In this document: positions 1 through 64,000 of the stretch, piece by piece
How positions within the stretch are numbered: the first letter of the stretch is position 1
How the letters are laid out: each line of letters opens with the position of its first letter
NCBI GenBank assembly: GCA_964016885.1
Contig: OZ024749.1
Location: 38,378,001-38,442,000 of the forward strand
DNA from: Eledone cirrhosa
Taxonomy: Eukaryota
Direction: 5' to 3'
Length of the DNA stretch: 64,000 nt
Translations under genes and position numbers: made by a program
The notes under the pieces: model-generated
Databases searched by the model: none
What the model was told of the DNA's origin: nothing
Seen by the model: the letters and a program-made list of their open reading frames with translations, nothing else

Positions 1-315
1 TTTCATCCTTACGGGGTCGATAAAATAAAGTACCAGTAATGCACTGGGATAATTGCTGGCCTTGTGCCAAATGTAGAAACAATTATTAGACCAGTGGATT
101 GACAGAATCGTTAGAGCGTCGGACATCGTGCTTTGCAGCATAGAGTTAGGGCCCTTTACGCTCTGAGTTGAAATCTTGCAGATGTTAGCTTTACCTTTCA
201 TCCTTACGGGGTGGATAAAATAAAGTACCAGTAATGTACTGAGGTTGATTTATTCGACTTTCCCATTCCCCCAAATTGCTGGCTTTGTGCCTCAAGTAGA
301 AACAATTATTATTAT
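1..315 (+). mobile_element. Two tandem copies of tRNA-derived SINE family 1 (first cut by window edge)
   Basis: Shared core tttcatccttacggggtcgataaaataaagtaccagtaatg and 3' end ttgctggccttgtgccaaa..gtagaaacaatta. Second copy has a B-box-like gagttgaaatc. Confidence 0.85.
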
Positions 316-1734
316 CATCATCATCGTCACCATCATCATCCTCATCGACGTCACCATCATCATTATGATTATCATTTTTTAGATGTTTTAATCCGACAGT
401 TCCGGAGTTCTGATTCATATGTCCTTACATATTATAATGTATGTGTGTGAATGTGTGAAAGAGAGTGTTCATGTGTGTGTGCGTATGTGGGCGTATGTGT
501 GCGTGTGTGTTCGTGTGTGCGTATGTGTGTTTGAGTGTTTGGGTATTTGTGCTTGCATATGTTCGTAACCCCAGTGTAACTAATTCAAGAAACATCAGTT
601 TGTAATAACATATGCAGACTTTACTTAATGTATTAAATACGTTTTCCACCATACACACACACATACTCAAATGCACATACACAGACACAGTGTGTACATA
701 TGTTTATGTGCTGGTATTGGTGTGTATTTAGTTCAATAAACCCTATTTAACTTGATTTATTCAAATGAAAATATTTGCTATTAACCAAAGCTCCAAAAGC
801 ATTTGCGATTCCTACGTCTTTCTCTCTCTTTTGTCCAACAACAGACGCCGTCCATTTTACTGCAATGCATATAGGATGTTTAGCTAGCTATTTACTGGTT
901 AAGTTTAGGTTAAAGTAACAGAGTAACATTTCCTATTAACCACCGGAGCATATTATATACAAGCTAACAACTGCAAACTCTAGCAGGTACCTTTCTCGTG
1001 AAACATAACAGACACGTCTAATATTTGAACTGACAATTTAAGTATGTGTAAACTCTGACCAGTAACTGCAAAAGAATTACTGAACAAAGGCGATACAACG
1101 ATGGCGAAATAGGTGCGGAGAATACGGGTGGGGTATATATTTTAAAAAAGCAACAACTAAACTCTTTACACAAGAGGATAGAAAACTTTGCAAACAAGAG
1201 GATAGAAAATAGCGGACTTAACACCGAGATTTTCTTACGATTAACAAATGTTACGATAGTTCATGTTAAGTCATAAAACTGGAGAGGCATAAAGAGACGA
1301 AACGATGCTTTTCGACAATGCAAACATCATTAAAATCCCTTTCAATCAGTGTTTATGAAGATTTCGCTACAGTGAATGTTTCGTGTGTAGCTTTGTATGA
1401 AAATCGCTAACAAGATCAACTCCATAGAATACAATCAAAGACTTTGCTTCTATAGATTCTGGTTTGTTTGAATAGACACTAATAGAATACGATTTCCTAG
1501 TTTAGTGGTGTATCTAAAGTTAACGTTCGTTTCTATACTGTAACTCCCATCAAAATATACCAGCAGATACAACTTTACAAACAAGCAGACGATCGATAAA
1601 TTCAAATGTTTGCCGCCACCGTTGTCATGTTAAAATGGAGTCGAAGCTAATGGGAGGATTGTAAGCTGCGGTCTGATGCCTGTATCTAATATAAATATAT
1701 ACTACACCCGCACGCAGGCATTATATTTATATAT

Positions 1735-1768
<34 letters not shown>

Positions 1769-1912
1769 ATAGAATATGTAGAATATCTCAACCCCACAGT
1801 TGATTGCTGTAAATTGTAGCTTAAAATACACCTATAGACGGAAAAACGTGACCAGAAGCCTGGCCTCTTAAATTTCAGCTGAGTGCTCTGTATCAATGAG
1901 CGAAACGTTCCT

Positions 1913-1964
<52 letters not shown>

Positions 1965-2097
1965 TCATGTGTATGTATGTATAGGGACTGTCCTGTGTTT
2001 CTCCGTTTTTGTATTGTCTTCACTCAATTTTTTTTTAATTAGTCTAATAAAATCTTAACTGCGGGAGACATTCTTTCAAATATATATATATATGTGC

Positions 2098-2138
<41 letters not shown>

Positions 2139-2410
2139 TAATTTATATCCTGTCTTTTAGAATACGTACGTTGTAGTGATATATGTGCACATACTTAGCT
2201 GCCTATAGTTATACACACATTATACACACACATAGCTGCCTGCACTTCCACATTCATGGACATATTAATCTACAGTAACATAGTCACATAAGAGAAGACC
2301 TAGAGTTGGTTAACAGTTGTCCTTGCAATCAATATACCTCAAGGAACCATATTACTATCATAGCTATTATTTCAAGCACGGAAAGGCAACAGACATCAGT
2401 ATCTGTATTC

Positions 2411-3150
2411 TGGTGGATAAAGTGGCGTTCATTGTTTAGTTACACCCAGTTACATTCCCGGTTCGAATTCTTCGAAGGTCAAGTTCGACCTCCATCTTTC
2501 CGTGGTCAATTTATTTTGGACCAGTGTGTCAAGGCACCAGTATATGATTGAGGTCGATAGAGTAGATTTAATATTCTGTACACCTCATATCTACACATAG
2601 TGACATAGTTAGTTGAGCATCGGATAAAATACCTTGTAGTATTTAGTTATGTCCCTTCACATTTTGAATTTAAATCTCACCGAGGTAAACTTTGATCTCC
2701 ATCTATCCAGTGTCATTAAAATAAATACCAGTCATATACTGGGGTTTATAAATTGGTTGGCTAAAATGTTTCTCTTATTATTAATTAGTCTGTACATTGT
2801 TAGTATCGGTAGAGAATCGGGCGCCATGCTTTGCAGCATAGTTACGACCCTTTATGGTCTGAGTTCAAATCCGGCCGAGGTTAACTTTGCTTTTCATCCT
2901 TTCGGGGTCGATAAAATAAAGTACCAGTAATGCACTGGGATAATTGCTGGCTTTGTGCCAAAAGTAGAAACAATCATTATCCTTTTTGTTATGGCTCTTT
3001 CATTCTCTCAGTTCAAATCTCGCCGTGGTCAACTTTGTCTCATTGTTACGTGATCAATAAAATAAAGTAGCAATTAAGTACTGAACCTGAACTAATCGAA
3101 TTTCCTCAAACACTAAAAGGGATGACTTCGTGCCTAAATTAGAATATTAC
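2411..3150 (+). mobile_element. Cluster of about four tandem SINE family 1 copies of differing age (best copy 2800-2980)
   Basis: Repeated gttcaaatc/gttcgaatt B-box followed by ccgaggtyaacttt and the ttcatcc...taccag core. Confidence 0.75.
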
Positions 3151-3199
3151 TATTAATATTATTTTTTTTATTCTCCTTAGCATTTGGATGTTGATTTGC

Positions 3200-3480
3200 C
3201 AGTATTTGGATTGTAAGATATCATGCTGTCTTCTGCTGACTTAGGTATATCTAACAAGTTTCCTACGGTTTTTACTGTGCCAACCAATCAAGCCTTGTGT
3301 AGAGACAAGACATTCATTTTTATATCCAACATATTGAACCACACATTCAAACTTCTACCCATTGTCGCTAAGTCTCCTAATACAAAATTGCAGCAATTCC
3401 ATATTCACTGTATTTTGTATTTCAAATCTTGGTACTTTTCGATTTCCTCGCGTTCTTTGTCTGTCACTTTAGTATCATTA
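3200..3480 (-). pseudogene. R4/Dong-type non-LTR retrotransposon C-terminal (RLE) fragment
   Basis: Translation KEREEIEKYQDLKYKIQ*...LHKAWLVGTVKTVGNLLDI resembles the KE.EK..KY.DL and LQKA.LLGTA.ILR.VL tail. Abuts an (ATT)n-like tract. Confidence 0.65.
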
Positions 3481-4630
3481 TTATCATTATTATTGTTATA
3501 CGTGAAGATTAGACAAAAGAAGCATTGAATCGTATGAAATAGAATTTTCTGAGTGAAATCTTCACAATCAATTCGATCTTTGTAAAACCAACTTTTTTTT
3601 CTATTATAACTCTGAGTATTCCCTAGAAATGTTAAACAGAAGGAATGTTTATAATTGGTTGTCAAAGTTAATTGAAAGAAAATGTAAAATGGCAACTCTT
3701 TCAGCAACGAATAAACTAAAAGAAAGATTTATTATTCATTCATCAATTCCCTCTGCTTCTCTTTTCTTCTCTGAAAAATATCTCGATCGAATAATGAAAG
3801 AAAGAGGCGTTTTAAATGGCAGCCATTTTGAATTAGTGTTGCTGTGTGAAGCCAATGACTATATGTAGAGTATAAGGAGGGGGGAGGAAGAAAAAACACG
3901 AACACACACACACATATCGAACAATCAACATAATTTCTAGTCATTCGCTTTTCAATTTCCGAACATAAAGCAATATGATAAAATATTTTATTCGTGTAAT
4001 TAGTAAAGAAGTGTGTTAAAATTTTGAACAATGGCGTCGAGTTATTGAATTCTAAAGCAGAACAGAAGCGTTTTGTGCTTCTTAACTAATAATTTTAACG
4101 AATTCATTTCAAGTGTAATATTTCCTGAAAGATTAAGATGCTAGCAATATCCTGCTTTTAAATGTCCATTTATTGACGAAAAGAATTTCTAACACGAAAT
4201 ATTGAAATTTGCTCGGAATTCGTTAAACTCAATCAAATATTCTATTCGACTACATTGAAATATAATCGTAAAAACAAACAACAACAGCAAAAAAGAACTG
4301 ACATGACCACAGACAAATTAAGAGGCACTTATTTGATAATTGAAGAAATTTCGTTGCCAACAAATCCCGTTCGCGCAAATTGCATGTAATTATTACAATT
4401 TGATAAATGGAAATTACGTTTCGTTTCGCTTCGTTTGGGGTTTTTATCTTCTGTTTGTTAATTAAACAGTGTTAAGCAAGTATGCACCATTTCAGAAAAT
4501 AACTTCTGAGAGGTGAATGATGGATAGCAGGTGGGGGGGATATATAAGGGGATAAGTGTTTTCTGACAAGTGTCAGTTCAAATCACTCATCTGGAAATTA
4601 ACTTTGGAATGGATTTCATATAATGTAATT

Positions 4631-4820
4631 AATTGTTTCTACTATTGGCACAAGGCCAGCAATTATATCAGTGCATTACTGGTACTTTATTTTATCGACC
4701 CCGTAAGGATGAAAGGCAACGTTAACCTCGGCGGGATTTGAACTCAGACCGGCAAAGGGACGTAACTATGCAGGAAAGCATGGCGTCCGACCCTCTACCG
4801 ATACTGCCAATCCACCGCCC
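4631..4820 (-). mobile_element. Full-length SINE family 1 copy
   Basis: Reverse complement starts gggcggtggattggcagtatcggtagag (A-box-like), then gagttcaaatcccgcc (B-box) and the conserved core. Confidence 0.9.
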
Positions 4821-5101
4821 TTATAATGTAATTAATATAGCATACATACTATATGGATACACACAAACATACACATACATGCACACACAGACACACACAC
4901 AGACACACACATATGTATATATATGTGTGTGTGTGTGTGTGTGCTATAAGATATATACTATACGGACAAATGTATTACATAAGATATAAACTATACGGAT
5001 ATATAAATAACATATATAAACTAGTTGGGCGCATACATGGTTGAGGGATCAAGGACTTTATGAGGAAATGTGTTCTACTATAACATCTAGTTGATCAATG
5101 T

Positions 5102-5139
<38 letters not shown>

Positions 5140-5164
5140 TAATTTTTTTAATTATAATACTCAA

Positions 5165-5210
5165 CATTTGATAAGATGAATTTTAATAATACATCGAAAC
5201 CGGTAATACT
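5165..5210 (+). ncRNA. Degenerate minimal hammerhead motif
   Basis: ttgataa-gatg...catc-gaaa-ccgg-ta. Core is mutated relative to CUGAUGA; lies just after a (TA)n tract. Confidence 0.35.
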
Positions 5211-5349
5211 TTATATACTTTATAAAACTCTTTTTAAAAAGAATTGTCCTGCCTCATTTAATCACTAGTGTTACTTTGACGAAAATAAGAAAATAAAAGA
5301 AAAACAGACCCTAAAATATATTTTCCGTGTTATTTCCAACTTCATCTTT

Positions 5350-5479
<130 letters not shown>

Positions 5480-5900
5480 TGTGTGTGTGTGTGCCCTTCC
5501 AGTAACTTAGCAGTTTGACAAAAAGAGATCGATAAAAAATATCTACTTTGCAGGTTATAGATACAAAACCAAATAATTGTAGAACATTTTCCCGTATGTG
5601 CAAAAAAACAAATGTAGTTGACGATGTTATTGTACTTGTATGTGTTGTTATAGTGACTATTCTTGATGTTATTGTTGTCATTGTTGTTATTGCTATTGTT
5701 GCGCTTGTCATTGTTATTGTTGTTGTTGTTGTTGGATAGGTTTCTCCAATCTGTCTCTCTATACAGTAAGACATTACTTCAGATATTAAAATGTTATTTT
5801 ATTTTATTTCCTTATCTGTTCAATGTATCTTTAGTTTTCCTTGTCTTTGTTTATGTTTAATTCAATAATGCGAGATCGGGGTTAGAAATCTACATGTTTC

Positions 5901-6430
5901 ACACACCACCACCACCACCACTAGTACTTACACCACCACTAGCACCACCACCACTAGTACTTACACCACCACTAGCACCACCACCACTAGTACTTACACC
6001 ACCACTAGCACCACCACCACTAGTACTTACAACACCACTAGCACCACCACCACTAGCACCACCACCACTAGCACCACCACCACTAGTACTTACAACACCA
6101 CTAGCACCAACACCACTACCACCAACACCACTAGCACCACCACCACTAGCACCACCACCACTAGCACCACCACCACTAGTACTTACAACACCACTAGCAC
6201 CAACACCACTAGCACCAACACCACTAGCACCACCACCACTAGCACCACCAACACCACTAGCACCAACACCACTAGCACCAACACCACTAGCACCACCACC
6301 ACCACTAGCACCAACACCACTAGCACCAACACCACTAGCACCAGCACCATGACCAGTACCACCACCATTGTCATCACCACCACCGCCATTCTCATCACCA
6401 GCACAATCAGCACCATCACCAATACCACAA
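5901..6430. repeat. ACC-based compound minisatellite (accactagc / accactagtactt variants)
   Basis: Direct tandem repetition visible; produces the Pro-rich and Gly-rich pseudo-ORFs. Confidence 0.95.
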
Positions 6431-6624
6431 GCGGGAGAGAGGGGGAGAGAGAGAGAGAGAAAGAGAGAGACAGGTTGAGAGATAGTTAGAAGGAGAAGGG
6501 CAGAGGAGAGATACAAAGTGAGTAGGAGAGGAGGAGAGCGTGATTGAGGGTGAAGGTGTTCCAACTCTTACCTTTCAGTTGTTTTGCTTACGTTGTATGT
6601 CTTTATGAGTCTCTGTATATATAT

Positions 6625-6673
<49 letters not shown>

Positions 6674-6748
6674 ATCTCACTCTCTCTCTATATATATATA
6701 TGTGTGTGTATGTGTGTGTGTGTGTGTATGTATATCTAGCTCACTCTC

Positions 6749-6779
<31 letters not shown>

Positions 6780-7045
6780 ATATATATATCTCACTCTCTA
6801 TATATATATATATGGCTGTGTGTGTGTGTGTACGTGTTTCTCTGTGTGTATATAGGGGGTGTTGTCCTATTAAGAGTTCACTCCCCTTTACATATATGTC
6901 CACCCATCCACCATCCAAACATTTACAAACAGATTAAATAGATACCAGAAAATTGAAAAATATTCTAATCGATTTTCAAAGCCAATCAACAAACGGTCCG
7001 ATTAATCTCTGATTTTACATTTACTTTCTGATAGTATTTTTATTT

Positions 7046-7132
<87 letters not shown>

Positions 7133-7234
7133 TATATAAATATCTCTCTCTATATATATATATATATATTTTATAAATATATATTATCAATTTATTTTTC
7201 TTTGGACTGTTTTTAATTTTTTATGGTTTCTTGC

Positions 7235-7267
<33 letters not shown>

Positions 7268-8168
7268 TACTACTATTACTACTTGTTATTGTTGTGCTTG
7301 TTCTGTTTTGTCTTCCATATTGTATAGAAGAATTTAGGTAAATTTTAGAAAACAATACAAAACAAAACATTTTTTTTTTTTGTTATCGGCGACTTGTTAA
7401 GCGACTTCAATTAAAGTGAGATTTATCTCAGACCCATTGTTATAGCCTGTTTTATCTTTTCTCTCTCTCTCACTCTCTCTCACTCACTCTCTCTATTTTT
7501 TTCTTTCTAGCCATCTACCTCTTTCTTTCTATCTCTAGCCCCCTCCCTTTCTCTCTCTCTCTCACTCATTCATTATATATATTTGTATGTCTGTGTGTGT
7601 GTGTGTGTGTGTGAGTACATGTTTATACTGGTATGTGTGTATTTGGCGGTAAAGGTTTGGAATGATTGATGGTAGGAGATTAATAATTCACATAGTAAAT
7701 GGCGAAAGTAAAAGTGAAAGTGAAAGTAGAAAGTGAAAGTAGAAATAACGTTGGAGAGAAAATGGCAAACAATAGAAAACAATAATGCCGCTTTTATTAC
7801 AATAGGACGTGAAATAAAAAAGGAGGAGAAGGCAGAGGGGAAGAGAGATAGAAGTATGGGGTAAAGAGGGTGAATCGGTAGTGTTAATGCTTTTTTCAAA
7901 GGCCCATTATTACGAGTGAAAGCATTTTCTATTGGTTGTGTATAATTACTTAGCTTTTATATGTGGCTTCTAAATCATCATTTCTCTCATTTCCCGGGGA
8001 CATTTGCCTCTGATGATTACACCATTTCTCAAACAAGCTTTTGTGATCTTCTTTCTCATTTAGGGGAATGCCGGATCTATAACCATGATGAGTTGGTCAA
8101 AAACAATGGACTGGTAGCGCAACAATATAATATGCCACGATGCGGTGTTTAATACCATCTATATATTC

Positions 8169-8227
<59 letters not shown>

Positions 8228-8383
8228 ATACGCTTTTCAATACTAAAGATATAATACGTATATATAAGGTTGGAGTTAATACCTTTGAATATCAGATCAC
8301 TTGATCTATGAATTAAACTCACTAATTACATCTATGTGCGTGTATGTGTGTGTGCGTGCGCGCTTGCATGTATGTATATATAT

Positions 8384-8576
8384 ATAGGAACAAGTATGAC
8401 CCCGACGGCAGAGCTCAAGCCGTTTCGACGGCTATTGTCTAGAAATAGCCGTCGAAACGGCTTGAGCTCTGCCGTCGGTGTCATACTTGTTCCTATTACC
8501 CACTCTACTACACTAAGTATTGAGTACTTTGGTGCGTTATGGTCCATCTGGTTCCTTACCACAATTCCTTTGTTAT
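8384..8576 (+). mobile_element. TA-nested fold-back element family A (113-bp palindrome plus 80-nt tail) with hammerhead 3' half
   Basis: 8384-8496 is self-complementary around tctaga. Contains gaaa-cggc-ttgagctct-gccg-tc (stem III plus GUC). Homologous to 10929, 11770, 47792 and 53770. Confidence 0.85.
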
Positions 8577-8710
8577 GTGTGGGGGGGGGTGCGTGCGTAG
8601 CAGGATATATATGTAGTCAAATCAAAGATTAATGTTATCTTGTGTGTATGGAAATTGCTGTAGAACCGAGTTTGAACATTTTATTTGATCAGCACAATAT
8701 TTTATATTTC

Positions 8711-8784
<74 letters not shown>

Positions 8785-9239
8785 TTTATTTATTTATTTA
8801 AACCTTTAGTTTGTTTAATAAATCATGAAAGCTGGGGTGGAGGGACCCAATGATCTCTACAGGTCCTCACCAACCGATGCGATTTATGATAACCTCTTAT
8901 ACCCAGCCTAAACTACATTCGCTGGCCAATGCAATGACTTCAAATATGAGATAAAGCAACTTTGCTATTCATATATTTCACTTCTATAAACTAACAGAAC
9001 TGTATTGAAATGACCTAAACTAACATTACAGTCTCTACCTTTAAAGAATGACCATTTTGCTTTGTCAAGCATTGTGTAAATAATGTGGTGAGTGTTCGGG
9101 AAATTTCTCATCCAAGGTTCTAACATGTATTATATTTATGTCTTAATTTTAGTCTTTAGCTTTGACTAAACCCTGTAAGGCAAATGCATTTAATTTCGTT
9201 TGTCAATGACAAGAATTAACAGTTTACAATTATATGAAT

Positions 9240-10190
9240 AATTAGATCCATGGAAATATTTGACGCTGAAATGTATATATTCCCGGGTTCTCGTGTAATG
9301 ATATAATTTTTAGCCGCTAAATTTGAATAGATCTTTTATTACACACTATAGATAGGATTACTTTTGTTATCAATTTCGTGGTTTAATGTTTTAGACATAT
9401 GTGAACCAGTTGAACTGTGGAAATAATTCACACGGAAACGTCTACATTTTTGGCTTCTAAAGTATGAACATAACATTAACCATTAGATTTGACATGGATA
9501 CATTTGTTATCAACTTTCTGGCTTAATGATTCACAATATATGAACCAAATGCATATATTCCAAGTGTTTAAAGTAATTTCCCCGCTTCATTTCACAAGAC
9601 GCTGCATTCCATATATGACTAACTTTATTACCAGTGCCAACATTTTATACAATATATCAACCATTGGATCGGCGGATATTTTTTATACAGAAGTGCATTA
9701 CTGGTTTCCTATATAAAACAATTCTCTACACTAATTTTAACTAAACCCTTTATTGCAAACATGGTTACTACTCTTTCATACTTCAACCCATGAGGTAATG
9801 TTTTATAGAAATGAAAATATTAGATTCAAAGAAATATTTACCACAGAAGTGTCTACGTCTTTGTTTTCTAAATGATCACTAGAGGGGACTAGATACTTTG
9901 TTGTAAATATAGAAAATGTCTACTTTTCTCATACATGCCAACCTTCATTCTTCTATAGTTATGTGAGACACAGGATTCATGGAAATATTTCCCACAGAAG
10001 TGTATACAACTTTGATTCCTAAAAGACTCTAAGACTTAACTAGATTCTATGTTATAAATATGGAAAATGGCTACTTTTGTCACCCATGCTAAACTTTATT
10101 GTTCTATGGTTATGTGCGGTACTGGATTCGTGGAAATATTTTACACAGAAGCGCTTTATACTCTTGCTTTCTTAAGCACGAATATAATCT
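9240..10190. repeat. Degenerate tandem repeat of about 150 bp
   Basis: Motif ggaaatattt....acagaagtgt recurs near 9251, 9418, 9675, 9831, 9981 and 10132. Confidence 0.6.
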
Positions 10191-10646
10191 GGATTGACAT
10201 TTTTATATTCAGTTTTGCTGCTTCAACGTATTCCAATTTTCAGTGGAAGGAAATATAAAAAGAAAAGGTGAACTTAAGATGAATATATTACATTGAAGTT
10301 ACAACCTTGACATTTACTGTTAGCTTAATCCACAATGGCAGAGGAGGATGTAAAAGGTTTTTCATTGCAATTGAAAAAGATAATACTTTATTTTTTTTTA
10401 TTATTATAATTATATTATTAGTATTACTATTATTAATATTACTACTATTATATCCATTCTTCTACGTCTTTTTTTTTCTAAATTCTCTGCACGTTATTTA
10501 CTCACTGATCCATACCACCATGACCACCAACACAACAATCGACTATTCTCCTCAACCATTATTAAATTGAACTCGGTGAATGTTTAGAATTCTTTCAGAG
10601 AATGAAGTCTTTCTAACAGAAATGTATGTGTATGTATATATGTGTG

Positions 10647-10728
<82 letters not shown>

Positions 10729-10745
10729 TATACTTATATATATAC

Positions 10746-10789
<44 letters not shown>

Positions 10790-10928
10790 TGTATATATAT
10801 ATACATATATATATATATAGAGAGATAGATAGATAGATATATAGATAGATAGATAGATAGATAGATGTATATATATATTTATTATATTATATATATATTT
10901 ATTATATGATATATATATATATATATAT

Positions 10929-11047
10929 GAAAAAGTATGACCCCGACGGCAGAGCTCAAGCCGTTTCGACGGCTATCCCACTCTACTACTGAAGTATTGA
11001 GTACTCTGGTGCGTTATGGTCCATCTGGTTCCTTACCACATTTCCTT

Positions 11048-11051
<4 letters not shown>
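10929..11051 (+). mobile_element. Family A copy: inverted arm joined directly to the tail (centre missing)
   Basis: gaaaaagtatgaccccgacggc...ggctat fused to cccactctactact...ttaccaca; (TA)n on both sides. Confidence 0.85.
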
Positions 11052-11097
<46 letters not shown>

Positions 11098-11352
11098 TAT
11101 ATATATATATATATATACTGTATATATATATATATACTGTATATATATATATATATACTGTATATATATATATATACTGTATATATATATATATATATAT
11201 ACTGTATATATATATATATATACTGTATATATATATATATATACTGTATATATATATATATATATACTGTATATATATATATATATACTGTATATATATA
11301 TATATATACTGTATATATATATATATATACTGTATATATATATATATATATA

Positions 11353-11420
<68 letters not shown>

Positions 11421-11486
11421 GAATACAGACCGAGAGACATGCAGAGGAACAGAGAGGGAGAGAGAGAGAGAGAAAGAGAGAAAGAA

Positions 11487-11520
<34 letters not shown>

Positions 11521-11769
11521 GGAGAGGGGGAGAGAGAGAGAGAGAATGCGTAGGACGTGACATGTATCATTTGTATGGGAAACTATTGAATCTGCAATGA
11601 AAAGATCTTTGGGGGATTCGGTGCAATGAAACCACGTGATCAACACATCAAGACTACACCTTTATGATATTACACCTTGTACATCTGAGAAAATTACACA
11701 GGTATGCATATATGCACGAATGCACACATACATACTTACGCATATATATATATAAACATATATATATAT

Positions 11770-11940
11770 ATAGGAAAAAGTATGAGCCCGACGGCAGAGC
11801 TCAAGCCGTTTCGATGGCTATTTCTGGAGTCCAGAAATAACCGTCGAAACGGCTTGAGCTCTGCCGTTGAGGTCATACTTTTTCCTATTTCCCACTCTGG
11901 TGCGTTATGGTCCATTTGGGTCCTTACCACAATTCCTTTG

Positions 11941-11943
<3 letters not shown>
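11770..11943 (+). mobile_element. Family A copy with palindrome of about 119 bp
   Basis: Palindrome 11770-11888 centred on ctggagtccag; same tail; (TA)n flanks. Confidence 0.85.
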
Positions 11944-11975
<32 letters not shown>

Positions 11976-11976
<1 letters not shown>

Positions 11977-12105
11977 GATATTAAATAAATGGAAACTATA
12001 TTTATAAAACCATATTTATTTCATTATATATATTTCAGGGATATCATATTAAAAATATGGTATGCCTTCATCAGACAAAATACAATATAAACAGTCTTAT
12101 AAATA
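11976..12105 (-). ncRNA. TA-nested family B island with hammerhead ribozyme motif
   Basis: Minus strand tattttgt-ctgatga-agg...cct-gaaa-tatata-ta-atgaaata. Homologous to 32420, 32840 and 54193. Confidence 0.75.
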
Positions 12106-12122
12106 GATAGATATATATATAG

Positions 12123-12203
<81 letters not shown>

Positions 12204-12263
12204 GACAGACAGAGAGAGACAGAGAGAGACGGGCAGATATACAGTTAGATAGATAGATATATT

Positions 12264-12354
<91 letters not shown>

Positions 12355-12591
12355 TGATAGACAGACAGACAGACAGATAGATACTTAGATAGAAGCCTGA
12401 TACTTACTGTACTCGATAACTCTTCTGTATTGAGATAGGAATGAGCTGAGGTCGTAGTAAATCATCAGGTCCCAGGGTGGTTTTATAACAGGTGTGAATA
12501 GATCGACAAATGCCCTGTAAAGTGAAAGAAATTAAAAATGAGTTGCTGTTATTGATAACGTCATTGAACATAGCATAGTTTGAACACAAAA

Positions 12592-12623
<32 letters not shown>

Positions 12624-12644
12624 ACACACACACTCATATATACA

Positions 12645-12856
12645 TATGTGAGAAAAGCCACAGACCCTCCATCTCAACTCTACTTTTGAAAAGCAGAAGA
12701 ACTGCGAAACCGGTAAAGGAACCAAATAAATATATATATTTTTTTTAAAATAAGACTCCAGTTGCATTTTCGATTTCATCTTTTTTTCTTTATACTTTCA
12801 CTCGTGTATGACACCTCGGTTATTTTTGATTTTGTAAAAAAAACCTCACTTTCTAA
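12645..12856 (+). mobile_element. TA-nested family D copy (hammerhead 3' half gaaa-ccgg-ta)
   Basis: Near-identical to an arm of the palindrome at 42656-43048. Confidence 0.8.
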
Positions 12857-12904
12857 TATATATATATATATATGTGTGTGTATATATGTATATATATATA
12901 TATA

Positions 12905-12961
<57 letters not shown>

Positions 12962-12989
12962 GTGTATGTGTGTGTGTGTGTGTGTGTGT

Positions 12990-13178
12990 ATCCCGGGTTC
13001 AATCGGGAGGTAACCACAGTAAGTAAGGTACTCAATACATAGCGGAGTATAAATATTTAATATAGAAATGTATTCTACAGGACTAGAATTGTTTCATTCG
13101 AAGGAAATCATCAGAAAAGCCTGATGATTTCCATCGAATGAAACAGTTCCAGTCTTGTAAGAAGACATTTCTATATAT
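12990..13178 (-). mobile_element. TA/TG-nested family E fold-back element with hammerhead motif in each arm
   Basis: Imperfect palindrome 13060-13175, loop aaaagc; ctgatga at 13121 and tcatcag at 13108. Tail matches the reverse complement of 55640-55702. Confidence 0.8.
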
Positions 13179-13191
13179 TATATATAGAGAG

Positions 13192-13228
<37 letters not shown>

Positions 13229-13461
13229 TTAGTTTAGACTAGTTGATAACACAACCATATAAGGCAAAGAATAATTCAAAGCTCAAATATGATTTCATAG
13301 CTGTTTGGACAACGTTTGTAATTATGATATTTATATTGTTTAATAGATTCTGAGGAAATCAGTACAGAGGAAATAAATGGAATCTCTTACTGTATCGATA
13401 GAAAAGTTCGTACATCAATTAAATAATTTAATGTAATTAAATCGTGGTTATCTTTATCATA

Positions 13462-13650
13462 GGGCGGTGGTTTGGCAGTATCGGTAGAGCGTCAGACACC
13501 ATGCTTTGCAGCATAGAGCTATGGCCCTTTGCGTTCTGAGTTCAATTCCGCCGAGGTTAAGTTTGCCTTTCATCCTTACGGGGTCGATAAAGTGAAGCAC
13601 CAGTAATACACTGGAGTATTCGCTGGCTTTGTGCCAAAAGTTGATACAGT
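13462..13650 (+). mobile_element. Full-length SINE family 1 copy
   Basis: gggcggtggtttggcagtatcggtagagc...gagttcaattcc...ttcatccttacggggtcgataaa. Confidence 0.9.
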
Positions 13651-13719
13651 TATCTTTATCATGGCCAAGTCAGTCTCTCCTCTACACACCACTGTTGTTG
13701 TCCTAGGGAAAGAAATGGC

Positions 13720-13870
13720 CAGTACAGTTTTGTACCAGTGACGCTGAAACTCGTTTCATTAGAGCATCAGCAAGTAAAGTGGTTTGCTCAAGAACACAAC
13801 GCACACCCGGTCTGTGATTCGTACTCACAACCTTACGATTGTGAACTCAATGCTCCAAACCACTAGGCCA
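13720..13870 (-). mobile_element. Older tRNA-derived SINE family 2
   Basis: Minus strand tggcctagtggtttggagc (A-box) ...gagtacgaatc (B-box), then gttgtgttcttgagcaaaccacttt. Similar head at 33500-33615. Confidence 0.6.
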
Positions 13871-14858
13871 GGCATCTACACCCGTATATATGTGTGGGGG
13901 TGTGTGTGTCTGTCTGTGTATCTGTTGGTCTGTGTGTGTGTGTGTGTGTGTATGTGTGTGTATGTGTTCGTGTGTGTGTGTGTGTGTGTTGATGCATGCA
14001 CAAACATATCATATATCTTACTCTACATGTCAATTGTACATGTAAAAAAAATGTCCGTCATTGGTGAATTCATGTGAAATTCACATCACTGACTTGAGTG
14101 GTTGTTATAAAAAGTTTATGCAGTTTGCTGCCTAGATATAGTTGCCTCGCTACACAGTAAGACAAAATACGTCAGTTTGTCTTCGTTCATTTAAAGCGTT
14201 TGTCGCAGTGACACAAACACTGACACACACTCATATATGTGTGTGTGTGTGTGTGTGTAAGTGCTGGATGTGTTTGTGTGTTTCTGTGTGCGTGCCTGTA
14301 TGTGTGTATCTGTTTGTGTGTGTATGAACGTGTGTTGTGAGATTTGTTCTATTTGTGATTGGAAGCAAATATAATCATTGGTGATTGGAAACATAGAGAA
14401 ATCAGTTGTGTGTGTTATCGATCGTGTATCTATAACTGATATTTTATGTATAGATATATTGGAAGTTCTCAGAAATGTTTAACATTTACTGCCAAGCCAT
14501 AAAAGTTGGTAGACGTGCAAAGTCTTTGGAAAACACTCATTAAACCTCGACGTTTGTGGAAATACTTTTCATTTGAGTCTTTTACTGATGTCAGTCAATG
14601 AACTGTGGCCATGCTGAAGCACTATTCTCAAAGCATTCCGTCCGTTATATGGCCTACACTATCACAGATATCGCTACGGTTGTGCTGTTTTTATTTCATT
14701 CATCGTTCTAATAAGCTTTTAAAAGTTGTAAAGTAGAAATTAACGACGGCCCAGTACAAGATGAACAACGCCGGGTATTTCTTTTCAGATGAGGTGTCCT
14801 CATACATGCTGAGCTCTCCCTCTTTCTCTTTCTCTTTCTCTTTCTCACTCTCTCTGTC

Positions 14859-14899
<41 letters not shown>

Positions 14900-14956
14900 A
14901 TATATATATTATAGATATATATGTGTGTGTATGCATGTATATATATATATATATAT

Positions 14957-15150
14957 AAATGGAATAGAATGAAACGAAATTTCATTTCTCACTCTTAGTA
15001 CGGCACTTACTTAAATGTAGGTATGTATGTATACGTACATACATATATGTATACAGACGTACAGTAGCATGTATATATATACTATATATACATACAGGCA
15101 CACATATATACATGCACGTATCAGTTTACCGAACATTTATTATAATAAAT
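14957..15150 (+). mobile_element. TA-nested MITE family C, left TIR plus body
   Basis: Starts aaatggaatagaatgaaacgaaatttcatttctcactcttagtacggc; the reverse complement of this ends the copy at 54696-54928. Confidence 0.75.
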
Positions 15151-15171
15151 ATACATACATACCTACATTTA

Positions 15172-15216
<45 letters not shown>

Positions 15217-16069
15217 AGATATCTGCATATATGTACATCCCCTATCCGTTGCCACTCTAAAACAACAAATTCTTTCAATTTATCGTTCAGTGTTGCTTAG
15301 ACAAACTTATCGACTCGTGTTGTTTTGGGACAATGATAACAGTATATTCCTATTATATATATACATACATAATAATAGAATTATAATTTTACCTTTTCTA
15401 TACATATATATATATAATAGTTAAATAAAATCATAAGTGGGTGAGTTATCACTAAAATAAATAATAAATATTAGCAAATATGCACATATTTGCTAATACG
15501 GACATAAACGACAAACGAATACAAGCATTTCATTTCCACTTCAGCCTCACATTGGAAATACAAATTCGCGCGTTAGGTCGTTTATGACCGATTTTCTGTG
15601 TACATTTGCTAATATTTATTGTACTGGTAACTGCTATGCACTGCATGACAACCACTGTTGGTTTTGTTATTAAATCTTACTCTCTATTACTCTGTCTCTC
15701 AGCGTTACATATTGCGCATACGCCCTTGCCTTTGGTTGGGTTAGATAATTGAGTGGTTTAGATAATTTTGTATGTCTTTTCAGCAGAAATACTAGATTGT
15801 GTTCCCCTGTGTGGTATATTTTGTGTTCAGTGATTTTGTTATTATGTTGTTCGGTATTCTCCTTTAATTCTAACTAGGTCCTGTAGATGTTATGGGTCAG
15901 AAATTGTGTTAACGACCAACCTACTATATATTCATCTCGCTTACTCACTTTCTCTCTCTCTCTCGCCCTTTCTCTCACTCTTTATATATCTATATGTGTA
16001 TATATTATATTATATTATATTATATATGTATATATATATATATTTATATATATATATATATATTTATAT

Positions 16070-16627
16070 ATACAATATGTTGAAAAGGTAACACACTAGA
16101 GAGAGATATACAGTGCGCTATCAATAAAACAGGGAAAAAACCGCCAGTGTATGGAATCTATAACCTATGAAAGGCAGACTAATGACACGATAATTAAAAA
16201 TATAAATTAAAGCGTAAATAAATACCTCTATAACTATATAACACACGTACAAATCCAAAGAGATCTGTTTCACCAGTAAGTTGTTGACAGAAATGGAATA
16301 ACCCCGAGGTTATTCCATTTCTGTCAACAACTTACTGGTGAAACAGATCTCTTTGGATTTGTACGTGTGTTATATAGTTATAGAGGTATTTATTTACGCT
16401 TTAATTTATATTTTTAATTATCGTGTCATTAGTCTGCCTTTCATAGGTTATAGATTCCATACACTGGCGGTTTTTTTCCCTGTTTTATTGATAGCGCACT
16501 GTATATCTCTCTCTAGTGTGTTACCTTTTCAACATATTGTATTTTAAAGAGCTCAGGATTTCTTCTCCTTTGAGCACATTATTTACAGGGAATGGCGAGG
16601 GTCTATGGCTCCGTTAATTTATCGTTA

Positions 16628-16628
<1 letters not shown>
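16070..16628 (+). mobile_element. TA-nested family F fold-back element: near-perfect palindrome of about 473 bp plus tail of about 85 nt
   Basis: 16070-16303 pairs with 16308-16542 (loop ccga, one indel seen). Contains hammerhead 3' half gaaa-cagatc...gatttg-ta-cgtgtg. Confidence 0.92.
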
Positions 16629-16670
<42 letters not shown>

Positions 16671-16968
16671 TAGCTGGCCTGACCGCTGGCGCCCGGCTAG
16701 GTATACCGGCATTTTATCTTTTCAGGAATCCCCCCCACACCCCAGTGCAAAGATACCGCACGCCCTCTCAATTCAACAAGAGGGGGGGTAACGCGCTCTT
16801 ATGTTGGGTTTGAATAGATTTTAGGATTCCCCAGTTCAGCAGCCAGTACGTTAAAGAAAATTGATAGTTACAACAATAAAGGCTGAACAGAGAACAAATT
16901 TTTTTAACAAACTTTACAATAATTTGTACAACCATAATGGAAACTCCAAGTAACAGAAAATACATAAA

Positions 16969-17165
16969 TTACATTGTTAGAGCCTCAGAGTATACAATAT
17001 TTTTTGTTCGGCCCTCGAGAGCAAAGATGAAGAGATTGTTTGGCGAGCTCACCCTAGAGCATCCTAGATACAATTGACCATGGGAGAAGCATGGTTTTCC
17101 CAGATGAAGGCCAGCCACTTTTAGGGTTTGACCCTGAGCTTTGTTGATGGTAATCGCGAAGCTTA
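16969..17165 (-). pseudogene. Helitron Rep-Hel Pif1 helicase C-terminal fragment
   Basis: LSFAITINKAQGQTL..AGLHL..PCFSHGQLYLGCSRV...TKNIVYSEAL matches Pif1 motifs V/VI as found in Helitrons. Confidence 0.92.
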
Positions 17166-17368
17166 GTCTCTCTCTGTTGCTCAAGTAACATTTTTTCTTC
17201 TGGAAAATCTGATCTTGCGGCCAGGCTGGGACCTTTTGGGTTGCATATCGGCAGTAACAATGACGATAAGCCGTTTGTGCTTTCGTGAAATAAATACGTT
17301 TGTTTATATTTTGTTTTTATGAATAGCAAAAATATCTGTACATGAATATATAATTATATATATATATA

Positions 17369-17675
17369 TATTAAAATAACAGATTAAATTTAAGCAAAGA
17401 ATCGCTGCTTTCACCCTTAACGGGATCTTCTGAAACTAAAAAAATCAATCTGTGAACGAAGAAGTAAATATTTCGAAAAACGCTGCAACCGAAGGAAAAC
17501 AGGAAGGCGATACTTTGGATCGTGAAGACCTTCCCTGGCAATGAACTGAAAAAAGCGAAGATAATACGTCAGCAATAATAACAATGTTTGCTCTAGGGTT
17601 CTTATATATTTGATATATATTTATCCTTATCGAGCCCTCTTTGGATTTTAGTCTTCACATTTATTATTATTACTA
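17369..17675 (+). mobile_element. TA-nested family G element (inverted arm plus tail) with variant hammerhead
   Basis: Begins tattaaaataacagattaa (inverted arm), ends cgagccctctttggattttagtcttc..ttattattattact. Homologues at 36812, 39858, 43082, 54451 and 56890. Confidence 0.8.
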
Positions 17676-18115
17676 ATTATATGTTTTGAGAGGGTGTGCG
17701 GTATCTTTGCACTGAATTAATTAAAAGTTGGTTAGAAGCGAAGTCAATGCAGACAGGCATCCAGACAAACAGATATTATATGCGTGCGACGTGATAGCTA
17801 TGTATCTATTGCAGACAGCCAGACGTACAGAGACATATTATAAGGGCGCGACGTTGTAGCTATGTATCTATCTAAAAAGACAGACTAAGAAAGAGAGAGG
17901 AATGTCGTATAACCGGAAGTGTTGACATTTGAACATTTTAAAGAAGTAAATATTTAAATAAACGATAAAATACCTTTAATCTTTTAACGAAATTTAGAAG
18001 ACAAAAATACCCTCACTTTCTTACTTAGGAAAAAGTTACATCTATGGTGCAAATTTGGTGCTTTTTGGTCCAGCGGTTTGGCGAAAAGTTTGTTACATAC
18101 ATACGGCCGTCAGCT

Positions 18116-18193
<78 letters not shown>

Positions 18194-18246
18194 CACATAT
18201 ATATATATATATATATGTACACACACATATATATGTATATATTTTC

Positions 18247-18420
18247 TAATAAACAACACAATACAATTATTCCATTTACCCCAGGTTTCGATGAACGACT
18301 TCGGACGCCTCTGTTGAGGTCGCCTGTCTTCGTGAAACCTTGGGTAAATGAAATAATTGTATTGTGTTGTTTATTACATAATTAAATAGCTCTGTACTAT
18401 ACATAGAGCACTCTTCTTTC
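18247..18420 (+). repeat. TA-adjacent inverted repeat (43-bp arms, 44-nt spacer) with gaaa-cc-ttg-gg-ta motif
   Basis: 18247-18289 is the reverse complement of 18334-18376 with about 2 mismatches. Confidence 0.85.
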
Positions 18421-18481
18421 CTTTACCTTTTTCTACGGAGATACTTCATATATATGTATATATACATATATATATATGTAT

Positions 18482-18533
<52 letters not shown>

Positions 18534-19394
18534 ATGTGTGGCGGTGATGATGGTGATGTTATTCACAACGATGACAACTGAAGAAGAAGAAGAAGAAGAA
18601 GAAGAAGAAGAAGAAGAAGAAGAAAGAAAAAAAACAGACATAAACAGTAAGTACAGAACTACCATCACATAAAACAATTTCGTTAACTTCTTCCTAAAAG
18701 CTCTTGAGAGATATTTCAGTTTTCATAAGTCATAAAAATGTCGCCAACTTAACACATTGTCTTCCGTCTTGTGACATTATCTAAATATTTACAAAGAAAC
18801 TTGGTTTGGTTTTGTTGTCAACTTAACAATAACTCTCAACTTATTCATTCACCGATTCTCAGAAAGAATTATTGTTATCTTTTTTTTTTTACATCTCTAT
18901 TTTCTCTGTCCATGTTTCTTTCAGATTTTTTTTTTTTTCCAAAATATTTAAAGAGAAGTTTTGTTTTGTTTTTCTTTTATAGTTTTTTAGCTGGAAAGTA
19001 AACAATAACTGTAGAGTTTGTAATACACATTTTCTAAGATCTTCATCATCATCAACAACATCATCATCATCGTCGTCGTCATCATCCTTATAAATGTTTT
19101 CATTGCATGCTGTCACACCATTATCGGACATACTTCCATGTGCCTTGGGTATGTGCAGTATTGTTGTTGATGTTTATTTGTTTGCGGTTGTTGTTGTACC
19201 CATTGTGTGTTGTTATTATAAATATTCATTCGGTCATTTCATGCCAGTTCTGCATCACCAGATGTACCTCATTCTTCCTGAGGGGTGTGTGCAGGTTTGC
19301 GAGTTTTATTATTATGTGGGTGTCGTGTTGAGGGGGTGTATACACTTTATTTTATTACATGGTTATTGTATAGTGGGTGTTACGTGTGAAGATT

Positions 19395-19525
19395 ATTCTA
19401 TCTGAGCTGTGATACTGAATCGATAATGCCCTGCTCAGAATGTGGGCTGTTCCTAACAGAGCTATTTGTTTGACATCTTGTAACGTTATGTTCCCTGGTA
19501 TGGGTTCTATAATTTTATTCATATT
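19395..19525 (-). pseudogene. R4/Dong-type LINE 3' coding fragment
   Basis: IPGNITLQDVKQIALLGTAHILSRALSI; same tail motif as 63561-63680. Confidence 0.7.
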
Positions 19526-19584
19526 TGTTTGTTTATCATATTTTATGCTCCAATCTTCATTTACTCTGTTTGTTCCATCGTACC

Positions 19585-20288
19585 CCATGGCAATTATTCG
19601 AATTGAAAACAAAACCTGAGTACTGTTCTACAATAATACTATCTGACAGGCTCTAAGAACCAAAGAGTAACCAGTGACAACTGAAAACCAAACCCTGACT
19701 GCAACATAACCAACAAGTAATCATGCCACAGGCAATTACTGAGAATTGAAAATCAAACGCCGACTGCAATATAACCAACCAATAACCACATCGCAGAAAT
19801 CAGTGAGAATTGTAAACCAAACATCGACTGCAATATAACCAACCTGTAACCATGCCACAGCAATCACTGAGATTTGAAAGCCAAACATCGACTGCAATAT
19901 AACCAGTCAGTAACCATGCCACAGCAATCACTGAGAGTTGAAAGCCAAACATTGACTGCAATATAACCAGTCAGTAACCATGCCACAGGAATCACTGAGA
20001 TTTGAAAACCAAACCTTGACTGCAATATAACCAGCCAGTAACCATGCCACAGAAATCAGTGAGAATTGTAAACCAAACATCGACTGCAATATAACCAGTC
20101 AGTAACCATGCCACAGAAATCAGTGAGAATTGTAAACCAAACCTTGACTGCAATATAACCAGTCAGTAACCATGCCACAGACATCAGTGAGATTTGAAAA
20201 CCAAACATCGACTGCAATATAACCAGTCAGTAACCACGTCACAGACATCAGTGAGATTTGAAAGCCAAACATCGACTGCAATATAAAC
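19585..20288. repeat. Minisatellite of about 64 bp, roughly 10 copies, degenerate on the left
   Basis: Unit aaccatgccacagcaatcactgagatttgaaagccaaacatcgactgcaatataaccagtcagt. Confidence 0.95.
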
Positions 20289-20479
20289 TAGCATAGCACT
20301 ACAAAGTACCAAAAAGTGATGTCGTCGCCGCAATCATTAAATATGAATAGAAATTCTGTTATGGTGACAAAAGAATCTGCCATTTTCATATTTATGAAGC
20401 AGAATAGGATAATAATTACCATCTTCCCTCAGTTGACATTTTAGGTGAATGCATAGAGTGTATATATGAATGCATATGT

Positions 20480-20591
<112 letters not shown>

Positions 20592-20749
20592 GAATGTAAC
20601 AAGTATTGGCACACATGCACACATACAAAGGAACGTGTATGTATATGTATAGGTGGGGGCAGGCGTATGTGCATACTGCTGAGTTCCATTTATCTCGCAA
20701 TAGAAGGGAAACCTTGAGTATTATCCTCTCTCTCTCATTCTCTATCTCT

Positions 20750-23089
<2,340 letters not shown>

Positions 23090-23558
23090 TTCAGACTTCT
23101 CCCATAAAGGTACAATTGAAAATTGAAGAGAAAGACTTTTCTGCTGTATTCCCAGGTTTTCATCTTTACTATTGAGAAAACTAAAAAGGAATGTCATTTA
23201 TGAATATAATGATTTTTAAAACGATTTCCAGCCTTTTGTATTGTTATCTTCTTAAACACTATGGAGAATAGTTTCCATAAATTAATAATAGTAATATGAT
23301 AATAATAATTATGATCTAAATAATGATAAAAAAAAAACCGTAATTTGATTTTGAAAGGACTGGAAGTAAATATAGAATCGTGTATCGGTATATATGTATA
23401 AATATATATATACATATATATATGTATATGTATATATCTATATATGTATATGTATATATAATTATATATATATATATTTATATTTATATTTATATATATA
23501 CATATACATATATATATATGTATATATATATATGTATGTATATATATATATATGTATG

Positions 23559-23589
<31 letters not shown>

Positions 23590-23798
23590 TGTTATACCTG
23601 GGGAGGGTCATATTTGTGTAATATTGCCAGAATTAATAACAGAACACACTCACCGTTTGGTTGGTTTACGCTTTTCGCTTCTGTGTCTTTTATATCGACA
23701 CTCGATTTCATATAAAAAACTTCGCAAAACTAATTCATCGCCGTTATTACATATATACATATATATACATACATTTATATATATATATATATACATAC

Positions 23799-23831
<33 letters not shown>

Positions 23832-23838
23832 TACACAC

Positions 23839-23872
<34 letters not shown>

Positions 23873-23913
23873 GTATGTTTGTGCGTACGTATATATATGA
23901 TGTTTGTGTTTAC

Positions 23914-23973
<60 letters not shown>

Positions 23974-24271
23974 ATAGAGCGAGAGAGAGAAGAGGAAGAA
24001 GAAGGATTTATTTAAATCATTTAATTTACGACCTTATCGTTAGACTAACAAGAAAAGTTAACGTAACTTCAGCAGAATCGATAAAATAGAAATGATATAT
24101 ACATTACATGGCCATGAATTCAAGAGCGAAAAGTATAATTGTTTTTTCCCGTTGTGGCTGAGTAGTCTAAAATCACATTGAGATTTATAATGTTCTTTTC
24201 CCTTATATTGTTGAGTTATTAACTCATTTAGACTTGTTTATATATATGTTTATATATATGTTTATATATAT

Positions 24272-24327
<56 letters not shown>

Positions 24328-24329
24328 GT

Positions 24330-25425
24330 GCTAAACAAACAGAATACCGTTCATATCTAATCCTTCGTGATGTCAGCTCACCCACCATCCCTCCAATATA
24401 TTACCATACAACATATTCTCAGAACACAGAGACGATTTAATCCATTCTCATGCCAGATAAAACATCATTTGTCCGAGATTCTACCGTATATTACTATAAA
24501 GCCCGGATCATAAATCAGAGTTGATACTTCCTGATGCCACCTCGAACAACATAAATTACTATACAACATAGAAACAATTGATCCTTCTTGATGCCAGCTC
24601 AACTACCGTCATATATTACTATACAACATAGAAACAATTGATCCTTCTTGATGCCAGCTCAACTACCGTCATATATTACTATACAACATAGAAACAATTG
24701 ATCCTTCTTGATGCCAGCTCAACTACCGTCATATATTACTATACAACATACCAACTACCGACATATATTACTATACAACATAGAAACAATTGATCCTTCT
24801 TGATGCCAGCTCAACTACCGACATATATTACTATACAACATACCAACTACCGACATATATTACTATACAACATACCAACTACCGACATATATTACTATAC
24901 AACATACCAACTACCGACATATATTACTATACAACATACCAACTACCGACATATATTACTATACAACATACCAACTACCGACATATATTACTATACAACA
25001 TACCAACAATTGATCCTTCTTGATGCCAGCTCAACTACCGACATATATTACTATACAACATACCAACTACCGACATATATTACTATACAACATACCAACT
25101 ACCGACATATATTACTATACAACATACCAACTACCGACATATATTATATACAACATACAAACAATTGATCCTTCTTGATGCCAGCTCAACTACCGACATA
25201 TATTACTATACAACATACCAACAATTGATCCTTCTTGATGCCAGCTCAACTACCGACATATATTACTATACAACATACCAACAATTGATCCTTCTTGATG
25301 CCAGCTCAACTACCGACATATATTACTATACAGCATACCAACTACCGACATATATTACTATACAACATACCAACAATTGATCCTTCTTGATGCCAGCTCA
25401 ACTACGCCATATATTACCATACAAC
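24330..25425. repeat. Two-module minisatellite (32-bp and 28-bp modules)
   Basis: Module A actaccgacatatattactatacaacatacca and module B acaattgatccttcttgatgccagctca, arranged as BA units with variable runs of A. Confidence 0.95.
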
Positions 25426-25897
25426 ACGTTTGAAAACAACCCGAGATCAGGTAAATAAGTACCTTACAAATTTCTAGTTAATTTATTATGACAAAAGCAG
25501 AGAAATTCAAATGTTCAAAGCAAAAATTTAAAAAAATGTAATGATGCTTGTTGAATTGTACCTTAAAGGAAAGGTTACACTTTATAGCTGTTTTATATTT
25601 TCTGAATATCAAACATGGCAATATCCTGTATGAACACAGAGATAGCGAGAGAGAGAATGAGAGAAATAATTTTCAGCATTACCATATGACAATGAAATAA
25701 AAGATAATGGGATATTTTTAATGAGGCATGAAATAATAATCATGAGCCCCTAGCCCACTTCACACACCAATCGCCATCAATATACATCTGATTTTATAAA
25801 GATTTCAAAGGTTTCAAAGCGATTATTTCCGGGAATATTTTGGCTTTTAATCTTTCACTGTTATCATAAATTGTGTTCAATATCAAATTGTGTTCGG

Positions 25898-25938
<41 letters not shown>

Positions 25939-26013
25939 GTGTGTGTGTGTATGTATGTATATGCATATATATATGTATCTCTCTCTCTCTCTCTCTATTT
26001 ATCTTTCTATCTA

Positions 26014-26060
<47 letters not shown>

Positions 26061-26167
26061 TGTGTGTTTTTGTGTTATAAACTTGTTAGACTCACTATAT
26101 ACCTTACTATCTTACTGTGTAGTAAAATGACTGGATACATCAATAGGTGTTTACCTCCCTCTTTCTC

Positions 26168-26214
<47 letters not shown>

Positions 26215-26394
26215 TCACATATGCATATTTATATAAATGTATATACATACACATATGCTTATATATATGTCCTACACACATACACACACACATATATATA
26301 TGGGGGAGGAGTCTGTGTGTGTAGGCTTGTTTGTGCGTTTATGTTTAATATTTATAAATATATGCGTTTATATCTGTAAGGATTTTTATATGAA

Positions 26395-26510
26395 GGAGTT
26401 TAGCTTTGCTTTTCATCCTTACGAGGTCGATAAAATGAAGCACCAGTAATGCTCTGGGGTCGATTTAATCGAATTTCCCCTCTCCTAAAACTGTGCCTAG
26501 ATCAAAATCC
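26395..26510 (+). mobile_element. 5'-truncated SINE family 1
   Basis: tttgcttttcatccttacgaggtcgataaaatgaagcaccagtaatg. Confidence 0.8.
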
Positions 26511-27624
26511 AGTATATATATATATATATATATATATTCGAAATTAAATGTGTGCTTACACACTTTTACAAATTATTCCCTGTGATTGTTTCATATGTTT
26601 ATTTTAGATATATATATAAGTCAATCAGTTTCTAGTTGATATATATATGTGTATATATACATATGTATATATATATATCATATGTGTATATATATATGTC
26701 TATGTGTGTGTGTGTGAGTATATGAGTGTGTCCCGTGTAGGTGGTGACCGTGTGTATGTGAGTGTATGTGTGTATGTGTGTGACTGAGTGTTTGCCTGTT
26801 TGCGCCCCGGTGTATATGTTTTCGTGTGTATGTATATATACACTGTCTCTGTGTCAATGCATAACGTACTGAAATGTGTATCGAAAAATGTGTATTGATA
26901 GTAAATGAAGATACCCAGGTGGAAATAGAGAAAAGAGGGGGGAGGGATATTTCAGTTAAGTTAATCCAATCAGCTCCTCAGGTATTTTGGACATTTTGAA
27001 AATATTAACGTTTATCTATTTCTCTTTGAAGTGTTAGAGTATTAATAATTAACAACAGTGCTGCCGAAAATAGAACTTCAAAACATATTTTAAAAGAGGA
27101 TCTCTGCAATTGAGACTTCAGAGAATTCACGCTGAGTTGCTTAGTTGTCGTTTAGGCATTCATGTATGTTTACTTCGTTGAAGCTTAATTGTTTTTCTGA
27201 TGATGATGATGGTGGTGGTGGTGGTTGTCGTTGTCGTCGTAGCGGTGGCGCTGGTTGTGATGGTGATTTAGCCCCTGAAACAGCTTTGATCCAGCGTATT
27301 TTTCATCTTCATAATGTGTCCGTCATTTTTTTAAAGGTAGGATGTGAGGGTGATTTGGCTGTTGTTTCTTTCCGGACGGGTTGACATTCAGGTGTGTGTG
27401 CTTGAATTAAGCACAGCTGTTGTAACTGGAGGTAAAACTGGTTGGTAGGTTACCTGACATTGTCTCACACTGATTTTGAGAGAGGATTACCTTAAAGGTA
27501 CAAATGTATACGAAATACTCAGCCAATTATAATATATACACTAAGAGACAATAAGATGGAATTCCCCAAACCAGTCTGGTCAAACGGTGTGTGTATGAAA
27601 TACTCATCCACATACATTCTAACA

Positions 27625-27944
27625 CAGGGGTGTGCAACATATTCCATTTGCAGCCACTTTTGAACATTGGAACAACTATTAGGGCCATTAATATTTATTA
27701 AGCACTATTCCAAACATTCACCACAATCTCTTTCCATAACATTGAACTGTGAATCTATAACACACATAACCCTATCAGTGAAGCCCTTTAGTATAGGTCA
27801 ACTAACAGAAAATGTTATTACGGTTGCGAAAAAAAAATTTAAATAAGCCTACAAGGTAAAAATCAAAAACGGTCATTGCGAGCCAACGTGACTTGTCTGG
27901 TGGGGCCAGATTGCGGCCTGCAGGCCGCCTGTTGCAGGTCGCTG
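27625..27944. mobile_element. hAT (Charlie-like) MITE, decayed
   Basis: Left end caggggtgtgcaac; right end gcggcctgcaggccgcctgttgcaggtcgctg; degenerate 8-bp TSD ttctaaca/tcccaaaa. Confidence 0.65.
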
Positions 27945-29018
27945 TCCCAAAATAATGAGAAACAGTGACAGTGAAGATATATATATCTGTATTTCAAAGA
28001 TCTGATATTGTCACCCTTTGGTACACTACATCAATGTAAAGATTACATCAAATGTAATGTATTTACGGAATATTCATCCACTTATTCTATATTTCAAATG
28101 GGATTGTAATCCGTTTGGCCAAACAACTGCAATAGTCATTGTCAAGATACATAAATGAACATCCCCAGTCTTTTGCACTCACAACTGAGCTACCGAAGTG
28201 AAGTCAGACGTAACGAAAGGTAACTTTTCTAACAAATGTTACTCAAAGAATTCGGTTTAAATTGATGGTTAAAGCAAGTACATTTTCACTTAAGAGACAA
28301 GGACTCTCGAAATATATACAAAAAATATCGCATCCTTTCATTTCGTGTATCGTTTATTTTTTTTTAGAAATATATAGAAAGCCCTTTGTGTATAGAAGTA
28401 TTAAGGCGATAGATTTAATATCCTGGCTTCATTGAATGTCAATGAGGTGCATCCAATAAATATATACTTTCGAGTATATAGTGGTCACGTTATGTGTTTT
28501 TATCAGTCAAACAACAACAACAACAACAACAAATACTAATAATAATGACAACAACATCAAAATTAATAACGATATTGATAGGAATATTTTTTGAAAAGTT
28601 ACACAAAATATACTTCGTAATTATACAGAGGATGTAATTTGAATGCGAAGCGGAAACTAAGTAATAACATTTACTCAGCTGAGGGAAAATCTTGATAATG
28701 AAATTAATTCGACACATGAGTACAGAGTGGCTATTGATAAATAAAATCGATAAAATAGTTTTCCTTACTCCCAGTACGTCGCTTTTTGAGTGCAACAGTT
28801 CGACATTTCAAATGATTGCTATCTGTTTAGATTAGATAGCAATAACTACTTCTCTCTCACCTTCTCTACGCTTCCTCTTTATACACACACAGACATGTAT
28901 GTATACATGTATATATATGTATATGTATATATATATGCATATATATATATGTATATATATATGCATATATATATATGTATATATATATACATACATATAT
29001 ATATATATGTATATATAT

Positions 29019-29059
<41 letters not shown>

Positions 29060-29079
29060 TATATATATATACACACATG

Positions 29080-29143
<64 letters not shown>

Positions 29144-29154
29144 TATATATATAT

Positions 29155-29199
<45 letters not shown>

Positions 29200-29214
29200 T
29201 ATATATATATATAT

Positions 29215-29303
<89 letters not shown>

Positions 29304-29308
<5 letters not shown>

Positions 29309-29653
29309 AGAAGCAAAAAATTGCTTGTTGTGATCCAGTTCTTGGTTAAGAAAGCCAGTTTCATGGATGGTTTCAACGTACGGTTAGGGGTAACTCCACA
29401 AGTTTGTAAGAATTCCGTTCAATCTTGCAGTATAAAGTATAAAAGAGAAAGCACAGGTAAGCATTAAGAGAAGGATTTTATCCAGGTATTTACGACCGTT
29501 TCATTTTGAAAATTTGGAGTGTGAACAACAATTATAATTGAGTGGCTGCTATTTGCAGTATAGCAATAAAAGGTTGCACTTACCAATGAAACGGTCGTAA
29601 ATACCTGGATAAAATCCTTCTCTTAATGCTTACCTGTGTTTTCTCTTTTATAC

Positions 29654-29654
<1 letters not shown>
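29304..29654 (-). mobile_element. TA-nested fold-back element family I (70-bp arms, spacer about 80 nt, tail about 130 nt)
   Basis: 29436-29505 is the reverse complement of 29585-29654. Includes gaaa-cg-gt-cg-ta, a minimal stem III motif. Confidence 0.8.
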
Positions 29655-29684
<30 letters not shown>

Positions 29685-30054
29685 TAATATTAATAATATA
29701 GGCACATGACTATTGACTGTTTCTTTCTCTTTGGTCTTCGGAAGGGAGGTAAGCCTGTGGGAAATCTTCCTCCCTTCTCATTTTAGTAAATTAATTTCTG
29801 TAATTAATTTTTAATATTTAATTTAATTTTCAACTTGAGGATTTAATCCTTGTATATTTACACACAGGATGTTTCGAAATACCTATTTATTTTCGGTTCA
29901 ACAAGTTACAGGTAAGTTATTAGCTACATTAATTATAAACCTTATTTAGAATACTTATTTTACAGGTAGTGATGAAGTTGTGACGGATAAAATAGATAAA
30001 AATTATTTAAGAAATTTATATATGTATGCGTGTTTTTTGAAAGTATGTGTATAC

Positions 30055-30096
<42 letters not shown>

Positions 30097-31887
30097 GGGT
30101 ATATATATATGTATATATGGGTATATATATGTAGAAAGACATGTTTGTATATATGCACGTGCTATACATTAATGTATAAATGTAGTGCTTGTGCATATAT
30201 GTAGAAACAATCCTCTTGACAACTTACTGGATCTAGTTCGGAATAGTTGAATCTATACCAGTACAGACCCTCCATAATATATATTAGGATTACACCTTCA
30301 TCCACCCTTAATACGCAAATAACTTCGTTCAGTATTCTCAGTGGTTGTCCTTTGCTTAAAGAAACCCGGGCGATACTAATATTAGTCGGTCGACTTCCAA
30401 TACTTGACTGGTATTTTTGCTTTCTTTAATTTTGTTTCCTCACACCATGATCCTGATATCTGTGTGTGTGATTGTGTGTGTGTGTGTGAGAGTGTGTGTG
30501 AGTGTGTGTATGTGTGTGTGTGAGAGAGTGAGAGAGAGTGGAAGGAAAGGTGATTTGATTATGTAGATATTCTAAAGTAGAGTTTAGCATATTTAATGGA
30601 GTGAGTCCTACTAATTGATATTCCAACCGCAACGAAGAATAAAAAATTATCTTGGCTGATGGAATACAGATATTGGAAAGTCGAGAGAGAAATTACGTCT
30701 ATTTATTTGACACCCTTTAAAATATATTCAACATATTTACTTCAGCAATTAGTTTTCAGAAAATTTTATTACTGCCAACTGTGATATAGTACTTACAAAT
30801 GACGTGACCTCGTCTTGATTTCCATTCTTCCGGTGTCAATAGAAATAAGTTACCATTCATTTAATAGCACCGATATAAGATGAGAAAATGAAGTTAAATT
30901 TTCCATATTCATAGAAAGCTATTACATTAAACCTCTTTTTTTGTTTCGTGTAAAAGGTCGGCCATATTGGAAAGGGGTGGAGAAATGTGTATGAGAGAGA
31001 AGGGGGAATTAATCGCACGCTGTAACAGGTCTATATGGAAAGGGAATGGTAAGATTAAGTGTATTAAATAGGGAGATGGGGTTAAATGTTGCACAAGTCA
31101 AGGAAACTTATGAATAAAGCATTTGCGATATTGATTTTTATAAATAAAGCAAATGCGCTATTGATTTTTAACAACCCTTGGTGGTTGTTTCTAATTTAAC
31201 CGTTGAATTTCTATTGTTTCATCTAGTGAAATATTAAATTGCTTTGAGATAGCACTAACACAACTCACACAACTCACTATAGTCAAATCCCATCAAGGTG
31301 AACTTTATTGTTCTATTAATAAGTACTGATGGAATTGGTAGAACGTCGGACAGGATGAGTTGTAGTTCTAAGTGGTGTGTGCTCTAACTGCATGATAAAC
31401 TTAAACAGTTCCCCAGATTGAATTACCACTTGACACTTGTTTGTCATTAATGATGTCCATTCTGCAAAAGGACATCATTCCTTTTCCTTCCATTCCAATA
31501 ATCCGAGGTAGGCAATAACTTACTTCCCTGATTAAATAGTATTGTATATATAGAAATAGATATATAGATAGATAGATAGATAGAGTACACACACATACAC
31601 ATATATATTTATAAACATATATATATATATATATATGGACAGAACAAAGGAGAGGCACAAAACAAAGAAAAGAATCCCCAGTCACTGAAGAGGTCACAGA
31701 ATGTGTGACGAAAGAACGTTGACAATATATGAACAATTTATAAATGTTTTTTGATTTATAATAAATTGGAGTGAAAACAACTGGTGCGTGTGTTTCTTAT
31801 TGGCAACATGACTCTCCCAAAGTATAACAATATCGGTTTCAACACACGCTTTCAGATAAAGAATTTTGCTAAACAAATTCAGAAAGG

Positions 31888-31920
<33 letters not shown>

Positions 31921-31923
<3 letters not shown>

Positions 31924-32120
31924 GAGGGTTTGAAAAGTCCCTGGCTTGATCGCTTCTACAAGGCCTGGGTGGAAGGCCAACCATCCGACATCTTTGTACA
32001 GAGCTTAGAAAAACTGAAGGACCGCTGCAATACGTGTGCGAATCTGCTGAATAAAATCATAAACTGATCCTCTGTGTTTTCTTTTACCCAAAGCCAGGAA
32101 TATTTCAGCACCCCCTCGTA
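31921..32120 (+). mobile_element. Mariner internal-deletion derivative
   Basis: TIRs tacgagggtttgaaaagtccctggctt / aagccaggaatatttcagcaccccctcgta with TA TSD. Internal WVEGQPSDIFVQSLEKLKDRCNTC resembles the mariner transposase C-terminus. Confidence 0.8.
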
Positions 32121-32159
32121 CACACACACACACACACATCTATATATATATATATATAT

Positions 32160-32378
32160 AAACGAAAAAAAATGAAACGAAATTTCATTTCCCACTCTTA
32201 GTACGGCCGTTACTTAAATATAAGTATGTACACGTGCATACATATATGTATACAGACGTACAGTAGTATGTATATATATACATACATGCACACATATATA
32301 TATGTACGTATGGATTCACCGAACATTTATTATAATGCTCGGTGTGTTTGTAAACAAACATCCCGTATTAAGCCGTAG
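32160..32378 (+). mobile_element. MITE family C copy, right TIR truncated
   Basis: Same left TIR and body as 14957; ends at gccgta, the start of the right TIR. Confidence 0.7.
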
Positions 32379-32419
32379 TGTCTTGCAACCATCGTTGCTC
32401 GTTTGTTCAACAGTAATGG

Positions 32420-32574
32420 TTGCATTCTTTAAGGGTATGTCAATATTTATTTATAAAACTGCTCTATATTATATTTTATCTCTGAAAGCACACCATAATT
32501 TAACTTGGTGTCCTTGAAATATGTATAATGAAATAAATATGGTTTTATAAATATAGTTTCCATTTGTTAATATC

Positions 32575-32575
<1 letters not shown>
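32420..32575 (+). mobile_element. Family B copy with damaged hammerhead core
   Basis: tattttat-ctctga-aagcacacca...tggtgtcctt-gaaa-tatgta-ta; same 3' end aaatatagtttccattt. Confidence 0.7.
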
Positions 32576-32640
<65 letters not shown>

Positions 32641-32699
32641 CAAGGCTCTGATACTATCAACACTATAAACACAGAGCTGGCATATCTAAGAACTGACTA

Positions 32700-32759
32700 A
32701 CTACCTGATGAGATCATAGCCATTCAATGGCTATCATCGAAATATATATATATAGCAGT
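32700..32759 (+). ncRNA. Type-I hammerhead ribozyme motif
   Basis: actac-ctgatga-gat c atagccat tca atggctat c atc-gaaa-(ta)5-ta-gcagt. Stem II of 11 bp; stem I 4/5 paired. Confidence 0.8.
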
Positions 32760-32800
32760 AAATAAAGGATTATGAGTTCATGCAATTGACTTATGTTTCG

Positions 32801-32839
<39 letters not shown>

Positions 32840-32841
<2 letters not shown>

Positions 32842-33058
32842 TGAGGTTATATTTAATTTGTTGGGATTCAACAAGCTTGGAACTTCAACCGTTAAGGTTG
32901 TCTTTTTTTCCGGGTATGTCAATATTTATTTATTAAACAAATCTGTATTTTATCTGATGAAAGCGCACCATAATTTGCCTTGGTTGCCCTTGAAATATAT
33001 ATATAATAAAATAATTATGGTTTTATAAATATAGTTTCCATTTATTAATATATTGTAT
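32840..33058 (+). ncRNA. Family B copy with intact-looking hammerhead (core at 32954)
   Basis: tattttat-ctgatga-aag.gcacca...tggttgc.ctt-gaaa-tatatata-ta-ataaaata; 8-bp stem I. Confidence 0.78.
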
Positions 33059-33079
33059 ACACTGAGGATGAAAAACTCA

Positions 33080-33350
33080 GAGCTGTATGGGAGCATCCCA
33101 AAAGTCAGCTCAAAAGTGACACAGAGGAGACTGAGGTTAGCTGGACATGCTCACCGACATCCAGAGTTGACATTGCACTCAGTGCTCCTTTGAGAGCCCC
33201 TACATGGACACACTAGAAGAGGAAGAGCAAGGTTAACGTATGTTGATGCCCTAAGGACAGACACTGGTCTGTTGGAGATGCAGGACATGGCAGCGATAAT
33301 GAGGGGCAGAGACCGCTGGAGAGAACTCGTCCATGGATCTCGGGAATTTT
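33080..33350 (+). pseudogene. RTE-clade LINE 3' fragment
   Basis: LYGSIPKVSSKVTQRRLRLAGHAHRHPE...RRGRARLTYVDAL...RDRWRELV. Confidence 0.8.
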
Positions 33351-33489
33351 ACCCGCCTTAGATAGATAGATAGACAGATAGATATACAGAGAGAGAGATA
33401 GAGAGAGAGATAGGGGGGTGGTTTCCAGCAGTCGGTCATGCATATCAGCACTCCACTCAATGACCCCGATGTTGACCATTGAGGTCGCA

Positions 33490-33615
33490 ATTCATTTCAC
33501 ACTACAGCCGAGTGAAATGAAGTGTCTTCCTCAAGAAAACAGCGCCACACACAATTAGAGAATCGAGCCCACCGCCACACGATTGTGAATCCAACGCTCT
33601 AACCAATAAGCCTTC
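33490..33615 (-). mobile_element. SINE family 2 head
   Basis: Minus strand ggcttattggttagagcgttggattcacaatcgtg...gctcgattc, then ttcttgaggaagacacttcattt. Confidence 0.55.
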
Positions 33616-33974
33616 ACAATCTACTTATGTGTGTGCGGGGGGGGGGGTTGTGTGTGTGGTGGGGGGGTCTGTGTGTGTGTGTGTATGCATGTAATAAGAT
33701 AGATACATAGATGGTTAACAGATGTAAACAAACACACACTCTCTCACACATGTACGTACATATGCTTATATTTATATGTACGTGCGTGTGTGTTTCTGGG
33801 TGTGGGTGTGAGTACATATGTGTGTGTGTGTGTATATATGTCTGTATGTCACATTAATGTATACCGGTCCAAACTGTAATGGCGTCACGTACATTGTGTT
33901 AAAGATAAGAGACAAGAGTTTACACTAATCAATCTGATATCTACTGCATTCTTAGATTAAACATTATGTGTATG

Positions 33975-34008
<34 letters not shown>

Positions 34009-34026
34009 GGTGTGTGTGTGTGTATG

Positions 34027-34059
<33 letters not shown>

Positions 34060-34176
34060 ATGTATATATATATGTGTGTGTGTGTGTGTGTATGTATATA
34101 TATGTGTGTGTGTGCGTATGTATATATGTGTGTGTGTGTGTATGTATATATATATATATGTGTGTGTGTGTGTATG

Positions 34177-34207
<31 letters not shown>

Positions 34208-34210
34208 ATG

Positions 34211-34298
<88 letters not shown>

Positions 34299-34330
34299 CA
34301 AATATATATATATATATATATACAAATATT

Positions 34331-34394
<64 letters not shown>

Positions 34395-34406
34395 TGTGTA
34401 TGTATG

Positions 34407-34444
<38 letters not shown>

Positions 34445-34658
34445 AAGACATATATATACATATGTATACGTGTGTATGTATGTGTATGTATGTGTTTGAG
34501 TGGGTGGGTGTACATACATCATACCTCTGGTGTGTACAACATATTAGTGTGTAAAAGAGTGTGTGAGTGTGTTTGTATGTTTGTAGACATGTATTTTTCG
34601 CAATGCGTTCATATTGAGATGTATTTGATACACATGTGTATTTATGTAATACTGTCAT

Positions 34659-34691
<33 letters not shown>

Positions 34692-34694
<3 letters not shown>

Positions 34695-35122
34695 GGAGGT
34701 GAGTTTTATTGTAGTACAATAAAGCAATGCAGATATCGGATAAGAAGCACTCTACAGTTTGTAGGACTGGAGTATACATAATATATAAGATCAAAAGATG
34801 GTTAAATGAGTTCCATGTATTTTATTATTCGCATTTCAAAAACAAATATCATCATGCAATAACATTTGTGTTTTCATCAGATAAAATAGGAAGACATGAT
34901 ATGAAGGTTAAAAACACTTGTGAATAGTGCAGTTTTAAATCAACATATATGATATGTTGATTTAAAACTGCACTATCCACAAGTGTTTTTAACCTTCATA
35001 TCATGTCTTCCTATTTTATCTGATGAAAACACAAATGTTATTGCATGATGATATTTGTTTTTGAAATGCGCATAATAAAATACATGGCACTCATTTAACC
35101 ATCTTTTGATCTTATATATTAT
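34692..35122 (-). mobile_element. TA-nested fold-back family J: palindrome of about 345 bp plus tail of about 85 nt
   Basis: 34778-34948 pairs with 34952-35122; 3-nt loop, few mismatches. Confidence 0.92.
35012..35082 (+). ncRNA. Type-I hammerhead ribozyme, intact-looking
   Basis: Stem I tattttat/ataaaata (8 bp), ctgatga at 35020, long stem II, gaaa at 35063, palindromic stem III a-tgcgca-t, predicted AUA cleavage after 35074. Confidence 0.85.
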
Positions 35123-35178
35123 ATATATATGTATGTATGTATTTCAATACATACATACACACAAATATATAAATATGC

Positions 35179-35240
<62 letters not shown>

Positions 35241-35386
35241 ACATAGACACATATATATAAATACATATATATGTATATATATATATATACACACAAATAT
35301 ATAAATATGTGTATATATATACACACAAATGCATGAATAAATATATATATATATATATACCTATACATCATTATATATACATAGAT

Positions 35387-35575
35387 GGTGGTGGAATGGC
35401 AGTATTGATAGAGGGTCAGACGCCATGCTTTGCAGCACAGTTACGTCCCTTTACGAACTGAGTTCTAATCCCACCGAGGTTAACTTTGCCTTTCATCCTT
35501 ACGGGGTCGATAAAATAAAGTACCAGTAATGTACTGAGTAATAGCTGGCCTTGTGCCAAAAGTAGAAACAATTAT
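35387..35575 (+). mobile_element. SINE family 1 copy
   Basis: Head, B-box and core all present. Confidence 0.9.
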
Positions 35576-36076
35576 ATATATATATTTGTATGTATGTATA
35601 AACACATACATACAAATATATCAAAATACATACAAACACCCATATACATATATATGTGTGTGGATGTGTGTGGATGTGTGTGTGTGTGTGTGTGCGTTTG
35701 TATGTGTGGATGTGTATATATATAATTATGTATTATATAATGTGCGTGTTGAAATGGTTATTTTCATCTCTTAAACTTCCCATCTCGTCAGAGAGTTTTA
35801 ATACGATAACATTAGTCGCTCATAAACATGTTATATGTTTATACGGCTGAGTCTATATAGAAAGAAGCAGCTTCTTGTTCTTTACGTCATTCAACATAAT
35901 ATTAGATGGGTGGTGGAGGTGAGATAGAGAATTAGAAAAACAGTGATAGAGTGTGTGGAAGAGAGGGGGGGGAACAGAGACAAATTGTAAAATAGAGAGA
36001 GAGGGGGGGTAGCAAATTTGAAAAAGAAAGAGATAAATATAGAGAGAGAGGGACAGAGAGAGAGGGATATATAAAG

Positions 36077-36107
<31 letters not shown>

Positions 36108-36254
36108 CTTCCATTCAGTTGGTAAGCCACCAGATATAAAAAGTACGTTAGTCTAGTTTTATTAGCGAACAAGCGATCCATTTTTGCACGCAATCTTGTC
36201 TTAATAGGATCCAACTGCTTAACAAAAATTTCAACATACGACAGGGAATAAATG

Positions 36255-36305
<51 letters not shown>

Positions 36306-36758
36306 ATATATATAAAATATATGTGTGTGTATATATATAAAATATATATATATATTGATATTGATATTGTATTGCAACCTCAAAAAAAATATACATGTGT
36401 GTGTATGTCTGTATGAATATATATATAGATATATGTCTGTGTGAGTATGTGTATATATACGTATAAATATATGTACGTTTCTGTGTGTATATATATGTGT
36501 GTGTGTGCGTGTGTGTGTATGTGTATGTGTTTGTATGTGTGTGTGTTTGTATAAAAGAAGCATGTTTAGGAAGGGACGAACAGAGTTCGAAAATTGAAAT
36601 AGAAGGCTTCGCCATAAAAGTTTGATTAAGTAAAGTAGTCAAATATTAACGGGGTCAAATATTAACCACTGGACGAAAAATGATAGGCATTACACATGAA
36701 TGCTGGTTTCCCGTCTTTTTACCCTTCAGTGAGATTACACATCCCGTTGTTATTATTA

Positions 36759-36811
<53 letters not shown>

Positions 36812-36815
<4 letters not shown>

Positions 36816-36926
36816 ATAATAATAAATTTGAAGACTAAAATCCAAAGAGGGCTCGATAAGGATAAATATATATCAAATATATAAGAACCGTAGAGCAAAT
36901 ATTTATTAAAATAACAGATTAAATAA

Positions 36927-36930
<4 letters not shown>
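36812..36930 (-). mobile_element. Family G tail fragment between (TA)n tracts
   Basis: Reverse complement of 54550-54660. Confidence 0.8.
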
Positions 36931-36990
<60 letters not shown>

Positions 36991-37066
36991 AGTATTGGCG
37001 CACATAGCAATGCACACGCACATATATGCATACATACATACATTTATTTATTTATCTATCTATCAT

Positions 37067-37192
<126 letters not shown>

Positions 37193-37195
37193 AAT

Positions 37196-37269
<74 letters not shown>

Positions 37270-37334
37270 TGTGAGTGTGAGTCTGTGTGTGTACATACAT
37301 GTATATATATGTAGATTGAGTCTGTGTGAGTGTA

Positions 37335-37391
<57 letters not shown>

Positions 37392-37789
37392 AAAGAACAC
37401 AAGAAACATAAACAATAACAAACAACCCTACGCCAATCCCAACCACTAAACTGAAGGGTCAACATACAGGAGGTTAAATCGAATCGAAGAAAACCATTTT
37501 TATTGGCCAGTAAATGTCAGAACTGGTTGATTAGCTGACAATATTTGCGCAGCCATTATAGTATTTCTCTTAGCACATTCCGGACTAAAGATAATTTATC
37601 TGTCCGTTTACAGAACCAGTTGATTACCTAGCAACATCTGTACAGTCATTAAAATATACTCCATGGCATATTCCTGACTAAACATTGTTTATTTGCTGGG
37701 TTATTTTAACACCAATTCTAAGATACAAAGGAGAATAAGATGGCGGCTAGTCGTATTGGTCCGTTGTCTTTTTGATTCTGCATTAGATT

Positions 37790-37889
37790 TATCATCATCA
37801 GCAGCATCAGCAGCAGCAGTGTGATCGTCGTCATCATCATCATCATCATCGTCATCGTCATTATCGTCATCGTCATTATCGTCATCACC

Positions 37890-37923
<34 letters not shown>

Positions 37924-38050
37924 TCATCGCCATCATCATCGTCATCGTCACCACCACCACCATCGTCATCATCATCATCATCACCATTGTCATCGTCATC
38001 ATTATCATCGTCATCGTCATCATCGCCATCATCATCATCATCGGCGTCGC
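37790..38050. repeat. (ATC/GTC/ACC)n trinucleotide tract
   Basis: Direct inspection; gives the poly-Asp pseudo-ORF. Confidence 0.95.
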
Positions 38051-38326
38051 CATTGTTCTTCTGTCTTTGTTCTGTCCCCAATGTGTTGGACCCTTTTAGC
38101 CAATTAAAGAATTCATTATTATTATTAGTATCATTAATATCGTCGTCATCCCCCCCCACCTCCTCCTCCTCCATCTCATGACAATATGTGTCTTATGATC
38201 ATCATCATCATCATCATCATCACCATTATCACCATTGTAATTGCTATTGTTATCATTATAATTACAACTATAATTTTTTTAATTAGTCTTTCTTTATAAG
38301 AATGTTTCTCTAGTTGATTTCAGAAA

Positions 38327-38620
38327 TAATTGTTTCTACTTTTTGGCACAAGGCCAGCAATTATCCCAATGTATTACTGGTACTTTATTTTATCGACCCC
38401 GTAAGGATGAAAGGCAAAGTTAACCTCGGCGGGATTTGAACTCAGAATAGCAAGGGCCGTAACTCTATGCGTCAAAGCATGGCGTCCGACCCTCTACCGA
38501 TATTGCCAACTCACCGCCGTTATTGTAATAATGGTTTCTGATTTAGGCACAAAGCCAACAATGCTGGAGGGAGGAGTCGATTAAATCTACCCCAGTGCAT
38601 TACTGGTATTTTATATTATC
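38327..38620 (-). mobile_element. SINE family 1 full copy plus adjacent 3' fragment
   Basis: Reverse complement of the consensus at 38327-38518; partial copy at 38530-38620. Confidence 0.88.
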
Positions 38621-39821
38621 TACCTATTCTACCTATTCTACCAATTCTACCTATTCTACCCTTGTTATTGTAGTAATAATAGGTATTGTAAATGTTGATT
38701 CTGCTGTTAAAATCTAACTCAGTCTTTATAGAGTAAAAGTAGCTCAGTGAACTGAAACATACCACTAGAAGTTGTCTCTTCAGAAATGAAAGATCTATTA
38801 TTTTCCACTTGTCTCTCTATAAAGTGAACAGCCGAAACGTGACTTAATTTATGAATCGTTTAATATTCTACAGAAATGTGTATTCCTAACATCCATAAGC
38901 AAAATAGCACCACAAGATATGTCATAATAGTGAACATTAGAATTACAAATACAGCCCACCTCGAATTATAGTGATGCTGTTTTGCATAAGGATGAATATT
39001 CCACCATGTGCAGCTTTAGCAAATTCCCAATCTCTGAATGCTACAGGGATGGATCATTGAATTACTGGTACAATCCATCAGACAGGCTTCTACAAAATCT
39101 TTTTCCACCCAATTTCACTCCCAATTCATGGGTCAACCTATGGTAATATCAGTGTCTAGCGTTCAGAAATCCTTAATCAAAAACTTACTGAGAAGAAATT
39201 CCTGTTACATAATATAACATAAGAGATTAATCCTTTTTGATAACATGTTTTCTGTCAATACATAGATAACTTGTTTTATGCATTACACTCACACGTACAC
39301 AAACAGTATGTATATATATAGAGAGAGAGAGAGAGAGAATTCACAAGAATCAAAGCTATGTTCAAAGCATTTATTCACTTACAATTGTTTCATCCAAACC
39401 TTGGCTTGGGGTCTTCGGACCATTTTTCAATGTCTGTACACATAATTGACCTCCTTTCCAACGCAAGAGACATACAGATACATATGTATATATTGATGTA
39501 CAGTGGAGTGACATATATTATATTATATTATTTCTGTATAGCAATTTAAATTCAAAATTAAAATCACATTATAACAAAATCAAAATTAAAATACAAAATC
39601 AAAGCAAAATTAGATAATGCAAGAGGATAGTTTGTTAGTCAGATGTAGTAGTTATTTTAGTTATTATATAACTGCTCTGTAGAACAACTGATGTTATTAC
39701 ATTGAGCTATTTATCTTACTGGTAATAAGGTAGTAATAAATTACTGACCTTCACTGTTTAGGGTTTAAAATATATATAACTATAAAAAGTTTTAATATAT
39801 ACATAACCATAAATAGTATCC

Positions 39822-39857
<36 letters not shown>

Positions 39858-39861
<4 letters not shown>

Positions 39862-39910
39862 ATAATAATAAATTTGAAGACTAAAACTTTAATCTGTTAT
39901 TTTAATTAAT
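39858..39910 (-). mobile_element. Minimal family G remnant (tail end fused to inverted-arm end)
   Basis: gtaataataataaatttgaagactaaaa joined to ctttaatctgttattttaat. Confidence 0.7.
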
Positions 39911-40194
39911 ATATATTTTTATATATATATATATATATACACACACACGCGCGTACATCTACACATACACACCTAACCTTCCGCCATCTCCGCTCGGACT
40001 CCATTTTTCCTTCCCCCTTCTCTATCCCCCTCCATCCACCCCTAAAGCACCACCCCACTCGTGCCTTCCCCAATCCATACACCCCCCTCACATTTTACAA
40101 CTTTTATTTTTTTTTCATTTCATGTTTTATTTTTATCTCTTTTTTCTCGCTAACTACCCCTCACTCCTTCTCGGGATTCCTTCCCCTCCCCCAC

Positions 40195-40228
40195 TCTCCT
40201 GATGAAGGGCTTATGCCCGAAACGTAGC
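40195..40228 (+). ncRNA. Penelope-type minimal hammerhead motif
   Basis: ctgatga-a-gggc-ttat-gccc-gaaa-cg-ta downstream of a C-rich tract. Stem I not recoverable. Confidence 0.7.
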
Positions 40229-40372
40229 AACCACCCCTCTCACTAAGTGTGTAACTAATAATATTTGTAACATTTACTCCTGCGTTTGTCTGGGTTTTTT
40301 TTGTTTTCTGATATTCCGAATTATATATATATATTCTGGAATGAATAAAATATATACACAGATATAAGGTGA

Positions 40373-40419
<47 letters not shown>

Positions 40420-40581
40420 CGCACACACACACACATATATATATATATGTGTGTTTTGAAAACAGTGAGCGAGTTTGAAAATTAGAAATATAAGCTTTCA
40501 CCATATTTTTGACTAAATAAATTTTAGTCTGATAGTGCGGTTTAGAACCCTCAGAGAAATGAAAAAAGATGAGTATTGACG

Positions 40582-40629
<48 letters not shown>

Positions 40630-40950
40630 CTCATTGCTTTTGACAACAGCTGCTGATATGCATGTAAGTAAATATTCTCCTTATCTGATATTTTATAACT
40701 AACTTTACATAGATCGATAACGAAGTATACTTACGATGTATTATCATCACCTAGAAACGATCGTAAAGCAGTGAAGTATATTTCTAATGATTTGATTTTT
40801 TATTTCATTGTTTTAACTTATATCATGACTCTGTTTTCCTTTTAATGTTTTATTGTTTTCCGGGATTTATTTTAACCTACAACATTTTCAACATATGGAT
40901 TACATTGAGTTCTTCATGCAGACTGGATCCCACAACTTACCGTGGATATC

Positions 40951-41019
<69 letters not shown>

Positions 41020-41604
41020 GAATGAATAATATATATACACAGACATAAGGTGGGTGTATATATATATATATATATATATCCACCTTATATCTGAGTATAT
41101 ACTTTATTCATTCCAGTGATTTCAGAAAACAATGTTTATGTGTTTTGAATTATTTTTGTTGTTTTACTTTTACTTTGCTTGTTTTTAATTGTCCAGTGGA
41201 ACTTTTGATCTTCTTAATTCTTTTCTAAGAAATTATTATCATTTTATTTTAAAAGTTTTTTTTATACAACGAATGGTGTTGAACATATAATTGATAAACT
41301 ACATCACAAAATGAAAAGATATAATGAAACTATCTGTGTATAATTTACTGATAATAATTGGTGTTGGCATTGTTATAGCTGCTTGGATGCTGCTGTTATG
41401 GTGTTGTTGTGTTTGTGTTGTTGATGTTGTAGTTGTTATTGTTGTTGTATTTGTTGTTGTTTTGATTTGTTGTTGTTATGGTGTTGTTGCTGTTATGGCT
41501 GTTTTGAGGGATGTTATTGATATGGTCGTCGCTTTTAATTTTAAATCATCACTATTATTATTGAAATTACTCTTGCTTATTAATATTTTTTTAGTGGCCA
41601 TTAC

Positions 41605-41643
<39 letters not shown>

Positions 41644-42241
41644 TATTATTATCATTTTTATTATCATTATCATTATTGTTGTTGTTGTTATTATTATTAT
41701 TATTATCTTTATTATTGTTATTATTTTTGTTAGTATTATTATTTTTATTATTTTTATTATTATATATTATAATTATTATAATTCTATTTTTTTATTTTTT
41801 GCTAAATGTTCAAAGATTTCGAGAGGAAAAGCTATTTTGTTTTTCTTGTTTGTTATGTGTCTATTTAGCGTCTGGAACGCGTTAACAACAACAAAAATAA
41901 CATTAACATCAATAAAAGAGACATCAACAACAACAGTAACATGAAGATTGAGGGAAATATTAGTGTGTTAATTCAATGGAGAGTATAATAAACTTATACT
42001 AGTCTGCCCCTCACCACCCAAATAAAAATTACAGACTGTGCAATAACTCAGCAATTCTCTAATTACAGACCAATCAAAATAATTCGTCTGATTAGTAATT
42101 TGTCGTCATATTTTTTCTAGTTATTTTCTTTTTCACCTTGTGGGGTTTTTAATGTTTTCTCTGTTGTTCTCTCAACCATCATTTTTGTTCCTGATTATTT
42201 ATAAACACACACACGCATATTATATATACCGACACACACAC

Positions 42242-42347
<106 letters not shown>

Positions 42348-42417
42348 ATGTGTGTGTGTATATATGTATATATGCGTGAGTGTGTTTGTGTGTATAAATA
42401 TAAACATATATATATAT

Positions 42418-42523
42418 AAACGGAAAAAATGAAACGAAATTTCATTTCTGGCTCTTAGTACGGCTGTTACTTAAATATAAGTATGTATACGTACATACAT
42501 ATATGTATACAGACGTACAGTAG

Positions 42524-42587
<64 letters not shown>

Positions 42588-42631
42588 CTACTGTACGTCT
42601 GTATACATATATGTATTTACGTATACATACT

Positions 42632-42633
<2 letters not shown>
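42418..42633 (+). mobile_element. MITE family C left part with inverted duplication across a (TA)n tract
   Basis: 42478-42530 reappears inverted at 42582-42633. Confidence 0.75.
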
Positions 42634-42655
<22 letters not shown>

Positions 42656-42664
<9 letters not shown>

Positions 42665-43041
42665 GAGGTTTTTTTTTACAAAATGAAAAATAACCGAGGT
42701 GTCCTACACGAGTGAAAGTATAAAGAAAAAGAGATGAAATCGAAAATGCAACTGAAGTCTTATTTTTTTTTTTTTTTTTTTTTTTTTAAATATATATATT
42801 TATTTGATTCCTTTACCGGTTTCGCAGTTCTTCTGCTTTTCAAAAGGTGAGTTGAGATGGAGGGTCTGTGGTTTTTCTCACATCACATGTGAGAAAAACC
42901 ACAGACCCTCCATCTCAACTCACCTTTTGAAAAGCAGAAGAACTGCGAAACCGGTAAAGGAATCAAATAAATATATATATTTAAAAAAAAAAAAAAAAAA
43001 AAAATAAGACTTCAGTTGCATTTTCGATTTCATCTCTTTTT

Positions 43042-43048
<7 letters not shown>
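42656..43048 (-). mobile_element. TA-nested fold-back family D: palindrome of about 330 bp plus tail of about 63 nt
   Basis: 42719-42883 pairs with 42887-43048; loop cac. Confidence 0.92.
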
Positions 43049-43081
<33 letters not shown>

Positions 43082-43085
<4 letters not shown>

Positions 43086-43176
43086 ATAATAATAAATGTG
43101 AAGACTAAAATCTAAAGAGGGCTCCATAAGCAGCGATTCTTTGCTTAAACTTTAATCTGTTATTTTAATAAATATA
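43082..43176 (-). mobile_element. Family G copy with centre missing
   Basis: Tail in reverse complement fused to aagcagcgattctttgcttaaactttaatctgttattttaata. Confidence 0.8.
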
Positions 43177-43728
43177 TACAAACACACGTTTACTGGTACA
43201 ATCCATCCGACAGGCTTCTACTCAATCTTCACCCACCCAGTTTCACTCACAAGACATGGGTTGACCTAGAGTAATGTCAGATTAAATTCATGTTACGTAA
43301 TATAACATGAGAGCGTTATCGTGTTTGATACCAACATCTGTCTTCTATCAATATACAGAAGCCTGGCCTGACCAAGTTAAGGCTTCTTCCTGCTATTAAT
43401 ACTATGTTACTCGGCACAATCTACTTCACGGTCAAGTGGTCGGTGACTAAACCGGCTCCACGCCAGACTCTGGTCTTTTGAGGAGGGTAAATGGAATCCC
43501 AGCAGCACAAAGCAACAGTGGTTAAAAGGATGGATGAACTTCTCAGAGTCAACGGCCAATCACTTCAACTATGAGTTAAATAGCCTCACCAACCCTTAAT
43601 TGGCTAAGCGTGGAGAGTCTGGCTACACCCCTGACATGACAAACACCAACGAAAGTGGTGGAGGTCAACCAGGGAGGGGCTCCTCCAATAGAAGTGAGAA
43701 GGCATTTGATTGGATATATATATATGTG

Positions 43729-43774
<46 letters not shown>

Positions 43775-43864
43775 AACTATAGTATCTAATGAATCATTCA
43801 TGATTTGCCACATTAAGAGAGATTTCGCTGCTATTTCTAGCTAGGAGAACAATTAGATAACCAT

Positions 43865-44050
43865 TTGGCAGTATTTAGTAGAAGATCGGATGCCATGCTT
43901 TGCAGTATAGAGTTACGCCCCTTTATGGTGTGAGTTCAAATCCCGCCGAGGTTCACTTTGCCTTTCATCCTTACGGGGTCGATAAAATAAAGTACCAGTA
44001 ATGTACTGGGGTAATTGCTGGCCTTGTGCCAATAGTAGAAACAATTATTA
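43865..44050 (+). mobile_element. SINE family 1 copy
   Basis: gagttcaaatcccgccgagg plus the conserved core. Confidence 0.9.
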
Positions 44051-45451
44051 TTTCATTGATAGCCAATGAAATAATAATTGGAGATAATTGTAGTTAGATC
44101 ATAATATATTGTATAATATAACCCAGATGATAGTAAGGAATTGCATTGGCATAGGCATAAATCTCTTAGAAAGAACATATTTTGAAGTCAAGTAAAAGAT
44201 ATTTTAAAGACATGGTTATATTATATAATATTTACATTGTGCATTACTTATGTATGTATTTGACGGTGTCATTCTTTCTGTTAGAACATATATATTAAAA
44301 ACTGAAGTATTTCAAAACTATATGAGATTCATTACTAATAAACACCTGGCTACTGATTCAGTTAGAATATTTAGAATATTATTCGTACGAGCAATGTCAC
44401 AACAAAACAATTTTAAATGAAAATTAATAGCAACTCTCTCAAACTGTTTGATCACATCACACGCTCATATTGTGACCTCTCTAAAATCTCTCTGGAAAGT
44501 ATATCTAGAAAAAGAAAATGAAGACTCCATTCCCATCAATGGTAGATTGAATGACCAAATCCTCAAATAATCTTAATATCAATCATTGAAAGAACTCAAG
44601 ACGCTGGCAGCAAACAGGGATAAATGGTAGAAATATGTTGATGATGTTCTGTATTTTGATGTACGCCGGGTATAACTGTTAAAAACGATAGTTTACGAAA
44701 TTTTAAAATGAAAACATCGGAATTATTTAGCGAACGTCTGTATATTAGAAATCCCCCAAATACAAATTTATTTTACTGACACAACATAAAAACTTACATG
44801 TCACAGAGAAACAAAGATGTCTCCGCTTTAATAGTTAAAAGTTGAGCCATAAATGTGAAAAAATAGTAAATCTATATAAACTAAGCTATTAAAGTTGTTT
44901 AATAGCTTAGTTTATATTGCAGCTACTGCTGAGATAAGCTATTAACTTGCTACATATTTACATACATTCTCTCCTCTCCTTGCGTTAAACAAAATATTTC
45001 AAAGACAAAACAAAAGAATACAAAACAATATCCAAGGACATTCAATTTCTTTTTCCTTCGTTTCGAAAATTTAACGATAAAAAATTTAATAAAATAGATT
45101 ATATAAAATAAAATAATGTAAAAAAATAATACAATAATGAAAAACAAATATTATGCATTTCTTCCTCACATATTTTCCATTTCGCTAATATAAAAATTTA
45201 TTCAAATCATTTGATGTTTATTGTGACCACGTTAATTTCCTCAAATAAAGGTAAGGGCATATTGGGATCAATATATTTAAATAAATGGCAGTATTATTCC
45301 AAAATTGGAAAATAAGGATTTTAATCGGACTATAAAACAACTTAGAAATACATTCTGTTCTAAGTTATATGTCCTTCTTAGATGCAGTATATATCTGTAT
45401 ATCTTTTATATTTTTAGTTTTGTATATATTTTCTGACTAAATATAAATACT

Positions 45452-45525
<74 letters not shown>

Positions 45526-45734
45526 ATATATATAGATACATATATATGCCTATATGTATATATATATATGTGTGTGTGTATATATATAGATACATATATA
45601 TGCCTATATATATATATATATGTGTGTGTGTGTATATATATAGATATATATATGCCTATATGTATATATATATATATGTGTGTGTGTATATATATAGATA
45701 TATATATGCCTATATGTATATATATATATATATA

Positions 45735-45771
<37 letters not shown>

Positions 45772-46841
45772 CATGGTCATATTAAGGGATATATATAATT
45801 AGAAATAAAACTATCATTACTCAAGAAACATTTCTACCACACCATATTTAGGTAATAACATAATAATAATCTGATATTTTTTCAACTACTAAACATCTCT
45901 TTAAATACCTATTCCACCCAAAGGACCATACTCCTCTATAAAAATGTTTATATTTTTAACTCTTAACAGCTTGTAACACGTGAAGCCGCATTAGCAAGAC
46001 AAAACAGAACTATACATGCATCTCATGAAACATTAAACTTCTAAGTTTAATACTGCAAATATTCACAAATATGTGACCACTATTAACGATGCTATAAACA
46101 TTTGAATTAACTAATCTATTTGTAGATATTCTCTTCTAGATAATAATAGGAATTTTTAAGTTAAACCTACAGTGTTATATTATTCAAATCTTTCAAACAA
46201 ACAACTACAGATTTCTATCGTCTGTTGCAGTGTTTTGAAATGACGTATGTTGTAAAACATACGGAAATATAAATATAAATAGTTCACATCAACTAAAGAT
46301 AGTACTATATATAGTTAACATATTTTAAACATACGGCGATAGAATTTCATATCATTTTAAGCATACAGTAATAGATAGATAGCTTGTATCAGTTTAAAAA
46401 AAAACACCAATATAGATATTTTACATCTTTTGAACAAACTGCAGCATGTAGCTCACATATTTTAAACATAGCAATGTTGACACAAGATGTAGCTTACATC
46501 TTTAAAAACAGAGCGGCGTAAATGTTTAACGTGTTTTACACATACAGCGTTGGATAGCTCACATCCTTTAAACATACAGTAAGAGATAGATAGTTAATAT
46601 ATAGTTTTAGAAATATCTATACATTCGTTTAAAAAAGATTTTTTTTTTTCATCTATAGCTAAATAACTGAATCAGAAAAAATATTTTTCTTTTCACTAAG
46701 TAATCATATAAAACAGCCTCGAGGATTCTCAGAAATCTAATATTTATAGATTATCTGAAATATACAACTAGATGACATTTCAATGGAAATATATTTGCTG
46801 TAGTCGTCTTCTTCTTCTTGTGTCTCATTCTTCTTCTTCGT

Positions 46842-46895
<54 letters not shown>

Positions 46896-46999
46896 TTCTT
46901 TCATTATTGTTTCACAGTGTGCCAGTTAATACAGCACATTGATTATAAATTATTTTTAAATAATTTAAAAAAATTATTATTATAAATTATTATTATTAC

Positions 47000-47036
<37 letters not shown>

Positions 47037-47217
47037 GCCATATCTTCCAGTAGAAACTGTTCACCTTTAACAATTGCCCAATAGAATGTTATTTTAAAGT
47101 CGTCGACCAAGCTGGTGAAAACAGGTAAATAGATCGAATTTTCTTTTTGATATGGAAGCAACAAAACAATTTATTTATGAATTTCAGAGAAACTCCAAAC
47201 CTACGGTGTTGATCATA

Positions 47218-47253
<36 letters not shown>

Positions 47254-47261
47254 GTGTGTGT

Positions 47262-47325
<64 letters not shown>

Positions 47326-47329
47326 GTGT

Positions 47330-47772
47330 AGTGAAAAGTGTGCTAGCAGCCGAAATGTATGATAAAGTTATATCTGCATAAATACTGAGTATGTAACGGA
47401 GACTGCACTACCATGTATAAATATATACAGATATCTAATATGTAGGCATGTAAATATGACAAGAATACGAATTTCCCTGTAAATTGAAAAAATTATAAAC
47501 ATCTTAAATTGATTATCGGATCTAATAGGACCCTCATCAAAAGACGTGTATACCATACCATCAACTACAAGAAAACATGTATTTGATGGGTATATATACC
47601 TGTAGTATTATTCTGAAATGAACTTAGTAATTTGCATATAATTATCACTCGTGCTGGTAATTAATTAAGACATATAGTAAGAAGTGCGCTAGCAGCCGAA
47701 GTGTTTGATAAAGTTATAACTGTATAAATACAAAATATGTATTAGAAACTGCTCCAAAGTTTATAAATATAA
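47330..47772 (-). mobile_element. Partial tandem (period about 346 nt) with degenerate hammerhead
   Basis: gctagcagccgaa...gataaagttata at 47342 and 47688. Minus strand tctt-ttgatga-gggtc-ctatta-gatcc-gata...aaga at about 47500-47545. Confidence 0.6.
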
Positions 47773-47791
47773 ATATATATATATATATATA

Positions 47792-48160
<369 letters not shown>

Positions 48161-48170
48161 GATATATATA

Positions 48171-48358
48171 ATTGTTTCTACTTTAGGCACAAGGCCAGCA
48201 AATACCCAGTGTATTACTGGTACTTTATTTTATCAACCCCGTAAGGATGAAAGGCAAAGTTACCCTCGGCAGGATTTGAACTCAGAATGGAAAGGGCCGT
48301 AACTCTTTGCGTCAAAGCATGGCGTCCGACCCTCTACCGATACTGCCAAAATACCACC
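48171..48358 (-). mobile_element. SINE family 1 copy
   Basis: Reverse complement of the consensus. Confidence 0.9.
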
Positions 48359-48516
48359 TTATATATGTATATATAATGTAGTCAATATCGATATTTTATA
48401 AAGTATGTTTTTCTGGGCCTTTCACATTTCGTCTTTTGGATTTATCTAGTTTTCTGTCTACAACATTCCAGCCAGACTGGATATGAGAAAATACTATAAT
48501 AGATAATACTATTATA

Positions 48517-48582
<66 letters not shown>

Positions 48583-48597
48583 GTATGTATATATATG

Positions 48598-48864
48598 AAA
48601 GACGTAAAATAAGAAAATTATAAAAATTAACTTACTTACTAAAATTTCACTCCAACTAATTAGTTTCTGAAAGGGAATAAACATGGTTTCCGAATAGAAC
48701 ACATGGAGAAGGCCTTTCGTCATCAGGGAAGTCTATTCTCAGCTAAGTTCCCAGGCAATGCGTGGACACAGGGAACTTATACAAAAATAATTCAGTGGAT
48801 GGAAAAAAGCAAAGCGTGGACTAAGTTCCAGGACATTGAAAAAATCACTGTCTACTTGGTCGGT

Positions 48865-48868
<4 letters not shown>
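48598..48868 (-). mobile_element. TA-nested family L island with hammerhead-like core
   Basis: Minus strand ctgatga-cgaaagg...ctattcg-gaaa; same terminal sequence at 54980-55055. Stems I and III unclear. Confidence 0.55.
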
Positions 48869-48894
<26 letters not shown>

Positions 48895-48902
<8 letters not shown>

Positions 48903-49315
48903 TAAGAGGAATTCCAACTTTGTCTGATTTACTCGTTTAATTTACAATCCTTTAAAATTTATAATGGTATTATAATGAAATAGTACGATAGAATATTAAA
49001 TGTTAAGTGTTAATTGAACAAGTACTTTCATGCTTTCGCAATCTTCAGGTTCATAATGTGTGGTGACAGTCAAGTTTGCAATTTTCAACAGTTGAAAATT
49101 GCAAACTTGACTGTCACCACATATCATGAACCTGAAGATTGCGAAAGCATGAAAGTACTTGTTCAATTAACACTTTACATTTAATATTCTATCATACTAT
49201 TTCATTATAATACCATTATAAATTTTAAAGGATTGTAAATAAAACGAGTAAATCAGACAAAGTTGGAATTCCTCTTATTAATATAATCTTCTATACACAA
49301 TCATACACACCCGTG
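48895..49315 (+). mobile_element. TA-nested fold-back family K: palindrome of about 390 bp plus tail of about 30 nt
   Basis: 48895-49089 pairs with 49091-49284, centred on a single A at 49090. Confidence 0.92.
49127..49165 (+). ncRNA. 39-nt minimal type-I hammerhead (mirror copy on the minus strand at about 49015-49053)
   Basis: tgaac-ctgaaga-t tgc gaaa gca t-gaaa-gtac-tt-gttca; stem I 5 bp, palindromic stem III agtact. Confidence 0.85.
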
Positions 49316-49333
49316 TATATTTATCTATCTATC

Positions 49334-49371
<38 letters not shown>

Positions 49372-49373
49372 CT

Positions 49374-49407
<34 letters not shown>

Positions 49408-49475
49408 CTTATATATATATTCATATATATATATATATACTTATATATATATATATAAATGTGTGTGTGTGTATT

Positions 49476-49530
<55 letters not shown>

Positions 49531-49845
49531 TAATATATGTGTTTATGTGTAGATATTGTGTAGGAGTGTATGTATATTAGAGAATGAAATGAGTGAATTT
49601 TTGCCAATACTTCGATCAATAATTTTTAAAGAAATTTCTAAATACCAAATGGCAACAATAGTTTTTTTTCTACGTTGTAGCTTTTCTATACAACGAAGGA
49701 TGGGCACGTCTTTAAAAAATATCACTGTTATTCTTAAACACTAAAAATGCATTAACAATAGCCACTCTCTTAGTTTTTCTGTTTTGCACATATAACACTG
49801 AACACGCACTAATCTCTTATTTATATAAGTTGTTTTTCTTTTTGT

Positions 49846-50036
49846 GAAGTCGCGTGGCTTAGTGGTTAAGATATTCGGCTTACAATCGTAGGGTCGTTAG
49901 TTCGATTCAGGTTCCATGCGTTTAGGGTATACGTGAATGTAGAATGCACAGCCACTTGCATGTGAATTTCACAAGCAGGCTGTTACGTTAGTCGTATCAA
50001 ATGGAACGCTCATCGTCGTAATTGACGAAAGGCCAG
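49846..50036 (+). mobile_element. tRNA-derived SINE family 2, internally deleted
   Basis: gcgtggcttagtggttaag (A-box) ...gttcgattc (B-box) followed by a non-tRNA tail. Confidence 0.6.
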
Positions 50037-50161
50037 GGTTTTGGGTTTTTGTTTAATGGCTTAACTGTTTATAAGGCCAAATAGTGGAAAAGAGCGTTTT
50101 CCTTTGCCTTCCCATTAACATATTGGCAATTTCATTTAAGACAACAGACCATTGCAGATAT

Positions 50162-50400
50162 TTAATCTTTTTGATACGAACCTGCCCGAAACCACCTTTA
50201 TGTTTATTAAGCAAAACACCCACTTTAAAGGGTTCCTGTCTAAATTAAAACTTTCTGACATAAATTCATATAAGAATCTGTTATTAAGTTATGTTACAAC
50301 TGTCATCTTTTTAATGAAATAATTAACGATTTAAGGAGATTCCTCCTTCTTCATTAATCAATAGTAACAGGGAGTATTTCGCCGGTCACAAAAGGGTTAA
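50162..50400. mobile_element. Possible piggyBac-type MITE remnant
   Basis: Right end caaaaggg-ttaa; left end ttaa-tctttttg is degenerate. Confidence 0.35.
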
Positions 50401-50912
50401 GTCACAATAGAGAACAACAAGGTTATCTGCTCCTTCTAATAAATTCTAACGTAGCTGCTCAAAATGTCATTATTACCTACATTAACAGGTTTAATGTATA
50501 TGACTTAATGTATGGAAATATAGAAGAATCGAGATGAAATTGCCACTAAATTTGATTATATCCCGCTCATTACTCCGTAGTTATATAGTATAATAGACTT
50601 TACATGTTAGTACCACTATCGTAAGATTTATGGATGCAGAGCTTGTGCTGTCACATTCAATGAGCAGATGGCATTTTAAACAAGACATATGTTATGGTAT
50701 GGAAAGACAGTGTGGCAATAAACTTGTTGCTGCAGCAATTACTATACAATGACTTCGCTGGAAAGTCGCCTTCATTATGAACTGCGAAATATTTCAATCT
50801 TATAACAATGCATGTCACCATATTAGAGTACAGAATACTTATAGCATGACCGGACAATTATAGCTAAAGACACACATATACATACATGCACTCACAAACA
50901 CACGCACGCACG

Positions 50913-50971
<59 letters not shown>

Positions 50972-51030
50972 ATGATTTCATCAGTAGTTGTTAATGCTCA
51001 GTGGAGTTAGTATATGACTATATTAGTATA

Positions 51031-51216
51031 TATTGTTTCTACTTTTAGCACAAGGCCAGCAATTATCCCAGTGCGTTACTGGTACTTTATTTTATCGACC
51101 CCGTAAGGATGAAAGGCAAAGTTAACCTCGGCGGGATTTGAACTCATACCATAAAGGGCCGTAACTCTGTGCTGCAAAGCGTCCGACCCTCTACTGATAC
51201 TGCCAATCCACTGCCA
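51031..51216 (-). mobile_element. SINE family 1 copy
   Basis: Reverse complement of the consensus. Confidence 0.9.
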
Positions 51217-51774
51217 TTAGTATATTAGTATATAGTGTGACTTAATTTACTTCATAATCTCACAATGTATGGGAGAAGGGGTGGGGTTTATAGATATAGG
51301 CACATATGTGCACACATATATGTGCACACATATACATACAAACATATATATACATACATACATGGATACAGACATACCCACAAACATACCTCTAAACATA
51401 TATTCATACATACATACATACACACACGCATACATACACACATACATACATAAATACATACATAAAAACACAGACACACACACGTGTATAATACATACAT
51501 AACACATACATGCACACATACATACACACATACATAAATAAATACATACATTCATACATACATATACACACACATACATATATACGTACATACATACATA
51601 TATTCAAACATACATACTTATATACATACATACATTCATACATACACATATATACATATACACATATATACATACATAAATACATACATAAAGCATACAG
51701 ACACATACATAAAGCATACATATACATACATAATGCATAGATAACACATACATGCACACATACACATACATACA

Positions 51775-51962
51775 ACCTGATTACACCTTCAGATTTATGC
51801 CTGTGATTATTGGGGCACTGGGAAATATTAGTAACTGCCTCAATACAAATCTTGAGAAGCTGGGCTTCACAGGAACAGAAAGAACACTAGTTAGGAAATT
51901 ACAAGTACAATCCATTAATGGAACAGTAAAAAAATGTAAAACATTCCACAATTTTGCATCTC
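51775..51962 (+). pseudogene. RLE-type non-LTR retrotransposon C-terminal fragment
   Basis: FMPVIIGALGNISNCLNTNLEKLGF...LQVQSINGTVKKCKTF; sits within (TACA)n repeats. Confidence 0.65.
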
Positions 51963-52539
51963 ATAACTGCATATACACATGTACAGATACAAAGCATATA
52001 CGCATGCACACATACAACTCAAAACATACGCATCCACACATACAATAACATAAATATCTACACATGCAGGCATGCATACATATCTACCTAGTTGATGTTG
52101 TGTAAATTCTCTATTGGGAAAACTTTGTGAAATTATAAAACCAGAAGAACATACATAAATACATACATACATACTTATATACATATAAACATACATACAT
52201 AGATACATACGTACATAAATACTACATATATACATATATACATACATACATAGATACATACATACATATATACATACATACATAAATTAAGAGAGCTGGC
52301 GTTGTTTCTAGTTGGGGTTGATATGTAGTGTGATTCAATAAAAAGCATTCGATGACTATATTGAATTGACTCAATCAGTTTCAGCACTTCGATTAGATTA
52401 TATAAAAGGAACCATTTTATACGAGAATTATATACATTCATGTGTATGTGTATGCATATATAGGTGTACGTGTATATCTGTGTCTGTGTCTGGCTCTGCG
52501 TGAGTACGTGTAGGTGCTAATGAGTGTGTGTGCGTTTGT

Positions 52540-53688
<1,149 letters not shown>

Positions 53689-53725
53689 ATAAGAAACGGA
53701 GAATCAGCTTTAAGCATCCCACACC

Positions 53726-53769
<44 letters not shown>

Positions 53770-53772
<3 letters not shown>

Positions 53773-53893
53773 AAAAGATTCAGGACTCTGACGTGGTCCT
53801 GAATCTTGTTCATGTTACCCACTCTACTACACTAAGTATCGAGTACTCTGGTGCGTTATGGTCCACCTGGTATCTTACTCACCCTCTTTGTTA
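53770..53893 (+). mobile_element. Family A copy with only a 12-bp fold-back
   Basis: aagattcaggac/gtcctgaatctt hairpin followed by the family A tail. Confidence 0.75.
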
Positions 53894-54147
53894 TATATAT
53901 ATATATATATATGTATGATGTATACATGTTTGCATGTATACATGATGGACTCTCATAGGATAGAACCTCAACCAACTCATTCGTCTCCTTATCGATAGCC
54001 TGTATTGCATTAGAAATGTTACATAACAATGTTATTATTTAAAATGCTGTCTGACGAAGTCTTGAGCTGGTTGCGTGTTGGCAGACTTACGTAATTATTA
54101 ACGCCACAGATATATGTTTTACACTATATTGAATTATGAACATATGC

Positions 54148-54192
<45 letters not shown>

Positions 54193-54193
<1 letters not shown>

Positions 54194-54436
54194 GATATTA
54201 TTAAATGGAAACTATATTTATAAAACCATATTTATTCCATTATACATATTTCAGGGATACCACATTAAATTATGGTATGCCTTCATCAGACAAAATACAA
54301 TAAATAACAGTTTTACAAATAGGTTTGACGTACACTTTAAAATACAACCATTACTCAAAAATTTGTCGAGTGCTTTATATCAGTTATAAAAATATTTACT
54401 TGTTGTATCCCAACAACTTTAAATAGAACTTTTGCA
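54193..54436 (-). ncRNA. Family B copy with hammerhead (core tcatcag at 54283)
   Basis: Minus strand tattttgt-ctgatga-aggcatacca...tggtatccct-gaaa-tatgta-ta-atggaata. Confidence 0.78.
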
Positions 54437-54450
54437 TATATATATATATA

Positions 54451-54656
54451 TATTAAAACAACAGATTAAAGTTTAAGCAAAGAATCGCTGCTTTCACCCT
54501 TAATGGGATCTTCCGTTAAGGGTGAAAGCAGCGATTCTTTGCTTAAACTTTAATCTGTTATTTTAATAAATATTTGCCCCACCGTTCTTATATATTTGAT
54601 ATATATTTATCCTTATCGAGCTCTCTTTGGATTTTAGTCTTCAAAATTATTATTAT

Positions 54657-54660
<4 letters not shown>
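54451..54660 (+). mobile_element. Family G fold-back (palindrome of about 115 bp plus tail)
   Basis: 54451-54506 pairs with about 54510-54567. Confidence 0.88.
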
Positions 54661-54695
<35 letters not shown>

Positions 54696-54699
<4 letters not shown>

Positions 54700-54924
54700 A
54701 GTATGTATGTATATATATATGTAAGTATGTATGTATACGTACATACATATATGTATACAGACGTACAGTAGCATGTATATATATACATACAGGCACACAT
54801 ATATATATGCACGTATCAGTTTACCGAACATTTATTATAATGCTCGGTTTGTTCGTTTGTAAACAAACAGCCTGAATTACGCCGTACTAAGAGTGAAAAA
54901 TGACATTTCGTTTCATTCTATTCC

Positions 54925-54928
<4 letters not shown>
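54696..54928 (+). mobile_element. MITE family C, body plus right TIR
   Basis: Ends gccgtactaagagtgaaaaatgacatttcgtttcattctattccattt, then (TA)n. Confidence 0.78.
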
Positions 54929-54983
<55 letters not shown>

Positions 54984-55069
54984 ACGTAAAATAAGAAACT
55001 TTTAAAAAAATTTTTTAAAATTAACTTACTTACTAAAATTTTCACTCCAACTAAGTAGATATATTAAAT

Positions 55070-55133
<64 letters not shown>

Positions 55134-55134
55134 T

Positions 55135-55395
55135 AAAGTTGCCTGCAGACGAACGAAACTGGTTGGGCACTGCATTCGTCATCCAGAAGAGATAGCATGA
55201 CAACTTGTGCTCTGGAAACCGGCGGTCGGACGAAGAAGCGTGGGAAGACAGGCCGTCTCGTTCATTGATACCCTGCTGAGAGATGTTAACATTGATAACA
55301 TCGATTAACTGAGAAATGTGATGCTCGACCGGGAATATTGGAGAAGGCGTGCTGAATCTTTGCGAGTGTAAACTCGGCCGAATAATAATAATAAT
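55135..55395 (+). pseudogene. RTE-clade LINE 3' fragment with (AAT)n tail
   Basis: RRTKLVGHCIRHPEEIA*QLVLWKP..GRRSVGR..VSFIDTL...MLDREYWRR. Confidence 0.8.
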
Positions 55396-55451
<56 letters not shown>

Positions 55452-55455
<4 letters not shown>

Positions 55456-55704
55456 TTAATATAGATGAGATTCTACAGGTCTAGAACTGTTTCATTCTTT
55501 AGAAATCATCAGGAATCTGGGTATCAAAAAATAAATATGGTATTTATAGGTCTCTACAAGTGGTAGGAGAGGGTGGGGTGTGGGATGGGTGTAGGTCATT
55601 GGTTGATAGAAAAGGAATTCATTACAAGCTAATTCTACAATGTACTCTGCAATGTATTGAGTACCTTACTTACTGTGGTTACCTCCGATTCAACCCGGAA
55701 TAGA

Positions 55705-55705
<1 letters not shown>
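55452..55705 (+). mobile_element. Family E copy (long inverted arm plus tail)
   Basis: Starts with the inverted hammerhead segment; ends with tail gtattgagtaccttacttactgtggttacctcc. Confidence 0.8.
55468..55518 (-). ncRNA. 51-nt type-I hammerhead ribozyme, intact-looking
   Basis: agattc-ctgatga-t ttc taaa gaa t-gaaa-cag ttctagac ctg-ta-gaatct; stem I 6 bp, GUA triplet. Confidence 0.85.
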
Positions 55706-55742
<37 letters not shown>

Positions 55743-55958
55743 AGAAAACTTATAATGAAACAATTGTTTGGAAAGAGAGATGTATTTTAACTTTAATTAT
55801 ATCTCATAAAATAATACAACTGGCTTTTCCACATAATACATATTGTTAGCACCCCAAACACTTAAATTGGGTTTATATTAAAATATAACCTAATCTTTGT
55901 TGAGTGAGATGGTTACCAGTCAGAGTTTAGCTTTAAACTATCTCTGTTATTGTATTAA

Positions 55959-55982
<24 letters not shown>

Positions 55983-55989
<7 letters not shown>

Positions 55990-56890
55990 ATGTTGAAAAG
56001 GTAACACACCAGAGAGAGATATACAGTGCGCTATCAATAAAACAGGGGAAAAAACCACCAGGGTATGGAATCTATAACCTATGAAAGTCCGACTATAGAC
56101 ACGATAATTAAAAATATAAATTAAAGCGTAAATAAATACCTCTATAACTATATAACACACGTACAGCTGGACAGTCACTTTTAAAATTCTCTTAGTGTTG
56201 TCTGAAATGTATAGCCTTACACACGCTGATGAACCGAGGCTAACCCATTTCTTTCAACACATTACTAGTGAAACATATCTTTGGCTTAGTATCTTTGGAT
56301 TTGTACGTGTCTTATATAGTTATAGAGGTATTTATTTACGCTTTAATTTATATTTTTAATTATCGTGCCTATAGTCTGCCTTTCATAGGTTATAGATTCC
56401 ATACACTGGTGGGTTTGTTTCCCTGTTTTATTGATAGCGCACTGTATATCTCTCTCTGGTGTGTTACCTTTTCAACATATTGTATTTTAAAGAGCTCAGA
56501 ATTTCTTCTCCTTTGAGCACATTATTTACAGGGAATAGCGAGGGCCTATGCCTCCGTTAATTTATCGTGATATTTCGCTCCTAATAACAGTCTTTCCTAT
56601 CTCTGTTTGGTTGAGCACACTTCTGTGAGTGGCTTTGGGCTGCCCTTTCTAGCAGTTCGTCCCTCAGAGGCCACTGGTTCACTGCCCTTAAACTCGCTGT
56701 GACTTCTCTCTCCCACGTGTAGCTGGACAGTCACTTTTAAAATTCTCTTAGTGTTGTCTGAAATGTATAGCCTTACACACGCTGATGAACTGAGGCTAAC
56801 CCATTTCTTTCAACAAATTACTGGTGAAACATATCTTTGGATTAGTATCTTTGGATTTGTACGAGTGTTATATAATTATAGAGGTATTTT
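55983..56890 (+). mobile_element. Family F: inverted arm followed by 1.3 head-to-tail copies of a 556-nt hammerhead-containing unit
   Basis: 55983-56165 is inverted relative to about 56302-56486. agctggacagtc...ctgatga occurs twice, cores at 56226 and 56782. Confidence 0.88.
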
Positions 56891-56968
56891 GTTAGTTTCA
56901 GAAGATCCCGTTAAGGGTGAAAGCAGCGATTCTTTGCTTAAACTTTAATCTGTTATTTTAATAAATAT
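56890..56968 (+). mobile_element. Family G fragment fused to family F
   Basis: agttt-cagaaga-tccc gttaa gggt-gaaa-gcag...ttgc-tt-aaact, ending ttttaataaatata. Confidence 0.8.
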
Positions 56969-57564
56969 ATATATATATATATATAAAGAGAGAGAGAGAT
57001 AATATATATATCTATAAACCATTATTATCATCACATGCGCAAACACATACATATTTATATATATACATGCACATAAGTGTATGCATGTATGTAATAAAAT
57101 AATTCAACGCTGGGGCATTCCATGTAATCAATTACCAATGTTCCATCATCAATCATCAATCATTCTCGATTGCTGTTAAATCGAAACAAAATGGTGGATT
57201 ATTTGTAACAAACAACGAGCGAAAACTTTAGCAAAAATATTTAAAATAAAAACCAATCCGAAAATATACAAAATACTAATCACCTCTCTGAACGTTCATT
57301 GTGATTTCAACGTGAACTACTGCTGTTCAGAATACTTAATTAAATACTAATTATCTCATTTTAAAATACCTTCGAATAATGAAATTTGTTTTTAATTATT
57401 TCTTCTTTTTTTCTCGTTTTGCTTTGTTTGTATGTTTGTATGTTTGATTGTTTGTTTTTTGTAATGTTATTTTTCGGTTTTGATTTTTCAGTAAAAACCC
57501 ACAGGTATCAGTTAACATGCCTTGCATTCGTTTCATATGGACTGGCTTATTTTATTATTTTATT

Positions 57565-57950
57565 TGGTGCTGTTGGTGTTGTTGTTGTTGTTGGTGTGGT
57601 AGTGGTGATGGTGGTGGGTGTGGTGCTGATGGTGGAAATGCTGGTTGTGCTGGTGGTAGTTCTAATAGTTGCAGTGGTGATGGTGGTGATGGTGGTGATG
57701 GTTGTTCTGGTGTGGTAGTGGTTGTGGTAATGGTGGCAGTAGTGGTGGTGGAAATGCTGGTTATGTTAAAGGTAGGGTAATGGTGGCAGTGGTGATGGTG
57801 GCAGTGGTAGTGGTGGTGTTGGTGATGGTGGTGATAGTAGTTTTAGTGGTGTTAGAGGAGGTGCTGGCTTTGATGGTGTATATATGGATGTCTTTGTTTA
57901 TGTTGCTTATGTTAGTGTTGGTAGTGGCAGTGTTGATATTACTGTTGTGG
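57565..57950. repeat. Degenerate (GGT/GTT)n tract
   Basis: Direct inspection. Confidence 0.9.
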
Positions 57951-59248
57951 TCGCAGATTTGATGTGGTTGTATTTTTTTTCTTGTTATATTTCTTATATT
58001 TTATTTGCTTAACGGACGTTCAAATACCGAACTAAATAGTGGTGTTGATCATGATGATCATGTAATGGAGGAAGGTTGAGGATGACTTAGATGTTCAAAT
58101 CCCATCCAAATCAACTTTGACTTTCATCCTTCCGAAGGCGATAAGACAAAATACTAACATGGTTGCAACCTAGTCAATGAAGCCATTGAAATATCATACG
58201 AATATGCATGTGTGTGTCTGTGAGTGAGTTTAAGTGTATATATGTGGGAGTATGTGTTACGATGTGAGAGAAAGGTGAACAAGACAAAAGAGAGCGTATG
58301 TGGCTGTGTGTGTGTGTTTATGTGTGAAAAGACAGTGTGTACATGTGCTCATGTGTGAGTCTGTGTATAGTCTGTGTATATGTATGTATGACTGCCCGTT
58401 TGCATTATACCGTTCGATTCTCTACATAGAAACACACATGATGACGTAATAGTCTGAGGAATTGATGACGTAATGATGCAATGACGTAACGACTTAGCAG
58501 CCTGATAATGTAGTATATGTGGTATCTATAGGATATCTGTGATATCTATATAATGTATGAGATGTATATAATGTATGAGATGCAAACACCAGACATACTT
58601 CTTTTCTCCCTGCGGCAGTTTCTCCCCAAGGACAAGTAAATGACTGCAACATCGATTTATGAACGCAGTATGGTTTATGTTAAGACAATAGCATTTTAAG
58701 ACAATATCCAGACAACACACACAAGACAATAGATTAAAATTCCAATACCATTTCCGATCTAATATCGTCTAAACAGATCCTCATTATCCTAGAATTTTGG
58801 TATGAAGTTCCATACGAAACAGTGTATGTCCGTTTAGAAGTAATTCCCAAACGTTAGCATTTCTGATAAACAAAAGTCGGCAAAAGGCGGCCAAAAGACA
58901 AATGCTAATGGCCGAATTTAAGAGAATCTGACATTTGGTTCCAGCACCAATAATTTGTTTCATGTATTGAGAAATATGTATCGAAAATAGAAAAACTCTG
59001 TGGAATATTCCGCCAGGAGCCAAGAATAATATATATCTGCAATATATTATGGAGTGAGAAAAATGTCGAAGAACCGGAGTTCAGTGAAAGTTCATGTTGA
59101 TAATGATGTTTGTGGTAGTCATTAGCTAAGTTTTAGGAGGGCTGTTTTGCGGTTTAATATGGTCTGATGTATATACATCGATATATACATATTGGTGTTT
59201 TATATGGTGTGTATATATATATATATATTGATGTTTTATATGATGTAC

Positions 59249-59319
<71 letters not shown>

Positions 59320-59504
59320 AACATATATATTTACGTACATACATATATAGAGAGAGAAAGTAGAGAGAGGGGAGAAGTAGGGAGAAAGAGAAAGATGATG
59401 ATGTTCTGGAATTTAATGTCATTTATCATATTTCATGTCATCATAAAATACAACAACAAAGGAAATGTGGTGGTGATGATGATGATGATGATGATGATGA
59501 TAAA

Positions 59505-60883
59505 AATAATAATAATAATAATAATAATGCTTTCTTTATTAACCACAAGGGTTTACATAAAGTAGACATTAAGGACAGTACAGGACAATACAGGACGGTA
59601 CAAATGGGGATTTCTGCGTGTAAAAAAAACAGAGGATGTAATAAAAATAACAATGAAAAATTCCCCAATAGGGGGGAGACTTCTGAGGGACATTTGTGGA
59701 GAAGCCCATTAAAAAGGCCACAGTGACCCTGACCACCAGGGCAAGTGCTCTCTCCCAGTTTTCCACCTTTAATTTACAGACACATACTCAGAGTAGGTCC
59801 ATTCACTCGGGCCATTCTTGCCTCTCTCACCCATCTTTCAACAAAATGCTGGGAGGAGAGCACTTCCCTCTCTACCCTGATTTTCCTTTTAAAATGAAAT
59901 TTGAAAAAGTTAATCAGGGCATCACCGAAGAGGTAAGTGCTCGTCTTCAGCCCTTTCAAACGTGTCCACCATACTATCTCTTTCGCCATGGCCACCAGAC
60001 AGATAAAAACTGCCTGCCCTTCCCGGCTAAAGGAAGAGGATCGAGTAGCATGCGCCCGTCGTGGTCCACCAAAGACCGGATCGTGGCTTTGTTGCCACGA
60101 CGCGCCTCCGCCACTCGGGCCCATTGAACGGCTTTCGTTCCCTCGTGTCTGAGAGCACGCGCCCTAGCTCTGACAACGCAGCCTTCGTGCTTTGCATTGA
60201 AGAATTGGTCAAGGGCCAATTTCGCCGCAAGTACGTCGGTCGCGATGCCTTTGCTAAGCGCCTCGTCTAATTTTCTAACTAGTTCTCCCTCTGCTCTATT
60301 TTCTCTATTGCCAAAGCCTTACTAAACCTAATGGACTCTATTCTAATCGCTCTTTTCAGAGCAAACCACCACTTGTTGTTGACGATGGCCCCCGTCAACG
60401 CCCGCTTAACTAGATCGCTAATCCTGTCTCTGTAGGCCTTGCGCGCTGGTAAGGACGCGTTTAGCTTCCAGTAGCCGGGTCCTCGTCTATGAAGCCTATA
60501 TAAATCAAGCACACAGATCACGAATTTGTGGTCCGTGTAGCTGACTATCTTGAATTGTGGACTGCCTATGCTAGACCTATCTATTTCTCTACAAAATACT
60601 CTATCTAGATATGATCTGGATGACCCTATGCGATTGTCCAAGTCCACATTGGCACATTCGGGAAATTCAATCGGTACCTCTCAGACAGTTCAAAACGCCT
60701 GAGCAGGTTGGTGAGGCTCTTGCACCCTCCTCCCCTATCCACTAATCCCACACAGTCCCAGCGTGCATCTAAGATCCCGTTCCAGTCGCCCACTAACACT
60801 AAAGAGCGGGACGTTCCAAGAAAGGTCTCGAGACGCCGGAAGAAATCAGACCGCCCTGCTCCTATCGGGGCATAGACGGCCAG
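59505..60883 (-). mobile_element. Tx1/L1-clade LINE, 5'-truncated, RT domain deleted
   Basis: APE motifs AVYAP, LVGDWNG, WTW, SYLDRVF, TDHK and GPGYWKLNASL. Jumps near 60035 to an ORF2-like C-terminus ending at 59774, then 3' UTR and (TTA)n tail. Confidence 0.9.
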
Positions 60884-63536
60884 TAATAATAATAATAATG
60901 ATTTCTTTATTAACCACAAGGGTTTACACAAAGTAAAACATTAAGGACAATACAGGGCAATACAGGACGGTACAAATGGGTATTTCTGCGTGTAAAAAAA
61001 AAAAAGGAACAATGAAAAATTCCCCAATAGGGGGAGACTTCCGAGGGACATTCGTGGAGAAAGCCCATTAAAAAAGCCACGGTGACTCTGGTGCTTCGGA
61101 GATTCTGATCTCGCCGATGGACACCACATCTATGTTTAGCGACTTGAGGTCGTTGAGCAGGTGGCCCTGCTTCCATGACGACCCCAGGCCACGCGCATTT
61201 ATGCTGCCCATTCCGAGTGAGGTCATGTTGAAAAGGAGTGGGAAAACATGGGAAAGACCACTTACCTCACTTCTCGTCGAGAAAGGATGGTTTTTCCGTC
61301 CTTCTTACTGCTTGTGGCCTCCTCCGTAAGGATGTCTTTATGAAACCTCCTGGAGAGTGTTTGTCGGAAGTCTCCGATGTCCTTGGGGAATTTTAATTTT
61401 AGTGTCGTGTACGTTTTCTGTGTGATGCGAGTGATTTGTATGTGTGGAGGTGGTGTGAATTTTTGGGGCGTTGTGTAATCTTTTTCTATGATGCTGGTGT
61501 TGTGTTGGATGTAGTGTAATAATTGGTTGGTGTTCAAATTTAATGCTGTGTAGTGTGTATCCTTTTGGTTGCTTTGTTTTGTTTGCGTTTGTTCTGGGTT
61601 TGTTTCTGTTTCGCTTGTTGGTGATTTTTGTGGTGTTCGTGATGGTGGTGTTGGGGTCAATGATGGTGATGGTTTTGGTGTTTGTGATGATGGAGCTGGT
61701 GATGCTGGTGTGGGTGGTGGCATAGTTGTCTTAACTGTTTTGTTTGTTTGTTTGTTTCACCCTGCATTTTGTTTTTGGAGGTCAAAGGAAGAGGATTTTT
61801 TTTCTTTTGGGGGTTCTTTTTTTTTCTTTTTTCCAGATACAGTTTCCCACTCCTCCTCCTCGTCACAATCTGTCTCCAGTTGCGATAGGTCGGAGAGTGG
61901 AAAATGCTCCACGGGCGTTGGTTTTGGTTGTGGTGTGGTGGATATTGGAGGCGCAGGTGCTAAATCTGGCGCGGTGGGTGGCAGTGGTGTTGGTTTTGCT
62001 ACTGTTGCTGCTACAGTTGCTGGGGTTGTTGCTGCTACCATTACTTATGTTATTGTTGCTAAAGTTGTTGCTGCCATTTCTGCTGCTGGTTTTGATTGTT
62101 GAGTCATTGGGGTGGGTAGGAGAGGTGGCCTCAATTTTTTAGCCTTTGGGCAGAAAGCCTTTAGGTGGGTTCCTTCGCCACAAACGACACACCTAGGCCT
62201 TCTACCCTCAACGATTATGGTGAGGTGGCTGCCGTCATTGAGGTCTATCACCTCTGGAATTTCCTCTATGTTTTTTTGGTCCGCTTGTATCAGGAGCTCC
62301 ATCCCAGATCCGGTCCAATTCTCCTGCTTTTCTTTTGTTACCTCAATTACTTTAGTGTTGGCCTCGATGTCGGCGAGGACGACAGCCATTAGCCAGGGAA
62401 TTTCGATGGCCGGCGGAACGTGGGTCACCCTGATCTTCACGAGTCTCTGACCGCAATAGCTTGGGACGAGTGTGAATTCGTGACTTCTTACTGGGACCAT
62501 GGAGTGCTCTCTGGCTTCATGTGGGGTTCCGAAGAACACGTCCACGGTTCTATATTTCTGCCCACGTCTGATATGGGTTTTTTTCGCCCACAGATATCCC
62601 AAAGCTTTTTGTATCTGGGAGTCGGATGCCCGTTCCCCTCGGCGTGATTTTGTGTTTATCGTCCGATATGACACGGTGGCGATGCTCCGGTGCCGATGCT
62701 CCGTTTTATTAGACGGGGATGGGGGTGAGGCTTACCCTGTACCCATCTTTTTTTACCATTCGCTTGCCTTCATTCAATTAATCCTGGCTTACCTCGATTG
62801 TTTCGCTTTTCTTGGCTGCTTTGGCAAACGACACAGTTTGTTTTGCGCTGGTGTTGATGTTGTTTTTGTTATTCTCATTGTTGTTGTTGCTGTTGTTGTT
62901 ATTGTTATTTTTGTTATTGTTATTTTTTTTATTGTTATTTTTGTTATTGTTATTTTTAGTTTCAGTTGTGGTGGTGGTGGTGGTGTCAGTGGTGTTCGGC
63001 GTGGAAGAGTCGATCTGGGTAAATCCATTTCGATGTCACGAGATAATAATTTGTTTTTTGTTTCTGTTGTCGCTGTGGTGGTGGTTGTGGTGGTGGTGGT
63101 ATCAGCGGTGCCGGTTGTTCTTTTTGACATTGTGAAGGTGGGGATGGCGGCTTTCACACCTGTAGTTGTTGGTAACACCTGTTGGCGGGAAATCCATGTC
63201 TGTATGCGGCAAATTTAAATAATTGAGACTGCTATTAATTATATTTTCAGTGTTGGCAATCGTGGCAAGGTTTAGAATGGTGGTGGGGTGGAGGATGTTA
63301 AAAACAGGAGATTTGTCGTCCATGTTTTTTTTTCAAAGAAATATTTTGTGTGATATATAAAACGTTTAAATTTTGGGCTCAAGGCCCCAATATTATTGAG
63401 TGTCTTTTCAGAAAGCAATATATGTGAACTTTAAACACTTAACAACAAAAATGTTCCATAACTGGCAATTTGAAACAACTGAAAACAACAAACCTTTGTG
63501 GAGCTCACGATAATACGATTTCCTACGTAGGTCGCC
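60884..63536 (-). mobile_element. Tx1/L1-clade LINE with 5' end and ORF1; ORF2 almost entirely deleted
   Basis: ORF2 start at 61226 (MTSLGMGSINARGL...IDVVSIGE) fused at about 61090 to the same 3' UTR and (TTA)n tail. Confidence 0.85.
61262..63323 (-). pseudogene. LINE ORF1 (gag-like) with CCHC zinc knuckle, frameshifted
   Basis: Segment 62045-62674 contains VKIRVTHVP and GRRPRCVVCGEGTHLKAFCP (CX2CX4HX4C). Flanking low-complexity pieces lie in other frames. Confidence 0.85.
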
Positions 63537-63560
63537 AATAATAATAATAATAATAATAAT

Positions 63561-63818
63561 AAGGGGTCTAATGATTACTTATCGCAAATCCCAGGAAACC
63601 CGCGTATAGGAGAAATACAAAAGATAGTACTAATGGGAACTGCCCATATACTAAGGAAGATTATGTCAATATAAGTACATCACAAGTCTAAACACCTAAA
63701 GATGCATGTGTGTGTATGTATGTTCTTTCTTGAACATGGCGGACCTTGTTGTCTCTTGAGGTCACTGGTTGTGACTTGGTGATAACTCGTATGAACATAA
63801 AACAAGATAAATGCAACT
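63561..63818 (+). mobile_element. R4/Dong-type LINE 3' end inserted in (AAT)n
   Basis: YLSQIPGNPRIGEIQKIVLMGTAHILRKIMSI*, with (AAT)n on both sides. Confidence 0.75.
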
Positions 63819-63819
<1 letters not shown>

Positions 63820-63854
<35 letters not shown>

Positions 63855-64000
63855 TTTTCTTTATTAACACAAAGCATAACATTAAGGACAGTACAGGACG
63901 GTACAAATAGGCGTTTCTGCATGTAAAAACAAAATTATAAAACAAAAACAAAGCATAGGACAAAAATATGAAAAAAATCAAAATTCCCCAGTAGGGGCTG
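63820..64000 (-). mobile_element. 3' UTR of a third Tx1-like copy, running off the window
   Basis: tttctttattaac...attaaggacagtacaggacggtacaaat...aaattcccca matches 59530-59670 and 60900-61030. Confidence 0.85.

What the first reader, a model, noticed from the sequence alone, without database searches (positions are those of the whole stretch)
55983..56890. 556-nt ribozyme-to-ribozyme tandem unit: candidate retrozyme or circular RNA
Two hammerhead cores (56226, 56782) lie 556 nt apart in a head-to-tail repeat with no recognisable protein. Predicted fold, combining copies: stem I cacacg/cgtgtg, CUGAUGA, stem II acc(g)ag/ctggt, GAAA, stem III cagatc/gatttg, GUA site. Double cleavage would release a monomer able to circularise. 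The upstream inverted arm stops at ...cacacgtac (56165), essentially at the predicted cleavage site, as expected if the template was a self-cleaved RNA (inference).
Basis: partly seen in the sequence, partly recalled or inferred. Interest (0 to 1): 0.85.

Follow-up and report, generated by a model that had tools for sequence, protein, structure and literature searches.

The report
Penelope-spread hammerhead retrozyme family, damaged copy
This is one damaged copy of a non-coding 556-base repeat with a hammerhead ribozyme motif, present in over a thousand scattered copies that carry the insertion marks of Penelope-type retrotransposons and were likely copied from an uncut, possibly circular, RNA.

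Summary
In detail: two type I hammerhead cores lie 556 nt apart in a head-to-tail repeat behind an inverted arm. The locus is one insertion of a dispersed non-coding family (1,266 exact core motifs genome-wide), with subfamilies ~70% identical over the whole unit. Copies sit in (TA)n and end at two fixed 3' sites 88 nt apart. In 89 of 91 two-armed insertions one arm uses each site: the Penelope 'tail' signature. No arm continues into a matching PLE ORF, so this is a non-LTR retrozyme, a known class. Templates were therefore uncut or rejoined. Arms end more often after one full unit, as a circular template predicts; this replicated for one arm class only. Both ribozymes here have stem lesions, and the inverted arm would bury the first cleavage site, so this copy is probably inert. 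No RNA data were available and the autonomous partner was not found. The scan earlier noted similar Penelope-type non-coding units in other genomes.

The parts
55959..55982 (.). (TA)n target tract at the left junction
55983..56165 (-). Inverted arm, unit positions 328 to 145; starts at the short fixed 3' end (position 328)
56158..56165 (.). Junction of the two arms over an imperfect microhomology (CACGT shared)
56158..56713 (+). Full 556-nt non-coding unit (positions 1-556)
56219..56312 (+). Type I hammerhead 1: core 56226-56232, GAAA 56270-56273, predicted cut after 56305; stem II has a C-A mismatch
56485..56485 (+). Short fixed 3' end of family insertions (unit position 328), inferred reverse-transcription start
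56486..56573 (+). 88-nt 'tail' between the two fixed 3' ends; 56573 is the long end (position 416)
56306..56861 (+). Predicted ribozyme-to-ribozyme monomer, 556 nt, 39% GC
56714..56889 (+). Partial second unit (positions 1-176); the family's normal 3' end is missing
56775..56868 (+). Type I hammerhead 2: core 56782, predicted cut after 56861; stem I has an A-A mismatch
56886..56968 (+). 3' piece of another abundant repeat family (B), joined over a TTT microhomology and ending in (TA)n

Best explanation
The locus is one truncated, likely inactive insertion of a dispersed non-coding hammerhead-bearing repeat family (a non-LTR retrozyme) that is likely copied into (TA)n tracts by the enzyme of a Penelope-like retrotransposon, from an RNA that is uncut or rejoined at the ribozyme site, most likely a circular monomer. 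Steps: (1) inferred: a rare intact two-ribozyme copy is transcribed. (2) Inferred from the literature: both hammerheads cut and a host ligase closes a ~540-556-nt circle. (3) Pattern shown, enzyme inferred: a GIY-YIG endonuclease nicks (TA)n on both strands, and reverse transcription starts internally at unit position 328 on one side and 416 on the other. (4) Shown: each arm ends at a variable point, mostly reads through the ribozyme site and sometimes passes one full unit, which regenerates tandems. (5) Inferred: the two cDNA ends join over microhomology, giving the head-to-head inverted structure. At this locus the 3' part of the long arm was later lost against a neighbouring family-B element (inferred). 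Odds: family identity and PLE-type mobilisation about 0.9; circular rather than linear uncut template about 0.5; this copy inert about 0.8.
For: Copy number: 2,630 first-look candidates; 1,266 exact stem I + core motifs against 9 in the control; 511 full-core matches against 0. Fixed ends abutting (TA)n: 412 + 126 exact matches at position 328 and 854 + 46 at 416, controls 0. One end of each type in 89 of 91 two-armed insertions. What lies 5' of 320 arms: 250 inverted unit, 34 TA, 32 other, 4 same-strand unit. An older subfamily (~70% identity) is collinear over the whole unit with the same ends. Across three subfamily consensuses 389 of 556 positions are identical, against core 13 of 13, stem I 14 of 14 and loop II 13 of 30. 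136 of 144 arms cross the scissile bond, 15 cross it twice, and 56 of 320 exceed one unit. Arrays reach ~3.6 units. Units within a locus differ 3.1% (39 pairs) against 5.4% between loci (252 pairs). The stop rate rises past one unit: 2.7 to 6.3 per kb pooled, P=2e-5, with a best free change point at 560 nt in the first sample. In the same 88 positions, long-end arms on their second pass stop at 8.4 per kb and short-end arms on their first pass at 3.0 per kb (P=0.012). Long RT + GIY-YIG ORFs exist in the genome.
Against: No cleavage or RNA evidence. No autonomous PLE with a homologous pLTR among 50 GIY-YIG loci. No covariation above shuffles; stem II is only 66% paired and its first pair is unpaired in 19 of 29 sequences. 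The hammerhead fold is 7-8 kcal/mol above the free minimum even in the consensuses. The core conservation is partly ascertained, since the older subfamily was reached through a core motif. The one-unit rise did not replicate for short-end arms (3.5 to 3.35 per kb) and reached only P=0.06 in the second sample. A fixed-position model was only 1.0-1.5 log-likelihood units worse. The partner arm was the nearest relative in only 4 of 10 two-armed loci. In the one PLE tested in vitro, the ribozyme was dispensable and uncut RNA was the main template (PMC11167929). Only 1 of 9 frog retrozyme dimers cleaved in vitro (10.64898/2026.07.22.740005). The tail here is 88 nt against the usual 30-40 nt (PMC8557442).
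Confidence: 0.75

Rival explanations
1. Same family and same PLE-type insertion, but the template is a linear uncut multimeric transcript. Tandems are regenerated by template jumps, and the hammerhead is weak, protein-dependent or has another role.
For: Read-through of the cleavage site (136 of 144) fits equally well. An anole PLE uses unprocessed RNA and its ribozyme needs protein (PMC11167929). Stem II is weak. Short-end arms show no one-unit rise in the second sample.
Against: Core and stem I are kept across 30% divergence while loop II drifts. Long-end arms show the rise at one unit from their own start in both samples (2.4 to 9.2 and 2.2 to 7.3 per kb). No pile-up of 5' ends marks a transcript start.
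Confidence: 0.35
2. The copies are 5'-truncated 3' ends (pLTRs) of a coding Penelope-like element, not an independent non-autonomous unit.
For: The insertion anatomy is that of PLEs, and many coding PLEs are present. One arm (L396) abuts a PLE ORF in the same orientation.
Against: Long arms continue into the same unit rather than into an ORF. The 250 nt upstream of 320 arms gave 2 PLE-protein hits, 1 of them strong, and the L396 ORF is cut off inside its endonuclease domain. The unit has no PLE-like coding remnant (best E 0.44).
Confidence: 0.06
3. A local tandem duplication or satellite with a chance hammerhead-like motif.
For: No Rfam match; the hammerhead is not the minimum-energy fold.
Against: Over a thousand dispersed copies with fixed ends in (TA)n; all conserved core bases are present with three stems in the right order.
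Confidence: 0.01

Closest known systems
Animal non-LTR retrozymes (Cervera & de la Pena 2020, PMC7229834; Li, Clavereau & Pollet 2026, bioRxiv 10.64898/2026.07.22.740005)
   Same: Type I hammerhead in each head-to-tail unit, no ORF, GC under 50%, monomers to multimers dispersed in the genome, co-occurrence with PLEs.
   Different: The unit (528-556 nt) is longer than the 150-450 bp of the 2020 paper but within the 51-972 bp of the 2026 preprint. Stem III is 6 bp rather than 1-2 bp, and loop II is long. Expression and circles are untested here. The parts of those papers that I read infer PLE mobilisation from co-occurrence and pLTR homology; here it is read from insertion ends.
Endonuclease-bearing Penelope-like element insertions (Arkhipova 2013, PMC3846280; Craig 2021, PMC8557442; Frangieh 2024, PMC11167929)
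   Same: 5' truncation, partial tandems, inverted 5' arm, a tail at only one end matching two internal reverse-transcription starts, AT-rich or (TA)n targets, microhomology junctions, hammerhead in the repeat.
   Different: No ORF; the tail is 88 nt rather than 30-40 nt; no homologous autonomous partner found.
Non-autonomous Chlamys elements such as MRC1 (Craig 2021, PMC8557442, passage)
   Same: Non-coding PLE derivatives forming pLTRs and multicopy head-to-tail insertions.
   Different: Those lack canonical hammerheads and resemble their autonomous families at the 3' end; here a hammerhead is present and no such family was found.

Membership tests
Non-LTR retrozyme | Type I hammerhead motif in each repeat unit | tested here: met
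   Core complete in both copies; 511 full-core matches genome-wide. Both focal copies carry stem lesions.
Non-LTR retrozyme | Head-to-tail tandem units, dimers to multimers, no LTRs | tested here: met
   Arrays to ~3.6 units; 6 same-strand pairs 534-545 nt apart among the first 100 listed motif hits (counted by eye).
Non-LTR retrozyme | No protein coding; GC below 50% | tested here: met
   Longest stop-to-stop frame 70 aa in the young consensus and 115 aa in the middle one; no PLE protein match; GC 39%.
Non-LTR retrozyme | Unit size in the described range | tested here: met
   528-556 nt: above the 150-450 bp of PMC7229834, inside the 51-972 bp of the 2026 preprint.
Non-LTR retrozyme | Self-cleavage of the RNA | not testable with these tools
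   Only folding estimates; no covariation above shuffles.
Non-LTR retrozyme | Expressed as linear and circular monomer RNA | not testable with these tools
   No RNA holder listed; only indirect arm-length statistics.
PLE-mobilised non-autonomous element | Fixed 3' ends, variable 5' truncation, inverted 5' arm | tested here: met
   250 of 320 arms abut an inverted arm.
PLE-mobilised non-autonomous element | Tail present at only one end of the insertion | tested here: met
   89 of 91 two-armed insertions; length 88 nt, not 30-40.
PLE-mobilised non-autonomous element | Homology to the pLTR of an autonomous PLE | tested here: inconclusive
   None among 50 GIY-YIG loci out of 10,596 candidates.
Coding PLE (unit as its pLTR) | RT + GIY-YIG ORF between the repeats | tested here: not met
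   Long arms continue into the unit itself; 6 of 255 loci have any PLE protein hit and 1 abuts an arm.

The most novel reading that the evidence does not exclude
The family is a long-lived RNA-circle parasite of Penelope-like elements, and its insertions record rolling-circle target-primed reverse transcription directly in the genome. Two internal priming sites, read-through of the re-ligated ribozyme site and a stall when the enzyme meets its own cDNA after exactly one turn would be genome-scale evidence for the step that the retrozyme papers propose but did not show.
Probability: 0.45. Interest if true: 0.65.

Novelty: new member of a known kind. Interest (0 to 1): 0.4.

Why it matters
Retrozymes are proposed to be copied from RNA circles by Penelope-type enzymes, on the basis of co-occurrence and pLTR homology. 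This family shows the Penelope tail rule on a hammerhead-bearing non-coding unit, with over a thousand copies and defined priming sites. That makes circular versus linear template, and the role of the hammerhead in PLE-type transposition, testable by counting arms and by a simple in vitro assay. The locus itself is an ordinary damaged copy.

Tried and rejected
Rfam at gathering and E-value thresholds: no hammerhead family hit. tRNA module: none. Sigma-70 promoter scan: at chance level and not apt for a eukaryote. Sequencing runs: no RNA holder listed; the three holders are one sample of unknown kind and their contigs say nothing on expression. Search for the autonomous partner: BLAST and a family profile against 50 GIY-YIG loci, and tblastn of 7 PLE proteins against the unit and 255 family loci, found none. 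L396/L421 is a single junction to a PLE ORF whose ends look unlike the unit. An excess of 5' ends at positions 153-167 and 255-262 in the first sample did not replicate. An apparent cluster at 134-137 was partly an alignment artefact of a 14-nt loop duplication. Post-insertion collapse of tandems as the cause of the one-unit rise fitted 2.9 log-likelihood units worse but is not excluded. Cross-family chimeras are rare: 1 of 177 arms by BLAST and one more seen by eye in L192. No genome-wide dimer count was obtained. Literature searches for insertion-anatomy evidence on retrozymes listed no such study; subscription papers and bioRxiv supplements were not visible. One search used a guessed host group as a search word; no call names the organism and it gave nothing on this family.

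Full report
OBSERVATION. The structure is (TA)n, an inverted arm (55983-56165, unit positions 328 to 145), a full 556-nt unit (56158-56713), a partial unit (56714-56889, positions 1-176), then the 3' piece of another repeat and (TA)n. Each unit carries a type I hammerhead: stem I ACACACG, CTGATGA, stem II, GAAA, stem III, GTA, then stem I again. Predicted cuts fall after 56305 and 56861. Both copies are damaged: a C-A mismatch in stem II of copy 1, an A-A mismatch in stem I of copy 2, and a U-U mismatch in stem III of both. Forced into the hammerhead fold they score +0.2 and -7.4 kcal/mol against free minima of -17.5 and -19.6; the young-subfamily consensus scores -15.7 against -22.5. Rfam gives no match.

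FAMILY. The host genome G000 is 3.0 Gb and unnamed. The unit has 2,630 first-look candidates, of which 40 were scored, 1,266 exact stem I + core motifs (control 9) and 511 full-core matches (control 0). A third, rearranged copy lies at window 16068-16632. Subfamilies at about 80-87% and about 70% identity are collinear over the whole unit with the same ends. Across three consensuses 389 of 556 positions are identical, against 13 of 13 core bases, 14 of 14 in stem I and 13 of 30 in loop II. The 5' half of that conservation is ascertained, because the oldest subfamily was reached through the core motif. On 29 aligned copies, stems I, II and III are 92%, 66% and 88% paired with no covariation above shuffles. 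Consensus monomers folded as circles are more stable than 30 shuffles (z -3.8, -3.3, -6.8); this locus's monomer is less so (z -1.7). The unit is non-coding.

INSERTION ANATOMY. Copies end at unit position 328 or 416 and run into (TA)n: 538 and 900 exact matches over four patterns, controls 0. I mapped arms anchored on these ends in two samples: 177 arms from 131 of 140 loci and 143 arms from 105 of 115 loci, with 19 repeats skipped. Arms with mutated ends were missed by the pattern. One duplicate row stayed in the first sample except, and one probable segmental-duplicate pair was kept. In 89 of 91 two-armed insertions one arm starts at 328 and the other at 416. [quoted passage not shown] Here it is 88 nt. 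Upstream of the 320 arms lie an inverted arm (250), TA (34), other DNA (32) or same-strand unit (4). Long arms continue into the preceding unit. One arm abuts a PLE ORF cut inside its endonuclease domain (L396). The genome holds long RT + GIY-YIG ORFs, but none of the 50 loci examined has a pLTR homologous to the unit.

WHAT WAS THE TEMPLATE. The inverted arm includes GTA, 3-4 nt past the scissile bond, and joins the other arm over a CACGT microhomology. Pooled, 136 of 144 arms that reach the site cross it; stops at 146-152 are 8 against 4.2 expected (P=0.06), so at most a minority of templates were cut linear RNAs. Of 320 arms, 56 exceed one unit and 15 cross the site twice. Because arms end at about 4 per kb, arrays would shorten every generation unless regenerated by a circle or a template jump (inference). 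A circle predicts more stops once the enzyme meets its own cDNA after one turn. The rate rises from 2.6 to 7.9 per kb in the first sample (P=3e-5), with a best free change point at 560 nt, and from 2.9 to 4.8 in the second (P=0.06). The rise holds for 416-arms in both samples but for 328-arms only in the first. Over the same 88 positions, 416-arms on their second pass stop at 8.4 per kb and 328-arms on their first pass at 3.0 (P=0.012). A fixed-position model and post-insertion collapse fit worse by 1.0-1.5 and 2.9 log-likelihood units and are not excluded. This is suggestive, not proof.

THIS LOCUS. Only 61 nt of sense sequence precede the first ribozyme. A read-through transcript is predicted to pair 56303 and 56306 with the inverted arm, burying site 1. 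The long arm lacks its family 3' end and is fused over TTT to family B; a later deletion or secondary insertion is likelier than a template switch, since such joins are rare (1 of 177). The copy is probably inert.

COMPARISON. It works like, and on the sequence criteria is, an animal non-LTR retrozyme. Self-cleavage and circular RNA could not be tested. Cervera & de la Pena 2020 (PMC7229834; abstract, passages and Discussion read) showed circles for coral, mussel and axolotl repeats and proposed that PLE enzymes make tandem cDNA from them. Li et al. 2026 (bioRxiv 10.64898/2026.07.22.740005; parts 1-3 of 5 read, supplements closed) linked frog retrozymes to pLTRs by homology and found cleavage in 1 of 9 dimers. 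Also seen: PMC4209133 (part 1 of 4) and PMC3846280 (passages). Earlier scan notes describe similar Penelope-type non-coding units in other genomes (their claims were not checked).

VERDICT. New member of a known kind; interest 0.4. The family-level insertion statistics are the useful part.

Noticed in passing
window 56886-56968; also 17347-17600, 54436-54640, 43128-43178: Family B: a more abundant repeat (about 20-40 times the laid depth) with its own two-armed, tail-at-one-end insertions. It holds a hammerhead-like motif with core CAGAAGA in place of CUGANGA (AGTTT-CAGAAGA-TCCC/GGGT-GAAA-GCA/TGC-TT-AAACT, read by eye). No PLE ORF beside 25 loci.
   Followed up: partly
window ~16670-18122, minus strand: Helitron-type element: a 41-aa remnant matches the Helraiser transposase (E 2e-7) and PIF1 helicases, and it ends in a hairpin plus CTAG (by eye). 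It carries a nested family-B insertion that recurs in several of the loci.
   Followed up: partly
window 16068-16632: Third copy of the family with two inverted arms (328 and 416 ends) that both stop inside the hammerhead, so neither core is complete.
   Followed up: partly
window ~55460-55520, minus strand: A compact type I hammerhead of another family 470 nt upstream of the finding; the same motif recurs in L096, L100 and L107.
   Followed up: no
window 32954 (+), 35020 (+), ~54289 (-), ~34880 (-), ~12074 (-): Further short-stem-III type I hammerheads of a third family (C) that also ends in (TA)n. L192 joins an arm of the studied family to a piece that looks like family C.
   Followed up: no
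L396:1510-3028 / L421: A family arm is joined in the same orientation to a nearly complete, GC-richer PLE ORF (58% identical to L101) cut inside its GIY-YIG domain; the rest of the ORF is not on the other side. Insertion with deletion, or a template switch onto a partner's RNA.
   Followed up: partly
window 55933-55979: The left flank ends in a stretch 90% like the family-B 3' end, so the element landed in the TA tail of an earlier similar element.
   Followed up: no
L091:3309-6122 (-), L093:1275-4562 (+): Long open PLE frames (938 and 1,096 aa stop to stop) with RT and GIY-YIG matches; at least eight PLE families, some with hammerheads behind the ORF.
   Followed up: partly
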